Below, one piece after another: positions 1 to 64,000 of a DNA stretch of 64,000 bases. Position 1 is the stretch's first letter. Every line of letters starts with the position of its first letter. The stretch comes from Planctomycetota bacterium. Lineage in GTDB: Bacteria; Planctomycetota; PLA2; JAEUHO01. The position numbers were made by a program, and so were the translations under genes. Below the pieces are notes generated by a model. The model did not search any database and was not told where the DNA came from. It saw only the letters and a list, made by a program, of their open reading frames with translations. The DNA lies in contig CBDCWP010000024.1 of the NCBI GenBank assembly GCA_965223505.1, positions 64,001 through 128,000 on the forward strand, in the 5' to 3' direction.

Positions 1-2007
1 CTTCAGAACCGGTGGTCGAAGGGCATCGGCAAGCACGTGGAAGAGTACGTCCTGGAGTTCCCCGAGCTCGCGGCCGAAGGCGCGTTTCCGTGCGACCTGG
101 TCTACAAGGAGTACCTGGTGCGCCGCCAGCGGGAGGAAGGCCTCCTGCCGAAGGACTTCTACGGGCGCTTCCCGAGGCACGAGGCCGAGCTGCGCCGCGT
201 CTTCGGCTCGTCGTTGCCGAAGGCGACCGGCGCCGACGGCATGCACGCCCAGGAGTTCCCGAAGCCGGGCGAGCGCATCGACGACTTCCTGCTACTGGAT
301 CGCCTGGGCCGCGGCGCGTTCGCGACCGTCTACCTCGCGCACCAGACCTCGATGCAGCGAACGGTCGCGCTCAAGGTCTCCGCCATTCGTGGTGAAGAGG
401 CGCAGATGCTCGCGCAGCTCGATCACCCGCACATCGTGCGGGTCTTCGATCAACGCGACCTGCCGGATCGCGAGCAACGGTTGCTGTACATGGAGTACGT
501 CGCGGCGGGCAGCTTCGAGCCGATCGTGGAACAGGTCGCGAAGACGCCGGCTGAACATCGAAGCGGCAAGATGCTGCTGGAGATCATCGACGCCGCGTTG
601 GGATCGCGCGGCGAAGAGCCGCCCGCGGATTCGCTGCTGCGCGCCGACCTGGCGGAGCGGTCTTGGCCGGAGACCGTGTGCATCCTGGGCGCGCAGATGG
701 CGAGGGGACTGGCGTACGCGCACACGCGCGGTGTTCTGCATCGCGACGTGAAGCCGGCGAATGTCCTGCTGGCGGGGGACGGACGGGCGAAGCTGGCGGA
801 CTTCAACATCAGTCACAGCTCGAAGCTCGACGGCGCATCGCCCGCGGCGTATCTCGGCGGCAGCATGGCGTTCATGTCGGCCGAGCAGCTCGAGGCCGTG
901 AGCCCGCTGCACGAGCGCGAGGCGGAGACCCTCGACGGCCGCACCGACATCTATGCGCTCGGCGTCATGCTGTGGGAGCTGTTGACGGGCAAGAATCCGA
1001 TCCGGGACGAACCGATCGGCAAGGACTGGGGCGCGGCGATCAAGACGATGATCGACAAGCGCCTGGGCGGCATTCCCCCCGAGCGCAGCGAGGACCTGCC
1101 GCCGAAGTGCCCGTCGCTCCTCGAGCCGACCCTGCGGCGGTGCCTGGCGCCGAAGCCGGAGGACCGGTTCGAGAACGGCGACCAGGTGGCGCATCAACTG
1201 GAGCTGTGCCTCAATCCGGAGGCGCAGCGACTCATGTCGCCGACGCCGCCCGCGTGGGTGCGCTGGGTGCGGGCGGCGCCGCTGCTCAGCTTGATCCTCG
1301 TGACGCTGGTTCCGAACGCCGTGCTGAGCGTGATCAACATCGCCTACAACGCGACGGTGGTCGTCGAGACGTCGGTGTGGGACGAGTTCGAAGCGCAGGT
1401 CGCCGTGGTGAACATCTCGGCGTTCACGATCGGACTCGTGATGATGATCTTGTGGGCGTTGCCGATCTCGCGCGCCGTACGGGCGATGGCGGCGCCCGGG
1501 CTGGATCCCGAGGAACGTGCCGAGGCGCGTGGCCGATCGCTGCGGCTGGGCAGGCGAATGGCGGCGGTCGTGATGGGACTGTGGATGCTCGGTGGGTTCT
1601 CGTTCCCCGTGTGGCGGCACGTGTCTTCCGGCGGCGTCGAGGGCTCGTACTACTTCCACTTCGTGTTCTCGAACCTGCTGTTCGGGATTCTGGCGGCGAC
1701 GGCAACGTACTTCTTCGTGAACGGCTTGATCGTGCGGGCGTTGTTGCCGCACCTGATCGCAGTCGGTGACCGGGACACCGAAACCGCGAGGTCGCTGCGG
1801 GGTCTGCCGCGCAGAGTGCTCTACTACTTCGGCGCATGCACAGCGGTGCCGTTCCTGTCGGTCATCGTGTTGGCGCTCGTCGAGCTGCCGTCGCGAACGC
1901 CGTTCTTCGTGATCGGGATCATCGGCGTGGTGGCGTTCGCCGTTTCGGCGTGGCTTTCGCTGGCGCTCCAGCGTTACGCGCGGGGCCTCGCGGCCGCGCT
2001 CGACTGA
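1..2007 (+). CDS. Hanks-type Ser/Thr protein kinase with C-terminal multi-TM membrane domain (5' truncated by window edge)
   Basis: GRGAFATV P-loop, VALK, HRDVKPAN, DFN (DFG variant) and DIYALGVMLWE motifs; about 6 hydrophobic helices at the C-terminus; frame is open from base 1. Confidence 0.93.
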   Translation, partial: LQNRWSKGIGKHVEEYVLEFPELAAEGAFPCDLVYKEYLVRRQREEGLLPKDFYGRFPRHEAELRRVFGSSLPKATGADGMHAQEFPKPGERIDDFLLLDRLGRGAFATVYLAHQTSMQRTVALKVSAIRGEEAQMLAQLDHPHIVRVFDQRDLPDREQRLLYMEYVAAGSFEPIVEQVAKTPAEHRSGKMLLEIIDAALGSRGEEPPADSLLRADLAERSWPETVCILGAQMARGLAYAHTRGVLHRDVKPANVLLAGDGRAKLADFNISHSSKLDGASPAAYLGGSMAFMSAEQLEAVSPLHEREAETLDGRTDIYALGVMLWELLTGKNPIRDEPIGKDWGAAIKTMIDKRLGGIPPERSEDLPPKCPSLLEPTLRRCLAPKPEDRFENGDQVAHQLELCLNPEAQRLMSPTPPAWVRWVRAAPLLSLILVTLVPNAVLSVINIAYNATVVVETSVWDEFEAQVAVVNISAFTIGLVMMILWALPISRAVRAMAAPGLDPEERAEARGRSLRLGRRMAAVVMGLWMLGGFSFPVWRHVSSGGVEGSYYFHFVFSNLLFGILAATATYFFVNGLIVRALLPHLIAVGDRDTETARSLRGLPRRVLYYFGACTAVPFLSVIVLALVELPSRTPFFVIGIIGVVAFAVSAWLSLALQRYARGLAAALD

Positions 2008-2061
2008 GCGACGGCGACGGGCGGCCGCCTTCGATCCCTGCGACGCGCACCGGGCCCGCCG

Positions 2062-2179
2062 CATCGAGGCCGATCCGCCCCCACCAGCCCCGTCGAGGCC
2101 GTCTCGCCCCTCCCCGCCCGCCGAGCCCGATTCGCGCCTGCCAGCCCGCCCATCGAGCTCGATTCGCCCCCACCAGCCC
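2062..2179. repeat. Degenerate ~29-bp tandem repeat, 4 copies, between convergent genes
   Basis: Units start at about 2062, 2091, 2119 and 2151; consensus is about CATCGAGSYCGATTCGCCCCCACCAGCCC. Confidence 0.7.
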
Positions 2180-2239
2180 AACGGGGGAATCGCTCGAGCG
2201 GACCCGGCGGTTACGCCAAGAAACGCTTTCTCGTCGGAA

Positions 2240-2602
2240 TCAGATCCGGTCGAGCTCTTCGAGCGTGAAGTCATTGCGTACGTCGCCGGTGTTCAAGGTC
2301 GTGGCAGGCTCGAACAAGAGCACGTGCGCGATCCCGTCCGCGACGGGCTTGTGCTCGACGCCGCGGGGCACGATGTAGAACTCGCCCGGGTTCAGCACGA
2401 CATCCTTGTCACGTAGGCGAATCGTCACCCGGCCCTTCGTGACGAGGAACATCTCGTCTTCGTTCTCGTGCGCGTGCCACGTGAACTCGTTCTCGAATTT
2501 CACCAGCTTCACGTATTGCCCGTTGAGCTCGCCGACGATCTTCGGCGAGTACGTCTCTTCGAAAGAACCGAACTTCTCTTCCAGATTGACCTTGTCGTTC
2601 AT
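2240..2602 (-). CDS. Cupin domain protein (mannose-6-phosphate isomerase-like)
   Basis: MNDKVNL...FTWHAHENEDEMF...GEFYIVPRGVEHKP cupin motifs; ATG overlaps the upstream stop (ATGA). Confidence 0.9.
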   Translation of the reverse strand: MNDKVNLEEKFGSFEETYSPKIVGELNGQYVKLVKFENEFTWHAHENEDEMFLVTKGRVTIRLRDKDVVLNPGEFYIVPRGVEHKPVADGIAHVLLFEPATTLNTGDVRNDFTLEELDRI

Positions 2603-3414
2603 CGTGACGTCTCCTGCTCCCCCTCTTCGTCCTTGAAGAGCTTGCCGATCGTTCGCTGGCTCTCCTGGACGATCTCGAACCACGTCGTCGCCCGTGCCAG
2701 ATTCTGCCCCGTGAGCTTGTTCAGCGCATCCGGGAGCACCTCGGAAAGCACCGCCCAGCGCTCCACGGGACTTCCCTTCTTCAGCACCTTCGGTTTCGCG
2801 CGGAGCGGATCCAAGCCCGCATTGCCCGACGGCTTGCCCTTCTGCACCGACTTCACGAGCCGCACCAGGATCAGCTCGCGTTTCTTCTTGCACGACTTGT
2901 AGTTGCCCAGCGCACGGATCGCATCGGCCGCGACCTCGTAGTCCTTCGACTTCTCGACCAGCTTGAGCAACGGCTCGACCAGCCCTTCGTCAGGCAGCCG
3001 TCCGGCGGCGAAGATCGCGGTCAAGAGCAACCGGCCTGCCTTCTTCACGTCCCGCTGCTTCAGGAAAGGCTTGACGTACGGCGCGGCACGCAGGTCCGTC
3101 GTCTCCCCAAGCACGGTCAACGCCAGGTCGAGCACGTCCTCGCCCTTGCCTTTCTTCGAGAACTTCGTGATCGAGCCGATGGCGGCCACCAGTCGCGCCT
3201 GCACATCGTCTTCCTCGCCCGCGCGCCGATACAGCAACAACAGAGCATCCATGTCGGCGACGAGTGCGTCGGCGTCCTTGGCCTTCACGTGCGCCGCTAC
3301 GGTCTTCTCGAGCGCGGACGCCTCGGCTTCGAGCGGTGTCTGCGACGCGTCCTCGGCACGCGCGACGCACGGCGCGAGCACGATCAGGAGCGAGAGACAA
3401 ACGATGGAACGCAT
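2599..3414 (-). CDS. Secreted HEAT-repeat-like helical protein
   Basis: Signal peptide; LGE...DLRAAP, LVEPLLKL...AIRALG HEAT-like repeats. Confidence 0.7.
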   Translation of the reverse strand: MRSIVCLSLLIVLAPCVARAEDASQTPLEAEASALEKTVAAHVKAKDADALVADMDALLLLYRRAGEEDDVQARLVAAIGSITKFSKKGKGEDVLDLALTVLGETTDLRAAPYVKPFLKQRDVKKAGRLLLTAIFAAGRLPDEGLVEPLLKLVEKSKDYEVAADAIRALGNYKSCKKKRELILVRLVKSVQKGKPSGNAGLDPLRAKPKVLKKGSPVERWAVLSEVLPDALNKLTGQNLARATTWFEIVQESQRTIGKLFKDEEGEQETSR

Positions 3415-3420
3415 CCCGTG

Positions 3421-4221
3421 CTACCTCAGAAACTCCTCGGTGGTGAACTTGATGACGTTTCCTCTCACGACCCACACCACCGTCTCACCGCCGTGCTCAC
3501 AGAGGAGGTTCAGGATGGTCCGGAGAGAAACGTCCTCGACATGAAGCCGCGAGACGATCTTCGGCCCAATGTCGTGCGCAATCCGGTTGTCGATCATCAC
3601 GTTGAGACCGGTCTGCACCTGAAGCGAGCTCACGACATCAGTGAACTTCTGATCCTGAATCGCCAGACTGACCTTCGTCTCTGCGAGACGCAGCAAAAGC
3701 GCTCTGGACTCCACCTCTCGGGGGCGAACCACGAGCTCGTCTCTGGTCGTGATGAAGACGACCTCTCCCTGCATCGACCAGTACAGCTCGTACGGGCGCG
3801 TGATCAGATTCAAGAAGGTCCGCGCCGTCACGTCACGAAGGTTCACGTCGATCAAGATGTCCTCGAACTTCTCCTCGCGAGCCTTCTTGGAGAGATGGAC
3901 CCTGAATCCCGTGATCGTCTGAAGAAACGCGATCGCCTGGTCGAGATCGGCCGACGCCAACTGCACGCTCGACACGCGTTTCGAGTCGAGTCTGCAATAC
4001 GCAATGTGCCGGTTCCGCACGGCGCGGAAGAGGATCTTCAGCTCCGTCGCTTCCATCTCGGACGCGCGCTCGATCAGGGCTTCCGACTCGGCCCCGTCGC
4101 CGCCGAGAATGCGATCCGCCAACAGCTCGATCGGCACCTTGTCGAAGTCCTCGTGCTCGTCCGCCACGACGACGCCCGAGCAGAGGGAGAGAACGACAAG
4201 CGAAACGGCGAAACGACGCAT
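3421..4221 (-). CDS. Secreted protein with tandem STN/secretin-N-like domains
   Basis: Signal peptide; two repeats of the type 'L.DV.LR.ILNL...W...G.V..FTT'; GGAGG RBS before ATG 4221. Confidence 0.6.
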   Translation of the reverse strand: MRRFAVSLVVLSLCSGVVVADEHEDFDKVPIELLADRILGGDGAESEALIERASEMEATELKILFRAVRNRHIAYCRLDSKRVSSVQLASADLDQAIAFLQTITGFRVHLSKKAREEKFEDILIDVNLRDVTARTFLNLITRPYELYWSMQGEVVFITTRDELVVRPREVESRALLLRLAETKVSLAIQDQKFTDVVSSLQVQTGLNVMIDNRIAHDIGPKIVSRLHVEDVSLRTILNLLCEHGGETVVWVVRGNVIKFTTEEFLR

Positions 4222-4331
4222 GGGCACCTCCGCGTTTCAGTGTAGCGCCGCCCGGCTCTTGCGTTTTGCACGCTTGTGACACACCACGGCCGACCGAGGC
4301 CGTAGCTTGGTCGTGTTCGAAGGGAGGCCCC

Positions 4332-5243
4332 ATGCACCGTGCTGTCGCCCTGGCGTTCGCCGCCGCTTTCACCCTGCCCGTGACTGTACTTGCCGAAGAC
4401 GAGTCCGGGCCGAAGGAGCCGCCCTCCATCGACTACGGGAGCTCACGCAGCTCCTCGGCCTGGATCGACATGCCCAACGGTGTCCGGGTCGCCGTCGACG
4501 AAGGCGTCGAGTGGCAAGGGGTCAAGGTCTACATCTCACTCACGCACCACCTGGTTGCGGTCGATGCGAAGTCCGGCAAGACCCTCTGGGGCCGCAACGC
4601 GAGCGCGTTCTGGAACCGGATCGGCTTCAAGGAACTGGACCGGAACGGCGAGAAGACCTGGGCTCTCGAATTGCGGCCGGGCAAGAACGCGCGCCTTGGA
4701 AAGGACCTCGTCCAGTATCACGACCTCCGCACGGGCAAGCTGTTGGACGTACCCGGCTCGGTCAAGAAGCCCAGTGGAGCACCGTTCGAACCGCGCACCT
4801 ACAGCGGCGGGCAGTCTGAGATCGGGCGCAAGTTCCGCGTCTTCGCGACGTCGCAGGCGAGCTTCGACGCGCTGACGGAGCGCATGTTCGCGAAGACGCC
4901 GAAGTTCGATCCGATCGACTTCACGAAGCACGTCGCGCTGGTCGTCTCCGCCGGCGACAGCGTGAACTGCTCGGGCTTCGGATGCGCCGAAGCGTACGAA
5001 GACGACCGGCGCGTGCTGGTCCGCATGAGCGCGCGGACGTTCCAGACGGACGGCCGCGGCATGAGGACGCGTCCGTGGGGCATCTTCGTGCTGCCGCGGG
5101 CGACGAAGACGTACGTCCTCGAGCGCAACGTGCAGGGCTACATCGGCGGGCCTGCGATCTGGCAGGAGACGTTCCGGGCCGACCAGCTGCCGGATCCGGC
5201 CAAGGAACTCGACGCGCTACCGCCGCGCAGCGAACGCCGGTAG
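4332..5243 (+). CDS. Secreted hypothetical protein, C-terminal region resembling PrcB-like domain
   Basis: GGAGG RBS, signal peptide, 'IDFTKHVALVVSAG' motif; GC3-rich codon usage. Confidence 0.6.
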   Translation: MHRAVALAFAAAFTLPVTVLAEDESGPKEPPSIDYGSSRSSSAWIDMPNGVRVAVDEGVEWQGVKVYISLTHHLVAVDAKSGKTLWGRNASAFWNRIGFKELDRNGEKTWALELRPGKNARLGKDLVQYHDLRTGKLLDVPGSVKKPSGAPFEPRTYSGGQSEIGRKFRVFATSQASFDALTERMFAKTPKFDPIDFTKHVALVVSAGDSVNCSGFGCAEAYEDDRRVLVRMSARTFQTDGRGMRTRPWGIFVLPRATKTYVLERNVQGYIGGPAIWQETFRADQLPDPAKELDALPPRSERR

Positions 5244-5296
5244 CGCCTCTGCGTCGGGAGCTGCCGCCGCCGACGGCAGCCCCTCGAGCGACGTGC

Positions 5297-5891
5297 CTAC
5301 TTGTCGGCGTCCTTCTTGCGCGTGTACGTGTACTTGAGGACCGCCTTGCCGGCTTCGCCGATGCCCAGGTCCCAGATCTCCAGCACGAATTTGTCCGCGT
5401 TTTCGACCTTCGTCACGGTCTTGATCGGCTTGTTGAACTCGTTGGTCATGTACTCGTTGAGGGTGCCGTATTCCGTCTTGACCTTCCCCTCGGGATCGAC
5501 GACGACGCCCTTGGTCGAGATCATCATCGTGTCCATTGTTCGAGACCCACGTGGTGCAGTAGTTCTTCGTGTGGTTGTCGAAGCCGTGGATGCCGAGTCC
5601 CTGGTACGGCCGGCCCATCATCGTTCCGCTCATGCGCTGGAGGATCCAGTAGTCCTTGATCCCCCACTCGAAGCTCGCTGTGCCCTGCGTCGCGGGCATC
5701 TCGTAGCCGGGCATGACCATCTCCATCTTGACGTCCCACGTGCCGATCAAGGCACTCAGCTCCTTGTGCTGCTTGCCGGGCCGCGTGAGCTTCTGCCACG
5801 CCGGCTCCTCCTCTTCGGTCGAAGCCGTGCCGACGAACAACGCCAGCGCTGCGATCAGTCCGAGTCCGATCGAGAACGAATGAAAACGCAT
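5297..5891 (-). pseudogene. DUF1579 family protein interrupted by a +1 frameshift (or a sequencing error)
   Basis: The N-terminal part (PGKQHKEL..LIGTW..GIHGFDN...TW) continues after one extra A near 5537 into ORF 5297-5536 (MDTMMISTKG...YTYTR). Confidence 0.8.
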
Positions 5892-5941
5892 GAAACTCCT
5901 CCTTGTGGAACTGTTGAACGACGAGCCGTGGACCTAGGCCG

Positions 5942-7069
5942 CTACTCGTTTCGAACTCTCGCGGCCAGCTCGTCTTCGAGGGCCTGCACGTACATGACCT
6001 GGTAGCGGTACTCGAGACAACCGAATCGCTCCGGGTCCTCGGCCATGCGCGCGACCGTCGCCCGCGCGCGCTCGAGCCGTGCCTCCAAGCTCGGACCGGG
6101 CAAGAGGTCGACGGCCGCGGCGGTCATTGGAACGACGGTCAACAGCAGTGTCGCGACGACGAGGGCCGTGACGGCTGCGCGCCGCAACGGGTGCTTCCAG
6201 TGCGGCCGCTCGAGGGCCGCGAGGCGCATGAGGATGGTACTGCGGCCGAAGAAGAACCCGGCGGCGCCCAGATGCCGCGGCGGTTCCAGCAACGCGCGCG
6301 CAGCGGATCGAAGCAAGGTTGCGCGGTAGGAGCGCGTGTCACCGCGTAGGTGCGCGGCGACGGTGGCGTCGCAGCAGAGCTCGCGCATGGCGGTCGCGCG
6401 GCGCCGAGCCAGATGGACGAGCGGATGAAACCAATAGACAACGCTCAGGAACGCAAACGCCGCCTGCGACCACAAATCCCTGCGCTTGATGTGCGCGAGC
6501 TCATGCAACAAGACGTGGCGAAGTTGCGATGCCCGCCCCGTCGCCACGTCGGCCGGCAACACGACGGTCGGACGCAGCAGTCCGAACACGGCCGGTCCGA
6601 CGTGGTCGTGGATCCACACCCCGGGTGCACGACGCAGCCCGAGCTGTTCGGCGGTCTTGCGCACGAGCGCTTCGACGCGCTTGCTCGAAGTCGTGCTACT
6701 GCGGCCCAGCGCGCGCCGTCGTGCGTACCGGCCCGCCAGAAGCAGCGCCGCGGCCACGAGCGCGCCGGCGGCCCAAACGGCGAAGAGCCAGGGTGCGCCG
6801 CTCGCGCTCGAGCCCTCAACGGTCGTGGCGGTGCGCGCCATCTCCGGCGCCAGGGTCGGCACGACGGACACCGGCGAGGACAGCGTGGGCGGCAGCACGA
6901 GCTTGAGGCCGACCACGATCCAGAGGGCATGACGAAGCTGCGGCCAGGCCCACCCGCGGATCAAGCGATCGAGCAGGAACGCGACGCCGATCAATAGCGC
7001 GGCCTGCCAGGCCATTGCCGACATCCAGTCGGACCAGAGCTCGGTGACACGGTCCAGTGTGAGCGTCAC
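5942..7069 (-). CDS. BlaR1/MecR1-family M56 metallopeptidase lacking a C-terminal penicillin-binding domain
   Basis: GPAVFGLLRP, LLHELAHIKRRD, WFHPLV and RELCCD motifs; GTGA overlap with the blaI-like gene. Confidence 0.93.
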   Translation of the reverse strand: MTLTLDRVTELWSDWMSAMAWQAALLIGVAFLLDRLIRGWAWPQLRHALWIVVGLKLVLPPTLSSPVSVVPTLAPEMARTATTVEGSSASGAPWLFAVWAAGALVAAALLLAGRYARRRALGRSSTTSSKRVEALVRKTAEQLGLRRAPGVWIHDHVGPAVFGLLRPTVVLPADVATGRASQLRHVLLHELAHIKRRDLWSQAAFAFLSVVYWFHPLVHLARRRATAMRELCCDATVAAHLRGDTRSYRATLLRSAARALLEPPRHLGAAGFFFGRSTILMRLAALERPHWKHPLRRAAVTALVVATLLLTVVPMTAAAVDLLPGPSLEARLERARATVARMAEDPERFGCLEYRYQVMYVQALEDELAARVRNE

Positions 7070-7452
7070 CTGGCGCCGCCCTTCCGCTCCTGCTCCTTCA
7101 GCAGTCGAAGAAGCTCCTTGCGATCCGACGCGGAGAGGCGTTCGTTGCCGACCAGGAAGTGCATCAGCGACCCGGAGGTCCCGGCGAACGCGCGTTCCTT
7201 GAGCGCGCGCAGCGCCGACCTTCGAGCCTGCTTCTGGGTGACGAGCGGCTGGTACACGCTCGTGATCCCCTCGATCCTCGCCTTCAGCGCGCCCTTCTCG
7301 ACGAGCCGATCCATCATCGTCTTGACAGTGCTATAGGCCCAGCCCGTCTCGGCCTCGAGCCTGCCGAGGATGTCGCGCGCGGTCGCGGGATGCTCGCGCC
7401 AGAGCGCGTTCATGACCTTCCATTCGGCGTCGCTGAGCTGGGGTGTGGCCAC
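7066..7452 (-). CDS. BlaI/MecI/CopY family transcriptional repressor
   Basis: LSDAEWKVMNALW, WAYSTVKTMMDRLVEKG. Confidence 0.95.
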   Translation of the reverse strand: MATPQLSDAEWKVMNALWREHPATARDILGRLEAETGWAYSTVKTMMDRLVEKGALKARIEGITSVYQPLVTQKQARRSALRALKERAFAGTSGSLMHFLVGNERLSASDRKELLRLLKEQERKGGAR

Positions 7453-7473
7453 CGGATCCTCCGTCGGCGCGAC

Positions 7474-7501
7474 AACCTACTACATATGTAAAAGGTGTCA
7501 A
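7474..7501 (-). promoter_or_regulatory. sigma70-type promoter with an embedded BlaI operator
   Basis: Minus strand TTGACA (7501-7496), 16 nt, then TAGGTT (7479-7474); palindrome TACA-TA-TGTA at 7481-7490 matches the BlaI/MecI core TACAnnTGTA. Confidence 0.85.
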
Positions 7502-7667
7502 GCCCACAAGCCGAGACGAAAGACGACCTCCGACGGGGACGCCCGGAGGGGCCGCCCGTCCGACGCGGTGGTGGCTAGATCTCCACGCGCCAACGACTTA
7601 GGTCCGCTCGCGACGGTCGTGCGCACGCCGGTACGGACTTTGCGCAGCGCTCCTCGAGGACACTGCC

Positions 7668-8180
7668 ATGCGAATTTCGATGATCGGCGTGCTTGCCGTC
7701 GCTGTATCCGTTCTGCCCTTCGATGCTGCCGTCGCAGGTCGAGAGCGCGTCGTCGTCCCCAACGTGCTGGATCTCGATGTGCGGCGGGCAACCGCCAAGC
7801 TCGCACGCCTGGGTCTTGAGGTGCGTCTGGTTGGTCGGTCGAGCGGAACGGGCCGGCGCATCGTGACCGGTCAGAATCCGGCAGGTGGTCGCAGCATCGT
7901 TCAAAGCGCACAGGTCCGTCTGACCTACAAGTGGGTCGCCGAAGGCGCGGCGCCGCCTCATCGCCGCAAGTCTCCGAAGCACGTCCTGGTGCCGGACGTG
8001 ATCGGACTGCGACCCGCGTCCGCCCAGCGACGCTTGCAGAAAGCCGGGCTCGCCTCGCGCATTGTCAGCACGGGGTCGGGCCGCGGCATTCCCTACGTCA
8101 CGACCCAGAATCCACCAGCAGGTGAGACGGTGCGACGCGGCGTGCAGGTTCGCCTGACGACGAAGAAACGACCGCGCTGA
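7668..8180 (+). CDS. Secreted double-PASTA domain protein
   Basis: Signal peptide; two repeats of VPxVxG/L...A...L...GL...V..QNP..G..V....V.L. Confidence 0.85.
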   Translation: MRISMIGVLAVAVSVLPFDAAVAGRERVVVPNVLDLDVRRATAKLARLGLEVRLVGRSSGTGRRIVTGQNPAGGRSIVQSAQVRLTYKWVAEGAAPPHRRKSPKHVLVPDVIGLRPASAQRRLQKAGLASRIVSTGSGRGIPYVTTQNPPAGETVRRGVQVRLTTKKRPR

Positions 8181-8211
8181 GCCGGGATGGAGGAGTTGCT
8201 CGCGCGATGAC

Positions 8212-8577
8212 CTACCGGACATCGCCGGTGCGGCTCTCACGGTCGGCAGCCCGCAGTCGCTGCCCGGCGAGCCAGTCTTCCTGCGAGGCGAAGCGATCCT
8301 CTTCCATCAAGGCGTTGCGCCGCTCGTCGATCAACGCGGCGCGGTTTTCCTCGTCGCGCAAGAGCTCCCATTCCTTCGCGGTCCGCCCGTTCGCGTTGTT
8401 GTTGCGGCCGATCCGCCCGCGCGTCACGCCCGGTCCGGTGCGTCCGACGCGACCGCCGGGGCCCGCACCGCCCCGGCCGGGTCCCGGCCCGCCGCGGCCG
8501 CCGCGCGCATACACATCCGAGGCGATGAACGCCGACAACAGAACGACGGCGATCGAGGCAGCGATGGACTTCTTCAT
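8212..8577 (-). CDS. Small secreted Gly/Arg-rich hypothetical protein
   Basis: MKKS-type signal peptide ending VYA, Gly/Arg low-complexity segment, then a charged helical tail; GGAG RBS. Confidence 0.65.
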   Translation of the reverse strand: MKKSIAASIAVVLLSAFIASDVYARGGRGGPGPGRGGAGPGGRVGRTGPGVTRGRIGRNNNANGRTAKEWELLRDEENRAALIDERRNALMEEDRFASQEDWLAGQRLRAADRESRTGDVR

Positions 8578-8649
8578 GACGAGCTCCAAGTTGCGAATAG
8601 GACGCTCATCACGCTATGGCGGTTCACCCGTCCGTGGGTGAATTCGGCG

Positions 8650-8676
8650 CTCATTCCCCTCTCATGCTGCGCTCAT
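8650..8676. promoter_or_regulatory. Three CTCAT direct repeats at 11-bp spacing (OmpR/PhoB-family response-regulator site-like)
   Basis: CTCAT at 8650, 8661 and 8672. Confidence 0.5.
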
Positions 8677-8687
8677 CTTCGGAGCGG

Positions 8688-8927
8688 TTACGGCCGCCGT
8701 ACGACCTGGATGCCGAGCTGCCGCTCGTGATCGTTGCAAACGAATCGCTCGCCCCCGTCGGCTTTCTCGCCGGGTCGCGGCGGACGATGGCTCAAGACCC
8801 AATAGGCGCCCGTGCGCGACGGCCGCGCGTAACAGTCCGTCGGCGCCGTGCCGCGCTCCAGGGGGCGCCCGCAAGAGGGACAGGTTCCCGCTCGAAACAC
8901 ACCCAGCGCCGTCCGTCGCTTCGGCAT
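8688..8927 (-). CDS. Small putative zinc-binding protein (CxxC...CxxH)
   Basis: CPSC and CNDH motifs; ATG lies 1 nt after the stop of the cytochrome c gene. Confidence 0.55.
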   Translation of the reverse strand: MPKRRTALGVFRAGTCPSCGRPLERGTAPTDCYARPSRTGAYWVLSHRPPRPGEKADGGERFVCNDHERQLGIQVVRRP

Positions 8928-8928
8928 G

Positions 8929-10869
8929 TCACTCGGCCAGGAACAACGGACGGTTGTCGCGTCGGTCCGTCAGGTCCTTGTGCGCCGCGAAGTCCAGCAG
9001 GCCGTCCTTCGTCAGCAACAAGTCCGGTCGCTTCGTGTTCATGCCGCCCGCGAGCTCGTGCCAGCGGCGGTACACGTCCTGTCCGACGCGCGTCCGCTCG
9101 AACTCGGGCGCGATGTAGTCGTACCGCAGATCCTCGAAGGGTTTCAGGCTTCGGAGAGAACGTCCGGCCACGTAACGGACGGCCGCGTACGGGTCGGCGG
9201 CGATCGTCGTGGAAAGCAGCGGCGCCATCCAGTCGTCGCCCGAGATCGCTTGCGCCTCGGGCCATCCCATGTGCCAGGCCGACAACACGCGCTGCCCCGC
9301 GTCGCCCCGGACCAGCCAGAGCACGGACGCGGCATAGGTGCGCCAGTAGCTGTCGGGTTTCCCCAGGTCGGGCTTCTCGTGGCCGTACCAGTTCGCGAGG
9401 TGGTCGCCCGTCCACTCGAGCGTCTTGTCCAGATGGCACAGGTTGCACGCGTTGGGCCGGCCGACCTCCCCCAGGCTCTCTCGAACGTCCGGGCTGGAAA
9501 TCTGATGGCTTCGAATCGCCTTGAGCAAGCCGTACGTCGTGTGCGGCATGTGGCAGTTGTAGCAACGGCTGCCTGACGACTCGGCGCCGTGATGCGTATG
9601 GGCCGAGACGTCCGCGCCGATCGCGGCGTGGCATTGCAGACAGGCTTCGTCGCCCTTCTTGTCTTCGGCCAGCTGCTGATGGGGTTCGCTCTCGTGCATC
9701 GAGTGACACGAGAAGCACGTCATCTCGCCCTTGCGATAGCAGGCCGACTCGATGAGTCCGTTGTACTCCCGTCCCGACACACGGATCATGCCGTCACGCC
9801 AGAAGAAGCTGTCTTCATGGGACCTGGCAACGAGGAAGTCGTCCTTCGGCACCCGCGGTCCCTTGTCGCCGGTGTTCTTGTGATGCCGCGTGATCCCGCG
9901 CGTGGCGAAGAGGTCGTCCCCTGGCTTGTAGGGATAGCCGATCGCGAACCAGGTTTCGTCGGACGCGGCGCTCGGCGGGCCCGTGATCGCGTGGCACTGA
10001 CCGCAGATCTGTGAACCCCTCACGGTCGAGAGCGCCAGGGGATGCACGATCGCGTGCGCCGCCGCACCCTCGTTCTCCGACCGCTCGTGGAAGGCGACGT
10101 GCTCGGCGCCCGGCCCGTGGCACATCTCGCACGAGATGCCCAGCTCCGCCACCCGTGTGTCGAAGCGGCCGGTCGAACGCCTGCGCGGTTGCCCGGCCGT
10201 CGAGTGGCAGCGGATGCAGTTGTCGTTCCACAACGGGATCATCCGCGCCGCGTCGGGTGGGAACAGGAACACGTCTTCGCGCGGCACCCAGCGCTCGTCC
10301 TCGAACAGGTACATGAAGGGGAGGAGCTCCTGTTGACGCTCGGGCCCTTCGGACTCGACCCAACAGGTCTGCATGTAGTGCGACCCGGTCGTCATGACGA
10401 CGCGGCGGGTGACGTTGGGCTGGTTGGGCAGCCGGTCGAGATCGACGCGCTCGCCGTGAATCGCGCGTTGTTGCCGGTCCCATGTGGGATCGACCATGTC
10501 CACGAAGAACGAGGATCCGGCGGGGGTGGGAACGCGCGTGAGCTTGTACGTCCGCCGCCGGCTCTTCAGCGTCACGTTGTCGAAGGGCCCGCGCACCGAC
10601 GCGTCCGTCGCCAGCTGCGTCATCGTGCGGTGGTAGGAGCGATGCCAGCTCGCGTGCTGGTCTTCGTGGCAACGCTCGCACGCCGCCGCGCCGACGTAGC
10701 CGTCATCGGGCCGGCCCAGATGCGGCGCGCTGGCCAGGACCTCGTCCGGAACCACGGCCGCCTGCGGCGGGGGCGCGGGGTCGTCTTGCGCGCACGCAAG
10801 CAGCACGGCGGTCGCGGCCGCGACCATCGCGAGGCCGAACCAGTAGCCTGGTGCGAACCGTTTGGCCAT
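8929..10869 (-). CDS. Multiheme (8 x CxxCH) c-type cytochrome, probable lipoprotein
   Basis: CERCH, CIRCH, CEMCH, CGQCH, CFSCH, CLQCH, CYNCH, CNLCH; LLAC lipobox; GGAGG RBS. Confidence 0.9.
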   Translation of the reverse strand: MAKRFAPGYWFGLAMVAAATAVLLACAQDDPAPPPQAAVVPDEVLASAPHLGRPDDGYVGAAACERCHEDQHASWHRSYHRTMTQLATDASVRGPFDNVTLKSRRRTYKLTRVPTPAGSSFFVDMVDPTWDRQQRAIHGERVDLDRLPNQPNVTRRVVMTTGSHYMQTCWVESEGPERQQELLPFMYLFEDERWVPREDVFLFPPDAARMIPLWNDNCIRCHSTAGQPRRRSTGRFDTRVAELGISCEMCHGPGAEHVAFHERSENEGAAAHAIVHPLALSTVRGSQICGQCHAITGPPSAASDETWFAIGYPYKPGDDLFATRGITRHHKNTGDKGPRVPKDDFLVARSHEDSFFWRDGMIRVSGREYNGLIESACYRKGEMTCFSCHSMHESEPHQQLAEDKKGDEACLQCHAAIGADVSAHTHHGAESSGSRCYNCHMPHTTYGLLKAIRSHQISSPDVRESLGEVGRPNACNLCHLDKTLEWTGDHLANWYGHEKPDLGKPDSYWRTYAASVLWLVRGDAGQRVLSAWHMGWPEAQAISGDDWMAPLLSTTIAADPYAAVRYVAGRSLRSLKPFEDLRYDYIAPEFERTRVGQDVYRRWHELAGGMNTKRPDLLLTKDGLLDFAAHKDLTDRRDNRPLFLAE

Positions 10870-10982
10870 CGTGCGGGGAGACCTCCTTCGTCGTGGGCAA
10901 GATACCGGCCCCCCGACGCCGCGGCCCCGCCCCTTCTTCAACGAACGTAGAATCGCGCCCTTCCCCTGCGGCGCGAATTCCC

Positions 10983-11990
10983 ATGAGCGGACGTTGGTCA
11001 CGACGAATCGGCACGGTTGCAGCGGCCCTGCTCTGCGTCGGCGCATCCGGCGCGGGCGCCGAGCCCGAGGTGAACCCCGTCGTCCGCGCCGCGCGCGCCC
11101 TCGTGGCGTCTCTCCAGCCCGCCCAGCGGGCACGCATGGTCCGGCCCTTCGCCGACCGCGAGCGCGAAGACTGGCACTTCGTTCCGCGGCGCCGCAACGG
11201 GCTCGCGCTCAAGGACATGACCGAGGGGCAACGGGCCAAGGCGCGTGCGCTGCTACGAAGCGCGCTCAGCAAGCAGGGAAACGAGAAGGTCGAGAACGTC
11301 TTCAAGATCGAGACCATCCTGCGCGCGAACCTCTCGGCGGCGCGGCGTCGAACGACCGATTGGCGCCATCCGCTTCTCTATCACATCGCGGTCTACGGGA
11401 CGCCGGCCACGACCGGCGTGTGGGCGTGGCGCATCGAGGGACATCACCTCTCGATCCACATGACGTACGAGAACGGCAAGGCGATCGCGACGACGCCGCT
11501 GTTCATCGGCACCACGATCGACCACGTCACACAGGGCGAGCACAAGGGGCTGCGCATGCTGGCGCATGAGGACGAGCGCGCGCGCAGCCTGCTGGCGAGC
11601 CTGAACGAGAGCCAGCGCGCCGCGGCGATCTCGTCGCGTCCCGCGGGCTTCGCACTCGGCCCAAAGGGCTCGCCCCGCAGCTTCGTTCGCGGGGGGCTCG
11701 CGCTTGCGGCGATGAGCCCCGAACAGCAGTCCCTGTTCTGGACGTTGGTCGGGACGTACTTCGGAACGTTGGCGGAGCCGACGGCTCGATCGACGCTCGC
11801 AGGCGCGCGCAAGACGCCGTCAGCGGACGTTCGATTCGCGTGGTTCGGACGCAACGGCCCCGGAGAACGCTGGGGCTACCGCATCGCGAGCCCGTCCTTC
11901 GCCATCGACTACTTCAACGACGGCGGCCACATTCACGCGGTCTGGCGCGACGCGGCGAACGACTTCGGGCGGTCGAAGCTCACCAAGTGA
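10983..11990 (+). CDS. DUF3500 domain protein, secreted
   Basis: WHFVP..R.GL, GTP...WAWRIEGHHLS, TPLFIG, HIHAVWRD..NDFG. Confidence 0.9.
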   Translation: MSGRWSRRIGTVAAALLCVGASGAGAEPEVNPVVRAARALVASLQPAQRARMVRPFADREREDWHFVPRRRNGLALKDMTEGQRAKARALLRSALSKQGNEKVENVFKIETILRANLSAARRRTTDWRHPLLYHIAVYGTPATTGVWAWRIEGHHLSIHMTYENGKAIATTPLFIGTTIDHVTQGEHKGLRMLAHEDERARSLLASLNESQRAAAISSRPAGFALGPKGSPRSFVRGGLALAAMSPEQQSLFWTLVGTYFGTLAEPTARSTLAGARKTPSADVRFAWFGRNGPGERWGYRIASPSFAIDYFNDGGHIHAVWRDAANDFGRSKLTK

Positions 11991-12531
11991 CGGAGATCCC
12001 CTGTCCGCGTGCTGCCTTCGCGATGCGCGTCATCTGCCGCGCGTGATGGCGCAGATGCATCTCGACGCTCTGGTACCACTGGCGCGCCGTGAGCCACGCG
12101 CCGGTCCAGTGGCGCCGTCGAGCGTCCTTCGGCGCCGACCGGATCGTCTCGACCGACCCTCGCATGCGCAGCTGCAGCCGGTCGAAGGCCTGCGCGACCT
12201 CGGTGGCCCCCAGCCGCCGCGGCTCGAACAGCGAGCGCACCTCCTGCGGCGGGTCCGTGACCTTGATGCGGATCGGCGGAAACGTGCCGACGGCGAAGAG
12301 CAGCGACGGCAGGAACGCTCGATGGCCGGTCTCGCCCTTGCCGAGCGCGCAGGCGAGCGCGTTGTCGAGCAGGCGCGCGGAGACCGACGCGACGTGGTCC
12401 ACGACCTCACCGCCCGACCAGCCCCCGCGCGGCGGCACGAAACCGAGGTCGTCGTCGCTCCACGACCCGACACCGCGGCGCCACCGCTCGTACGTGCGCT
12501 CGAACTTGGCGAGCGCCGCGTCCGGGTGCAT
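11980..12531 (-). CDS. DinB family protein
   Basis: P..GGWSGGEVVDH, C-terminal H..HH..Q; start overlaps the upstream stop. Confidence 0.85.
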   Translation of the reverse strand: MHPDAALAKFERTYERWRRGVGSWSDDDLGFVPPRGGWSGGEVVDHVASVSARLLDNALACALGKGETGHRAFLPSLLFAVGTFPPIRIKVTDPPQEVRSLFEPRRLGATEVAQAFDRLQLRMRGSVETIRSAPKDARRRHWTGAWLTARQWYQSVEMHLRHHARQMTRIAKAARGQGISVTW

Positions 12532-13250
12532 CAGCCCGACATCCGCGCAGCGTGACGAGCGCGGGCCGCTTCGAGCAGCCCCGTCACGACCGGGTGCGGC
12601 TCGTCGATCGTCGAGCTGGCTTGAGGCACGAACAACGTGGCGAGATGAAACCGATGATCCGGAAGCTCGATGATGCGCGGCTCGCTGTCGTCTCCGCGCC
12701 CGCTGATGCGCATCCCGGCGCTTGCGAGCACCTGCTCGTACGCGGGATTCAGTCCGAAGCTGCAGAAGTGCTTCTCGTCGACGTTCGCCGCGCCGTACAC
12801 GTCCCACGCCAACGACGGTTGGTCGACGCGAATCGGCAGCGTTTGGCCGAACAGCGAACAGGACAACGCACTCACGACCATGACGCCCGACGCGGCGTCG
12901 TACTCTTCGTGGTCGGCATCGGCTACGCCCGCGACGTTGCGCGCGAACTCGATGACGGCGTGTTGAAAGCCGCCGCAGGTTCCCAAGAAGGGAACGTCGT
13001 GCTCGCGCGCGACGCGAATCGCACGCAGTGCGCTTTCGCGATCCCGGTACGGGCTCCCCGGCGCGCAGAGGAAGGCGTCGAACGACGCCAATACGTCGTC
13101 GGTCGGCATGTCGTCCGTCGGCAGCCACCGGGTTGCGAACGGAAGCCCCAGTACCTTCGCGGAGTGTTGCAGCGCCGCGTCGGTCGCGACGTGTGTCTCC
13201 TTCCCGGGTTGACGGTCTCCCACGACGGCGACTTGCAAGGCGCGTTCCAT
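12531..13250 (-). CDS. Stand-alone CTP synthase C-terminal glutaminase-domain-related protein (Cys form)
   Basis: PGSPY, PFLGTCGGFQH, HRFHLATLFVPQ; no N-terminal synthetase domain. Confidence 0.88.
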   Translation of the reverse strand: MERALQVAVVGDRQPGKETHVATDAALQHSAKVLGLPFATRWLPTDDMPTDDVLASFDAFLCAPGSPYRDRESALRAIRVAREHDVPFLGTCGGFQHAVIEFARNVAGVADADHEEYDAASGVMVVSALSCSLFGQTLPIRVDQPSLAWDVYGAANVDEKHFCSFGLNPAYEQVLASAGMRISGRGDDSEPRIIELPDHRFHLATLFVPQASSTIDEPHPVVTGLLEAARARHAARMSG

Positions 13251-13318
13251 GCGTCCGTAGGGCTCCATGTGGGCTTCGAAGGGCCTACTGTCGGCGAAGA
13301 GCACCGGAAAGTCCCTCG

Positions 13319-13557
13319 CATTTCGTGGGTAGTTGGGTCACTTCGACGAAGCGGTGGATCGGCGGCACCGGAAGCCTTCTCAGGGAACGGTCGGTCGTGG
13401 TCGGCATGCCGGGGTGAAGGCGCCGCAAGGCCGACGAGGACGCCGCGTGGCTGCCCACACAAGGACGAGAGCGGAGCGGATGGCGACGCGCCGTCGAGCA
13501 TCCGGCAAGCCGCATGCCCGTGCGGGTCTGCAAACTGACCCACCGACATTTCGTGGG
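13319..13557. mobile_element. MITE-like / IS-remnant insertion: ~217 bp with imperfect 16-bp terminal inverted repeats flanked by 11-bp direct repeats
   Basis: CATTTCGTGGG at 13319-13329 and 13547-13557; ends TAGTTGGGTCACTTCG and CAAACTGACCCACCGA match at 12/16 as an inverted repeat. Confidence 0.55.
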
Positions 13558-13619
13558 CGTCGTTGCCGCCGGGGGGCGCGAGTCCTATGATGGCCCTAGA
13601 TCTAGAACGAGGTGTCGCT

Positions 13620-14111
13620 ATGGGTGACTACACACCCAGGTTGGCGAAACTGGCGCAGCGTGAGCTACAGCCCGGCGAGAAGCTTCTAGCCGGCGCAAAG
13701 GCGATGTCGAGAGGTGGGACTCGGTCGCCGGATGAGCTCTCCTTCACAGATTCCCAAATCCTGTCCGGTTCGGTGAGTCAACGGCTCGCCGACGAAGCTG
13801 CGTTCGGAGAATCAGGCACCTTCGAAGCCCCGCGTCGCGAGGCTCCCAACCCCGTCGCCGTCGGTCTGACCGACCGGCGTCTGATGGTCTGGAAGCGCGG
13901 TGGTTTCACAGGACGCCCGAAGGAGGTCATCGGCCGAATTCCGCTGGATCGCATCACGGCCATCGAAGAACAGGGCTCGCCGCCCGAACTCGCATCGCGC
14001 TCCTTGCGCGTGCGTCTGTCAGAGGGCGGCGTCATCGACTTCGACGTGCCGCCCGGATGCGGTCGTCACGACGTCGTGCAGGCGTTCCAACGCCTACGCA
14101 ACCGTCCCTAG
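13620..14111 (+). CDS. Hypothetical protein, possible bacterial PH-like fold
   Basis: GAGG RBS; 'L.PGE.L' and 'VGLTDRRL' motifs typical of bPH-like proteins. Confidence 0.6.
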   Translation: MGDYTPRLAKLAQRELQPGEKLLAGAKAMSRGGTRSPDELSFTDSQILSGSVSQRLADEAAFGESGTFEAPRREAPNPVAVGLTDRRLMVWKRGGFTGRPKEVIGRIPLDRITAIEEQGSPPELASRSLRVRLSEGGVIDFDVPPGCGRHDVVQAFQRLRNRP

Positions 14112-14144
14112 CCGGATTGCCAAGTCGTAACCGAAGCCCGGAAC

Positions 14145-15134
14145 CTACCGCTCGAAAACGTAGGCGGCAGGCAGTAGGCGGCCTTCTTGCGCATCGTGCA
14201 CGGCGTACTGTCCGCCGCTCCAGATCGTCGCCGCGCCGTGGTCTCCATCCTTGCGAAGGCAGTAGAACTTCACGTTGAAATTCGGGCGTCCCTTGTCGTC
14301 GAGCAGACGCTTGATCTTCGTGCGCGCCACGATGCGCTTGCACGCTTCGAGGGCGGCTTCCGTCGCGGTCGCACCACGCCGCATCGCCTCGACGGCGAGG
14401 AACGACCCGCAGACGAGGATGCAAGCCTCGCCGCGCCCCGTCGCGCCCGCGGCGCCGGCGGTGTCGTCGACGTAGAGGCCCGCGCCGAGAATCGGGCTGT
14501 CGCCGACCCGTCCTGGGATCTTGTACGCCAGCCCGCTCGTCGTGGTGCAGCCACCCATGCGGCCGTCTGTGTTGCGCACGAGACAGGGAATCGTCCCACC
14601 GTCGTTGGGCGGCACCCAGTCGTCCTTGTCGCTCAGGTTCTCCTTCCAGTGCAGCCACTTCTTGCGCGCTTCGTCCGTCAACAGCTCCTCGTGAGGGAAC
14701 CCGTGTGCGCGCGCGAAGCGATACGCGCCGTGCCCTACGACGAGCGCGTGGTCGGTGCGCTCGAGCACCTTCAATGCCACTCGGGACGGGTTCTTGATGT
14801 TGCGAATGCCCGCGACGGCCCCCCCCAACCCGCGCGTGCCGTCCATGCAACAGGCGTCGAGCTCGACGACGCCCTCCTCGTTGGGATGGCCGCCGTATCC
14901 GACCGACATGTCGTCCGGGTCGTCCTCGTTGATGCTCACGCCTTCGACCGCCGCGGCGACGGGGGTCATGCGTTCGACGCTCAGGCAGGCCTTCTCGACG
15001 GCGCGAAGTCCATTCGCGCTGGCGACCGCGATGGGTACGGTCGGCGGATCCGCCATTGCGGTGCGTCCGAGTGCGGCGACGGCGGCGGTCGCCGCGCCGG
15101 CGGCCAAAAGCTCACGACGATTCAAGGTGCTCAT
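14145..15134 (-). CDS. Asparaginase-2 / N(4)-(beta-N-acetylglucosaminyl)-L-asparaginase family Ntn hydrolase, Tat-exported
   Basis: NRRELL Tat motif; SVGYGG.P, LDA..MDG, GTI nucleophile, GRVGDSPI.GAG, TGRGE. Confidence 0.93.
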   Translation of the reverse strand: MSTLNRRELLAAGAATAAVAALGRTAMADPPTVPIAVASANGLRAVEKACLSVERMTPVAAAVEGVSINEDDPDDMSVGYGGHPNEEGVVELDACCMDGTRGLGGAVAGIRNIKNPSRVALKVLERTDHALVVGHGAYRFARAHGFPHEELLTDEARKKWLHWKENLSDKDDWVPPNDGGTIPCLVRNTDGRMGGCTTTSGLAYKIPGRVGDSPILGAGLYVDDTAGAAGATGRGEACILVCGSFLAVEAMRRGATATEAALEACKRIVARTKIKRLLDDKGRPNFNVKFYCLRKDGDHGAATIWSGGQYAVHDAQEGRLLPAAYVFER

Positions 15135-15207
15135 CGACGGAGCGTAGCAGAATGGCGGTCGGCTACGCGGCGGGAAGAGCGCCCGGCAACAGTCGGGGAG
15201 AGTCATC

Positions 15208-15669
15208 ATGATCAGATCGATGCTGCTCGCGTCCGCCGCGCTGCTCCTTGCCGCGTGCGGCGGCGGCGACGAGCCGGCACCGGACAAGCCCGGCCAGCCG
15301 TACGTAGACGCCGTCCTCCGGGCGCTGCACGAGTACGCGCAACGACTTTCGCGGGAGGTGCGCCCGATCCTCATGCGCGAAGAGACGGATGAGAACAGCC
15401 GCGCTGCCGTACAGGCGTGGGCCAAGTCGGTCGACGCCTTTCTTGCCGACCTGGAGAGCGCCGACCCCGCCGGCGCGCCGGCGGCGTTGGTGAGGCGCGT
15501 GGACGATATGCGGAAAGACGTGCGGGCGCTGCGGCCGCTCATCCACTTCGATGGGTTCGACCGCAAGCTTGCATCGCAAATGAGCCAAAAGCTCGGTACG
15601 CGCAAACGGCTGTTCCTCAATGAAGCGCGCGCCCTGGGGATGAGACTCCAGGTGGTGGTCGATCAGTAG
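15208..15669 (+). CDS. Hypothetical lipoprotein
   Basis: LLAAC lipobox; GGAG RBS. Confidence 0.65.
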   Translation: MIRSMLLASAALLLAACGGGDEPAPDKPGQPYVDAVLRALHEYAQRLSREVRPILMREETDENSRAAVQAWAKSVDAFLADLESADPAGAPAALVRRVDDMRKDVRALRPLIHFDGFDRKLASQMSQKLGTRKRLFLNEARALGMRLQVVVDQ

Positions 15670-15771
15670 CGTTCGGGACGGGCGGCCTGCAAAAACCAGG
15701 CAAGCGCTCCACCACCCCTGCGCGAGTCGTATACCTGAGGTATTGGTGGGCCGACCCGATTGGAGTGCAGG

Positions 15772-16917
15772 ATGTCTCTCTTTCGTTTCTTCGCGTGCGT
15801 CGTGTCGTTGGCCGGTACGGCGCTCCTCTTCGGGTGTGGTCAAGAGGACGCCGCCCTCGCGGGCGTGTCGCTCGACGCGCACCGAACGCTGGGTGAACCG
15901 CTCACCGTCGGCAATCTCACCGTCTGGCCGGTTCACACGGACCAACCACTGGACATCGGCTCGTTCCAAACGTTGGCAGAAGCCCAGGAGAAAGGCGTCG
16001 CGGTCGTGCGCGAGGTCGGGGGCGACCCGCAGTCGGTCAACGTGCGAAGCGGCGACGACGACATCGCGCTCGAAGAGCACCGAGGCCAGGGCGGCAACGA
16101 TGCCGGCCAGGTCCTCATCGAATCCGACGGCGCCGTCGTGAACACGCTGGTCATCGAGAACAAGGGCGACCGACCGATCCTCGTGTGCGCCGGGACGATC
16201 GTGGACGGCGGCAAGCAAGACCGGCAGATCGGGCAGGACTTCGTCATCGAGGCGGGCACGACGGTCGACGTCGACGCGTTCTGCGTCGAGCAAGGACGCT
16301 GGTCGACCGAAGAATCGACGATCAACGCGGGCGAGTTCGTCACCTTCGGCGCGATCGCCCCGAAGGGCGTGCGGGTAGGCGGGCAGTATCTGAAGGACCA
16401 GGACGAGGTCTGGGCCAAGGTCTCCGTGAACCTCCAACGGTGCAGTGTCGATCCGAAAACGGGAACCCTGCTCGCCAACGTCCAGAAGGCGGACGTCGAG
16501 GTCACGAGGCGGCGCGCGGACGTGGAGCGAGAGATCGAGGCCCACTTTGCGAAGCTCGCACGCGGCAAGAACCCGCCGGTGGGCTTCGCCTACGCCGTCA
16601 ACGGCAAGCCGGTCACCGTCCGGGCGTTCGCCCACAGCCGCATCCTCGAAGGACAGCTACCGGCGTTTCAGAAGGCGATGGTCTTGGAGGCCGACGTCGC
16701 CCGTGCGGAGGCGGCCGAGGGATTCGAGCCGGCTACCGCAGCGTCCGTCGTCGCCCTGGTCAGGCAGTTGAATGCCGCGAAGGAGGAGCTGGTCGCAACC
16801 GGGGCCGCGAACGACAACGGCTATCGGAAGGGTGCGGTCGGATACAACGCGCGCTGCTACCTCAGGCAGAGCGGATCGAAGCGCGTCACGGTCAGCGAAG
16901 ACTGGACCGCGAAGTAG
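15772..16917 (+). CDS. ARPP-1 (DUF6569)-like domain lipoprotein
   Basis: LFGC lipobox; NLTVWPV, VNTL.I.N..DRPI...G..V.GGKQDR, FCVEQGRW, Q..VW motifs. Confidence 0.75.
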   Translation: MSLFRFFACVVSLAGTALLFGCGQEDAALAGVSLDAHRTLGEPLTVGNLTVWPVHTDQPLDIGSFQTLAEAQEKGVAVVREVGGDPQSVNVRSGDDDIALEEHRGQGGNDAGQVLIESDGAVVNTLVIENKGDRPILVCAGTIVDGGKQDRQIGQDFVIEAGTTVDVDAFCVEQGRWSTEESTINAGEFVTFGAIAPKGVRVGGQYLKDQDEVWAKVSVNLQRCSVDPKTGTLLANVQKADVEVTRRRADVEREIEAHFAKLARGKNPPVGFAYAVNGKPVTVRAFAHSRILEGQLPAFQKAMVLEADVARAEAAEGFEPATAASVVALVRQLNAAKEELVATGAANDNGYRKGAVGYNARCYLRQSGSKRVTVSEDWTAK

Positions 16918-17607
16918 CTACGTCTTGACGCCCGCGAGAATCTCGTCGAGGTAGGTCACGAACGGTGTCATCGCCCGAAACCGCTTCGTCATCTCCTTGA
17001 AGAGCTCGGGTGTGGTTGCGACGGCCGGCTTCAGGGTCGTGTGAAAGAAAAGCTGCTTGTAGCGCAGCAGGTCCCCTGCCGGGTGCTCGGCGTCGTAGCC
17101 GCGCGGCACGCGCTTGAGCTGCTCGCCCTGCATCTCCCCCATCGCGTTGCGCACGCCGCGCGCCCCGATCAGCTTGCGGAACGCCTTGTGGTCCTCGGCG
17201 AGGTGCTCGCGGAGGGCCTTCAGCTGATCCGGCCCCGCCATGTGGACGCCGCCGAGGACGTCCACCTGCTTCGGACTCACCGAGAAGTAGAATCCCGCAC
17301 ACTCGTTCTTCGGACGGCCGAGGCACGGGAACACCGCGGCAACGTGAGTCTTGTACGGCGTCTTGTCCTTGCTGAACCGTGTGTCACGGTGCTGGCGGAA
17401 GATCGCCTTCTTCGGATCGGCGGCGTAGTCCGGCGCGAACGTGTCGAGCTTGGCGTTCAGCGCTTCCACGAGCGCCGCGGTGGGCGCCTTGACGGAGTTG
17501 TCGTAGGTGGACTTGTTCTTCTTGAACCAGTCACGCGTGTTGTTCTTCGCCAACTGACGCAGGAAGGTCATGCCCTCCTTGGGGTATCCGGAAAACGAGG
17601 CTGCCAT
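16918..17607 (-). CDS. DUF2461 (TIGR02453) family protein
   Basis: FL..L..NN.RDWF, RDTRFSKDKTPYK, LKRVPRGY. Confidence 0.93.
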   Translation of the reverse strand: MAASFSGYPKEGMTFLRQLAKNNTRDWFKKNKSTYDNSVKAPTAALVEALNAKLDTFAPDYAADPKKAIFRQHRDTRFSKDKTPYKTHVAAVFPCLGRPKNECAGFYFSVSPKQVDVLGGVHMAGPDQLKALREHLAEDHKAFRKLIGARGVRNAMGEMQGEQLKRVPRGYDAEHPAGDLLRYKQLFFHTTLKPAVATTPELFKEMTKRFRAMTPFVTYLDEILAGVKT

Positions 17608-17702
17608 ACGCCCTCCATTGGTTCGAGCGGAACATGATCGCGCAACTGCCGGCGCGGGTTACATCCGATTTCCTGAAATCCGGACCCAAGGTCTCGAAAC
17701 GG

Positions 17703-17993
17703 CTAGCTCGCGAGCTCGTCGATCTTGCGGGCGAGGTCGAAATCGCGCTCGCTGATGCCGCTCGCCTCGTGCGTGGTCAGGTCGATGCGAACCGTGCGGT
17801 AGACGTTGAACCACTCCGGGTGATGGTCTGCGCTCTCCGCGACGATCGCCACCTTCGTCATGAAGCCGAACGCTTCGATGAAGTTCGCGAATTGATACTC
17901 GCGATGCAGCTTCCCTTCCTGCAACGACCAGCCGTCGAGACCGCCCAGCCGGGACTCGACTTCCGCGTCATCGAGCTTCTCGATGTTGCCCAT
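17703..17993 (-). CDS. phhB: Pterin-4-alpha-carbinolamine dehydratase
   Basis: AFGFMT.VA..AE..DHHPEW.NVY..V...LTTH..GI. Confidence 0.93.
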   Translation of the reverse strand: MGNIEKLDDAEVESRLGGLDGWSLQEGKLHREYQFANFIEAFGFMTKVAIVAESADHHPEWFNVYRTVRIDLTTHEASGISERDFDLARKIDELAS

Positions 17994-18181
17994 GTGCGCT
18001 TCTCCCGAAGTTTCGACCGATTCACACAGCGTAGAAGAAGCACTCGAGAAGCGCCACCGTGCACGCACTTGACGTGAGCAACGACCAAGCTACGTGAAGA
18101 AGAACAAGGGCAAGCTCGCGGACGCGTTCGTCGACGAACAACGTCGCGAGGACCGCAGCAGGACGAGTTGTCAGACGCAGC

Positions 18182-18637
18182 CTAGTCGGTTCGTTGCGCG
18201 ATACGTCCCTGCAGGTGCGCCAGCAGTCCGGCGGTGTCGTCGGTTCCGATGCGCGCCCGCTTGCCGCCGTCGAGCTCGAGCTCCACGCAGTCGAAGCCGC
18301 ACAGGTTGTAGGTCCAGCCGCGCCCGGGTACCCAATGGATACCCCAGCCGTCGATGAGCTTGCTTCGGCTCACCCGCACACTTCGAATCAGTTCGTAGGG
18401 AATGCGCTTGCGAAGCAGCGGCAGCGGGCCGAAGCGCAAGGAGAGGTGCGCGCCGTCCTCTCGCACCGTGAGGAAGTGGAAGCTCAGGGCGAGGACGGCC
18501 ACCAACGCGCCCACGCCCCACAAGAGAAAGGCCGGCCAGCCTTCGGACCGAACGGACCAGCCGCCGATGGCGACCAACACCACGACACCGTAGATCACCC
18601 AGTGAAACCAGCCGCGCTGCGTGTGTTCGTAGGCCAC
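18182..18637 (-). CDS. Hypothetical membrane protein (two TM + PH-like domain)
   Basis: Y.HTQ, two TM helices, GWGIH...G..YN..G..V...IGTDD; GTG start 2 nt after the upstream stop. Confidence 0.75.
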   Translation of the reverse strand: MAYEHTQRGWFHWVIYGVVVLVAIGGWSVRSEGWPAFLLWGVGALVAVLALSFHFLTVREDGAHLSLRFGPLPLLRKRIPYELIRSVRVSRSKLIDGWGIHWVPGRGWTYNLCGFDCVELELDGGKRARIGTDDTAGLLAHLQGRIAQRTD

Positions 18638-18639
18638 GG

Positions 18640-18990
18640 CTACGTCGCCGGCGGCGTGGTCGCGCTCGAACGCTGCGCCGCGATCTCGGCGGAGAGCGCC
18701 GCGGCGGCGGCGCCGCTCGACTGCGCGGTAGCCAGCAGGACGTGACGGTGACCCATGCCGGGCATCCCGTTGGACCAGATGATCTGGCCGGTGTCGGGGT
18801 CGAGCGCGTACACCCATCCGCCTGCGCCGCAGAGCAGCTGCCCGTTCTCGACGATGATCGAGACGACGCCGTAACCGGTGCTGGGCAGCGACACCTCCCA
18901 GACCGTGTCGCCGGTCTCCTGATCGAGCGCCAGGACGTGCCCGTTGGTCCCGGCGAACACGTAATCCACCCACTTCGGTCGCGCTGTCAT
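18640..18990 (-). CDS. Small PQQ-binding-like beta-propeller repeat protein
   Basis: Two ALD..TG...W repeats; GGAGG RBS. Confidence 0.8.
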   Translation of the reverse strand: MTARPKWVDYVFAGTNGHVLALDQETGDTVWEVSLPSTGYGVVSIIVENGQLLCGAGGWVYALDPDTGQIIWSNGMPGMGHRHVLLATAQSSGAAAAALSAEIAAQRSSATTPPAT

Positions 18991-19343
18991 GCCGTCCTCC
19001 GCCGTTCCTGCCCTGCGGCCGGGGAGCCGGGGACAAGGTACCAACGTCGCCAAGGGGGTTCCGAGACCCGGAACGGGCGGCGAACGAAGCGGATCGATCG
19101 CCCGGAAGACCCTTGAAATGGGCGTTTGCCGGGGGCCGGAATGATTGACGGGTTGCCGAGCGAGCCACCTACCCTATCCCGCGACGGGGCCTTCGCTCGT
19201 CAACCGCAAGCCTGGGGAAGTCCTTCATTGGTCCTCGAGTCCGCGGTCGCGTAGGCGGCTTTGTCAGTAACAGACGTATTTCGAAAGACTGGGTGGATCG
19301 ACGCGCGAGCGTCGTGAAGCGGCAGAAGAGGACCCAAAAGGGT

Positions 19344-19643
19344 ATGGCTGAGAACAAGCTTTACGTAGGCAACATGTCCTACAACAGCACCGAGCAGGAT
19401 CTGGAAGAGGCCTTCGGCGCCTTCGGTACCGTGCAGCGTGTCGACATCATCATGGACCGCGAGACGGGTCGCCCGCGCGGCTTCGCGTTCGTCGAGATGA
19501 GCAGCGACGCCGAGGCGAAGGCCGCGATCGAAGGCCTCGACGGTCAGGACGTCGGCGGACGTCAGCTCAAGGTCAACATCGCTCGCCCCCGCGAGAACCG
19601 TGGCGGCGGCGGCCGTGGCGGCTACGGCGGCGGTCGCTGGTAG
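19344..19643 (+). CDS. RRM-type RNA-binding protein with Gly/Arg-rich tail
   Basis: RNP2 LYVGNM, RNP1 [15 protein letters not shown] tail. Confidence 0.96.
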
Positions 19644-19755
19644 CAGCGAATCCGCGTGAGCGGCCCCGCTCGGCGTAGGGCCGCGCCGCAGACCGACAGC
19701 AAGAATCGACCTCGGAGCGCGACTCGACTTCGGGGCAACGGCTCCCGGTGCGTCC

Positions 19756-21312
19756 TCACGGTCCGCCGGTGATGCCCGGCCACGCGTCCGTGCGAAACGG
19801 CGACGCCGGCAGGCCCTCTGCGTTCACCAGATTGCAGACGGGGTTGTCGGCCCACGCGTAGCGCACGGCGACGGGCTTCTCCACCTTCGACGACGAGACC
19901 ACGATCTCGTCGCCGTCGATCTCGGCGTGCGCCCACACGAAGCGCCGGTCCTTGCCCGCGATCGCGAAGCCCTTCAGGGGCTCCCCGTCGCGTGCCTTCA
20001 GACCGCCGCCGACGTGGTCGAAGCGCAGGCGGATGCGCCGCTTCTGCTTCGGATCGACCTGCAGGGATCGATAGATCGGGCCGGAACAAACGATGTCGCG
20101 CCCGTAGTCCTTGGCAAGCGCCCAGCGCGCCAGCCGCGCGCCCACGTCGTGCTTGTTGGGCGGGTGGATGTTGCCGCCGGATCCGATGTCGATGATGACG
20201 GCCATCCCGGTCTTGGGCACGCCGCGAAGCGTCAGCAGCTGCGCCTCGCGCAGCTCCGCCCATGCGCTGTCGGCCGGCGCCTGGCGGATCGGCTTGAAGT
20301 TGGCGAGCTGCACGAAGTAGAAGGGGAACGCCCTGTTCCAGGCCTTCCGCCAACTGCGGATCATCGCCGGAAACAGCGTCCGGTACTGAAACGCGCGACC
20401 CGCGTTGCTCTCGCCCTGGTACCAGATGGCGCCCCGCATGCCGAACGGTACGAGCGGCGCCACCATGGCGTTGTAGAGACCGGAAGGCGAGTGCGGACTG
20501 CGGGCGGGGTCACCGGCGTTGCGTGGACGACGCGGCGGGCGCCTGCCCTCCTCTTTCGCCCTCTTCGCGGCGTCCTTCCAACGCGCCAGGTCGGCCTCGA
20601 ACTCCTTCTTCGCGCGCTCGGGATCGAACGCGTCGATACGCTTGCGCCATTGTTGGAGCAACGGCGAGAGGGAGCGCTCCTTGCGCAGCACCGACGCCTC
20701 CGCCCAAGCCTCCGCCGGCGTGCCGCCAAACGACGTGTTGATCAGTCCGATCGGCACGTCGAGTGCGTCGTGGAGGTTCTTCCCGAAGTGGAAGGCGACG
20801 GCGGAGAACTGCTTGACGGTTTCCGGCGTGCAGAGCAGCCACGAAGCCTCGAGGCGCTCCTGCGGCTCCCGCATGGCTCTGCGCGGAACCGTGAGCAGGC
20901 GAATCGTCGGCCGATCCGCCGACGCCAGCGTCGACTCGACCTGACCGGAACGCGCGACGGGCCACTGCATGTTGGATTGTCCCGAGCACACCCAGACCTC
21001 GCCGACGAGCACGTCCTTCAGCTCGATCCGGTTGGTTCCTTCGATCACCACGGGGCAGGGACCGATCCGGGACATCGGCTCGAGGGTGACGCGCCAGCGA
21101 CCCTTGGTGTCGGTCCGAGTGCTCGCGCTCGCCGCGCCGACGGTCACTTCGACCTTTTCCCCGGGATCCGCCCACCCCCAGACGGTGATGGGCTGGTCGC
21201 GCTGAATGACCATGCGGTCGCTCCAGACGGCGGCCGGCTCGACGTCCGCCCAGGCGGGCGTGGCTGCGATGTAGGTCAGAACGAAGGCGCAAACGGCCGT
21301 GCGGATCAACAT
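19756..21312 (-). CDS. Sialate O-acetylesterase (SASA, SGNH)
   Basis: GEVWVCSGQSNM, GAIWYQGESN, IHPPNK, VAVRYAW..NP. Confidence 0.94.
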   Translation of the reverse strand: MLIRTAVCAFVLTYIAATPAWADVEPAAVWSDRMVIQRDQPITVWGWADPGEKVEVTVGAASASTRTDTKGRWRVTLEPMSRIGPCPVVIEGTNRIELKDVLVGEVWVCSGQSNMQWPVARSGQVESTLASADRPTIRLLTVPRRAMREPQERLEASWLLCTPETVKQFSAVAFHFGKNLHDALDVPIGLINTSFGGTPAEAWAEASVLRKERSLSPLLQQWRKRIDAFDPERAKKEFEADLARWKDAAKRAKEEGRRPPRRPRNAGDPARSPHSPSGLYNAMVAPLVPFGMRGAIWYQGESNAGRAFQYRTLFPAMIRSWRKAWNRAFPFYFVQLANFKPIRQAPADSAWAELREAQLLTLRGVPKTGMAVIIDIGSGGNIHPPNKHDVGARLARWALAKDYGRDIVCSGPIYRSLQVDPKQKRRIRLRFDHVGGGLKARDGEPLKGFAIAGKDRRFVWAHAEIDGDEIVVSSSKVEKPVAVRYAWADNPVCNLVNAEGLPASPFRTDAWPGITGGP

Positions 21313-21349
21313 GCCGGCGAAGGTACGGTCGGCATGGTGCGCCGCGCAA

Positions 21350-23050
21350 CTACTTCGGCTGCTTGTACTTCGTCCGAAGCGCCGCTTCGTGCTGTTCGAA
21401 CCAGGCACGCCACGCCTTCTGCAGCTTGAGGCGATCGCTACCCTTCAGCCCCGCGTGAAACGGAAACGACTTCGGGTGCTGGCCCGAGATGCGCAGCAGC
21501 GCCAGGTTCACGGCGTGCCGCACGAGGTCGTCCTTGTCGCCGAGCGCGTCGATCAGCGACGGCATCGCATCGACGGCGCGCAGGTGCTGGAGCGCCACGA
21601 CCGCGCCGACACGCGCATACGGCGCCGTGTGCGTTCGCATGGTGGCGATCAGCGGCCGGACCGAGCGCAAGTCGCCGAGCCGATCGAGCTTGAGCGTCGC
21701 GCGAAACACGTCGTTCGCGTCGTTGCTCCGGAGCTTCTTGATCCAGTACTTCAGCGCCGCTTCGTGATCCAGCTCGTCGCCCGGCTTGGCGACGGGCGCC
21801 CCTTGTCCCGTCTTCGGCTTGCGCTCCTTCGGCGGCTCGGAGGTACTCGGCGTGATGGCCGGGGCGTCCATGCGCGACGTCGCGCGCTTGAGAAACAGCA
21901 AGGCGAAGCAGTTGTCCTCCCAGAACTGCCCGCTGTGGAACATCCCCTTCTTGTCCTGCTTGCTCGTGAGGAAGTCGGCGCCTTCCTTGTACCAATCGTG
22001 GTCACCCAGATTGCGGAAGCGCCCGAGGATGCCCGACCGCTCGAGGCCGTAGAGGTAGTACCAGTGCCACTCCTTGGCGCCGTACGGATTGTGGACGACG
22101 GCGAAGTGATGCTGCAGCCACGCCATGGCGTCGCGGATCCCGCGGCGCGTATCCACGCGCAACTTGCCCGTGAACGCGCGCGATCGCCACATGCGGTTCT
22201 GGCAGATGATCAGGCTGCACAGGCCCGCCGTCGTCATCGACCCGTTGACCCTCGCGCCGTGCCGGTACCGAAATCCGCGCGCGAGCGAACGCTCGATCCA
22301 CTCGAAGCGGTAGCGACCGCGCACCTCGTTGGCGCGGTAGAAGATGGGCGGCCCGGTCGTTTCCTGCTGTGCCAGCAGGAATTCGAGCGCGTCGAGCCAG
22401 ACCTCGTTCTTGACCGTCACGCCGCAGCGCGTGGCCGCGTGCAGTCCCAACAACGCGAACTGCGTGCAGGACAGGTCGTACTCGCCGCCGGACGGGTAGC
22501 GCCAGACGCCGTCGCCGGTCTGCGCCTCCGTGAGGAAGGCGACGCCTCTCTCCATCCACGCCTTGTCGTCCGCGGTGATCTTGCGCGCGCAGTCGTCGCG
22601 GCCGGCGCCGAGGTCGTACTTGTCCGCGTCGTCGTCGAACGGATCGCGCGCGGGAACGTACTTCGCGTCGAGCGCCATCAACAACGCGCCGACCGCGTAG
22701 GTGCGGCGCATCTCGAGCTTGCCCAAATACGCGAACGCCTTCTGAACGGCCTCGTGGTCGGGCTTCACCCCGCACTTGAGCAACGTGAGCGTGGCGAGCG
22801 CGGTAGGGCCCATCGGATAACCGCGGTGGTAGTTCATGAACGACCAGCTGCCGTCCGGACGCTGGGCGCTCAGCAACCACGCCGTGCCCCTGCGCAGCGC
22901 GTCATTGACCTTGACACGAAAGTCGAGCGGATAGCGCTCGTTGAGCACCTTGACGAAGTCGCTCTCTTCGTCGGCCGAAGCCGGCGCGAGCACGCCGCTG
23001 CATGGAAGCGTGAGCAACGCAAGCGACACCGTGAGCGCGACCCGTCCCAT
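21350..23050 (-). CDS. Secreted prenyltransferase/squalene-oxidase-repeat protein with C-terminal HEAT repeats
   Basis: WLLSAQRPDGSW, DLS.TQFALLGL, GSMTTAGL, YYLYGLER; HEAT repeats at the C-terminus. Confidence 0.82.
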   Translation of the reverse strand: MGRVALTVSLALLTLPCSGVLAPASADEESDFVKVLNERYPLDFRVKVNDALRRGTAWLLSAQRPDGSWSFMNYHRGYPMGPTALATLTLLKCGVKPDHEAVQKAFAYLGKLEMRRTYAVGALLMALDAKYVPARDPFDDDADKYDLGAGRDDCARKITADDKAWMERGVAFLTEAQTGDGVWRYPSGGEYDLSCTQFALLGLHAATRCGVTVKNEVWLDALEFLLAQQETTGPPIFYRANEVRGRYRFEWIERSLARGFRYRHGARVNGSMTTAGLCSLIICQNRMWRSRAFTGKLRVDTRRGIRDAMAWLQHHFAVVHNPYGAKEWHWYYLYGLERSGILGRFRNLGDHDWYKEGADFLTSKQDKKGMFHSGQFWEDNCFALLFLKRATSRMDAPAITPSTSEPPKERKPKTGQGAPVAKPGDELDHEAALKYWIKKLRSNDANDVFRATLKLDRLGDLRSVRPLIATMRTHTAPYARVGAVVALQHLRAVDAMPSLIDALGDKDDLVRHAVNLALLRISGQHPKSFPFHAGLKGSDRLKLQKAWRAWFEQHEAALRTKYKQPK

Positions 23051-23087
23051 GACGGAGGAGTATACGCATCACGTACAGGTCGGGCGG

Positions 23088-23681
23088 CTACATCGAGTAG
23101 CCGAGGTCCCCCTGCGTCGCCAGCCGCTCTTCGTAGAAGCCCTTCGGCACGTCGGGGACGCCCGCGCCGTCGACCCAACGGTTGAAGTAGTTGAAGATCG
23201 AGCAGACCGTGGCGGCGTCGTAGACCGCGGACTCCGACCAGCCCGCGTCCTTGCACGCGTCGACGTCGGACTGGCGCACGGATGCCGGCGCGTCGTTGAG
23301 CTTCGCGACGTAGCGAAACAGCGTCTTTTCCTTCTCGGAGATCGGCGCGGACTCGAAGTCCGCGCAAACGGCGTCGACTGTGGGCCTGTCTTCGAGCAGA
23401 TGGGCCGCGACCGCGGCGTGCGCCGACGTTCAGAACTTGCAGTGGTTGCGCGCCGAGACCATCGCCGCGATGAGCTCGCGTTGACCGGGTGTGAGGTCGG
23501 ACGGACCGCGCATCACACACTGCATGAACTCCGCGAGGTGCCTGGCTGCGTCCGCGCGCTGCGCGAACAGGTAGTACAGACCGGGCGGCTGCTTCCCCTT
23601 CTTGCGCAGCGCAGTGATCGTGCGGCCGTAGCGGCCCGCGTCCTCGGGCGGCTCCGCCTGCTGGATCTCCTTGAAGTACAT
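23088..23681 (-). CDS. AhpD/carboxymuconolactone-decarboxylase family peroxidase-related selenoprotein (CKFU), 197 aa with UGA readthrough
   Basis: L...QRELIA..VS..N.C-K-F-(TGA at 23430-23432)-TSAH continues in frame to TAG 23088 with the typical C-half (GWS..A.YDA..V..FNYFNR..DG); GAAGGAGG RBS. Confidence 0.88.
23404..23417 (-). promoter_or_regulatory. Bacterial SECIS-like hairpin
   Basis: 12 nt after the UGA: GCCGC-GGUC-GCGGC; the apical loop begins with G about 17 nt from the UGA. Confidence 0.7.
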
Positions 23682-23701
23682 GGACCGGATCCTCCTTCGC
23701 G

Positions 23702-24310
23702 TCACTCGATCTCGAGCACGCGCCAGCAATACCACGCGAACACGCTGCGCCACGGCCGATACGACTCGCCGAACGCGCGCGTCTCGTCCACGTCCGGCAC
23801 CTCGTCGTAGCCGCCGAAGACGCCGACGCCCTTGCGCACGCCCAGGTCGCCGGCCGGCCACACGTCGAGGCGGCCCAGCGAGAACATCAGGTGCATGTGC
23901 GCGCTCCACTCGCCGATGCCGCGCACCTGGGTGAGCGTGTCGACGACCTCGTCGTCGGACAGACGCCACAGCGAGCCCGGCTTCACCCTGCCGTCGGCGA
24001 CGTGCCGGGCCAGGTCCCGGATCGCGGCCACCTTGTTGTTCGACAGGCCGGCTGCCCGCAAGGTCGTGGCGCGCTTGCGCAACACGGCACGAGGGTCGGG
24101 CTTGCGTCCCGGAAACAGGTCCAGGAAGCGCCCCCAAATCGTCGCCGCCGCCTTCCCGGACAGCTGCTGGTACGCGATCGACCGCGCGATGGTCGTGAAG
24201 GTGGACGGGTGGATGCCCAGGCGCGGGGGGCCGGCGATGTCGACGAGGCGCGCGAGGCGCGGGTCGCGTTCGCTCAGCTCATCGCAGGCTTGTCGTAGGG
24301 GCGCAGTCAC
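23702..24310 (-). CDS. DNA-3-methyladenine glycosylase II (AlkA/HhH-GPD)
   Basis: I.YQQLSGKAA, LT.VRGIG.WSA, DVWP.GDLGVR, YRPWRS; start position is approximate. Confidence 0.92.
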   Translation of the reverse strand: MTAPLRQACDELSERDPRLARLVDIAGPPRLGIHPSTFTTIARSIAYQQLSGKAAATIWGRFLDLFPGRKPDPRAVLRKRATTLRAAGLSNNKVAAIRDLARHVADGRVKPGSLWRLSDDEVVDTLTQVRGIGEWSAHMHLMFSLGRLDVWPAGDLGVRKGVGVFGGYDEVPDVDETRAFGESYRPWRSVFAWYCWRVLEIE

Positions 24311-24365
24311 GGAATCGGGGACGAAGGGTAGCAGCGCCCCACGCGCTCGGGCAGACTCGCTACCC

Positions 24366-26414
24366 ATGACCGTAACCAACGCACCGCTGACGTCCCGAAC
24401 CCTCTACGAGTCCCGCGAGGGCGAACCCCTCACGCCGGAGCGGCTGTGGCGGCTGCCGCGCGTCGGGTCGCCCGTGCCTGCACCGGACGCGAGCTACCTC
24501 GCGGTCCCCGTGACCACCTATGACCAGGACGGAAGCGACGCGACCAGCCGTATCTGGCGCGTCGACGTCGAGAGCGGTGCGGCGCGCCCGCTCACGTCGG
24601 CGGACGCACACAGCAGCCAACCTTCGTTCTCGCCGGCGGGAACGGAGCTGGCGTTCGTACGCAAGCCGGTCGGGAAGCAGACGCCGAAGGACGACGAGCT
24701 GCCCGTCGCGCCGCAGATCTACCTGCTGCCGCTCGACGGCGGCGAGCCCGAGTGCGTCACGGACATGCCGCTCGGAAGCTTCGATCCGCGGTGGTTGCCG
24801 GACGGTTCGGGCATCGTGTTCGGCGCGTTCCTGCTCGAAGGCCACCTCACACCGGAGGCGACGCGCGAAGAGGCGCTGCGGCGCGATCGTCCGCAGACCG
24901 TGCACATCACCGAGGAGCGGCTCTACCGGTTCTGGGACCAGTGGCTGACCGACGGCAAGTTCCCGCATCTGTTCGTGCTCGACCTGAAGACGCGCGAGCT
25001 GCGAGACATCATGCCGGACGCGACGCTCTGGTTCGGCTGGATGGAGACGTCGGACAAGTACGAGATCGCGCCCGACGGGAAGACCGTGTTGCTCAGCGCG
25101 TTCACGTGCAGCGGAGAGCACGGACGGCCGCGCACCGACATCTACCGGATCCCGATCGAAGGCGGCACGCCCGAGAACCTGACGGGGCACAACCCGGCCA
25201 GCTCCTTCGGCGCCCGATTCACGCCGGACGGCAAGGCGTTCGTCTACGGCATGACGCACGACGACGACTTCTACGCCGACCGCGTGCGTCTGATGCGGCA
25301 GGACTGCGCCACGAGCGAGGAGTCACCGGTGCTGACGGCGTGGGAGCACTCGCCGGACGGCTGGCGCTTCGACGCGAAGGGCGAACTCGTTTTCCAGGCG
25401 GAGGTCGATGCGCGCGTGCGGGTCTTCCGCTTGGACGCAACGGCGCAAGACGACACGGGCGCGCCGACGCCGCTGACCGAGGGCGGATCCTGTACGGGCA
25501 TTCGCCCCGCCGCTGACGGGACGCTCCACTTCCTGAAGCAGACCCTCTCACAACCGCCGGAGGCCGCGACGTGCCCTGCGGACGGTGGGGAGACGCGGTA
25601 CACGACGCGGTTCACGGAGGACGTGGTGTCGAACCTCGGTCTGGCGGAGGTTCGCGACGCGCGGTTCGTCGGTGCGGCGGACGCCGAGATCCAGATGTTC
25701 GTCATCCTCCCCGCGGATCACGCGGAAGGCACGCCGCTGCCGCTGGTCCATCTGGTTCACGGAGGGCCGCACGGCGTCTTCGGCGACCTCTGGCAGTGGC
25801 GCTGGAATGCGCAGACGTTCGCGGCGAAGGGCTACGCCGTGGCGCTGGTGAATTTCCACGGCTCGACGTCCTGGGGACAGGAGTTCGCGCAGTGCATCCA
25901 GGGCGCGTGGGGCGACCGGCCGTACGTGGACGTCATGAAGGCGACTGACGCGTTGATCGACGCCGGCATCGCCGACGCCGAGCGCATGGCGGTGGCGGGT
26001 GCGTCCTACGGCGGCTACCTGGTCTCATGGATCGCGAGCAACACGGATCGCTTCGCTTGTGCCGTCAATCACGCCGGCGTGTACGACATGAAGCTCAAGT
26101 ACGCGGCCGACTTCACATTCGGACTGCGACGAACGCAGGGCTCGGTGCCGTGGGAGGACGACGGACCGATCGACGCCCACGATCCGGCGCGCACGGTGAA
26201 GGGTCTGAACACGCCGATGCTCGTGTCGCACGGGGAGAAGGACTACCGCGTCGTCGTGAATCACGCGTTGGAGTGCTACGGGCTGTTGAAGGCCAAGGGC
26301 GTTCCGGCTCGACTGGTGTACTTCACCGACGAGAACCACTGGGTCTTGAAGCGGAAGAACTCGATGATCTGGTACGACGAGGTCTTCGATTGGTTCGAGC
26401 GCTTCCTGAAATAG
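24366..26414 (+). CDS. S9 family dipeptidyl/acylaminoacyl peptidase
   Basis: TolB-like propeller; HGGP, GASYGG (Ser), GEKDYRV (Asp), DENHW (His). Confidence 0.94.
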   Translation: MTVTNAPLTSRTLYESREGEPLTPERLWRLPRVGSPVPAPDASYLAVPVTTYDQDGSDATSRIWRVDVESGAARPLTSADAHSSQPSFSPAGTELAFVRKPVGKQTPKDDELPVAPQIYLLPLDGGEPECVTDMPLGSFDPRWLPDGSGIVFGAFLLEGHLTPEATREEALRRDRPQTVHITEERLYRFWDQWLTDGKFPHLFVLDLKTRELRDIMPDATLWFGWMETSDKYEIAPDGKTVLLSAFTCSGEHGRPRTDIYRIPIEGGTPENLTGHNPASSFGARFTPDGKAFVYGMTHDDDFYADRVRLMRQDCATSEESPVLTAWEHSPDGWRFDAKGELVFQAEVDARVRVFRLDATAQDDTGAPTPLTEGGSCTGIRPAADGTLHFLKQTLSQPPEAATCPADGGETRYTTRFTEDVVSNLGLAEVRDARFVGAADAEIQMFVILPADHAEGTPLPLVHLVHGGPHGVFGDLWQWRWNAQTFAAKGYAVALVNFHGSTSWGQEFAQCIQGAWGDRPYVDVMKATDALIDAGIADAERMAVAGASYGGYLVSWIASNTDRFACAVNHAGVYDMKLKYAADFTFGLRRTQGSVPWEDDGPIDAHDPARTVKGLNTPMLVSHGEKDYRVVVNHALECYGLLKAKGVPARLVYFTDENHWVLKRKNSMIWYDEVFDWFERFLK

Positions 26415-26491
26415 GGCCGGCCCTTGTGGCTGCCCCACCGTGCATGCGGCAGAAATCGACCCACGAGCGGTTGGGCGACTGAGGGTCGCCC

Positions 26492-27358
26492 CTACAGGTA
26501 CGGCCCGATGATCGCCGCAAGTCGCGCCTTGGTCGCCGGCGGCACCTTCTCGAGCTGCGTCACCATCGACGTCTCGAGCACCCGATTCTCCGGCAGCTGC
26601 TCCGTCGGGACGTGCTTCAGCGCGGCCCGCAGCACCTCCTCGGCGACATGCGCGTTGTCGCGCAGCACGGCGAGGATCTCCCGGGTATCGACACCGCCCT
26701 CGTGCGGCCGCCACGCGTCGTAGTCGGTCACGAGACTCAACGCGGCGAACGCCATCTCCGCTTCACGCGCCAGGCGCGCCTCCGTGATGTTCGTCATCCC
26801 GATGACGTCGCAATCGAGGCCGCGATAGAACATGCTCTCCGCACGCGTCGAGAACTGCGGCCCCTCCATGCAGAGGTACGTGCCGCCGACCTGCGGGGCG
26901 TGGCCCGTTTCCGAGGCGCCCTCGAAGAGCGCCGCTCGGAGCGGCTCCGAGAACGGGTCCGCCATGGAGACGTGCACGACGAACCCGTCGCCGAAGAAGG
27001 TGTCTTGCCGATGGCGGGTTCGATCGAGGAACTGGTCGGGAATGACGAGCGTGCGCGGCGGAAGCTCTTCCTTCAAGCTGCCGACGGCGCCGGCGGAGAG
27101 CACCTTGGAGACACCGAGCATCTTCAGCGCGTAGATGTTGGCCCGGTACGGAATCTCCGTGGGAAGCAACGTGTGGCCTTCACCGTGGCGCGCGATGAAC
27201 GCGACCCGCCGCCCTTCGAGCAGGCCGGCGCGCACCGTGGACGACGGCGCGCCGTACGGGGTGTCGACGACGAGATCCCGCACCTCGGTCAGCCCTTCCA
27301 TCGAGTAGAGCCCGGTGCCGCCCAGCAAGCCGATTTCCGCCGTCACGCCGTCGATCAT
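26492..27358 (-). CDS. mtnP: S-methyl-5'-thioadenosine phosphorylase
   Basis: GGTGLY, RHG..H...P, YRANIYAL, MEGPQFSTRAES, VIGMT, VTDYD.W. Confidence 0.94.
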   Translation of the reverse strand: MIDGVTAEIGLLGGTGLYSMEGLTEVRDLVVDTPYGAPSSTVRAGLLEGRRVAFIARHGEGHTLLPTEIPYRANIYALKMLGVSKVLSAGAVGSLKEELPPRTLVIPDQFLDRTRHRQDTFFGDGFVVHVSMADPFSEPLRAALFEGASETGHAPQVGGTYLCMEGPQFSTRAESMFYRGLDCDVIGMTNITEARLAREAEMAFAALSLVTDYDAWRPHEGGVDTREILAVLRDNAHVAEEVLRAALKHVPTEQLPENRVLETSMVTQLEKVPPATKARLAAIIGPYL

Positions 27359-27528
27359 GGAGACCTCCGGGCCGAGAGAATACGGGATCGAAGCAGGCCT
27401 GCCCCGCCTGGCCTGAACGAAGTCGAAACACCCGCAACCTCGCTACGGGCGGGGTGTTTATGCTCTTGGTGCCCGTGTTCGGCCCGCTCGTTCGGCCGGC
27501 GCGGCGCTTCCGCTCGAGGAGACCCGTC

Positions 27529-29469
27529 GTGAAGTCCACTCAACCCCGCGCATACCTACATTCCCGCATCGCGGCTGGACTCGTGCTCGCGGCCTCGTTC
27601 GCCGTCTTGATGTCGCTCGCCGCGCCGACGCAGGCGGAAGAGACCGGCACCGCGGCCAAGACGCCCGGCGCGATCAGCGCGCAGATCGACACGCTGATCG
27701 AAGCCCGCCTCGCGGAAGAAGAGGTCGCGGCGGCCGGACGGACGACCGACACGGAGTTCCTGCGGCGTCTGTATCTCGACGTGCTCGGGACGGTTCCCAC
27801 GCCCGAGGAGGTGGAGACGTTCGCGAGCGAGAGCGGCGCCGACAAGCGCGCGAAGAAGATCGAGGCGCTGCTCGCGAGCGAGGCCTACGGCGAGCACTGG
27901 GGCGTGGAGTGGTACAAGACCCTGACCGGCATGAGTCCGGCCTCGCGCATACGCGGCCAGGGCCAAGGCGCACGCTACCTCCAGCCCGCCAAGGACACCT
28001 TCCTCGCGTGGCTCAAGGACGAGATGGCGGCGAACCGGCCGTACAACGAGTTCGCCGAGGCGCTCCTCACGGCCACGGGCCGCACCGACGAGAACGGCGC
28101 GACCGGCTTCTACGCGCGCTGGGCCGAGAACGTCAACAACCTCGCCGGCGCGACCGCGAGGGTGTTTCTCGGCACCCGCATCCAGTGCGCGCAGTGCCAC
28201 GACCACATCTACGAAGAGAGCTGGAAGCAGAAGGACTTCATCGGCATGGCCGCGTTCTTCGCGACGGTGCGCAACGACCGCACGCCGGAGCAGATCGAGT
28301 ACCAGCGCCTCCAGCGCAAGATCCGAGCGGCGGATGTGAAGGGTCGAAACGCCCCTGAGGGCGCACCCGACATCGGCCGCAAGCGAGACAAGGACGGCAA
28401 GTCCGGCGGCGACATGGACATGGACGGGGAGATGGGTGGAGAGATGGAAGGGGACGCCGCGGTGGGCGGCGTCACAGCCGCGGAGCGCAGGCGCTTCCGC
28501 GAGCTGGCACGCAAGCGCAACATCATCAACGTGAAGGACGGATACATGAACCCGCGGCAGCTCGAGCGCGCGAAGCAGCAGCTCGAGCGCCGCAAGGCGC
28601 GCGCGAAGGGCAACAACCAGAACGCCGAGCGCCTGTACCAGCGGCTCGAGCTGATGTCGACGACGCCGAAGTTCTGGATGGCGTCGGAGGCCACGGACCT
28701 GCCTGGCATTCCGCGCCGCATGCTCCTGGGTCGCTGGATCACGTCGAACGAGAACACCCTCTTCGCCAAGGCGGTCGTCAACCGCTACTGGGGGCACTTC
28801 TTCGGCCGCGGCATCGTGAACCCCGTCGACGACTTCAACAGCTTCAACGATCCGTCGCACCCGGAGATCCTGGACCTTCTGGCGAAGGACTTCGTCGCAA
28901 ACGGGTTCGACCTCAAGCGGTTGATCCGGATCATCGTGAACACCGAGGCGTATCAGCGCACGTCGCGCTGGACCGGGGAAGAACAGCCGGACGCGGAGCT
29001 GTTCGCGGTGGCGCAGGTGCGACCGCTCAGCACCGAGCAGCTGTACCACTCGCTGGTGCGCGCGACGGGCCTGGAGCGCAGCCTCGCGCGCAGGAATCGC
29101 CGGCAGGGCGAACGCATGCAGCAGGCGATCTTCTCGGTCTTCTCGTTCATCTTCGATGACGACGAAGGCAAGGAGACCCAGGACTTCGAGGGCAGCATTC
29201 CTCAGGGCTTGTTCCTATTGAACGGCGAGCTGCTCCAGCGCGCCGTCTCGGCGCAACGCGGCATGCCGCTCGGCCAGCTGTTGAGTCGCGAGCGCACAGA
29301 CGGCAACGTCATCGATCACCTCTACTTGTCGGCGTACGGACGAAAGCCGGACAGCGAAGAGAAGAAGGCCGCCCTCGACTTCGTACGTGGCGGCGAGAGC
29401 ACCGAAGCGTCCTTCGAAGACCTCCTCTGGGCATTGCTGAACTCCGCCGAGTTCATGACGAACCACTAG
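27529..29469 (+). CDS. DUF1549/DUF1553 domain protein (planctomycete PSD)
   Basis: FLRRLYLD..G..PT, FLG.RIQCAQCHDH, VNRYW.HFFGRG.V.PVDD, WALLNS.EF..NH; AGGAG RBS before GTG. Confidence 0.93.
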   Translation: MKSTQPRAYLHSRIAAGLVLAASFAVLMSLAAPTQAEETGTAAKTPGAISAQIDTLIEARLAEEEVAAAGRTTDTEFLRRLYLDVLGTVPTPEEVETFASESGADKRAKKIEALLASEAYGEHWGVEWYKTLTGMSPASRIRGQGQGARYLQPAKDTFLAWLKDEMAANRPYNEFAEALLTATGRTDENGATGFYARWAENVNNLAGATARVFLGTRIQCAQCHDHIYEESWKQKDFIGMAAFFATVRNDRTPEQIEYQRLQRKIRAADVKGRNAPEGAPDIGRKRDKDGKSGGDMDMDGEMGGEMEGDAAVGGVTAAERRRFRELARKRNIINVKDGYMNPRQLERAKQQLERRKARAKGNNQNAERLYQRLELMSTTPKFWMASEATDLPGIPRRMLLGRWITSNENTLFAKAVVNRYWGHFFGRGIVNPVDDFNSFNDPSHPEILDLLAKDFVANGFDLKRLIRIIVNTEAYQRTSRWTGEEQPDAELFAVAQVRPLSTEQLYHSLVRATGLERSLARRNRRQGERMQQAIFSVFSFIFDDDEGKETQDFEGSIPQGLFLLNGELLQRAVSAQRGMPLGQLLSRERTDGNVIDHLYLSAYGRKPDSEEKKAALDFVRGGESTEASFEDLLWALLNSAEFMTNH

Positions 29470-29492
29470 GGCCCCAAGAACAGGAACCTGCC

Positions 29493-30839
29493 ATGTCACG
29501 TCGTACCAAGCATTCCGGCGTCTCCCGCCGCGACCTCCTTCGCTACGGGATCGCGACCGCCGCGTTGACACCCTTCGTCAGCCCGCTCGGCCGCGTGTTC
29601 GCCGACGAGTCGGCGGCCGTCAAGCTGCCCGGCAAGGGCAAGGCGAAGCAGGTCGTGTTGCTCTACATGAGCGGCGGCGCCAGTCACTTCGAGACGTTCG
29701 ATCCCAAGCCGGGAGCGTCCACGGGCGGCCCGACCAAGGCGATCTCGACGAACGTCTCCGGGATCCACATCGCGGACAGCCTGCCGCTGCTGGCCAAGCG
29801 CATGGACAAGATCTGTCTCGTGCGCGGCATGACGAGCAGGGAAGGCAACCACGAGCGCGCACGCTACCTCCTGCACACGGGCTATCCGCCGACGCCGACG
29901 GTCGTCCATGCCGGACTGGGCTCGATCCTCTCGCACGAGCTGGGGGATCCGTTCGCGGACCTGCCGAACTACATCAGCGTCAACGGCCCCGGCGCGCGTC
30001 CCGGCTACCTGGGCGTGAACCATGCGCCGTTCGCCATCCAGGTGCGGAGCACGGGCGCCGCAGCGCGAGACGGGCGCCGCGATCGCCGGATGCGTCCCGG
30101 CGGCGGCGCGACCGTGCAGAACCTGAACGCGCCCAAGAGGGTCGATTCGAAACGGCGCGACCGCCGGCTCGACTTCCTCGACAAGCTGAACAAGCGCTTC
30201 GGCAAGGACCACGCCGACGACGTGCCGCAGGCGCAAGGCGCCATGTTCGAGCGCGCGACGCGGCTGATGGACTCACCGAAGAACACCGCGTTCGACCTGA
30301 GCACGGAGTCGGCCAAGACGCGCGAAGCGTACGGCCAGACCGGCTTCGGCCAAGGATGCCTGATGGCGCGCCGATTGATCGACGAGGGCGTGACCTGCGT
30401 CGAGGTGACGAGCGGCGGCTGGGACACCCACGACGACAACTTCAACCGCGTGCGGAACCTCAATGGCGAGCTGGACCGCGGCGCGTCGGCGTTGCTCGAC
30501 GACCTGGCCAAGAGCGGCAAGCTCGACGAGACGCTCGTGATCTGGGTCGGCGACTTCGGTCGCACGCCGAACATCACGGCGTCCCAGGGCCGCGGCCACT
30601 ACCCGCGCGCGTGGTCGATGTGGATGGCCGGTGGTCCCGTGCAGGGCGGCCGGGTCATCGGCAAGACCGACGCCAGGGGTGCTGAGGTCGTCGAGAACCC
30701 GGTCACACCCAATGATCTGTTCGCGTCGATCGCCCACGCCACGGGCTTCGATCGCGACAAGCTGTTCCACTCGAACGGCCGGCCGATCACGCTGGTCTAC
30801 GAGGACGGCAAGGAAGTCGGCGATTTCTTCAACGCGTAG
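29493..30839 (+). CDS. DUF1501 domain protein, Tat-exported
   Basis: SRRDLL, GGASH.ETFDPKP, FGQGCL.ARRL, GGWDTH, GDFGRTP. Confidence 0.94.
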   Translation: MSRRTKHSGVSRRDLLRYGIATAALTPFVSPLGRVFADESAAVKLPGKGKAKQVVLLYMSGGASHFETFDPKPGASTGGPTKAISTNVSGIHIADSLPLLAKRMDKICLVRGMTSREGNHERARYLLHTGYPPTPTVVHAGLGSILSHELGDPFADLPNYISVNGPGARPGYLGVNHAPFAIQVRSTGAAARDGRRDRRMRPGGGATVQNLNAPKRVDSKRRDRRLDFLDKLNKRFGKDHADDVPQAQGAMFERATRLMDSPKNTAFDLSTESAKTREAYGQTGFGQGCLMARRLIDEGVTCVEVTSGGWDTHDDNFNRVRNLNGELDRGASALLDDLAKSGKLDETLVIWVGDFGRTPNITASQGRGHYPRAWSMWMAGGPVQGGRVIGKTDARGAEVVENPVTPNDLFASIAHATGFDRDKLFHSNGRPITLVYEDGKEVGDFFNA

Positions 30840-30880
30840 TCGGCCGGTGCTCGCCGTTTCGTGACGACGCATCGAAGCCG

Positions 30881-31318
30881 TCAGTCGTCGTGCTGCTGCC
30901 GGCGTTGGCGCTTCGTCGCGCCGCGCCGGCGCTTGTCTTCCAGCCGGCGCTCCTTCGACGCGCGCGTGGGCCGGGTCTTCTTGCGCGGCTTGGGGCGCTT
31001 GATCGACTCGCGCACGGTCTCGATCAGCTTCTCGAGCGCGTCGTCGGTGTTGCGCGACTGGTCGCGGTAGCGCTCGGAGGTCACCAGCAGCTCGCCCTCC
31101 TCGGTCAACCGGGACGCCAGACGCTTCTCGAGCAACGCGCGGTCGTCGTCATTGAGCGCCGTTGACGAGAGCGCGTTCCAGCGCAGGACGACCTTGCTCT
31201 CGGTCTTGTTCACGTGCTGTCCGCCCGGGCCGCCGGAGCGCGCAAAGGACATGGAAACCTCCGACGCGGGGATCTGCACCCGCTGCGTGACGTGGATGGT
31301 GGCGGGAAGACGCGGCAT
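30881..31318 (-). CDS. arfB: Alternative ribosome rescue peptidyl-tRNA hydrolase ArfB
   Basis: RSGGPGGQHVNK, R.Q..N, basic tail RKKTRPTRAS.ERRL..K. Confidence 0.93.
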   Translation of the reverse strand: MPRLPATIHVTQRVQIPASEVSMSFARSGGPGGQHVNKTESKVVLRWNALSSTALNDDDRALLEKRLASRLTEEGELLVTSERYRDQSRNTDDALEKLIETVRESIKRPKPRKKTRPTRASKERRLEDKRRRGATKRQRRQQHDD

Positions 31319-31351
31319 GAGCGAAGTGGGAAGTGTAGTGTGACGCCCGGC

Positions 31352-32092
31352 ATGCAGGACCTCAACGACCCCCGCCGGCTCGCGGCGCGCCGCAAGCTCA
31401 TCCGCCGCGGCGTCCCCGTCCTGTTCGAGGACAACCATCTCCTGTGCATCTCGAAGCCGGCAGGGCTGCTCTCGCAAGGCGGGCCCCAAGGGGAAGAGGC
31501 GCTCACCGACGTGCTCGACGGCTATCGCCGAGAGGCCGAGGACAAGCCGGGCAGGGCCTACATCGGCCTGGTGCACCGGCTCGATCGCAACGTGTCGGGC
31601 GCGATGGTGGTCGCCAAGACGTCGAAGGCGGCGGCACGACTGTCGGCGATGTTCCGCGACCGGAGCGACGACCTGCGCAAGACGTACCTGGCGTGGGTCG
31701 ACCACACACCCCGTGACGACGGCGCGACGCTCGTCCATCGGCTGCGGCGCGAGCGCGGCGTGACGATGCTCGCCGCCGAGGGCGACCCGGACGCCAGGGA
31801 GGCCCGCCTCGAGTACGTCGTCGAGGGTCGCAGCCACCGCGCGGGACGGTTGCGTGTGACGCTCCACACCGGCCTCCCCCACCAGATCCGGTGCCAGCTC
31901 AGTCTCGTGGGTCATCCGATCGTCGGCGATCTCAAGTACCAGGGCTCCGGGGGCAAGCGGCCCGGTCTGCACGCGGTCGGATTGTCGTTCCTGCATCCGG
32001 TCAAGAAGACCGTGGTCGAGCTGGCGGCGCCTGTGCCCGACGACCTGCGCAAGATGGACGCGCGCCTCGGGATCGATCCGCCCGTGGAATAG
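31352..32092 (+). CDS. RluA family pseudouridine synthase
   Basis: KPAGLL, VHRLDR..SG, K.YLA, TG..HQIR, HPIVGD.KY, LHA. Confidence 0.93.
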   Translation: MQDLNDPRRLAARRKLIRRGVPVLFEDNHLLCISKPAGLLSQGGPQGEEALTDVLDGYRREAEDKPGRAYIGLVHRLDRNVSGAMVVAKTSKAAARLSAMFRDRSDDLRKTYLAWVDHTPRDDGATLVHRLRRERGVTMLAAEGDPDAREARLEYVVEGRSHRAGRLRVTLHTGLPHQIRCQLSLVGHPIVGDLKYQGSGGKRPGLHAVGLSFLHPVKKTVVELAAPVPDDLRKMDARLGIDPPVE

Positions 32093-32124
32093 CGCCGGCG
32101 CCCGATCGTCATAGGGTGGTGTCC

Positions 32125-34197
32125 GTGACCTGGCTCAAGCGCATCGGCAAGATCGGCGGCGCCCTGCTCCTGCTGCCGTTGGTCGGCATCGGCGTGCACT
32201 ACGCCGTGAAGCACTTCACGCACGCGGCGCCGCGCGGTCCGGCCTACGGCGGGATGACGGTCACCGAGTGGATCGGCGAGCTCGAGCGCCCCGTCGAGGA
32301 GAGTGGCGAGGGCTGGGGGCACGTCCGCGAGTACCTGGAGCAGCCGGATCGCAAGACGGCGAAGAAGGTGCTCGAGGTCATGGGACCCGCGGCCGTTCCG
32401 TACCTCGTCGAGGCGCTGGACGACGAGCGCACGAGCGTGCGCCGGAGCGCAGCGAGAACGCTCGCGAAGCTCGGCCCGGATGCGCACGCCGCGATTCCCA
32501 AGCTCACCGAGCTCCTCCGAACCGACGAGCCGATTCGGGACCGTGTTGCCTACACGCTCAAGGATCTGGGCGAGCCGGGGATCGACGCACTGGTCGATGC
32601 CCTGGAGTTCGAGGCGTCGAGGGACTCCGCACTGAACGCGCTCTCGCTGGCGCCGATGATCCCCGATCGCGGCGTGGCGGTCATCCTCCGGCTACCGGAA
32701 GAAGTCGAAGTTCCGTCCCCGGTTCTGTTCCGAGCGCTCACGTACGAGAGCGTCCCGCACGAACGTGCCGTCGCAGTTGCCGTGCGATGCCTGGAACGGA
32801 ACGACCGGCGCAACGACGCGGCTGCCGTTCTCGCGAACCTGCACGCGGAGAAGATCGAGGTGCCGGTGGAACGGGTCGCGCAGGTTCTCGCGGAGGTCCT
32901 TCGTGAGCGCGACGACGGTCAGGCCGTCTTCGCACTGGGGCGGCTCGGAACGCACGCGGCGCCGGCGGTACCAGAGCTGGTCAAGCTCGTCGACCATCAG
33001 GCCTGGCACATCTCGAGCTGGGCGCAGCAAGCCCTGCGAGGCGTCGGACCGGCCGTGGCGCCGTACGAGGCGGTGTTCCTCGAACGCGCGAGAAAGAGCG
33101 ACGTGCGAGCTCGTGGGATGGCGCTCAGCGTGCTCGGAACCATGGGACCCGAAGCGGAGAACGCGCTCTACGCGCTCCTGGGCGCACTCGAAGATCCCGT
33201 GCTCGACGTGCGCATGACCGCGTCCCAGGCCTTGGGAGGTCGACCGGATGCAGCCGACGTCGTCATCCCCGCCCTCGTGCGTGCCATCGAGCAGCCCGAC
33301 CTCGGAGGCCATGCGGCGCGGGCGCTCGCCGAGCTGGGGAAGCGCGCACCCGCTGCGAGCGAAGAGCTGCAGCGAGTCCTCACGCGGCATCCTGAGGCCG
33401 AGGTGCGCCAACGCATCGTCGGCGCGATCATGGGACAAGAGCACACGTCGGTCTACGTCGCGGCCGTGCGAGACGCCGACGAGAAGATCCGGCGAATCGC
33501 GGCCTCACGGCTGAGCCGGCACCCGGACCCGCAGCTGATACCGCTGTACATCGAGCTTCTCGAGGACCCTGCGACTCGGTTCCAGGCGATGTCGACGCTC
33601 GGCGACCTGGGCGAACCGGCGCGAATCGCCGTCAATAGACTCGAAGCGATGCGAGATGACGTTGGAAACGAATCGAAGACGCGCGTTCGCGCAGCGGTCG
33701 CCGTGCTACGGGTCGATCCCGAGCGTGCGAACGCGGCGCAGGCCCTCGTGGCGTTCATCGACACGAACGACCCTACCGTGCGCGTCCTCGCCGTCCACGC
33801 GTGCTGGCGCCTCGATCTGCTTCCGGACGCGGTGGTCGCGGCACTTCGAAATGCGGCGAGAGGGGACTGGGGTTCGGAGTACGCGGTCATTCAGTTGATC
33901 GAATCCGGCGCGGCGAACGAACACGAGCTGCTCGCTTTCCTGGATCAGCTCGGCCGCCCGCGTGATCCAACGGGCAGTCAGATCGCCGTCGATCAATGTC
34001 GTGACGATCTGGTTCAGCTCGCGCGACGCGGGTCGTTCGACCCGGTTCCCGTCCTCGAGCGAGAGCTTGCTCGGCTCGACCGGCCTCTCGACGTCTTGCT
34101 CGTCGCGCGGCGCGCCGTCACCGAGATTCGTTGGGAGCGGTTGTACGGCGAGGGATGGCGCGAACCGACGGAGCGTCCCCGTCGCGGGCGGCGCTGA
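32125..34197 (+). CDS. Membrane-anchored HEAT (PBS lyase) repeat protein
   Basis: N-terminal TM helix; many AVP.L..AL.D...VR..AA..LG repeats; start inferred from TAGGGT-N7-GTG. Confidence 0.8.
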   Translation: MTWLKRIGKIGGALLLLPLVGIGVHYAVKHFTHAAPRGPAYGGMTVTEWIGELERPVEESGEGWGHVREYLEQPDRKTAKKVLEVMGPAAVPYLVEALDDERTSVRRSAARTLAKLGPDAHAAIPKLTELLRTDEPIRDRVAYTLKDLGEPGIDALVDALEFEASRDSALNALSLAPMIPDRGVAVILRLPEEVEVPSPVLFRALTYESVPHERAVAVAVRCLERNDRRNDAAAVLANLHAEKIEVPVERVAQVLAEVLRERDDGQAVFALGRLGTHAAPAVPELVKLVDHQAWHISSWAQQALRGVGPAVAPYEAVFLERARKSDVRARGMALSVLGTMGPEAENALYALLGALEDPVLDVRMTASQALGGRPDAADVVIPALVRAIEQPDLGGHAARALAELGKRAPAASEELQRVLTRHPEAEVRQRIVGAIMGQEHTSVYVAAVRDADEKIRRIAASRLSRHPDPQLIPLYIELLEDPATRFQAMSTLGDLGEPARIAVNRLEAMRDDVGNESKTRVRAAVAVLRVDPERANAAQALVAFIDTNDPTVRVLAVHACWRLDLLPDAVVAALRNAARGDWGSEYAVIQLIESGAANEHELLAFLDQLGRPRDPTGSQIAVDQCRDDLVQLARRGSFDPVPVLERELARLDRPLDVLLVARRAVTEIRWERLYGEGWREPTERPRRGRR

Positions 34198-34218
34198 CGC
34201 ACGCCGACCCGCGCGCGG

Positions 34219-35043
34219 TCACAGATCGAAGCTGTCGCCTTCCCGGGCGACCCCGAAGCCGTCGGGAAGTGTCGTGCTCATGCCCGGGCGCAACAGCAGA
34301 TTCGTGTGGTTGATGTGGATGAAGCGCACGTCGCCCTTCGCGTTCGCCAGCTGCTTCACGCTCTCCTGCACGAACGGATGCTTGACCGTCAGGATCTCGC
34401 GGTGCGGCAGCTCGTCGCGTCCGTAGAACGTCCCGTCCACGAGCGCCACGTCCGCTTCGCACACGCGCTCGATCAACGAGGGCGAGAACGTGTCCGTGTC
34501 CGGCATGTAGATCAGCGTTCGGTCGCGCCCGGTGAGCTCGAGCCCGATCGTGTCCGAGTCTTCGGCCCGATGCGGGGTGAGGAACACGTTGATCGTCACA
34601 CCGCCGAACTCAATCGGACTGCCGGGCGCCACCGTTTCGATCTCGATCTCGTTGCGGTCCACCAGATGCGACCAGGGTCGGTTCGACCGCAGAAACGCCG
34701 CCATGCTCGGCGTGCAACGGACCGGCACCCGATCGGCGCTGACGACCTCGCGCCCGAGCAGCGCCAGCCCGAGATAGTGCCCGATGTGCGCGTGCGTGAG
34801 AACGAGCTCGTCCACGCTGGGTGACGGCCGGCCGGCGGCCTTGGACAGTGCCGCCATCTGCTCGCCGAAGTCCGGCGTCGCGTCCACCATCAGGCACTCG
34901 CCTCGATCCCCGACCACGCCGATGCAGGCCACGCGCCGGCGCAGCGAGGGATCGTCACGGGCAGCGGCACACGACGCACAGCCGCAGCCGGCGTGCGGGA
35001 ACCCCCCGTCTTGCGCAGTGCCGAGGACGTGAACGGTAGGCAC
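34219..35043 (-). CDS. MBL-fold metallohydrolase, PqqB-like
   Basis: LGTAQDGG.PH.GC.C..C, DATPD, THAHIGHY.GL, PHR, DGTF, H.NHTN. Confidence 0.85.
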   Translation of the reverse strand: MPTVHVLGTAQDGGFPHAGCGCASCAAARDDPSLRRRVACIGVVGDRGECLMVDATPDFGEQMAALSKAAGRPSPSVDELVLTHAHIGHYLGLALLGREVVSADRVPVRCTPSMAAFLRSNRPWSHLVDRNEIEIETVAPGSPIEFGGVTINVFLTPHRAEDSDTIGLELTGRDRTLIYMPDTDTFSPSLIERVCEADVALVDGTFYGRDELPHREILTVKHPFVQESVKQLANAKGDVRFIHINHTNLLLRPGMSTTLPDGFGVAREGDSFDL

Positions 35044-35106
35044 GCGGCGATCTTAGAACGCGTCCATCCCTTCTCGACGGGGCAAACCGAGGTCGTTAGC
35101 GAATCT

Positions 35107-36087
35107 TCATTGTTCGGGGCACGGGCCTCCCGCGACCCCGTCGGACTCGAGATAGGGGTACGGGTCGGCGTGGACGTGCACCTCGGCGCCTTCGACCGCG
35201 CCGGCCACCGCCGCACGCACCTCCTCGGACAATCGATGCGCCTTGACGAAGGACAGGTCGCGGTCGAACGACACGTGCAGCTCGACGAAGCAGGTCGGCC
35301 CGGAGCGCCGGGTACGGAAGCGGTGCACCTCCTTGGCGTCGGGGACCTGCTCTCGAATCGCTGCGAGGATGCGTTGCTGCTCTTCGTCCGGAAGACCGGT
35401 GTCCATCAGCTCCGCGACCGCGTGCCGCATCACCTTGAGCGCCGCGTGCAAGACGATCAGCGAGACGAAGCACGCGACCGCGCCGTCGATCCACGTCCAT
35501 TCGGTCAGCTGGATCACGACGAGCGCGACCAACACACCGAGGTTCATCCAAACGTCGCTGGTGTAGTGCGCGGCGTCGGCCTTCAAGGCGACCGATTGCG
35601 TCTTCTTCGCGGTGCGCGTGAGCAGCCAGCCGATCCAGGCGCTGCCCACGAGCGAGAGCACCATGACGCCGATGCCGACCTCGGTGAACGCGATCGGCGC
35701 CTCCTGGGTGATGAGCCGGCGGGTGCCCTCGAACAGCAGGAACAGGCCCGTGAATCCGACGACAATGCCCTGGACGAGACCCGCCAGACCTTCGGCCTTT
35801 CCGTGCCCGTAGCGATGCTCTTCGTCGGCCGGCCGGCCGGCGAAGCGAACGGCGAACATGTTCACCGTCGACGCGATGAGGTCCATGAACGAGTCCATGA
35901 GCGCCGCCGCGATGCTCAGCGAGCCGGTCATCACGACGGCGCCGAGCTTCGAGAGGCCCAGCACCGCCGCGGTGAGGACGCTGAGCCGCGCGACGCGCAG
36001 GTTCAGTCCCGCGTGCACGTTGACGAGCTCCGGATCCGCGCCCAGTCCCGGCGCCGGCCCGCTGTGGTGGTGGTGATGGAGGCCCAT
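35107..36087 (-). CDS. Cation diffusion facilitator transporter (FieF-like) with His5 N-terminus
   Basis: DS..D, PADEEHRYGHGKAE, ADAAHY.SD, RTRRSG, VHADP. Confidence 0.92.
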   Translation of the reverse strand: MGLHHHHHSGPAPGLGADPELVNVHAGLNLRVARLSVLTAAVLGLSKLGAVVMTGSLSIAAALMDSFMDLIASTVNMFAVRFAGRPADEEHRYGHGKAEGLAGLVQGIVVGFTGLFLLFEGTRRLITQEAPIAFTEVGIGVMVLSLVGSAWIGWLLTRTAKKTQSVALKADAAHYTSDVWMNLGVLVALVVIQLTEWTWIDGAVACFVSLIVLHAALKVMRHAVAELMDTGLPDEEQQRILAAIREQVPDAKEVHRFRTRRSGPTCFVELHVSFDRDLSFVKAHRLSEEVRAAVAGAVEGAEVHVHADPYPYLESDGVAGGPCPEQ

Positions 36088-36098
36088 CGGGCCCCATC

Positions 36099-36920
36099 TT
36101 AGTCGTGCGAGTGACTGTGACCGGCGCCGCCGCCGCAGTGGGAGCAGTGCGAGTGGGCGATGTCGAGCTCGTGCACCAGCCAGATGAGACCGATGCCGGC
36201 CGCCAACGCGAGACCGCTCAGCATCAGCGCCATGCCCTTGGCGCCCCGGCGAAGCGCCGGCACCAGATCCGAGCAGGCGATGTAGATGAATCCACCGGCC
36301 GCCACGGGAACGAGAACGTGCTCCACGCCGAGCTCGTCCGGGACGAGCAACACGAGCATCGCGCCGGCAACCGCGGTCAGTCCGGACAAGAGGTTGAAGA
36401 ACGCCGCCTTCTTCACGGAGAAACCGGCGTGAAGCAGCACGCCGAAGTCGCCGAACTCCTGCGGGATCTCGTGCAGCAAGACGGCGATCGTGGTGGCGAC
36501 GCCGGTCTCCGGGCTCACGCGCCACGCGGCGGCGATCAGGATGCCGTCGATGAAGTTGTGCAAGCCGTCGCCGATGAGGTTCATCCAGCCGTAGCTGTGA
36601 ACGCCCTCAGGACCGTGGTCGTGCACGTCTTCGCCGTGGTGGTGCCAGTGCAGCAGGTTCTCGATGAGGAAGAAACCCACCAAGCCGCCCAGCACCGACC
36701 ACGTGATCGTCTGGGAAAACTGGCCGCCGTTCTGCGCGACGGCCTGCGGCAGAAGATGCAGGAACGTGTCGCCGAGCAACGCCCCGGCGGCGACGGCGAC
36801 CAGGATCGGCAGCCCGGCCTTGATGCGCTTGCTCTTCAGAAAGAGCAGCACCGCGCCGATCAGGGAGACCAGTGAGATCCCGACGACGGACAGCAGAACG
36901 TGGAGGGTTTCGGGGGGCAT
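36099..36920 (-). CDS. ZIP family metal transporter
   Basis: HLLP, His-rich loop, GDGLHNFIDG, HEIPQE.GDFG, FIYIA..DL.P; His-rich C-tail. Confidence 0.93.
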   Translation of the reverse strand: MPPETLHVLLSVVGISLVSLIGAVLLFLKSKRIKAGLPILVAVAAGALLGDTFLHLLPQAVAQNGGQFSQTITWSVLGGLVGFFLIENLLHWHHHGEDVHDHGPEGVHSYGWMNLIGDGLHNFIDGILIAAAWRVSPETGVATTIAVLLHEIPQEFGDFGVLLHAGFSVKKAAFFNLLSGLTAVAGAMLVLLVPDELGVEHVLVPVAAGGFIYIACSDLVPALRRGAKGMALMLSGLALAAGIGLIWLVHELDIAHSHCSHCGGGAGHSHSHD

Positions 36921-36955
36921 GGGGCGTCAGGTTGTAGCCCGGATCCAACGAGCCA

Positions 36956-39900
36956 CTAGAGATTGCGCCGGTACTTGCCGCCCACTTCGTACAGGGCGTT
37001 CGTGATCTGGCCCAGCGAAGCGCAGCGAACGGTTGACATCAGCTCGGCGAACACGTTGCCGCCCGTACGGGCGACCTGCTTGAGGCGCTCCAGCGCCTCG
37101 TCGGTGCGGCCGGCGTGCACCTCCTGGAAGGTGCGCAGATTGTCGAGCTGCGTGCGCTTCTCCTCGGTGGAGGCGCGCGTCAGCTCGGCGACGTGGGGCG
37201 TGAGATCGTCCCGGCTCTCGGGCAGGAACGTGTTGACGCCGACGATGGGCAGCTCGCCGCTGTGCTTGAGCATCTCGTAGTGAAGGCTCTGCTCCTGGAT
37301 CTGACCGCGCTGGTACTGGGTCTCCATCGCGCCCAGGACGCCGCCGCGATCGTTGATGCGCTTGAATTCCTCGAGCACCGCCTCCTCGACGAGATCGGTG
37401 AGGTGCGCGACGAAGTACGAGCCCTGCAGCGGATTCTCGTTCTTCAGCCAGCCGAGCTCCTTGGTGTTGATCAGCTGGATCGCCATCGCGCGCCGCACGC
37501 TCTCTTCGGTCGGCGTGGTGATCGCCTCGTCGTAGGCGTTCGTGTGCAGCGAGTTGCAGTTGTCCTGGAGCGCCAGAAGCGCCTGCAGCGTCGTGCGGAT
37601 GTCGTTGAACTGGATCTCCTGCGCGTGCAGCGACCGCCCGCTGGTCTGTACGTGGTACTTGAGCTTCTGGCTGCGCGCGTTCGCGTGATAGCGCTCGCGC
37701 ATCGTGACGGCCCAGATGCGTCGGGCAACGCGGCCGATGACCGTGTATTCGGGGTCCAGGCCGTTGCTGAAGAAGAAGGAGAGGTTCGGCGCGAAGTCGT
37801 CGATGCTCATGCCGCGCGCCAGGTAGTACTCGACCAGCGTGAATCCGTTGGCCAGCGTGAAGGCGAGCTGCGAGATCGGGTTCGCGCCCGCTTCCGCGAT
37901 GTGATACCCGCTGATCGAGACGCTGTAGTAGTTGCGGACCTCGTTCTCGATGAAGTAGGCCTGGATGTCGCCCATCATCCGCAGCGCGAAGCTCGTGTTG
38001 AAGATGCACGTGTTCTGCGCCTGGTCTTCCTTGAGGATGTCGGCCTGCACCGTGCCGCGCACGCGTCGAAGCGTCTCGTCCGCGATGGCGCTGCGCTCGC
38101 CCTCGTCCGGCTCGCGGCCCTGGTCCATGCGGAAGCGGTCCACCTGTTGGTCGATGGCCGCGTTCAGGAACATCGCCAGGATGATCGGCGCGGGGCCGTT
38201 GATGGTCATCGAAACCGACGTGTTGGGGTCGCAGAGGTCGAAGCCGCGGTAGAGGATTCGCATGTCCTCGAGCGTGCAGATCGAGACGCCGCTCTCCCCC
38301 ACCTTCCCGTAGATGTCGGGCCGAAGATCCGGGTCCTCGCCGTACAGCGTGACGGAGTCGAACGCGGTGGAGAGGCGCTTGGCCGTGTCGTTACGGCTCA
38401 GGTAGTGAAAGCGCCGATTGGTGCGCGCCGGCGTGCCCTCGCCCGCGAACTGACGCTTGGGATCCTCGTCGACGCGCTTGAAGGGAAAGACGCCGCCGGT
38501 ATACGGGAAGTGGCCCGGCACGTTCTCGAGCAGGAGGAAGCGCAAGACGGCGCCGGCCTCGTCGGTCGTCGGCAGGGCGACCTTCGGGATCCGCATCCCG
38601 GACAGGGACGCCGTGCCGCCGGGCGTGTCGTGCGATCGGCCGCGAACGGTGTAGGTGATGGTGTCCGACGCGTACTGCGCCTTCAGCGCGGGCCAGGCCG
38701 ACAACAGCTCCTGGGCCGCCGCATCGACACGCTTGCGTGCTCGCTCCAGCGCGGTTTCCACGCCTGCGCGAGCGTCGTCGTCGACGAGCTCGAGCGCCCC
38801 TTCCAGGTGCGCCACGTCGCGCGCGGCCGCGACCTGCGACTCGGCCCACGCTCGGTAGTCGCGTACCGTCCGCACGATCTCGGCCATGTAGCTCACACGC
38901 TCGGAGGGAATGATGCCCGTCGGGGCGTGGCCGTTGCGCTCGGCGGCGGACGGCGGCAGTCGCAGCGAGGTGGTGCGGCGGTTCAGCGTTCCGCAACGGG
39001 TAGCGATGGCGCGGAAGAGGTCGTCGACGCCGGTGTCGCAAAACCGGCTCGCGACCGTTCCAAAGACGCCCAGATCCTCTTCGGACACCTCGAACGCCTT
39101 GCGATTGCGACGAACCTGCTTGCGGACGTCTCGTACCGCGTCCTCGCCGCCGCGCCGCTCGAACTTGTTGACCGCGATGAGATCGGCGTAGTCGAGCATG
39201 CCGATCTTCTCGAGCTGTGACGCAGCGCCGTACTCGGGCGTCATGACGTAGAGCGAGAGATCCGAGAATTCGGTGATTTCGGTGTCGCCCTGCCCGATGC
39301 CGGACGTCTCGACGATGATCCAGTCGAACCCGGCGAGCTGGCAGAAGCGGATCGCATCGGACGTCGCGTTCGACAGCTCTCCACCGGCGCCGCGCGTCGC
39401 GAAGCTGCGCATGTACGCGCGCGGGTGCGGCAGCGAGTTCATGCGAATGCGATCCCCGAGGAGACCCCCTCCGGTCTTGCGCCGCGAAGGATCGACACTG
39501 AGCACGGCGACAGTCGCGTCGTCCGAGCCCTCGAGAAACCGCAGGACGAGCTCGTCGACGAGCGACGACTTGCCGGCGCCGCCGGTGCCGGTTACGCCGA
39601 TGATGGGCGCGCGCTCGTTCTCGGGAATCGCGTCGGCCTTCGCTACGAGCTTGCCGAGCGCGGTCTCGGCGAAGCCCTCGCGCTCGGTGGCGGTGAGGCA
39701 CTGCGCGAGCAAGCGATGGTTCATGGGCGTCAGCTTGGGCAGGGAGCCGTTCGAGCCGACGTCGTTCGGCGGCGAGAAGTCGGCCGCCTCGAGCATCAGG
39801 TCGATCATGCCCTGCAGGCCGAGTTTGCGTCCGTCCTCCGGCGTGAAGATGCGGTCCACGCCGTACTCGTGCAACGCCGCCACCTCTTCGGGCACGATCA

Positions 39901-40207
39901 CGCCGCCGCCGCCGCCGAAGACACGTACGTGCTCCGCGCCGCGCTCCTTGAGGAGATCCCGGACATAGCGGAAGTACTCGTTGTGACCGCCTTGATAGGA
40001 GGAGATCGCGATGCCCTGCGCGTCCTCCTGAACGGCCGCGTCCACGATCTCGAGCACGGAGCGGTTGTGGCCGAGATGGATCACCTCGGCGCCCGAATCC
40101 TGGAGGATCCGGCGGATGATGTTGATCGCCGCGTCATGCCCGTCGAACAGCGACGCGGCAGTCACGAAGCGGACCGGGTTCCGGCACTGGTAGACCGTCT
40201 CGCTCAT
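36956..40207 (-). CDS. icmF: Fused isobutyryl-CoA mutase / MeaB-like GTPase (AdoCbl-dependent)
   Basis: DGHDA B12-binding domain, GTGGAGKSS GTPase, mutase domain with RQFAGEG, RLSTAFD, ISGYHIAEAG. Confidence 0.95.
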   Translation of the reverse strand: MSETVYQCRNPVRFVTAASLFDGHDAAINIIRRILQDSGAEVIHLGHNRSVLEIVDAAVQEDAQGIAISSYQGGHNEYFRYVRDLLKERGAEHVRVFGGGGGVIVPEEVAALHEYGVDRIFTPEDGRKLGLQGMIDLMLEAADFSPPNDVGSNGSLPKLTPMNHRLLAQCLTATEREGFAETALGKLVAKADAIPENERAPIIGVTGTGGAGKSSLVDELVLRFLEGSDDATVAVLSVDPSRRKTGGGLLGDRIRMNSLPHPRAYMRSFATRGAGGELSNATSDAIRFCQLAGFDWIIVETSGIGQGDTEITEFSDLSLYVMTPEYGAASQLEKIGMLDYADLIAVNKFERRGGEDAVRDVRKQVRRNRKAFEVSEEDLGVFGTVASRFCDTGVDDLFRAIATRCGTLNRRTTSLRLPPSAAERNGHAPTGIIPSERVSYMAEIVRTVRDYRAWAESQVAAARDVAHLEGALELVDDDARAGVETALERARKRVDAAAQELLSAWPALKAQYASDTITYTVRGRSHDTPGGTASLSGMRIPKVALPTTDEAGAVLRFLLLENVPGHFPYTGGVFPFKRVDEDPKRQFAGEGTPARTNRRFHYLSRNDTAKRLSTAFDSVTLYGEDPDLRPDIYGKVGESGVSICTLEDMRILYRGFDLCDPNTSVSMTINGPAPIILAMFLNAAIDQQVDRFRMDQGREPDEGERSAIADETLRRVRGTVQADILKEDQAQNTCIFNTSFALRMMGDIQAYFIENEVRNYYSVSISGYHIAEAGANPISQLAFTLANGFTLVEYYLARGMSIDDFAPNLSFFFSNGLDPEYTVIGRVARRIWAVTMRERYHANARSQKLKYHVQTSGRSLHAQEIQFNDIRTTLQALLALQDNCNSLHTNAYDEAITTPTEESVRRAMAIQLINTKELGWLKNENPLQGSYFVAHLTDLVEEAVLEEFKRINDRGGVLGAMETQYQRGQIQEQSLHYEMLKHSGELPIVGVNTFLPESRDDLTPHVAELTRASTEEKRTQLDNLRTFQEVHAGRTDEALERLKQVARTGGNVFAELMSTVRCASLGQITNALYEVGGKYRRNL

Positions 40208-40284
40208 CGCAAGCAGTCAACGTACCCGCGTCGGATCAGCCGCTCAACCGGGGGCGGGGCGCCCGCCCTTTCAAAACCCGACGC

Positions 40285-42174
40285 TCAGCGAATCTGGCTT
40301 CGGCGCATGCCCGGCGTGGTCCGCACCGAGAACAGGTAGCGGGCATTGGTGAGGGTCAGGCCGAGGGCCGTGTCGACGTGGGTGATGTTCGTCCCCAGAG
40401 GGTCGGACACACACAAGCCGCTCGGGAACAGCGCGTTCGCATCGCCGTCGCCGGGCTTCCCGCTGGTCTGGAATGCAGGCAGCGTCATGAGCAGCTGGCC
40501 GCTCTTGTTGCTGATGTCGAGGCTCGTCAAGTCCACGATCGGCAGCGGCGGATGCTCGACGATCATCGGCTGAGACTGGCTGTCGGGACGCAGCTCGAAC
40601 GGGACGACTTCGATCGGGAATCCGCGTTGGATGTACAGCACTTCTCCGTTCGGGTGCATGTACACCTCGTCGTAGAAGAACTCCTGCCCCATGTTGTAGA
40701 CGTCGAGCACCTGTCCGGCGCCGCCCGGCCCGTTGAAGTCACCGAGGTAGATGAAGTCGTCGAACTGGAAGGTCTCGTCGACGGTGATGTCGCGGCGCAC
40801 GATGGCGGCAAAGTGACCACCGTCCGGGCTGACGATGAAGTCGAGGAGCTCTTCGACGAAACCGTTGTCACCGATGTCGAACAGCGTCGTCGGCGACGAG
40901 ACGCCGTCCCAATTCAGCGGGTACGCCCGAGCGCGCCGTTGATCGTTGTCCACGACGTACACGGACATGCCGTCCGGCATGAAACGCGGCGTGAAGAGCC
41001 CGTTGCCGGTGGGGATCATTCCCGCCGAGAGTACGACCTCCGAGTCCGACTCGATGACGTCGAGGAGGTCGGCGAAGCCCTGGCTGAAGTCCTCGTAGCG
41101 AATGAGCATGTGCCGCCCGTCCGGCGACTGCCGGAGGTCCGTCGTGAACGCGGTCGCGGCGTTGATCCCGTGCAACGGCACGCCCGGCATGGAGCCGTCG
41201 CCGATGACGCGTGAGTACGCCGCCTGGTCGGCGTTGGGAATGACCAGCTGGTTGTTCTGGGAGTTGAACAGGAACTGCTCGAAGTATGCGAACTGCCCGC
41301 CGGCGTTCCGCAACCAACCCCAGAACGGATCACCCGTGAAGGTGAGCTGCTCGTTGCCCCCGCCCGCGATCGGAATCGGCAGGCCCGACTGGATCGGCAC
41401 GCTCATGAGCGTGAGCCCGAAGCTCGTCTCTCCGTCGATCGAGCTGGGCGTGAACTCCTCGTACAGGACGTGCCTACCGTTCGTCGCGGGCACGAACTCG
41501 AGCGGCGGGAACGCGACCGGAAGCGGCTGCGGCGGCGGCACGCCCGGAAGGACCGAGTGCGTGTACAGGCCGCTTTGCGGCTCGCTGCCTTCCACCTCTG
41601 CGCCGTCCGCGAGCACAGGGAAGCCGCCGAACGCGCCGAACACGATCAGTGCCGCCGAGCAGTCGCGAATGCCTACGGCGACGTGCCCCAGCTCGTCGTA
41701 GGTGGTCAGCGTGAACGTGTTCGCGTCGGTATCCAGCACCGCGGCGAAGTTGGGCTCGAGCGCCATGAACGACTCGACCCACGTCAGGAGCACCAGATCG
41801 TCCTCCGTGAACCCGGCGGGCACCAGCGTGTCGTCGTAGACGACCGTGATGGTGCCGTCGACGGCCAACGGTTGTCCCACGGGCCCGCAACACCAGAGCG
41901 GACCGAGGTAGGTGTAGGTGCACGGGTCGGGGGCCAAGATCGGGAACGGATCGAGCTGCGGCAAGATGGAGACCACGGTATCGGTCGCGAGCGAGCCGGG
42001 CGGGATGACGAGGCTCACGTCGCCACCCTGGACGACACCGCCCTCGGGGCCCACGCCCTTGATCTGGAACAGCGGGAACTCGACGACCTCGCCGACACCG
42101 CAGCCGCCCAGCAGGACGAACAGCCCCAGAAGCGGTAGCAGGGTGCGGGCCCCAGGTGTGCGCGCGGTGCTCAT
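40285..42174 (-). CDS. Large surface lipoprotein: ZU5-like N-domain followed by a beta-propeller-like region
   Basis: LGGC lipobox; GPEGG....L.IP.G.L; SPDG/MPDG/HPNG propeller turns; GGAGG RBS. Confidence 0.65.
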   Translation of the reverse strand: MSTARTPGARTLLPLLGLFVLLGGCGVGEVVEFPLFQIKGVGPEGGVVQGGDVSLVIPPGSLATDTVVSILPQLDPFPILAPDPCTYTYLGPLWCCGPVGQPLAVDGTITVVYDDTLVPAGFTEDDLVLLTWVESFMALEPNFAAVLDTDANTFTLTTYDELGHVAVGIRDCSAALIVFGAFGGFPVLADGAEVEGSEPQSGLYTHSVLPGVPPPQPLPVAFPPLEFVPATNGRHVLYEEFTPSSIDGETSFGLTLMSVPIQSGLPIPIAGGGNEQLTFTGDPFWGWLRNAGGQFAYFEQFLFNSQNNQLVIPNADQAAYSRVIGDGSMPGVPLHGINAATAFTTDLRQSPDGRHMLIRYEDFSQGFADLLDVIESDSEVVLSAGMIPTGNGLFTPRFMPDGMSVYVVDNDQRRARAYPLNWDGVSSPTTLFDIGDNGFVEELLDFIVSPDGGHFAAIVRRDITVDETFQFDDFIYLGDFNGPGGAGQVLDVYNMGQEFFYDEVYMHPNGEVLYIQRGFPIEVVPFELRPDSQSQPMIVEHPPLPIVDLTSLDISNKSGQLLMTLPAFQTSGKPGDGDANALFPSGLCVSDPLGTNITHVDTALGLTLTNARYLFSVRTTPGMRRSQIR

Positions 42175-42287
42175 TGCCTTCCTCCAGCCGGAGCGCAGAT
42201 GATAGCCCCAGGCCGCTCCAACTGGGATCCAAAGGTCTCCGGCGACGCCTTTCGGGAGCCTACGCCGGCATGGGAACCGGCCCGCGC

Positions 42288-43640
42288 CTACCGCGTGACG
42301 ACCTTCCCCGGGGGGGGCCGCAGGGGCGGCACGCCCCTCGGCGGCGCTCGGTCCAGCGCGAGGATGAGCGAGTGGATCGCGGTCACGTAGACGCGGCCCC
42401 CATCGACCCAGCCGGGCATCTTCATGCCGGGCAGCTCCCCGGTGTCGTTCGTCACGCCCGGAAGGTCGTTGCCCACACAGTCGCAGCCGCCGTTCTCGCG
42501 CTGCTTCGCCAGGATCTTCGGGAAGTAGATGCGGCGAAACGTCGCCCACGCCTCGTTGCCGCGCGCCGCGGCCAGGACGGCGCCGAAGCCGAGCGCCATG
42601 CCGGCCGACCCGTGACCGTCGCCGAGGTGCTGCGGGTTGGCGTCCAGCGCCTTCAGCGCGCGTTGGATCACCTCGTCGCCGCCGTCCATCCCGGCGAGAT
42701 GAAGGGAGAGCACCGAACCGGACGTGCGCGCGATCGCGATCGCCCCGCCCAGGCCGCCGCCGCCGCGACCGCGCATGCCGTGCTTCTGCGTCGGGTCGTA
42801 CGGCCAGGTGCCGTCCCCGTTCTGATACTCGACGAAGTACGCCCGACCGCGCGTGATCGTGTCCGTCGGTTTCTTGCCACCAAGCTGTCGATGCGCCGCG
42901 CCGAGACCGGAGAGCGCACAGTTCGACGCGCCCAGCAACGTAGGCGGGTACGTCATCGGGTCACCACCGGGCTTGGGGATCCTGATCGGCGGCAGGCCCA
43001 TGCCTTCACGCTGCGCGTCGTCGTGGCCCCACCCACCATTCTCCTGCTGTGCGGCGGCGAGCACCTTCGTGATCACGCGCAACGTCTTCTTCGAGGCGCC
43101 CTTCGACTTGCCGCGCGCGACGCTCTCGGCGAAATAGTGGGCGGCGACGCCGAGGTTCCACACGTACTGCGCGTTGCCGAGGCCCATCCTGCCGAAGCCC
43201 GGCGGTCCCTTCGGCTCGTCCTTCTTCTTCTTGGGTTCCTTCTCCAAGCGCTCGTCGTCGCGGTCGTAGCCGCGCTCGATCGTCTCGGCGTAGCGCGTGA
43301 GGAAGTCATGGATGCGCTGAAGCTCCTTCTTCCGCGACGGGAGCTTCTTGAGGCCCTTGACCTTCTCGCCGCAGATCAGATACGCCCATCCCGCCATCGC
43401 GGCGGCGTAGTGCTTGCGACTCGAACCATGCTCCCCGAGCTTCCAGAGGTGGTCGTCCAGGAACGCGAACATCTTCTTGAGCGCCGCGTCGCGCTGTTCC
43501 GCGGTCACCTCGGCCGGGTCGGGTTCGACCTTGGCAGCGCCGCCGCCGTCAACGCCGCCGTTCTCGTCGGCGCGCACCGCGGCCGCGGGCACGAAGAGGA
43601 CGAACAACGCGACGACGATCCGGAGCCGACCGATACCCAT
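42288..43640 (-). CDS. Secreted prenyltransferase/squalene-oxidase-repeat (alpha/alpha toroid) protein
   Basis: Signal peptide; QQENGGWGH, YQNGDGTWPY, KQRENGG QW-type repeats. Confidence 0.7.
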   Translation of the reverse strand: MGIGRLRIVVALFVLFVPAAAVRADENGGVDGGGAAKVEPDPAEVTAEQRDAALKKMFAFLDDHLWKLGEHGSSRKHYAAAMAGWAYLICGEKVKGLKKLPSRKKELQRIHDFLTRYAETIERGYDRDDERLEKEPKKKKDEPKGPPGFGRMGLGNAQYVWNLGVAAHYFAESVARGKSKGASKKTLRVITKVLAAAQQENGGWGHDDAQREGMGLPPIRIPKPGGDPMTYPPTLLGASNCALSGLGAAHRQLGGKKPTDTITRGRAYFVEYQNGDGTWPYDPTQKHGMRGRGGGGLGGAIAIARTSGSVLSLHLAGMDGGDEVIQRALKALDANPQHLGDGHGSAGMALGFGAVLAAARGNEAWATFRRIYFPKILAKQRENGGCDCVGNDLPGVTNDTGELPGMKMPGWVDGGRVYVTAIHSLILALDRAPPRGVPPLRPPPGKVVTR

Positions 43641-43649
43641 GGCGAGAGT

Positions 43650-44156
43650 CTATTCGTTGCCGGGGGCGGTCGCGTGCGAATCGTCGTCGACGGCGCACTG
43701 CCGAAGCGCGACGAGATGCGGCAGTACGGGCGCCAGGAATCCGAAGCACTCGACGGCGCCCTGCGGCCTGCCCGGCAGGTTGACGATGACGGCCCTGCCG
43801 CGAACGCCGGCCAGCGCGCGGCTGCCGAGCGCGTGCAAGGTGACCTTCGCGCTTCGGCGGCGCATCTCCTCGGCGAGACCGGGCACCTCGAGCTCGATCA
43901 CGTCGCGCGTCGCCTCCGGCGTGACGTCGCGGGGCGCGACGCCGGTGCCGCCCGTCGTGAGCACCAAACCGGACCGTTCGCAGGCGGTGCGTAACGCGTC
44001 GGCAATCTGCGTCCGTTCGTCGGGCACGACCTGCACGTCGATCGGCTCGAACCCGGCTTCGGACAGCACGGGCCGCAGCAGGTCGGCGGTGGCGTCCGCG
44101 CGGTCACCCGCAGCAGCCCGGTCGCTCACAACGATGAGCGTCGTCGCGATCGTCAT
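43650..44156 (-). CDS. mog: Molybdopterin adenylyltransferase MogA/MoaB family
   Basis: VSDR, VPDE, TTGGTG..PRDVTPEAT, SR, NLPG.P. Confidence 0.92.
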   Translation of the reverse strand: MTIATTLIVVSDRAAAGDRADATADLLRPVLSEAGFEPIDVQVVPDERTQIADALRTACERSGLVLTTGGTGVAPRDVTPEATRDVIELEVPGLAEEMRRRSAKVTLHALGSRALAGVRGRAVIVNLPGRPQGAVECFGFLAPVLPHLVALRQCAVDDDSHATAPGNE

Positions 44157-45361
44157 GCGCCCTCCGGTTCCACGCCCTCGTCACGCAGCACGTCCAACAC
44201 GTACGCGTACTCCTTCGCCAGCGCGTCGACGAGCGTGAGCCCGGCGCGCTCCGACTCGGGCAACACGTCCCACGTATAGGTCTCGATCTCGACGTGCGTC
44301 GTAAGCGGACTCCGCGCGATCTCGCGCAGCGTTCGCTCGAGCTCCGGCTGCGTCGTTCGCAGCGGCGAGGCGGCCTCCCTGCAGTAGACCGGCACGTGGT
44401 AGTGCACGCGCCACGGCTTGCACTGCTTCCAACGTCCGCTGCGGTCGCCAAGCACCTCGGGCAGGTCGTTGGCCACGTGCACGCGCTGACCGTCCGCGTC
44501 GGGCGCACCGACTTGATGCAGGTACACGGGTTCGTCGAATCCCGCAAGCGCCTCCGAAGCGCCGGCCGCCGCGGGGTCGCCAAGCTCCAGTGCGCACGAC
44601 GCCTGCAGCTTGGCGATCGGGATCTCGTCGTCGGCGATCGCCGCAATGGACGCGGCGCAGTCTTCGTGCATGACGGCCTGATGGCAGGTGTCGAAGCAGA
44701 CCCCGATGTACGCCGTGAGCTCCTCGTCGTCCTCGACCGCCTGCGCGAACGGACCGGCGAAGAAGGCCCGGAGCTCCGCCGTGGTCTCGATGGTGCAGCG
44801 CGGCTCTGGTTCGAGGCCCAGCACGACGTGCGTCCCCGTCTCCTCGTGCAGCTCGCGCAGGCCTTCGGCACAGACCCTGATGTTCCGAAGCGCGGCCTGC
44901 GTCTCGCTCGGATGCTCGCTCCATCCGCGCCAGGAACCGGGCGCCGTGGAGAGCGACACCATGCGCTCGGTTCCACTCAGCGCGGCCAGGAGCGCGGCGA
45001 ACCCGAGCGTGTACTTCACGCGTCGCTTGTGCGCCCACGAGGGTTCGTAAACGCGGTCCTTGAGCGGCGTGCCGTGAAACTCATCCAGCACGAAAGCGTT
45101 CCCGCTGAAGACGAGCAGATCGTGCGCCTCGAGCGCGGCCTGAAGCGCTGCCAGCTGCTCGACGTCGTCACGCAATTCGCGTACGGCGTCGGCGTTCCAC
45201 CGCACGGCCAGCCCGAAGGTCCCCTGCACCCCGAGACGCTCGCGCAGCGGCACGACCGTCGATTCGATGGCGTCGAGGGTCGCGGCCGCCGTGCCGCCCG
45301 GATGGACATTCATGCCGTAGCCCAGCCAAAGCGTTCGGCCGTCGGCGGTCTTCAAGCGCAT
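44153..45361 (-). CDS. eboE: Metabolite traffic protein EboE (xylose-isomerase-like TIM barrel)
   Basis: Y..NVHPG, FHG..K..VY.P.W, LEPEP.C.IE, C.DTCH.AV, K.Q.S.AL, EP.YLHQ, WRVHYHVP, EIETYTW.VLP. Confidence 0.9.
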   Translation of the reverse strand: MRLKTADGRTLWLGYGMNVHPGGTAAATLDAIESTVVPLRERLGVQGTFGLAVRWNADAVRELRDDVEQLAALQAALEAHDLLVFSGNAFVLDEFHGTPLKDRVYEPSWAHKRRVKYTLGFAALLAALSGTERMVSLSTAPGSWRGWSEHPSETQAALRNIRVCAEGLRELHEETGTHVVLGLEPEPRCTIETTAELRAFFAGPFAQAVEDDEELTAYIGVCFDTCHQAVMHEDCAASIAAIADDEIPIAKLQASCALELGDPAAAGASEALAGFDEPVYLHQVGAPDADGQRVHVANDLPEVLGDRSGRWKQCKPWRVHYHVPVYCREAASPLRTTQPELERTLREIARSPLTTHVEIETYTWDVLPESERAGLTLVDALAKEYAYVLDVLRDEGVEPEGA

Positions 45362-45383
45362 GGCGGGAAGGTAGCATCCGTCC

Positions 45384-46343
45384 ATGCGCCGTCGCGTCTT
45401 CCTTCTCGCCCTCGCGCTGCTGGCAGGCTGCGGCGAGGAGCCCGCACCGACGTCGCGCGTGCCGCGCGACCCCGACGCGGCGCTGGCATGGGTGCGCGAG
45501 GCGGCGGAAGCGGACGACGATCGCGAGCTACGAGCGCGTCTGGCGGAGTGGCCCGTCGACGCCCCCGCGTTTCGCGCGCAACAGAGCACGCGCGTCGTTC
45601 TCACATGGCGGCTGCGGCATGCGCTGGGCGACGACGACACGATTCGAGCGCTGGAAGACTACCGGCGTTTGAAGGAGCGATTCGGGGGGGCAGGCCTGAC
45701 GCCGGAGGGCGTGACGCTCGAGGCGGATTGGACGGCCGCGGCCATGTTCGACGCGTTGCTGGATGCGGCGCGCGGCCACGTGGAGGGCGCGAACGCGAAC
45801 CAGGCGTCCGCGAACGACATGTTGGGCCGAGCCAACGCGATGCTGGACGGGGTGTCCGACGACGCGCGCGCGAAGCTCGAGGCGGCGCAACGGTGGGTCC
45901 TGCTGCGGCGCATCCAGGATGCGCGACTGGGCGTGCCGTCTTCGGGTCCGCCGCAGATCGTCTTGCTGACCGACGACTTCGCGCTCGGGGAGGCGGTACT
46001 CCCGGGGGTGTTGAAGCGCTGGGCGCGTGACGGCAAGTCCTATGGGCTCGAGATCAGAATCGTCCCGCTGTGGCGCGACTTCGTGCGGCTGCGAACACGG
46101 CGCATTCCGGCGACGACGCAGGAAGAGGGCGCCGCGATTCAACGCCGGGCGAAGGAGATCGGCGCAACCGTGATGCCGACAGCCGAGCGCAGCGAGGCGC
46201 TGGAGCGCGAGCTCGGACTGCGGCCGAAACAGAATGCGCTATTCGTCGTCGACCGCGACGGCATCATCGTGGCCCGGATGACGGGATTCACGATCGATCC
46301 CCGGGAGCTCGAGGCGGTCGTCCAGCGCGTGCTGTCCCGGTGA
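45384..46343 (+). CDS. Lipoprotein with C-terminal thioredoxin-like region lacking CxxC
   Basis: LAGC lipobox; C-terminal 'FVVDRDGII' TlpA-like motif. Confidence 0.65.
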   Translation: MRRRVFLLALALLAGCGEEPAPTSRVPRDPDAALAWVREAAEADDDRELRARLAEWPVDAPAFRAQQSTRVVLTWRLRHALGDDDTIRALEDYRRLKERFGGAGLTPEGVTLEADWTAAAMFDALLDAARGHVEGANANQASANDMLGRANAMLDGVSDDARAKLEAAQRWVLLRRIQDARLGVPSSGPPQIVLLTDDFALGEAVLPGVLKRWARDGKSYGLEIRIVPLWRDFVRLRTRRIPATTQEEGAAIQRRAKEIGATVMPTAERSEALERELGLRPKQNALFVVDRDGIIVARMTGFTIDPRELEAVVQRVLSR

Positions 46344-46349
46344 CTGCCG

Positions 46350-49133
46350 CTACGCGACGCCGATGGAGAGCGGGGCGCGGTCGTCGCGCATGCCCGGATC
46401 GACGCGCCACTGCGCGCGTGCCAGCCGGCGGCCTTCGCGCGGATCGGCCGCGGCGCGAATGAGCGCCCTGAGCTGCCGGCGCGCGGCGAAGCGGTGACCG
46501 ACGGCGCGCCCGGCGTCCCCGACCCGCGCGAACACCCGCGCCAGGATCCGATGAATGCGCAGGTCGTCCATGTGTCCGCGATCGCGCACTTCCATGAGCG
46601 CGGCGGCGGCGACGGCGGCCTCCCTGGCTTCGACCAACTGCTCCTGGCGGCGAAGGGCGTCCGCCAGGTGCGTGTACGCCAGCGCTCGTTGATCGGCAGA
46701 CAGCGAGATGTCCGCGCCGAGCTGCGCCAAGACGGAGCCGGCTTGCGCGGGCGACTTGCCCGTCGCCAGGTCGAGCCGGGCACGACCCAGGCGCACGTAC
46801 GGCACCTTGCGAGCGCCCTCGAGCGTGCGTTGCGCGGCCTCGACGTTTCCGGCGCGGAGTCGCGCATCGAAGAGCACGGCGCGGGCGATGTCGGCGTCGA
46901 GCTCGAGACCCGCTGCGCGTAGATCGCGCTCCGCGCGCTCCAGCAGACGCAGCGCCCCCGGTGCGCCCGCGCGCAGATCGGCCTCGGCGAGCATCGCCGC
47001 GGCCCGTACGCGAACTCGTGCGGAACCCCGCAATGCCGCCGCGGCCGTAGCGTGCTCGCGCTCGAGCGCGAGGTCTCCGCGCCCCCGATGGGCGACCGCG
47101 AGCGCGACATGGACGCGCGGGCGCATCGCGTGAAGGTCGTGCGCCGTCACGATCCGCAGCACCTCTTCGAGCTGTTCGGCGGCGCGGTCGTACGCGTACT
47201 GGCGAATGTACGCGGTTCCCATCGCGTAGCGAACGCGCGCTTCGGCTTCGGTGTCGCCGAGTAGCGCGTGCGCCTGGGCGGCGGTCGACATGGCTTCCTG
47301 CGCGCGGTGCTCCCGTCCGAGGGTCTGCGACGTCTCTCCGACGGTCGCCCACGCCGTCGCGGCATCTCGCACGAGCCCGCAGGCCTCGAACAAGCGGGCT
47401 GCGCGGCGCATGTGAGCGGCGACTGCGCGGGTCCGCCCGTCGTGCGCCGCGCACGTAGCGACACCGCGATGGAAGCGCGCGCGACGCCGAACGTCCGACG
47501 TCGAAAGCGACCGTCCTGCGCAGCGCCACGCCCGCCGTGCGCCGTCGGAGTCGCCCTCATGGGTGCAGAGCGCGGCGAGCAGCTCCCACGCATCGAACTG
47601 CTCGTGATCCACGCCCTTCATGCGCGGGCGCAACACGCCCTCCAGCAGCGCACGCGCTTCGTCGATGCGTCCCTTGCAGGCGTGCATTTCCGCGCGAACG
47701 TGGGCCTCACGGAGACACGGCTCCTCGTCACCGCTGACGGGCAAGAGATCGCGAGCGAGATCGAGGCGGCCCGAGCGCACCAGGTGCTGCGCGCATTGGG
47801 CGAACAAGGTGCGCTCGGCGCCGTTCTCGGCACGGCCGAGACGATCGGAGATCTCGACGAGACGTTGCAGGTCGTGACGCTCGATGCCGTCGTACGGGTG
47901 CACGAGATCGAGTCCGTGCTGTAGGGCCGCCAGCGCGTCAGCGCGTCGACCGGCGCACAGCATCGCGAGGCAGCGGGAGAACGCCGCCGCGCAGCCGTTC
48001 TGGTCGAGCGCGGTCGCGTGATCCCAGGTATCGGCGAGCCGGGACGCGACGCGCTGCTGGTGGGCGGGGACCATGCCGTCGAGGAACGCAGTCCGTTCTT
48101 CAGCGTCGGCGAAGAAGGTCCCGGGCTCCACGCCGTCTCGGGCTGCCGCTGCTTCTGCGAGCACGCCGTCGACGAAGCTGCGCTTCACACCGGCGGCGTC
48201 CGCGATGACCGAGAAGTCGACGGGCTCCCCCTGAACCGCGACGAGCTCGAGTACGCGCTGCGCCGGCGCGCCGAGCGCCTTCGCGAATCGGAAGAAGGCG
48301 TCGCAGGCGCGGCGACCGTCGGGCCATTGCCGCGGCGGACGCTTGAGGATGATGCCGCGAGGCTCCTTGACGAGGTTACCGGCTCGGGCGAGCGTGCGTA
48401 CGGCCTCGACGATTCGTCCAGGCCAACCGGCGTACCGTTCGTGCATCTGCGGGGCCAGCCGGCGCGCCGTCGCGACGTGACGAAGCCAGCGGCGCAACAT
48501 GAGCTCCACCTGCGATTCCGAGAGCGCGTCGAGGGTCCACAGGGTGCCTGCCGGCGCGACGGACGTGTCCGCGCTGACGCCCGCGATGACGCCGGGGCCC
48601 TGATGATCGGCGCTCGGCAGAAGGATCGCTCTCGCATTCGCGTGCAAGCGATCGAACTCATCGACGATGACGGGCCCGATCGGCACGAGGCGTTCGAGCA
48701 ACAGCCGAATCACATGCGGCACGGGGGTCGCGTCGCAGCGCGCACCGACGCCGCCGAACAACCAGCACGCCAGCGTGTCGACTTCCCACGACGGACGATG
48801 AAGCAGCGCGCGTAGGAACCTCGCGCCGGCGTGGACGTCATGATCGGCGAGACGGGTGCGAAGGGCTCGGCGAAGCGGCTCGTACGGTTCACTGCCCTGC
48901 GCGACCGGGCGAATCCAGATCGGCGGCGGTGCGTTGTCCTCCGCGACGATGTCGGCAGCCTCTTGAAGCACGCGCGTCACCCCCGATCCCCAGGGACCGG
49001 TGATGGTGACCCAGCCCCAACCGGCGCCTCGGCGGCGGAGACGGTTGCGCAAGCGTCCGAGAACCGGCTCTCGGCCCGTCAAGGGAGCCGGAGCTCGGTA
49101 TCCGTACCAGTCTGCTTCGCCCAGGGATCGCAC
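46350..49133 (-). CDS. STAND-like AAA ATPase + TPR protein with degenerate Walker A
   Basis: LTGRE, GPWGSGVT (Walker A with K>V), VIVDEFD (Walker B), GWP (GxP), long TPR-like C-terminus. Confidence 0.7.
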   Translation of the reverse strand: MRSLGEADWYGYRAPAPLTGREPVLGRLRNRLRRRGAGWGWVTITGPWGSGVTRVLQEAADIVAEDNAPPPIWIRPVAQGSEPYEPLRRALRTRLADHDVHAGARFLRALLHRPSWEVDTLACWLFGGVGARCDATPVPHVIRLLLERLVPIGPVIVDEFDRLHANARAILLPSADHQGPGVIAGVSADTSVAPAGTLWTLDALSESQVELMLRRWLRHVATARRLAPQMHERYAGWPGRIVEAVRTLARAGNLVKEPRGIILKRPPRQWPDGRRACDAFFRFAKALGAPAQRVLELVAVQGEPVDFSVIADAAGVKRSFVDGVLAEAAAARDGVEPGTFFADAEERTAFLDGMVPAHQQRVASRLADTWDHATALDQNGCAAAFSRCLAMLCAGRRADALAALQHGLDLVHPYDGIERHDLQRLVEISDRLGRAENGAERTLFAQCAQHLVRSGRLDLARDLLPVSGDEEPCLREAHVRAEMHACKGRIDEARALLEGVLRPRMKGVDHEQFDAWELLAALCTHEGDSDGARRAWRCAGRSLSTSDVRRRARFHRGVATCAAHDGRTRAVAAHMRRAARLFEACGLVRDAATAWATVGETSQTLGREHRAQEAMSTAAQAHALLGDTEAEARVRYAMGTAYIRQYAYDRAAEQLEEVLRIVTAHDLHAMRPRVHVALAVAHRGRGDLALEREHATAAAALRGSARVRVRAAAMLAEADLRAGAPGALRLLERAERDLRAAGLELDADIARAVLFDARLRAGNVEAAQRTLEGARKVPYVRLGRARLDLATGKSPAQAGSVLAQLGADISLSADQRALAYTHLADALRRQEQLVEAREAAVAAAALMEVRDRGHMDDLRIHRILARVFARVGDAGRAVGHRFAARRQLRALIRAAADPREGRRLARAQWRVDPGMRDDRAPLSIGVA

Positions 49134-49320
49134 GAGAGACTATCGACCGATCCGCGGTCAAAACCGAAGGCGACGTTGCGATGGGTGGACACGTCCGGTT
49201 AGGCGGCCATTTGTAGGGGCTGGGTGCTTCGAACCGCCGATACGAAATGACGTAGTGTCGAGATTGGCGCTGCGCCTGTCGAATGCAGGTCGAAGGGGCT
49301 GCGGCCCTCCCCGCTCGCCC

Positions 49321-50502
49321 CTATGCGCGTGCGGCGGTGTGCGACGGCGCGCCGTGATACGTCGGCCCGCGCATGGGGGCCTCGACGCGCAACGAACGGG
49401 CTACGTGATCGGCGACGTCTGCCGCCGCGTCGGGCCGACCGAACGCGCGCGCCCGCTTGGCCATGGCGTTGCGGCGCTTCGCATCGCGCAGAAGCCGGCC
49501 GGCGTTCCAGCGGATCTCTTCCGACGTGGGCGCCCAGACGCCGGCGCCGGCCTCCACGACCGCCAGCGCGTTGCGCTCCTCCTGACCGGCAATCGCACCC
49601 GAGATCAGCATCGGCTTTCCGGCCGCCATGCATTCGGACGTCGAGATGCCCCCGCTCTTGCTCACGACGAAGTCGGCGATGGACATGAGCTCGGCGACGT
49701 TCTCCGTGAAACCGAGCGCGTGCAACGTGGCGCCGGTCGGACGGGCCAGGCGGGCGACGCGCCGACGCAACCGCGCGTTGCGTCCGCACACGGCGATCAC
49801 CTGGGCATCCCGGCGTTCGATCCAAACGCCCTGGATCGCGCGCAGCATCGGCCCCGCGGCGAATCCCCCGGAGAGGAACAGCACCGTTGGACGGTCCGGA
49901 TCGAGGCCGAGATTGGCGCGTGCGGACCGAGCATCGTGCTCACGCGTGAACTGCTCGCGAACGGGAATGCCCGTGATGGTGATCTTGTCCTCCGAGATGC
50001 CGTAGGTGAGCGCGAGCCGCGCCTCGACGGCCTCGGACGAGACGTAGTAGTGCTCCACCCGCGGCCACGCCCAGAGACGGTGCGTGTCGTGATCGGTCAC
50101 GACCGCATGCAACCTCGTTCGGATCTTGTTCTTCCGCATCGCTCGATCGAGCAGCTCGGGCGCCAGGAAATGTGTGCAGACGATCAGATCGGGCGCGAAC
50201 TTCCGGCAGGCACGAATGAACCCGTGCCCCCCGACGATGGTGAGGAAGTGGCCGAGCGTGGACACGCGCGCATTCGTCGCGTCGTACAGCGCCCGCCAGA
50301 GAAGGGGGTGGCGGTCGACGAGCCGCACGTACCCCCAGCGGTAGATTCGACCGTAGGTCCGGTTCATGCGCGCGACCGCGTCCCAGTGGGCAACCTCCAG
50401 CGAGGGGTGTCGAGCACGCAAGGCGGACGTCACCGCGTTCCCGGCCATCACATGACCGTGACCGGCGGATCCGCTGACGACGAGGACACGGCCTGAAGAC
50501 AC
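49321..50502 (-). CDS. MGDG synthase / UgtP-like glycosyltransferase (GT28)
   Basis: SAGHGH, PDL..CTHF, VVTD, TGIPVR, CGRN, K.GG.S.SE, GQEE.NA. Confidence 0.92.
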   Translation of the reverse strand: MSSGRVLVVSGSAGHGHVMAGNAVTSALRARHPSLEVAHWDAVARMNRTYGRIYRWGYVRLVDRHPLLWRALYDATNARVSTLGHFLTIVGGHGFIRACRKFAPDLIVCTHFLAPELLDRAMRKNKIRTRLHAVVTDHDTHRLWAWPRVEHYYVSSEAVEARLALTYGISEDKITITGIPVREQFTREHDARSARANLGLDPDRPTVLFLSGGFAAGPMLRAIQGVWIERRDAQVIAVCGRNARLRRRVARLARPTGATLHALGFTENVAELMSIADFVVSKSGGISTSECMAAGKPMLISGAIAGQEERNALAVVEAGAGVWAPTSEEIRWNAGRLLRDAKRRNAMAKRARAFGRPDAAADVADHVARSLRVEAPMRGPTYHGAPSHTAARA

Positions 50503-50641
50503 GCTCGAACTGCACTCCGCGCACACACGAAGGGGGACGCACTCGAATCGTAGCACGCACCCGAAGTGCGTCCTCGAAGGGCGGACCGCCTCGACGCGGG
50601 TTCATCCCGTTCGCTTGATGGTCGTGTGGGGCCGGACGCGC

Positions 50642-53600
50642 CTAGCTGCAACCACTCGTCGCGCCACAGGTGTCGCACTTGAGGCAGGAGCCGTTGCGCG
50701 TCATCGTGAACGAACCACACTCACCGCACGCGTCGCCGGTGTAGCCCTGCAGGCGCGCCGTCTCCGCCATGGAGAGTTGCCCACTGCGCACCCGGACCTC
50801 GCGCGTCTCGGTCACGCGCGCTTGCACCTCGAGCTTGGGAGAAAGGCCGATCCCGCCCTTGCCCTCCGCACCGCCGCTCCCGGCGCCGTTCCCGCCGCCG
50901 TTCGTTCCCAGGCCGACGACCCGCGGTCGCAGCGCCTCGTCGTCGAACACGCCCTTGCCTCCGGAACCGTTCCCGTTTCCGTTTCCGTTCGCGAGGCCCT
51001 TCGTCTCCTCGACCACCTCTTCGTCCTCGTACTCCGGCTCATCGCGCCGAACGGCGTCGGGCTGCAGATCTTCCTGTGTGACCTGGGCCAGGTCCTGGCG
51101 GTCCAGGTAGGTGATGGCGAGCTCGCGGAACACGTAGTCGATGATCGACGTGCTCATCTTGATGCGATCGTTGCCGGCGACCACACCGTTGGGCTCGAAG
51201 CGCGTGAAGACGAACGCGTCGACGAATTCCTCGAGCGGAACCCCGTGCTGCAAGCCGAGCGAGATCGCGATGGAGAAGCAGTTCATCAAGCTCCGGAAGG
51301 CCGCGCCCTCCTTGTGCATGTCGATGAAGATCTCTCCGAGCTGGCAGTCGCGCTCCGTGTTCGGGTACTCGCCCGTGCGCAGATACACCTTGTGGCCACC
51401 GACGATCGCCTTCTGCGTGTACCCGCCTCGACGCTGCGGCAGCCGGCGGCGCTTCGCGAGGTACCGAACGACCTTCACGACCCGTTCGGCAGGGCTGTCG
51501 GCATCCAACGGAAGCAAGCCCTCGGCCTCGGTCGCCGCCGCTTCCAAGGCGTCGGGCGCGACATCGTCATCGGCGTCGGACAACGTGGCATCGAGCATCT
51601 CCTCGATCTCGTCGGTCATGGCGCTGAGCGGTTGGCTGAGCTTGCTGCCGTCACGGTAGAGCGCGAGCGCCTTGAGCATCAGCCGCCAGGACGACCAGTA
51701 GGCCTCCTTGACGTCCTCTACGTTGACCTCGTGCGGCATGTTGATCGTCTTGCTGATCGCGCCCGAGATGAACGGCTGCGCGGCCGCCATCATCCGGATG
51801 TGCCCCATGTAGTGGATCGTGCGCGTACCGGTGCGCCCGCACTTGTTGGCGCAGTCGAAAACCGGCAGGTGCTCGTCGCGCAGATGCGGCGCGCCTTCGA
51901 TCGTCATGGTGCCGCAGATGTAGTCGTTCGCCTCACGCACCTGCTCCGCGCTGAAGCCGAGGTGCCGCAGGAGATCGAACGACTCCTGGTTCAGAACGTG
52001 CTCGGGGATGTTCAGGTCGTCCACGAGGCACTCGTCGCCGAGCGTCCAGCGATTGAGCACGAACGAGATGTCGAACGCGGACGGCAGCTGCGCTTCGATC
52101 TTCTCGATCATCTCGGACGTGAATCCCTTGGTGCGCAGGGTGACGGCATTGATGTGCGGACTCTCCTTCAAGGAGCCGCTGCCCTTGATGTAGCGCACGA
52201 TGTCCTCGATCTCGTCCTGCGCGTATCCGAGCTTCTTCAAGGCGGGCGGGACGGACGCGTTGATGATGCGGAAGTAGCCGCCGCCAGCGAGCTTCTTGAA
52301 CTTGACGAGCGCGAAGTCCGGCTCGATCCCGGTCGTGTCGCAGTCCATCACGAGCCCGATCGTGCCGGTCGGCGCGAGGACCGTAGACTGCGCATTCCGG
52401 TACCCGTGCGCCTCTCCGAGCTTCACGGCGCGATCCCAGACCTCGCGCGCCGCCTCGACCAGGTACGAGGGGCAGTCGTCGGCCGCGATCCCCTGCGGCG
52501 TGATCGTCAGTCCTTCGTACTCCTTCGCCGGCGCGTTGTAGGCCGCGCGCCGGTGGTTGCGCATGACGCGCAGCATCGACTTGCGATTGCGGCGGTAGCG
52601 CGGGAAGGGACCGTGCTCGGCGGCGAGGTCCGCCGACGTGGCGTAGGACTCGCCCGTCAGCATCGACGTCAGCGCGCCGGCGTAGGCGCGGCCCTCGTCG
52701 GAGTCGTACGGAATCCCGAGACGCATCAGCAGCGACCCCAGGTTGGCGTAGCCGAGGCCCAACGTGCGAAAGTCGTACGAGAGCTTCGCGATCTGCCGGC
52801 TCGGGAACTGCGCCATCAAGACGGAGATCTCGAGCACGATCGTCCACAGCCGCACTGTGTGCAGGTAGTCCTCGACCTGGAACGTGCCCGTTTCTTCGTC
52901 CAGGAACTTCACCAGATTGAGACTGGCGAGGTTGCACGCCGTGTCGTCGAGGAACATGTACTCGGAACACGGATTGGACGCGTTGATGCGGCCGTCGGCC
53001 GGACAGGTGTGCCACTCGTTGATCGTCGTGTCGAACTGCACGCCCGGGTCGGCGCACGCCCACGCGCTGTAGGAGATCTTCTCCCAGAGGTCGCCGGCGC
53101 GGACCTGCTTGGCGACCTCTCCGTCCGTGCGGCGGATGAGCTTCCAGCTCCGGCCGTCCTCGACCGCGTCCATGAACCCGTTCGACAAGCGCAGCGAATT
53201 GTTGGAGTTCTGCCCCGAGACGGTCAGGTACGACTCGCTGTCCCAGTCGGTGCTGTAGGTCGGCACCTCCATGCTCGTGAAGCCCTGGGACGCCAACGCG
53301 ATCGCTCGCATCGCGTAGTTCGTCGGAATGAGGCTGCGGCGCGCGTTGCGCATCGCCTTGCGCAGCTCGAGGTTCTTGACGATGTCGAAGCGCGTCTCCT
53401 GCTCCGGCCAGCCGTGGCAGGCTTGCATGATCTCGTTCAGGCAACGCTCGAGGAGGCGCGACCCCGCGACGAGCGCGGCGACCTTCTGCTCTTCGAGCAC
53501 TTTCCAATCGATGAACTCTTCGACGTCCGGGTGATCGACGTCGAGGCAGACCATCTTGGCCGCCCGCCGGGTCGTCCCGCCGGACTTGATCGCGCCGGCC

Positions 53601-54343
53601 GCCCGGTCGCCGATCTTGAGGAACGACATCAAGCCCGACGACTTTCCGCCGCCCGAGAGCGGCTCGCCCTCGCCTCGAATCGCGCTGAAGTTCGAACCCG
53701 TCCCGGAGCCGTACTTGAACAGGCGCGCCTCGCGCACCCAGAGATCCATGATGCCGGTCTCGCCGACCAGGTCGTCGTCGACCTTCTGGATGAAGCAGGC
53801 GTGAGGCTGCGGACGCTCGTACGCCGACCGGCTCTTGTTCAGTCGTCCCGTCTTCGGATCGACGAAGTGATGGCCCTGGGGCGGTCCGTCGATGCCGTAC
53901 GCGAAGTGCAAGCCCGTGTTGAACCACTGGGGGCTGTTGGGCGCCGTACGCTGATCCGCAAGCGTCCGACACAGTTCGTCGTAGAACGCCTGCGCGTCGT
54001 CGTCGGTGTCGAAGTACCCGTGCTGCTTGCCCCAATGGGTCCAGCAACCCGCCAGTCGGTGAAACACCTGGCGCGCATCCGTCTCACCGCCCAGCACCGG
54101 GTTTCCGTCGTCATCCAGGACGGGACGGCCGTCGGCATCGACCTGGGGCACGCCGGCGCGGCGGAAGTACTTCTGCGCCAGCACGTCCGTCGCCACCGAC
54201 GACCAGCCCGCGGGGACGCGTACGTCGTCGAGATGGAAGACGACGGTGCCGTCGGGGTTCCGAATCTCCGAGGTTCGTGAAACCCACTCGAGGCCCTCGT
54301 ACGGATCCTGCCCAGCCACCGTGAAACGACGAGAAACCTTCAT
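50642..54343 (-). CDS. nrdJ: Vitamin B12-dependent (class II) ribonucleotide reductase
   Basis: [48 protein letters not shown]-terminal Cys-rich zinc ribbon. Confidence 0.97.
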
Positions 54344-54540
54344 GAACGCCCTCCCTGCCCCGATCGACGTCACGTCGCCCGGCGCTGCCTACGCTTGTCA
54401 TCACCCGCTGTCTCGGTGCGCCGCCCGAGCACTCGGATCGCACACCCCGGACTCACGTCCACCCGAACTTCGTTCGCCCGATCTAACGCCGTCCGCGTGC
54501 CGCACCCGGTCCTTCCATCCACCCGGCCGTCACACGACCG

Positions 54541-54633
54541 CCCTCCTCGAGGCGGCCCTCCTCGAGGGCCCTATCGAGGCGGCCCGACGAGACAGCTCCC
54601 TCCGGGGGAGCCCCCTCCGACGGCCGCCCCTCC
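54541..54633. repeat. 15-nt-period degenerate repeats carrying CCCTCC (GGAGGG on the nrdJ strand)
   Basis: CCCTCC at 54541, 54556, 54598, 54613 and 54628. Confidence 0.65.
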
Positions 54634-54843
54634 GATGGAGCATCGCGGACGGAACGGCGGACACGAACCGGACCGGCGCTTGCCCATCGACAGGCACCGG
54701 ACCGACAACGAACGACCACGGTGACGGTCCCGAGCCATCCGAGAAGCCGTGCCCTGCCCTGGCGCCGCCTTCCGGACGTTCCCTGGACGGCCTCGGACCG
54801 CCTTGGAACCACGTGACCGCCCACGCACGGTCGACACTGTGAA

Positions 54844-54890
54844 CCACAACGGATTGTGGTGTCTCAGAGCCGAACCACGACATGTCGTAT
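54844..54890. promoter_or_regulatory. Tandem NrdR-box-like palindromes, 31 bp apart
   Basis: CCACAACGGATTGTGG (54844-54859) and CCACGACATGTCGTAT (54875-54890) versus consensus acaCwAtATaTwGtgt; upstream of nrdJ. Confidence 0.75.
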
Positions 54891-55140
54891 CACAGGCCGA
54901 TCGCCAACGCACGAACCAACTTCGGCCGTTCGGGGCCGCCACCTGGATCGAAACCCAAGACACTTCCCGTCTTGGGAGCGAGAAATTACGCCTGGCGGGG
55001 GACAGTGCCCCGGGCCCCATTCCTTGGGCCGGCGCCAACGCTCGCGTGCACCGGGTTGGGGTCTTCGGTGCCCAGCCCGCGGGCCTGCATCGGGTGGACG
55101 TGCCATCGCCGCGGACGCGCAGCCGCCCGCCGGATGCCCC

Positions 55141-55248
55141 GAAATTAGGAACGGGCCGGACCCTTACGGGTCCGGCCCATCGCCGCGAAGTGAACCAGAG
55201 GGAGGGTTGGGCAGGAGGAGGGAGTTGGTTCGGCCTCCGCGTTGTCCC
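55141..55248 (-). ncRNA. Candidate sRNA with anti-Shine-Dalgarno loop and terminator hairpin
   Basis: ECF-like promoter CAAC-N16-CGTATA (55279-55254); hairpin with loop ACUCCCUCCUCCUGCCCAACCCUCCCUC; 11-bp stem with GUAA loop (55153-55178) followed by a U-rich tail. Confidence 0.6.
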
Positions 55249-55294
55249 TGTTGTATACGCCCGCACCCCCGCTGTGTTGGCACTGACAACGGGA

Positions 55295-55303
55295 TTGTCC
55301 ACA
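55295..55303 (+). promoter_or_regulatory. Single DnaA-box-like site TTGTCCACA
   Basis: Matches the high-GC DnaA box TT(A/G)TCCACA; sits in an AT-richer patch. Confidence 0.4.
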
Positions 55304-55711
55304 AATCTTTACAACTACGCCGGATAGAGCGGGAATCCGCGTTCTCGCCGGCGTCGCAGCCGTGCCCCGTCCGGGCGCCCGTTTCGCTCGGCGCAACGCG
55401 GACACGACTGCGCCCCACGCCGCCACCTCGGCTTCGATCGACACGGGCCGCAGGCGACACCACCGCGCGCCCGATCGTGCACGCGGATTCGAACGCGGGA
55501 TGCCGACAACGCTTCAACGTCGCCAAAACCCGGGCTGGTTTTGCTTCTCGGCGCACTTGATTCCAGTGGTAGCTTTTCGCCGGAATCACGCCAGAAGGGT
55601 GATTCCTTTCGCAATTCAGGGTTGTGCGCATCAATGCAATCGGCGTTTGGTGTTGCACGACACGGTTCAGTTTCTTCACCACAATTCGTAGGTAGGAAGC
55701 AGGAGAGTTTC

Positions 55712-55939
55712 ATGGCTGCCAGGAAGAAGAAGAAGAAGCGCGCAACGCGCGCGAAGAAGGCCCCGGCTCTTAACCTCGTGGTCGGTTCGAAGGTCAAGGA
55801 AGCGATCAAGGGTTCGGGCTACCGTTGCTCGGGCGACCTGGTCGACGCCCTGAACTCGCACGTCCACCAGATCCTGAACGGTGCGGTCACGCGCTGCCAG
55901 GCGAACAACCGCGGTACGGTTCGCCCGCAGGACCTGTAG
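55712..55939 (+). CDS. Bacterial histone-fold protein with Lys/Arg-rich N-terminal tail (75 aa)
   Basis: LVVGSKVKEAIK...CSGDLVDALN...R...NNRGTVRPQDL matches the prokaryotic histone pattern (SKVK; TVR-x-x-D); AGGAG RBS; own terminator. Confidence 0.88.
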   Translation: MAARKKKKKRATRAKKAPALNLVVGSKVKEAIKGSGYRCSGDLVDALNSHVHQILNGAVTRCQANNRGTVRPQDL

Positions 55940-55983
55940 GCGACGAGCTCCGGAGAACGCTCCGGACGATTTCGCAGTCGTTG

Positions 55984-56021
55984 GGGCGTCACGTTTCGTA
56001 CGTGGCGCCCTTTCTTTCTTT
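55984..56021 (+). terminator. Rho-independent terminator after the histone gene
   Basis: GGGCGTCACGT / ACGTGGCGCCC stem followed by TTTCTTTCTTT. Confidence 0.85.
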
Positions 56022-56035
56022 CAGCGAGTGAGAGC

Positions 56036-56557
56036 ATGTCGGCCGACGCGACGCAGATTCTTACGATCCTTCAAGAGAAGGCGACCGACACGAGCGATCC
56101 CGACGTGCTCGGCGACGCGATGATCGAAGCGCTGAGCAAGGCGTTCGACAAGGCCAGCTGGGTCGGGATCTATTGGTTGCGCGGCACGGAGCTCGTTCTG
56201 GGCCCCTATCGCGGACCGGAAACGGACCACACGACGATCGCCGTCGGTGTCGGCGTGTGCGGAACCGCGATCGAGAAGGACGAGGATCAGATCATCCCGG
56301 ACGTCCGCGAGCTGGAGAACTACCTCGCGTGCTCTGCAACGGTGCGAAGCGAGATCGTCGTCCTGATTCGTTCGCGCGGCGAAGTGATCGGTCAGATCGA
56401 CATGGACGCCGAGGAGGTCGCGGCGTTCGACGAGACGGATCACGCGGTGCTGCGCGCCGTTGCCGACAGCTTCGGAGGGCTCGTGGAGCCGAAGCCGCTC
56501 GACGCCGAGACGCACGAGCGGCAGACCGGCAAGGCGAACGGCGACGACCCCTCGTAG
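56036..56557 (+). CDS. GAF domain protein, free methionine-R-sulfoxide reductase (MsrC)-like
   Basis: WVGIY, L.LGPY.G, GVGVCG.A, Y.ACS...SEIVV, GQID.D. Confidence 0.85.
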   Translation: MSADATQILTILQEKATDTSDPDVLGDAMIEALSKAFDKASWVGIYWLRGTELVLGPYRGPETDHTTIAVGVGVCGTAIEKDEDQIIPDVRELENYLACSATVRSEIVVLIRSRGEVIGQIDMDAEEVAAFDETDHAVLRAVADSFGGLVEPKPLDAETHERQTGKANGDDPS

Positions 56558-56588
56558 CGCGACGTGCGCGCTCGGCGCGGTCCGGACC

Positions 56589-57557
56589 CTAGCGGGGCGC
56601 CGAGGCCGTCGAAGCGAGGACGTCGCGAATCGCGTCGTCGAGGTCGTGGCGCGGCGCGAAGTCGATGAGTTCGTGCAGCACCGCGAGGTTGGGCTTGCGA
56701 CTGACCGGATCCCGAAAGCCCGGACCGTAGACGCGCTCGAACGGAATGTGCTCGATGCCGGCATTCCGGCCTGCGGCCGCGGCGACACGCCGGGCCAGCT
56801 CGAGGATGGTGATCTCGTCCTCGCTGCCGATGTTGACGATGCGGCCCTCCGCCGCCGAACAGCCCGCGAGGCCGCGCAACGCCGCCACGGCGTCACGCAC
56901 ATGCAGGAAGCAGCGCGTCTGCGTACCGTCGCCGTAGACCGGCAGCGGACGACCGGCACGCGCGGCGGCGGCAAACCGCGCCAGGACCATGCCGTATCGG
57001 TCGGACTGCCCGGGTCCGACGACGTTGAAGAATCGCACGACGGTCACGGGCAGCAGGCGCGAGCGATGGAGCGCGAGCGCGTAGGCTTCGCCCGCGACCT
57101 TCGAAAGCGCGTAGACGTCGCGACGCCCGGCGGGATCGAGCGCGATCGGATCGGTCTCGGACATGAACGCGGGCTTCTGATGACGAACCGGATCCCCGCA
57201 GCCGTACACCTCACTCGAGGACGCGATGATCACGCGCGCTCCGTGCCGCACGCACGCGTCCAACACCGCGGCGGTGCCGTCGACGTTGCGCGTCCAGGTC
57301 TCGATCGGCTCCTCCGCGACCATGCGCGGACCGACGGCAGCCGCGAGATGAATGACGAGATCGCAGCCCGCGACGGCGGTGGACACGACTTCGCGATCGC
57401 GCACGTCGGCCCGGATGAGCTCCGCTTCACGGGGCACGCGATGGGCGAACCCGGTCGAGCAGTCGTCGAGGACACGGATCCGATGCGCGTCGGAGCGTAG
57501 CTCCGAGACAAGATGGCTTCCGATGAAGCCCGCGCCGCCGGTGACGAGAACACGCAT
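56589..57557 (-). CDS. NAD-dependent epimerase/dehydratase (nucleotide-sugar)
   Basis: TGGAGFIGSH, HLAA.VG, SSSEVYG, YALSK, RFFNVVGP, GDGTQTRCF. Confidence 0.93.
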   Translation of the reverse strand: MRVLVTGGAGFIGSHLVSELRSDAHRIRVLDDCSTGFAHRVPREAELIRADVRDREVVSTAVAGCDLVIHLAAAVGPRMVAEEPIETWTRNVDGTAAVLDACVRHGARVIIASSSEVYGCGDPVRHQKPAFMSETDPIALDPAGRRDVYALSKVAGEAYALALHRSRLLPVTVVRFFNVVGPGQSDRYGMVLARFAAAARAGRPLPVYGDGTQTRCFLHVRDAVAALRGLAGCSAAEGRIVNIGSEDEITILELARRVAAAAGRNAGIEHIPFERVYGPGFRDPVSRKPNLAVLHELIDFAPRHDLDDAIRDVLASTASAPR

Positions 57558-57646
57558 CTTGGCAAGGTACCCCGATCGAACACGGCGCGCACGCCATGGT
57601 CATGGACGACGCGCAGGCTGCTCGACTTGCTATTCTGACGGCTCGC

Positions 57647-58705
57647 ATGAGATACGCGCCGCACCTGCTGCTCGGGACGTCCTGGACGATCCTGTCGATC
57701 GCGCTCGTTCTCTGGCCGTCGCTGTCGCCGGCACAGGCAGACGAAGGCGCGCTCACCTTCGACCGCACGCTGCAGGACTGGGGACCGGTCGCGCAACACG
57801 ACGAGCTCGAAGCGACCTTCCAGATGCGCAACGGCGGCAAGAGCACCGTGACCGATATCGTCGCGAAGGCCGACTGCGGTTGCTACGCGCTCGTGCTCTC
57901 CGACACGCAGCTGGCGCCGGGCGAGAGCGGCACGCTGAAGGTCCGCTTCCGGACCCTGAGCTTCAGCGGCCCCGTCTCGAAACGCATTCGCGTTTCGTAC
58001 CTGGACGACGCGCGCCGGCGCGCGGCGCTCGATCTGAAGATGAAGGTCGTGGCAGGTGTCGTCCTGGACCCGGGACGGATGCACTTCGGGGAGGTCCTCG
58101 TCGGCACCAAGCCCGAGGGGTCGATCACCGCGAAGTGGTACGACGGGGTGGGCAAGCCGTTCGACGTCACCGCCGTGGAGCTGCCGGACGGCATGTTCGC
58201 CGCCAGCAGGCCGGCCCCGTACCAGGACCCCGACGACAGGCGTTGGAAGGGCTGGCGGATCCCCTTCGCGTTCGTGCAGGCGCCGCCGAAGGGCGTGTAT
58301 CAGGCCGAGGCCGTCATCGTGACGAACCACCCGGAGGCGAAGCGTCTCCCCGTCTCGCTGACCGCATTCGTCACGGGCAAGGTCTGGGTGCAGCAGTCGC
58401 GCATCTACATCGGCATGGTGCCGCGCGGTCGGCTGCGTAGCGCGAGCATGGTGTTCCGGCCCTTCGACGAGACGATCCGGCTCGGCAAGGTCTCCGCGAA
58501 GTCCCGCAAGGGGATGTTGCAGGTGCGCACCCGCCGGGAGGACCTCTTCGGCAACAAGGTTTGGCGCCTCACGGTGATCGTTCCGCGCACGGCGCCGACG
58601 GGGAAGATCGACGACGTCGTCGAGATTCACACCGAGGTGGAGGGCGAGGAGGTCACGGAGATCGAGGTGCGGGGACGGGTGTTCGAGAAGCGCGCGCCCA
58701 AGTAA
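57647..58705 (+). CDS. DUF1573 domain secreted protein (Ig-like repeats)
   Basis: Signal peptide; D.G.V, F...N.G, ADCGC, L.PGES..LKV.F. Confidence 0.85.
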   Translation: MRYAPHLLLGTSWTILSIALVLWPSLSPAQADEGALTFDRTLQDWGPVAQHDELEATFQMRNGGKSTVTDIVAKADCGCYALVLSDTQLAPGESGTLKVRFRTLSFSGPVSKRIRVSYLDDARRRAALDLKMKVVAGVVLDPGRMHFGEVLVGTKPEGSITAKWYDGVGKPFDVTAVELPDGMFAASRPAPYQDPDDRRWKGWRIPFAFVQAPPKGVYQAEAVIVTNHPEAKRLPVSLTAFVTGKVWVQQSRIYIGMVPRGRLRSASMVFRPFDETIRLGKVSAKSRKGMLQVRTRREDLFGNKVWRLTVIVPRTAPTGKIDDVVEIHTEVEGEEVTEIEVRGRVFEKRAPK

Positions 58706-58741
58706 GCCCGCGAACGGCGATTCCGGCGCTACCATCGGCGC

Positions 58742-59878
58742 ATGCTTCGCGCGCTTCCGTTGCTGGTGCTCGTCCTGGCCGCTCCCGCGTGGGCGGACGG
58801 CGAGGAACCGAAGGACGAGCCGTCGGAGCCGCCGGCCGTCGTCAGCGCCGGCCATCGCTTCCTCTCGGTCGACCGCGTGGAGCACGACTTCGGCATCGCG
58901 AAGCAGCGCGAGCAGCTCGATACCGAGTTCACGCTGACGAACACGTCGACGGAGAGGCTCGAGCGCATCCGGGTGCGGGCCGACTGCGGCTGCAACGCGG
59001 TCGAGCTCGCCGACACGGCGCTCGAGCCGGACGCATCGACGACGCTGAAGGTCGGGTTCGCGACGGGCACGCTCAGCGGCACGCTTCTGAAGAAGGTGCG
59101 CATCGAAGCCGGCGACCCTGACCTGGGCACGGCGATCCTGCGATTGCGGATCTCCGTCGTCGCGGGCGTGGTGCTGGCCCCCGGCGCGGCGATGTTCGGG
59201 GACGTGCTGCATGGCACGCTGCCGGAGAAGACGGTCGCGGTGAAGTGGCGCCACGGTGTCGGCGAGCCCTTCGAGATCACGGAGGTCGTCGTCCCGGGCC
59301 ACGAGGACGGCTTCGACGTCGCGGTCAGCAAGCTCGCCCCGTCTGCCGACAGCCCGTGGCGCGGCTGGAACGTCTCGCTGCGGTTCAAGCAACCACCGCC
59401 GATCGGGGTGTTTTCCGCGGAGGTGCTGGTGCGAACGTCGCACCCGGACGAGGCGTTTCGACGCCTCACCTTCGCGTTGAACGCAAATGTCTGCGGGAAG
59501 GTATGGATGCAGGCGCGCACGCTCACGTTTCACAACGTGGTGCGGGGCAAGGAGCGCTCGGCCAGCTTGACCTTCCGGCCCTTCGACGCGTCGATCCGGT
59601 TCGGCGAGGTCTCGGCGCGCTCACGTCGCATCGTCGAGGTCGAGCGTGAAGACGGAACCGTCGTCGAGAACGTCGTCGCCGGCCGCACGCGGGTGAAGGT
59701 CGAGCCGGATCCGCATCACGCGGAGAAGCGCTACTGGCGGCTCACGGTGACGGTTCCCGCCGACGCGGAGCCCGGCCGGCTCAACGGCGAGTGGGTCGAG
59801 CTCCGGACGGGCATTCCGGATCAAGAGGAGATTCGCGTCGCGATCAAGGGCCGTGTGCGAGAGGCTCGCGATGGCTAA
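58742..59878 (+). CDS. DUF1573 domain secreted protein, tandem paralog
   Basis: Same ADCGC motif; colinear similarity with the preceding gene (VVAGVVL.PG...FG, W.GW, FRPFD..IR.G.VSA.SR, WRLTV). Confidence 0.85.
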   Translation: MLRALPLLVLVLAAPAWADGEEPKDEPSEPPAVVSAGHRFLSVDRVEHDFGIAKQREQLDTEFTLTNTSTERLERIRVRADCGCNAVELADTALEPDASTTLKVGFATGTLSGTLLKKVRIEAGDPDLGTAILRLRISVVAGVVLAPGAAMFGDVLHGTLPEKTVAVKWRHGVGEPFEITEVVVPGHEDGFDVAVSKLAPSADSPWRGWNVSLRFKQPPPIGVFSAEVLVRTSHPDEAFRRLTFALNANVCGKVWMQARTLTFHNVVRGKERSASLTFRPFDASIRFGEVSARSRRIVEVEREDGTVVENVVAGRTRVKVEPDPHHAEKRYWRLTVTVPADAEPGRLNGEWVELRTGIPDQEEIRVAIKGRVREARDG

Positions 59879-60374
59879 GGGCGCCGTCCCCGAGAGCAGC
59901 GCGCGACGCAAGCGCGAACGCAAGAAGAGCAACGCCAAGCTCTGGGCGTTCATCTGGGTCAACGGGCTGCTGTTGGGCGCCGGCATCTGGTTCTACATGC
60001 AGCCGCAGCACGTCAAGGACAACGTGCTCGGGCTGTTCGGCGAAGGCTGGGAGGGCCGGGCGGCACGCGTCGGCGTCTGCGTGGTCCTGCTCTTCGTGCT
60101 GGCCAAGCTCGTCCTCCCCGGCATCTACGGAACGAAGGGCGGCCTCGAGCGCCTCCTGCATCGCATGCAGTCGCGCAAGCTGCCTGTGCGCATCGCGCTG
60201 TTTCCCTTGGAAGCGATCGTGTGGTTGTTCTGGTTCGGATTCTGGATCCTCTTCGCACTCGACGCCGTGTTGATCCTCGCCACGTGTGCGCTGTTGATCC
60301 TGCTCGTCGTCCGGATCGTGAATCCGGCGTTCATGGCGGAGTTCGCCGAGAAGTATCCGTGGCTGACGGGCTGA
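59871..60374 (+). CDS. Hypothetical membrane protein (about 4 TM)
   Basis: Hydrophobic helices; start overlaps the upstream stop. Confidence 0.7.
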   Translation: MAKGAVPESSARRKRERKKSNAKLWAFIWVNGLLLGAGIWFYMQPQHVKDNVLGLFGEGWEGRAARVGVCVVLLFVLAKLVLPGIYGTKGGLERLLHRMQSRKLPVRIALFPLEAIVWLFWFGFWILFALDAVLILATCALLILLVVRIVNPAFMAEFAEKYPWLTG

Positions 60375-60387
60375 CGGGAATGGGCGC

Positions 60388-61255
60388 ATGAGCAACACGA
60401 TCCGCATCGGAGTGGTCCAGACCCACGCGTCTTCGGACCCCGGCGACAACCTCGATCGCAACGTGGCCCTCGTCGAGGAGGCGGCGGGCAACGGAGCGAA
60501 CGTGGTCTGTCTGCAGGAGCTCTTTCGCTCCCACTACTTCCCGCAAGCCGAAGACGACGCCAATTTCGCGCTCGCGGAAGCGCTGCCGGGCCCGACGACG
60601 AAGCGGCTCGCTTCGGTCGCGCGGGCGAACGGCATCGTGCTCGTCGCCAGCGTGTTCGAAAAGCGCGCGCCGGGCCTGTTCCACAACAGCGCGGCCGTGC
60701 TCGACGCCGACGGATCGTTCAAGGGCTGCTACCGCAAGATGCACATTCCCGACGACCCGCGCTTCTACGAGAAGTTCTACTTCACGCCGGGAGACCTCGG
60801 CTTTCGCGCGTTCGACACTCGTTTCGGTCGCATCGGTGTGTTGATCTGTTGGGACCAGTGGTATCCGGAGGCCGCGCGGCTGACCGCGTTGGCCGGCGCG
60901 CAAGTATTGTTCTATCCGACGGCCATCGGCACCTGGACCGGCGAGATGGACCTGCTCGAACGACAGCACGACGCGTGGCGCACCGTGCAGCGCGGCCACG
61001 CCGTCGCCAACGGCGTGTTCGTCGCGGCGGCGAATCGCATCGGCGAGGAAGGGCAGATCCACTTCTGGGGACGCTCGTTCTTGGCGGCCCCGGACGGGCG
61101 CGTGCTCACCGAGGCCGACGAGCACGAGACCGTCCTGGTCGCCGAGTGCGACCTCGGCGAGATCGACGCCGCGCGCGAGGGCTGGCCGTTCCTGCGCGAC
61201 CGGCGCATCGACGCCTACGACGACCTCTCGAAGCGCTACCTCGATTCGGAGCCCC

Positions 61256-61263
<8 letters not shown>
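60388..61263 (+). CDS. aguB: N-carbamoylputrescine amidase (nitrilase family)
   Basis: LQELF, YRKMHIPDDP.FYEKFYF.PGD, ICWDQWYPE, YPTAIG, FWG.SF; adjacent to agmatine deiminase. Confidence 0.9.
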
Positions 61264-62269
<1,006 letters not shown>

Positions 62270-62394
62270 CGCCGCCGACGCGCGGTCAATCGAAAGAGGC
62301 GCTCGATCCGCAGGAACGGCGCTCCGAGGCCGCGAGCAACGTCGACGAGCGCGGACTGTACCTGTAGAACGAGGCGAACGGCCGCCCGGCTGCG

Positions 62395-62754
62395 TCAGCG
62401 CCAGCTCGTGTGCTTGACCGGCCGCGGCTCGTCGGACTTCGACGGGTCGCCGCCCAGGTAGGCAACGGCCTCGTCCACGGTCTCGAACGCGGGGAAGACC
62501 GTGTCGAGCTCGGTCATCTCGAGCAGCTGCACGAGCGCGGGCTGCAGACGGCACAGCGCGAGCTCGCCGTCCTGTTTCTCCATGCTCTGGTACGCCTTGA
62601 TCAAGTACCCCAGCGCGGCGGAGTTGATGAAGGGCAATGCATGCAGATCGATGGCGAGACGGCGCGTGCCGTCGGCGATGAGGTTGTCGACCGTCTGGAT
62701 GAGTACCGGGAAGTCCTCGATGGTCCCGTCGAAGCTGATTACGTGCACGTCCAT
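62395..62754 (-). CDS. STAS domain anti-sigma factor antagonist
   Basis: IDL..L.FINSAALG.L, GEL.L, LEMT.L..VF..F.TV.EA. Confidence 0.9.
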   Translation of the reverse strand: MDVHVISFDGTIEDFPVLIQTVDNLIADGTRRLAIDLHALPFINSAALGYLIKAYQSMEKQDGELALCRLQPALVQLLEMTELDTVFPAFETVDEAVAYLGGDPSKSDEPRPVKHTSWR

Positions 62755-62805
62755 GGGCGCCAATTCTAGTCGAGACGTGTCATCGAATGCACGCCCTCCT
62801 GCCGT

Positions 62806-63597
62806 TTATGAACGGGGTCTTTGGAGGAGGTCCACGAGCGCCGCGTGCACCGTGTCCGTCGCGACGATCAGCGTGTCGCGCGCCTGCAGCGGATCCCCGC
62901 CGGCACCGTCGGACACCGCGCCCCCCGCTTCGCGGACCAGCAGCACGCCGGGCGCCAGATCGTGCAACGGCGAGGCGTACCCGCGGCCGCCGAGGTAGCC
63001 GTCGGCGGTGCCCGCCGCGACGTCGCGCAGCTGGAGCGCTATCGTGCCGAAGGAGCGCACCTTGTAGGTGGCCCGCCGAAGCCGTGTGATCAGATCGGCG
63101 TCGTCGACGAAGATCCCGGTGTTCGCGAGGTCGACGTAGACGATCGCCTCCTCGACCGGCCGGCTGCTCAGCTCGAGGCGCTTGCCGTCGCGCCACGCGC
63201 CGGCGCCGGCGGCCGCCCACGTGAAGTCGTCGCGCAGCGGCTCGTACACCGCCGAGAACAGCGGGTCGATCCCGTCGAGCAACGCGACCTGGCTGCCGAA
63301 GAGGGGACTGCGTCGCGCGAAGTTGGCGGTCCCGTCCAGGGGGTCGAGCACCCACGTCGGCGTGCCTTCGCGAATCACGCCGCTCTCTTCGCCGATGAGC
63401 CCGTAGTCCGGTTCCAAGGCCAGGAGGGCATCACCGAGCAGCCCTTCGAGCTCGTGGTCGAGCGCGGTCACCACGCTGCCGTCGTGCTTCAGCCGACGTT
63501 GCTCGGGCTCACGCTCGAACGCCTCCACCACGCGCGACCGAATCCCACGGAACGCCGCCTCCACGTCCCCTGCGTAACGGGCCGGGTCCTTGCGCAT
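62806..63597 (-). CDS. Inositol monophosphatase family protein
   Basis: VT..D, GEE, WVLDPLDGTANF, HDLAPG.L.V.EAGG. Confidence 0.92.
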   Translation of the reverse strand: MRKDPARYAGDVEAAFRGIRSRVVEAFEREPEQRRLKHDGSVVTALDHELEGLLGDALLALEPDYGLIGEESGVIREGTPTWVLDPLDGTANFARRSPLFGSQVALLDGIDPLFSAVYEPLRDDFTWAAAGAGAWRDGKRLELSSRPVEEAIVYVDLANTGIFVDDADLITRLRRATYKVRSFGTIALQLRDVAAGTADGYLGGRGYASPLHDLAPGVLLVREAGGAVSDGAGGDPLQARDTLIVATDTVHAALVDLLQRPRS

Positions 63598-64000
63598 CAG
63601 TCGCTACCGCATTGCGCTTCGAGCACGTCGAGAAGGCACATCACCATCGGTTCGACGGCTTCGCCGGACTCGTGCCGCACGACGAACGACGCTTCGTCGT
63701 CGCCGAGCGGCTCGGCCTCCCGCATCTGTTGCTCGTAGATCGTGAAGTCGGCGTCACTGGCGTCGTCGCCGCGCGCGCCGCGCGCGGCGAGCCGCTCGCG
63801 GATGACGGCGGACGCCGCGGTCACGTCGACGATCGCAAACGGGACGCGGAGCGCTTGCGCGAGCGCGCGCGCACGGCCGCGGCTGTCCGCGCGCAGGTAC
63901 GTCGCGTCGAGGATCGCCGCATGTCCCCGCCCCACCGCCTCGCGCGCGCGGTCGAGCAACGCTGCGTACGTACGCCCGGACATGTCGGCGCCGTAGACGT
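63597..64000 (-). CDS. C-terminal AAA_33/kinase domain (likely bifunctional phosphotransferase/ATP-binding protein); 5' part outside the window
   Basis: TY..L, ILDATY, I.ERL..R...D.SDA, EPL. Confidence 0.8.
   Translation of the reverse strand, partial: VYGADMSGRTYAALLDRAREAVGRGHAAILDATYLRADSRGRARALAQALRVPFAIVDVTAASAVIRERLAARGARGDDASDADFTIYEQQMREAEPLGDDEASFVVRHESGEAVEPMVMCLLDVLEAQCGSD

Follow-up and report, generated by a model that had tools for sequence, protein, structure and literature searches.

The 6C RNA of Actinobacteria carries two C-rich hairpins, and its C-rich loops are thought to pair with G-rich sites in mRNAs. Four further systems serve for comparison. The LhrC1-5 RNAs of Listeria monocytogenes are multicopy, 111-114 nt long, and bind the G-rich Shine-Dalgarno (SD) region through redundant CU-rich (UCCC) sites; they do not need Hfq, are induced by envelope stress and are driven by the two-component system LisRK (PMC4132741). 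RepG of Helicobacter and CJnc190 of Campylobacter each address a defined target by pairing a C/U-rich loop with a G-rich leader or ribosome-binding site (RBS), CJnc190 additionally showing RNase III processing and an antisense partner, in a Campylobacter host described as lacking Hfq and ProQ (PMC8687705). GsrN of Caulobacter, part of the alphaproteobacterial PhyR/NepR system, stands under the ECF-type sigmaT, has a C-rich 5' loop as its most conserved part, addresses many G-rich targets and activates katG, its homologues often lying near a sigma gene (PMC5869019). The cuckoo RNAs (ar14, RSs0680/CcsR) are paralogous and stress-linked, carry anti-SD loop motifs and are defined by two to four adjacent small hairpins, each with CCUCCUCCC (PMC4615179). 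Within the literature we could reach, which leaves out most subscription journals, we found no paper on the RNA considered below and no description of such a small regulatory RNA from Planctomycetota.

We analysed a window of 64,000 nt (the whole stretch of DNA under study, G000:C24:64001-128000) from a planctomycete genome, G000, of 5.15 Mb and 67% GC. The predicted RNA element with a C-rich loop sits within the 1.37-kb intergenic gap between nrdJ and a bacterial histone gene, with the following parts and neighbours.

55276..55280, minus strand: CCAAC, the -35 element of a predicted ECF-type promoter (CAAC at 55279-55276)
55254..55259, minus strand: CGTATA, the -10 element, 16 nt from CAAC
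55141..55249, minus strand: a predicted small RNA, about 109 nt long if its start is placed from the promoter (+/- 3 nt), scoring 102 bits with model R1, of which it is itself a training sequence
55184..55241, minus strand: hairpin 1, a bulged stem of about 13 bp presenting the loop, with covariation in an 11-pair core
55241-55235 with 55190-55184, minus strand: outer stem of hairpin 1, present in the sequence
55231-55226 with 55197-55192, minus strand: inner stem of hairpin 1, present in the sequence
55198..55225, minus strand: C/U-rich loop of 28 nt offering several anti-SD registers, with CCUCCUGCCCAACCCUCCC as the core kept in the family
55141..55180, minus strand: terminator-like hairpin with a GUAA loop, plus pyrimidine tail (z = -6.2)
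50642..54343, minus strand: nrdJ, B12-dependent ribonucleotide reductase (NCBIfam PRK07562, above cut-off)
54349..54360, minus strand: RBS region of nrdJ, a plausible target in G000 only, not conserved
54845..54895, minus strand: two NrdR-box-like palindromes about 31 bp apart, the control site of nrdJ itself, outside the RNA; aligned in 16/16 nrdJ upstream regions
55712..55939, plus strand: bacterial histone gene, divergent from the RNA (phmmer E = 4e-11 to PDB 9qt0, a DUF1931 protein)

A sequence-only reading of the window had proposed an undescribed anti-SD RNA at this place, and inspection finds all the motifs that it named on the minus strand, RNAfold giving the same fold of a hairpin with a 28-nt C/U loop and an 11-bp GUAA-capped stem. 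The latter pairs 55178-55168 with 55163-55153 (13 bp counting two further pairs) and is followed by a tail at 55152-55141 (minus strand), which exists as claimed but is only modestly U-rich in this copy, and the hairpin and tail were not called by a terminator scan. Folding of 55141-55250, which covers stem, loop and second hairpin, gives -50.2 kcal/mol (z = -4.12, equalled by 0 of 200 shuffles), a signal that comes mostly from the terminator-like hairpin. Since hairpin 1 folded alone does no better than shuffles (z = -0.19 and -0.95), its support is the covariation presented below. Loop positions are predicted to be about 70-99% unpaired, and extending the folded stretch over the -10 region leads to a different fold. 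Contigs from a second DNA sample of the same study span 54874-55551 with zero differences. The Rfam 15 covariance models gave no match in the window at the gathering score, and around the element, at 12 homologous loci and at 8 further loci the matches were weak and none was to a C-rich small RNA family.

Several other features are worth recording. On the opposite strand, the loops of the window copy (55198-55225, plus) and of a second locus (L161:8815-8842, plus) read as arrays of G3 runs with 1-2-nt spacers, presumably a quadruplex-forming pattern. The sequence TGTC, followed after about 11-13 nt by TAnnnT (often TG-extended), lies upstream of both nrdJ (55005-54955, minus) and the histone gene (about 55565-55590, plus), recurs throughout the family and may be the housekeeping promoter of the lineage. 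The nrdJ leader (54344-54845) is about 500 nt long, ranges from below 100 to above 600 nt among relatives, shows no sequence conservation, and gave no riboswitch match. Elsewhere, two tandem histone matches in one reading frame (G000:C21:405811-406170) probably mark a gene for a histone doublet.

Loci around the histone gene in related genomes yielded clear homologues. Fifteen copies of one locus type, type A, were aligned with MAFFT, unfitted to structure, and model R1 was built from 15 copies of that type; trained on type A only, R1 independently recovered another 27 of the 42 copies in alignment A5. R1 matches 25 of 28 family genomes, and R3, a stem-loop model without the terminator, matches 26 of the 28 other family genomes, most of the R3-positive ones having also supplied R3 training sequences. 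At least two R3 matches occur in 18 of the 27 positive genomes (G000 counted). In the sister family, R3 matched 0 of 11 genomes and R1 2 of 11, weakly. The element belongs to a previously uncatalogued gene family, usually with at least two copies per genome, of one uncultured planctomycete family. Paralogues sharing the loop core occupy unrelated loci, of four types.

Type A: in the neighbourhood of nrdJ and the histone gene, though 4 of its 16 copies lie elsewhere
Type B: close to aceE, and also to an RpoE-like ECF gene wherever the sequence examined extended that far; in G000 at G000:C21:278756-278867, minus strand
Type C: downstream of thioredoxin
Type D: 2-3 kb from the histone gene

Synteny and scanning revealed two more divergent units of the same architecture in G000, on C33 (after trxA) and C43, the former weakly scored by R3 (E = 0.07) and the latter with no R3 score reported. 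The C43 unit (L447:290-560) and those at L418, L421 and L060 are more divergent C-rich-loop units, three of which show by eye an upstream TGG..TGC that resembles the sigma-54 consensus. Two other intergenic hairpins, each bearing a C/U-rich loop ahead of a terminator and unmatched by R3, were seen at L448:1615-1735 (G000:C24:141121) and L449 (G000:C4:63676), one of them directly after a stop codon.

In the MAFFT alignment, both sides change in 14 of 25 pairs, a count reached by 0 of 500 shuffles and compared with at most 4 in slid controls, bearing in mind that kinship alone may beat shuffles on some measures of the covariation tool. Of the 14 pairs of the terminator-like hairpin, 8 change on both sides in the same alignment. 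For the 11-pair core of hairpin 1, a 36-sequence stem-loop alignment has 90.6% of cells paired and 8 pairs with changes on either side of the stem. Two of its pairs hardly vary, distant copies included: one G-C pair is kept in 36/36 and the next A-U pair in 34/36. Over the 42 copies, U is the commonest letter across 8 tail columns. G-U pairs fall on the C-rich strand, which, together with the U tails, supports that strand as the RNA strand, and the loop lengths of different copies are separated by steps other than multiples of 3, arguing that the element is not coding. Structure and loop core are kept in related genomes and the stems covary, as expected of the structured RNA first proposed.

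The upstream region is conserved in layout as well. The pattern AAC-N16/17-CGT, which we take to be an ECF-type promoter, precedes 32 of 41 copies, with about 2.2 expected by chance (type A, 14/16; type B, 7/13, two of these matches at atypical distances; type C, 4/5; type D, 7/7). Its spacer varies in sequence and is constant in length at 16-17 nt. Type A copies mostly have CAAC-N16-CGTA and types B-D mostly GAAAC-N17-CGTC, and both motifs are enriched before G000 genes (CAAC type, 10 vs 2; GAAAC type, 30 vs 7; of 3401). Some of the 30 genes preceded by GAAAC-N16/17-(C/G)GTC resemble ftsH, lpd, icd, gdhA and a thiolase, names that we presume from N-termini as guesses, and this ECF-type promoter may drive core metabolism. 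The genome holds 76 matches to sigma-70 region 2, and one paralogue lies 1.5 kb from the RpoE-like ECF gene (G000:C21:280321-280824). No promoter consensus was found in the available part of a paper on ECF classification (PMC7826278).

Copies are not tied to one arrangement of neighbours. The type-A copy is linked to nrdJ in 11 genomes, on the same strand in 3 and on the opposite strand in 8, and in 5 genomes nrdJ and the histone gene are neighbours without any copy between them in the stretch examined. The gene downstream of the element differs among genomes, and several paralogues are convergent with the next gene. Comparison across these genomes shows a non-coding, intergenic element that combines a promoter motif of its own with a covarying hairpin, an anti-SD loop and a terminator-like hairpin, a conserved, mobile and multicopy unit that, judging from sequence, moves and flips as a whole. 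To this extent, there is support for the proposal that the element is a small-RNA gene in its own right, conserved both in its anti-SD loop and in the ECF-type layout of its promoter.

The 16S rRNA of G000 ends in the usual anti-SD, and words complementary to the loop (AGGAGG, GGAGGG, CAGGAG and GGGAGG) are among those most enriched before start codons. Genes were called with a simple hexamer model (n = 3873), and 3857 start regions (-30 to +15) were scored. Complementary 7-mers of the loop number 453 at start regions vs 207 +/- 85 for shuffles, with 16 of 2000 shuffles as high; 19 of 2000 were as high when starts were picked without an SD term, and in control windows upstream the loop order was unremarkable (501/2000). 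Perfect complements of at least 7 nt occur in 292/3856 start regions vs 44 control windows, those of at least 8 nt in 123 start regions, and the top-5% binding threshold of the loop beats that of 44/45 shuffles. The letter order of the loop fits SD regions genome-wide, which makes a multi-target anti-SD RNA the most likely explanation. The exact complement of the 15-nt core is found across 29 genomes solely at the copies of the element, fitting short pairing with many targets, and one-mismatch matches are no commoner than for a reversed control. Tuning to start regions is uneven among copies: the paralogue-B loop of G000 shows none beyond shuffles (819/2000), and only 19 of 42 loops are tuned at p <= 0.05.

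Other identities and partners fared poorly. A cis-antisense RNA or type I antitoxin is rejected for lack of any long target complement, the longest perfect match of the loop to a G000 start region being 10 nt, and pairing with rRNA or tmRNA extends to at most 8 nt in the stretches checked. The 13-nt perfect match between the paralogue-B loop and moaE is absent from the 26 other start regions examined and arises where the upstream gene, presumably moaD, ends Gly-Gly-stop. In a cross-genome ranking of 11 gene families with at least 6 start regions, nrdJ and histone did no better than moaE and its neighbour, and as conserved targets across the family nrdJ, histone and moaE all fail or are equivocal.

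We favour, at a probability of roughly 60%, a conserved multicopy gene family that likely yields an RNA of about 110 nt from a predicted ECF-sigma promoter, whose exposed C/U loop would pair with the G-rich SDs of many mRNAs and dampen their translation. An ECF sigma factor would transcribe the RNA, possibly upon stress; the bulged stem would keep the loop open, so that no chaperone would be needed and the RNA could act without Hfq; and the overlapping CCUCC, CCCUCC and CUCCUG registers of the loop would pair with G-rich ribosome-binding sites, lowering the translation of many mRNAs.

An unlikely alternative is that the RNA titrates a protein, either a reader of the 16S rRNA 3' tail or another binder of C-rich RNA, with the bulged stem forming part of the site. 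Several paralogues with one loop core behind different promoters, as found here, are the pattern of protein-sequestering RNAs, and a conserved mRNA target was not found among the genes compared across genomes. The central loop letters pair with words that lack enrichment at start regions, and together with the near-invariant stem pairs they hint at protein recognition; these non-anti-SD letters and the G-C/A-U step of the stem are conserved in the paralogues and in a group of small genomes around G185, introduced below. Yet the loop order is tuned to start regions, the trxA-linked copies no longer have the central letters, CCCU/CCUC repeats being all that is left, and no candidate protein was identified, CsrA, Hfq, ProQ and KhpA/B not being found in G000 (92% complete). 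That the element is instead a cis-acting leader or attenuator of the downstream gene, or acts at the DNA level through the G runs of the opposite strand as a possible quadruplex, is highly improbable. The weak tail of the window copy would suit such an element, as would well-pairing starts downstream on the same strand (histone in G001, G017, G026, G027 and G028; nrdJ in G000), but this pattern fails in G008, G009 and G020, the variable and, for several paralogues, convergent downstream genes do not suit it, both neighbours carry conserved upstream elements of their own, and the G-U pairs and U tails indicate an RNA on the C-rich strand.

The sequence-only reading had gone further and suggested that the RNA may control nrdJ and/or the adjacent histone gene; that it is a dedicated regulator of these genes we now regard as very unlikely. 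The nrdJ pairing that it described, 12 bp with a 2-nt bulge (mRNA 54360-54349), is reproduced by duplex folding, and when accessibility is included nrdJ ranks 9 or 10 of 3857 start regions and histone 278 or 453 (145 and 541 by hybrid energy alone). This rank favours the sequence-only reading but is not specific, the nrdJ RBS of G000 being just accessible and rich in G: of 45 shuffled loops, 26 likewise place nrdJ in the top 1% and 5 equal or exceed the real loop in binding it, and the plain 16S tail places it at 0.5%. In 10 syntenic relatives, whose own loops were scored against a 1-in-8 sample of G000 start regions as background, nrdJ falls at 1.3, 5.1, 15.8, 27, 33, 35, 36, 36, 42 and 47% (median, 34th percentile), so that pairing at or below the 5.1st percentile is kept in 2 and lost in 8, and the RBS sequences differ freely. 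Conversely, nrdJ scores well in G003, G015 and G025, though these have no type-A copy. For histone, 5 of the 15 relatives with a type-A copy place the start region at 2.6% or lower, but 4 of these 5 belong to one genus, within which G004 keeps the same histone RBS with the RNA undetected; the loops of G017, G022 and G027 lack the G that pairs with the histone RBS, and in type-D genomes histone ranks at the 31st-80th percentile. Proximity does favour a link, 17 of 23 type A and D copies lying within about 3 kb of the histone gene and 11 of 16 type A copies near nrdJ. Against it, nrdJ has its own palindromes, which from the box consensus we take to be NrdR boxes (nrdR is present in G000), and AAC-N16/17-CGT is absent from the proximal upstream region of histone in 29/30 genomes. 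The suggested sRNA-RNR-histone module is supported in part only: nrdJ ranks high here, but its pairing is not conserved and the RNA gene flips its orientation. Under the multi-target reading, nrdJ would count among the more susceptible mRNAs of G000, as modelled, yet not as the conserved target.

The family was also searched for beyond its home lineage. The exact 19-nt loop core occurs at 22 loci in the genome collection, 17 of them in Planctomycetota; of the remaining 5, 4 lack the fold, about the number that we estimate from chance. The fifth, L074 in G185 (labelled Ca. Saccharibacteria), has the same stem and loop and a terminator. R1, trained on planctomycete type A only, scores the copies in G185, G186 and G188 at 39-44 bits; all three are flanked by metG and tatD, their contigs have about 45% GC, and hexamers of sigma-70 type can be read upstream by eye. 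R3 matches 3 of 12 genomes in the family of G185 (two of the three being in its training set) and 0 of 150 further genomes in its class. These planctomycete-like copies in small genomes may reflect transfer or convergence. A broader scenario, in which a general anti-SD RNA family is used by several sigma factors through separate paralogues as a broad translation brake, and a small Patescibacteria-type clade acquired the same RNA horizontally, a planctomycete host being a possible source, with stem and 19-nt core unchanged but a sigma-70-like promoter now in front, appears quite unlikely at present. A near-identical copy in tiny Patescibacteria-type genomes is nonetheless unusual and, if transferred, could point to a host link. 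Just upstream of the copies in G185 and G186 (L377:1640-1960 and L383:1630-1900), we observed another non-coding stretch, GC-rich and apparently structured, that contains a C-rich segment, lies behind a sigma-70-like promoter and has no Rfam match.

Weak matches in 12 of 151 other Planctomycetota genomes turned out on inspection to be nearly all terminator hairpins, and a search of plasmids gave no match. Stems with a long C-rich loop, a terminator and weak model scores occur at L133:3085-3207 (G034, of the sister family; after trxA, syntenic with type C) and at L364:1501-1644 (G110, a distant planctomycete). A pattern scan of metagenomes found 120 loci that we dismiss as chance matches, as 0 of the 80 scored had a model match at the pattern. 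Separately, we noted in temperate phages of enterobacteria (L285:440-590; about 70 of 79 viral loci) a structured element that lacks annotation and whose outer stem is long; it matches the loop core over at least 16 letters on one strand and on the other has two tRNA T-arm-like hairpins flanking four G3 runs, with no Rfam match. It looks like an undescribed RNA, and its link to the C-rich-loop RNA is probably chance.

Set against the known systems, the planctomycete RNA surprises little in mechanism, because the pairing of a C-rich loop with ribosome-binding sites that are rich in G is well precedented; its interest is that the family provides a testable handle on translation control in an ECF-rich lineage, along with two promoter motifs that are conserved. 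By the definition of that group it is no cuckoo RNA: it has one loop hairpin plus a terminator, the window loop lacks the CCUCCUCCC 9-mer, and the relatives carrying its loop core are labelled Planctomycetota, not the Alphaproteobacteria of that group. With 6C RNA it shares C-rich loops, 6C having two hairpins and giving no Rfam match here. Prediction and comparison give it a conserved, unpaired C/U-rich loop complementary to SD regions, of the kind seen in LhrC, RepG and CJnc190. It resembles LhrC in being multicopy, of similar length and endowed with C/U-rich anti-SD letters, but LhrC has three separate sites and LisRK in place of the single large loop and predicted ECF-type promoter of the planctomycete RNA, with no sequence or Rfam match between them. 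The RNase III processing and antisense features of CJnc190 have no counterpart seen here, nor is there an Rfam match. GsrN is alike in its ECF-type promoter (predicted in our case) and C-rich loop, and its linkage to sigma genes is echoed by the one paralogue type near an RpoE-like gene; the planctomycete RNA differs in its 28-nt anti-SD array and its phylum, and homology is not implied. By analogy, then, it would represent a new family working like LhrC, RepG/CJnc190 and GsrN.

What the first reader, a model, noticed from the sequence alone, without database searches (positions are those of the whole stretch)
55712..55939. Bacterial histone with a eukaryote-like basic N-terminal tail, transcribed divergently from ribonucleotide reductase
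Seen: a 75-aa ORF with RBS and its own terminator, buried inside a longer spurious ORF in the track. Residues ~20-75 read LVVGSKVKEAIK-x-SGDLVDALN-x-R-x-NNRGTVRPQDL. The first 16 residues (MAARKKKKKRATRAKK) contain 10 Lys/Arg. Established: the core pattern matches bacterial histones such as Bdellovibrio Bd0055 and the Leptospira histone; the SGD/TVRPxD features resemble the 'face-to-face' type. Inference: the tail could add DNA bridging or be an acetylation/phosphorylation substrate in a lineage known for condensed nucleoids. Sharing an intergenic region with nrdJ, NrdR boxes and a DnaA-type box suggests chromatin supply might be coupled to dNTP supply and replication.
Basis: partly seen in the sequence, partly recalled or inferred. 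Interest (0 to 1): 0.8.

Follow-up and report, generated by a model that had tools for sequence, protein, structure and literature searches.

The report
Planctomycete face-to-face histone with basic tail
This is a real 75-residue bacterial histone gene of the tetramer-forming "face-to-face" type with a conserved lysine/arginine-rich N-terminal tail, a kind of protein already described in surveys of Planctomycetota, and its link to the neighbouring ribonucleotide reductase gene is only loose.

Summary
The ORF at 55712-55939(+) is real: an AGGAG ribosome-binding site 6 nt before the ATG, and a hairpin plus T-run terminator. The best solved match is HLp of Leptospira perolatii, a DNA-wrapping tetrameric face-to-face (FtF) histone (E 4e-11; Foldseek rmsd 0.6 Å). 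The FtF tetramer residues R61/N65/R67 and the R67-T69-D74 motif are present. A four-copy model uses that interface (score 0.87, best control 0.00).

The tail is translated and conserved. All 120 listed close homologues carry a basic N-terminal tail. 35 of 59 sampled open with MAARKKK and 54 of 59 have net tail charge of +8 or more.

This is not new in kind. Schwab et al. 2024 report FtF histones in Planctomycetota and note that bacterial FtF tails are common and mostly positive.

The nrdJ coupling idea is not supported. nrdJ starts about 1.37 kb away. NrdR-like boxes sit on the nrdJ side, 822-868 bp from the histone ATG. The DnaA-like box is at chance level. nrdJ is adjacent in 11 of 21 same-family loci and 0 of 9 sister-family loci.

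Verdict: a new member of a known kind.

The parts
55712..55939 (+). Histone gene, 75 codons plus TAG. Predicted helices: alpha1 residues 25-34, alpha2 43-64, a one-turn alpha3 at 72-74.
   Evidence: sequence; HLp E 4e-11; AF2 model, mean pLDDT 77; Foldseek: HLp rmsd 0.6 Å, target TM 0.94-0.95
55712..55774 (+). Coding region of the basic N-terminal tail (residues 1-21, 10 K/R, no D/E, net +10). Predicted disordered.
   Evidence: pLDDT 53-59 for residues 1-20; all 120 listed homologues have a basic tail; tail statistics.
55701..55705 (+). Shine-Dalgarno AGGAG, 6 nt upstream of the ATG.
   Evidence: GGAG-type motifs precede the tail-bearing ATG in nearly all of the 30 related loci printed.
55567..55575 (+). 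TGGTAGCTT, a conserved extended -10-like element about 145 nt upstream of the ATG. Putative histone promoter (inferred).
   Evidence: a TG[G/A]TA[G/C]nTT element is aligned in 8 of the 13 related loci examined (plus a looser TGCTACATT in L044), 71-145 nt before the ATG. Not detected by the sigma-70 scan.
55582..55606 (+). Hairpin GGAATCAC...GTGATTCC just downstream of the putative promoter. Possible 5'-UTR stem-loop (inferred).
   Evidence: single-sequence folds show a hairpin at the same place in several relatives. Covariation was not formally tested.
55983..56021 (+). Intrinsic-terminator-like hairpin (12 pairs, 8 GC) plus TTCTTTCTTT, lying between the histone and the GAF gene.
   Evidence: GC hairpin plus T-rich tail seen downstream of the stop in most of the 13 relatives printed.
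50642..54373 (-). nrdJ, a class II B12-dependent ribonucleotide reductase (context only). Probable ATG at 54343.
   Evidence: (NF005736, 1929 bits, profile from residue 11)
54844..54890 (.). Tandem NrdR-box-like palindromes (CCACAACGGATTGTGG and CCACGACATGTCGTAT) with starts 31 bp apart. They belong to nrdJ, not to the histone.
   Evidence: the only such pair in the 64 kb window; 200 shuffles gave a mean of 0.025 pairs, with 5 of 200 having one or more; similar pairs on the nrdJ side in 4 of 11 syntenic loci; an NrdR gene is present in the genome. The consensus was recalled from memory.
55295..55303 (+). TTGTCCACA, a DnaA-box-like 9-mer with one mismatch. Chance level.
   Evidence: 2 matches in the window versus 1.77 expected.
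56036..56557 (+). Free-standing GAF-domain protein, the best-conserved neighbour of the histone.
   Evidence: GAF_2, 1e-11; downstream of the histone in 16 of 21 same-family loci and 0 of 9 sister-family loci.

Best explanation
The gene encodes an alpha3-truncated histone of the face-to-face (FtF) class.

Shown by computation: two chains form the usual histone handshake dimer. Two dimers then join through the end of alpha2, loop 2 and the short alpha3 (R61, N65, R67, R71, Q73, D74) into a closed tetramer like HLp of Leptospira and HTkC of Thermococcus.

Inferred by homology to HLp: the tetramer binds DNA non-specifically and wraps roughly 60 bp. Contacts would run through the alpha1 N-terminus (G25-S26-K27, K29, K33) and the L1/L2 loops (G41, T69).

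The 21-residue tail is translated, disordered and conserved in this order of Planctomycetota. It carries +10 charge against about +3 for the core.

Inferred for the tail: residues 20-24 of the two chains of a dimer touch in the model, so the two tails leave side by side at the alpha1-alpha1 DNA site. Four tails per tetramer would add about 40 positive charges. These most likely raise DNA affinity, neutralise the wrapped DNA, and may reach a second duplex to condense the nucleoid.

The gene looks like its own transcription unit, with a conserved promoter-like element, an SD and a terminator. It coexists with two HU/IHF-family genes.
For: Sequence:
- phmmer against PDB gave HLp (9qt0) at E 4e-11, ungapped over residues 14-74. 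HBb and HTkC scored only 5e-3.
- HLp residues named in the paper map as follows. Tetramer residues R49, N53, R55 correspond to R61, N65, R67. The RD clamp R55-D62 corresponds to R67-D74.
- DNA contacts S14, K15, K17, K21, G29, T57 correspond to S26, K27, K29, K33, G41, T69.
- R61, N65, R67 and T69 are at least 90% conserved and D74 is invariant in 139 sequences.

Fold:
- AF2 mean pLDDT 77, with helices at 25-34, 43-64 and 72-74.
- Foldseek's top 9 hits are HLp, HTkC and HBb.

Oligomer:
- The four-copy model scored 0.87 against a best control of 0.00.
- The three runs agreed in at least 95% of contacts, and partner pLDDT was at least 82.
- The contact set to a second dimer was residues 60-61, 64-65, 67, 71, 73-74.
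- Calibration: the mark was reached by 20 of 30 proteins solved as pairs and 1 of 23 solved as single chains. This calibration holds only roughly here, because four copies and my own alignment were used.

Tail:
- All 120 listed homologues carry a basic N-terminal tail.
- In the 59-sequence sample, 35 open with MAARKKK, 58 of 59 have net tail charge of +4 or more, and 54 of 59 have +8 or more.
- An SD precedes the tail ATG in nearly all of 30 related genomic loci.

Persistence:
- Found in 34 of 35 other genomes of the same order (23/24 and 11/11 by family).
- A profile matched in 134 of 301 sampled Planctomycetota genomes.

Literature:
- HLp is a tetramer that wraps about 60 bp (abstract and sections read).
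- FtF histones occur in Planctomycetota, and bacterial FtF tails are common and mostly positive (passages read).
Against: - No experiment exists on this or any planctomycete histone.
- No RNA or protein data were available for this organism.
- The tetramer model may score high from memory of the solved HLp and HTkC tetramers (caveat stated).
- Some HLp interface and contact residues differ: S52 is A64 here, T61 is Q73, F63 is L75, T27 is C39, T56 is G68.
- No Pfam or NCBIfam model reaches its cut-off, so family assignment rests on pairwise, profile and fold evidence.
- The role of the tail is inference only. HLp wraps DNA with a much shorter, unresolved N-terminus.
- The genome also has two HU/IHF-family genes, so the histone need not be the main nucleoid protein.
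Confidence: 0.8

Rival explanations
1. It is a dimer-type bacterial histone like HBb/Bd0055 that bends or coats DNA as dimers. The tetramer is a modelling artefact.
For: HBb chains are also found by sequence (E 5e-3) and by fold (ranks 4-9). The tetramer score can come from memory of solved tetramers.
Against: The protein is much closer to HLp than to HBb (E 4e-11 vs 5e-3; 45% vs 36% identity in Foldseek). Schwab 2024 states that bacterial dimers lack the R48/N52 positions, whereas the equivalents R61 and N65 are present and at least 90% conserved here. The model uses exactly that interface.
Confidence: 0.08
2. Histone supply is coupled to dNTP supply and replication through a regulatory region shared with nrdJ, via NrdR and/or DnaA.
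For: The genes are divergent neighbours. A tandem NrdR-like box pair is unique in the window and an NrdR gene exists in the genome. nrdJ is next to the histone in 11 of 21 same-family loci.
Against: The start codons are about 1.37 kb apart here and about 1.0-3.0 kb apart in relatives.

The boxes lie about 500 bp from the nrdJ ATG, but 822-868 bp from the histone ATG and more than 670 bp from its conserved promoter-like element. No box of 10/16 or better lies within 400 bp upstream of the histone.

In relatives the boxes are always on the nrdJ side, 916-2896 bp from the histone. The DnaA-like 9-mer is at chance.

Synteny is absent in 0 of 9 sister-family loci and in 10 of 21 same-family loci; two of those 10 (L049, L040) had short upstream flanks and are uninformative. 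In L044 the histone is inverted. A separate conserved non-coding element lies between the two genes.
Confidence: 0.07
3. Translation starts downstream (for example at GTG codon 23), so the tail is not part of the protein.
For: A GTG lies in frame at codon 23. For HLp, a longer database variant was judged wrong by its authors on SD position.
Against: Here the SD sits before the tail ATG and none precedes the GTG. The tail's composition, and the MAARKKK opening in most close homologues, are conserved at the protein level across the 120 listed homologues and the related loci, which non-coding DNA would not show.
Confidence: 0.02
4. The histone fold is used for something other than chromosome packaging, for example a specific transcription factor or an RNA or ribosome-associated basic protein.
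For: There is no expression or localisation data. Two HU/IHF genes could cover nucleoid packaging. Histone folds serve as transcription factors in eukaryotes (general knowledge).
Against: DNA-backbone contact residues of HLp are conserved. It is single-copy and persistent across an order. No extra domain is present. The closest characterised relatives are abundant non-specific DNA binders.
Confidence: 0.04

Closest known systems
HLp, the FtF histone of Leptospira perolatii (PDB 9QT0-9QT2; Hu et al., Nat Commun 2025, PMC12701072)
   Same: About 45% identical over the fold. Same truncated alpha3, RD clamp, tetramer residues (R49/N53/R55 correspond to R61/N65/R67) and most DNA-contact residues. 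Same predicted closed tetramer.
   Different: HLp has about 10 pre-core residues with little charge, and its first 6-7 residues are unresolved. This protein has 21 pre-core residues with net +10. Leptospira is reported to lack HU, whereas this genome has two HU/IHF-family genes. The reported HLp neighbourhood (SMC, methionine aminopeptidase, a DUF350 protein) is different.
Face-to-face (FtF) histones of prokaryotes (Schwab et al., Nat Commun 2024, PMC11390915), including HTkC (PDB 9F2C)
   Same: Shares the defining fold, the RxTxxxxD motif, the R/N tetramer residues and the predicted torus tetramer. The paper lists Planctomycetota among the bacterial phyla with FtF histones and says bacterial FtF tails are common and mostly positive.
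   Different: The paper says there is no tail sequence conserved across bacteria. Within this order the tail opening MAARKKK is conserved (35 of 59 sampled). [quoted passage not shown]
HBb / Bd0055 of Bdellovibrio bacteriovorus (bacterial dimer histone; PDB 8CMP, 8FVX, 9EZZ)
   Same: Alpha3-truncated singlet histone fold with RD clamp and alpha1 lysines.
   Different: HBb is a dimer that bends or coats DNA and lacks the R/N tetramer residues. It is a weaker match (E 5e-3).
Eukaryotic core histone tails and Asgard archaeal histone tails
   Same: N-terminal, disordered and lysine/arginine-rich, attached to a histone fold.
   Different: No sequence relation was detected. Eukaryotic histones match only at fold level (Foldseek E of 0.07 or worse). 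The tail here is a low-complexity K/R/A run. No modification enzymes are adjacent and no modification data exist.
Lysine-rich tails of bacterial HU-family proteins (for example Streptomyces HupS, regulated by the CobB1 deacetylase; PMC11229371, search listing and abstract only)
   Same: A lysine-rich low-complexity extension on a small bacterial nucleoid protein. It is a precedent for acetylation control of such a tail.
   Different: Different fold (HU, not histone), and the tail is C-terminal.

Membership tests
Face-to-face (FtF) alpha3 histones (Schwab 2024) | Histone fold with alpha3 truncated to 3-4 residues and a shortened alpha2 | tested here: met
   AF2 model: helices at 25-34, 43-64 and 72-74. 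Foldseek to HLp: rmsd 0.6 Å, target TM 0.94-0.95.
Face-to-face (FtF) alpha3 histones (Schwab 2024) | RxTxxxxD motif (RD clamp) in loop 2 and alpha3 | tested here: met
   R67-G-T69-V-R-P-Q-D74. R67 and T69 are at least 90% conserved and D74 is invariant in 139 sequences.
Face-to-face (FtF) alpha3 histones (Schwab 2024) | Conserved dimer-dimer residues (HMM R48 and N52; HLp R49, N53, R55) | tested here: met
   R61, N65 and R67 by ungapped alignment to HLp. All are at least 90% conserved.
Face-to-face (FtF) alpha3 histones (Schwab 2024) | Predicted homotetramer (torus) through both faces of the dimer | tested here: met
   Four-copy model scored 0.87 against a best control of 0.00. Runs agreed in at least 95% of contacts; pLDDT was at least 82. 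The second interface was residues 60-61, 64-65, 67, 71, 73-74. This is a prediction only and may reflect memory of the solved HLp and HTkC tetramers.
Face-to-face (FtF) alpha3 histones (Schwab 2024) | Non-specific DNA binding and wrapping of about 50-60 bp | not testable with these tools
   Only conservation of HLp DNA-contact residues could be checked (S26, K27, K29, K33, G41, T69).
Bacterial dimer histones (HBb type) | Lack of the R48/N52 tetramer residues; no confident oligomer above the dimer | tested here: not met
   R61 and N65 are present and conserved. A tetramer is predicted confidently.
Pfam histone families (CBFD_NFYB_HMF PF00808, DUF1931 PF09123) | Score above the gathering threshold | tested here: not met
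   The only Pfam hit for the 75-aa protein at E<=1 was DUF5805, 13.4 bits against a cut-off of 28.5. No NCBIfam hit. The Pfam models are insensitive to this clade.
Histones with eukaryote-like N-terminal tails | Long, disordered, basic N-terminal extension | tested here: met
   21 residues, 10 K/R, no D/E. pLDDT 53-59, no secondary structure.
Histones with eukaryote-like N-terminal tails | Tail is a substrate of regulated post-translational modification | not testable with these tools
   No proteomic data. No acetyltransferase or deacetylase among the immediate neighbours, which are nrdJ, a GAF protein and an epimerase.
NrdR regulon | Tandem NrdR boxes overlapping or next to the gene's promoter | tested here: not met
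   The only tandem pair (54844-54890) is 822-868 bp upstream of the histone ATG. No box of 10/16 or better lies in 55312-55711. The consensus used was recalled from memory.

The most novel reading that the evidence does not exclude
The order-wide conserved, +10 charged MAARKKKK tail turns the FtF tetramer into a bridging and condensing histone. Its lysines would be reversibly acetylated, giving a bacterial, independently evolved counterpart of tail-based chromatin regulation in a phylum noted for condensed nucleoids.
Probability: 0.12. Interest if true: 0.75.

Novelty: new member of a known kind. Interest (0 to 1): 0.3.

Why it matters
Bacterial histones have been characterised only in Bdellovibrio and Leptospira. 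Planctomycete histones are known only from sequence surveys. This gene gives a clean, well-delimited example, with start codon, tail, promoter-like element and terminator all supported by comparison.

The clade has an unusually strongly charged tail with a conserved opening. That makes it a good candidate for asking what basic tails do on bacterial FtF histones: affinity, bridging, or regulation by acetylation.

It does not change what is known about the class. The proposed link between chromatin supply and dNTP supply is not supported.

Tried and rejected
- Pfam and NCBIfam gave no hit above cut-off for the 75-aa protein.
- Rfam found nothing at E<=1 in 53500-57000, so no riboswitch or known RNA lies in the spacer. 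The only hit in 55080-55330 was a chance-level one (E 6.7).
- The sigma-70 consensus scan found 0 promoters in 54300-56200.
- ARAGORN found no tRNA or tmRNA in 54300-55800.
- The search for related loci with the 139-row alignment returned an error (no conserved 7-10 column stretch). I repeated it with the single protein, which returned 12 loci. The closer ones are titled as Planctomycetota MAGs; others as Myxococcota, Actinomycetota or Bdellovibrionota MAGs; the weakest is an Agrobacterium record.
- Earlier findings of this scan: nothing by place or by sequence.
- Supplementary figures of Schwab 2024 (Fig. 13 on tails) were not readable as text.
- Spacer ORFs: translations of 13 ORFs between nrdJ and the histone gave no conserved protein. 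Hits were either the antisense of the nrdJ 5' end or short stretches over the conserved non-coding blocks. I therefore rejected a hidden gene in the spacer.
- I considered that the neighbouring C/U-rich candidate sRNA targets the histone SD. Complementarity (GGCAGGAG with CUCCUGCC) holds in some loci but not in L040, L041, L045 or L046, so I do not claim it.

Full report
**Observation**

Ten of the first 16 residues are Lys/Arg. AGGAG (55701-55705) lies 6 nt before the ATG. A 12-pair GC-rich hairpin at 55983-56011, followed by TTCTTTCTTT, lies between the stop codon and the next gene.

The frame is nested in a 132-aa TTG ORF from 55541. That upstream extension is not conserved, because the open frame around the orthologue varies from 82 to 526 aa among relatives.

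**What the protein is**

No Pfam or NCBIfam model reaches its cut-off. phmmer against all PDB chains gives 9QT0 at E 4e-11, ungapped over residues 14-74. The Bdellovibrio histone HBb (8CMP, 8FVX) and the archaeal HTkC (9F2C) score E 5e-3.

9QT0 is HLp of Leptospira perolatii. It is a face-to-face (FtF) histone that forms stable tetramers and wraps about 60 bp of DNA (preprint and journal version: abstract and sections on bioinformatics, structure and DNA complexes read).

Mapping that paper's residues through the ungapped alignment gives the following:
- Tetramer network: HLp R49, N53, R55 correspond to R61, N65, R67 here.
- RD clamp: HLp R55-D62 corresponds to R67-D74.
- DNA contacts: HLp S14, K15, K17, K21, G29, T57 correspond to S26, K27, K29, K33, G41, T69.
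- Differences: S52 is A64 here, T61 is Q73, F63 is L75, T27 is C39, and T56 is G68.

In a 139-sequence alignment, R61, N65, R67 and T69 are at least 90% conserved and D74 is invariant.

An AlphaFold2 model has mean pLDDT 77. It shows helices at 25-34, 43-64 and a one-turn 72-74, with no structure in residues 1-24 (pLDDT 53-59). Foldseek ranks HLp first (rmsd 0.6 Å, target TM 0.94-0.95), then HTkC, then HBb. Eukaryotic and nucleosomal archaeal histones follow only at E of 0.07 or worse.

A four-copy complex model gave these results:
- Score 0.87 against a best control of 0.00.
- The three runs agreed in at least 95% of contacts, and pLDDT was at least 82.
- Calibration: 20 of 30 proteins solved as pairs and 1 of 23 solved as single chains reach the mark. 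This holds only roughly here, because four copies and my own alignment were used.
- Besides the handshake dimer, the scored chain touches a chain of the other dimer through residues 60-61, 64-65, 67, 71 and 73-74. This is the HLp tetramer interface.
- Because HLp and HTkC tetramers are solved, the pass shows likeness. It is not proof that this protein forms a tetramer.

Schwab et al. 2024 state that bacterial "dimer" histones lack the two tetramer positions. Their presence here argues for the FtF class.

**The tail**

All 120 close homologues listed by the word-indexed search carry a basic N-terminal tail ahead of the LVVGSKVKE core. Five of these are evidently mis-called or truncated entries, and I left them out of later alignments.

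In a sample of 59 close homologues:
- 35 open with MAARKKK.
- Median tail length is 22 residues (range 11-30).
- Median K+R count is 10 and median D+E count is 0.
- Net tail charge is +4 or more in 58 of 59, and +8 or more in 54 of 59.
- The core carries about +3.

In 30 genomic loci from related genomes, the tail-bearing ATG is preceded by a GGAG-type motif in nearly all. In L060 my script picked an internal Met. In L052 the motif is weak and distant. No SD precedes the in-frame GTG at codon 23. Translation from the tail ATG is therefore well supported.

Among 80 more distant single-domain cluster representatives, net tail charge is +4 or more in 41 and +8 or more in 12. Basic tails are thus common in this wider histone group. 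The window's tail sits at the highly charged end but is not unique.

**Distribution**

The own genome has 5.15 Mb in 44 contigs and is 92% complete. It has one copy of this gene plus a second, different histone-fold gene.

The gene is found in 34 of 35 other genomes of the same order: 23 of 24 in the same family and 11 of 11 in the sister family. It was found in 0 of 5 genomes from other families of the phylum with this single query. The single miss within the order was a genome that is 57% complete.

A profile of the wider group matches in 134 of 301 sampled Planctomycetota genomes and 113 of 238 genera. Record titles of the closer public relatives name Planctomycetota MAGs.

**What is already in print**

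- Schwab et al. 2024 (passages read): FtF histones in bacteria are found "predominantly" in Spirochaetota, Planctomycetota, Bdellovibrionota and Myxococcota. [quoted passage not shown]
- Hocher et al. 2023 (passages read): histone genes persist in Planctomycetota, and most bacterial singlets lack long tails.
- I found no paper that characterises a planctomycete histone or tests a bacterial histone tail.
- Supplementary Fig. 13 of Schwab 2024 could not be read.

The finding is therefore a well-supported new member of a known kind. It is not a new kind.

**The nrdJ idea**

The divergent neighbour is a class II B12-dependent reductase. Its probable ATG is at 54343, 1.37 kb from the histone ATG.

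A tandem pair of NrdR-box-like palindromes lies at 54844-54859 and 54875-54890, with starts 31 bp apart.
- It is the only such pair in the 64 kb window. 200 shuffles gave a mean of 0.025 pairs, and 5 of 200 had one or more.
- The genome encodes NrdR.
- The pair lies about 500 bp from nrdJ, but 822-868 bp from the histone ATG.
- No box of 10/16 or better lies in the 400 bp before the histone.
- In 4 of 11 other syntenic loci a comparable pair was found, always on the nrdJ side, 916-2896 bp from the histone.
- The NrdR consensus I used was recalled from memory.

The DnaA-like TTGTCCACA (55295-55303) is at chance level: 2 matches against 1.77 expected.

The histone has its own conserved upstream element. 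This is TGGTAGCTT at 55567-55575, with a close match (TG[G/A]TA[G/C]nTT) in 8 of the 13 relatives examined plus a looser TGCTACATT in L044, 71-145 nt before the ATG. A hairpin follows it, and the gene has its own terminator. I infer that the element is a promoter; this is not shown.

Synteny was checked in 30 of the 34 relatives with a match. The four not fetched were G010, G023, G031 and G032.
- nrdJ lies within the fetched flank in 11 of 21 same-family loci and 0 of 9 sister-family loci.
- It is divergent in 10 of the 11, at about 1.0-3.0 kb. In L044 the histone is inverted.
- Of the 10 same-family loci without nrdJ, L049 (1.4 kb upstream available) and possibly L040 (3.2 kb) are uninformative.
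- The downstream GAF gene is a better-conserved neighbour: 16 of 21 same-family loci and 0 of 9 sister-family loci.

The adjacency to nrdJ is a clade-limited gene order. There is no sign of shared control.

**Mechanism proposed**

Shown by computation: an FtF-type fold, conserved tetramer and DNA-contact residues, a predicted tetramer, and a disordered, conserved, basic tail.

Inferred by homology to HLp: non-specific binding and wrapping of about 60 bp around a closed tetramer.

Inferred from geometry: residues 20-24 of the two chains of a dimer touch in the model. The two tails therefore leave together at the alpha1-alpha1 DNA site. Four tails would add about 40 positive charges per tetramer. 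They would strengthen binding, neutralise the wrapped DNA and possibly reach a second duplex.

Whether lysines in the tail are modified is open. A precedent for acetylation control of a lysine-rich tail on a bacterial nucleoid protein is Streptomyces HupS (listing and abstract only).

The genome also has two HU/IHF-family genes. This differs from Leptospira, which is reported to lack HU.

**Expression**

No RNA run was listed for this stretch, so nothing can be said about expression.

Noticed in passing
window 55135-55262, minus strand; also L040:970-1097, L045:8230-8357, L046:8380-8507, L041:6426-6553, L044:5809-5940, L038:8475-8594, L037:4040-4155, L052:6030-6149: A conserved, single-copy block of about 110 nt lies in the nrdJ-histone spacer. 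It is 77-93% identical across genera, more than its flanks, and its orientation relative to the neighbours flips between genomes. On the window's minus strand it folds as an 11-pair stem enclosing an almost invariant C/U-rich loop (CUCCCUCCUCCUGCCCAACCCUCCC, anti-SD-like). A 12-pair GC hairpin with a T-run follows. 12 of 23 predicted pairs keep pairing through changes on both sides. No Rfam family or tRNA matches. This is a candidate new small RNA.
   Followed up: partly
L002 1276-1698(+) (own genome, contig C21 about 405751-406173): A second histone-fold gene in the same genome: 140 aa with two tandem alpha3-type histone folds behind a signal-peptide-like hydrophobic N-terminus. Many cluster representatives share this design and the motif KPKEIVVVGSKVKEVIREAGLRSDGELVQ. 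Some carry an RRM-like KLFVGNLPY domain in front. This suggests a family of exported or membrane-anchored doublet histone-fold proteins.
   Followed up: partly
window 56036-56557(+): A free-standing GAF-domain protein (GAF_2, 1e-11; no NCBIfam family) is the most conserved neighbour of the histone. It lies downstream in 16 of 21 same-family loci, separated from the histone by the terminator. Function unknown.
   Followed up: partly
window 54844-54890: Tandem NrdR-box-like palindromes sit about 500 bp upstream of the nrdJ ATG. This implies a long nrdJ leader or a distant promoter. No riboswitch was found there.
   Followed up: partly
window 55712-55939, residues C39 and C62: There are two cysteines. 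C62 is kept in most close homologues, and C39 alternates with Met. HLp has Thr at both positions; C39 replaces the DNA-contacting T27. A redox role was not examined.
   Followed up: no
proteins P0122-P0129, P0135, P0136, P0141 and others: Many of the closest 50%-cluster representatives are tandem doublets of this same histone fold, about 120-130 aa and without a signal peptide. These are covalently linked pseudodimers of FtF-like histones.
   Followed up: no
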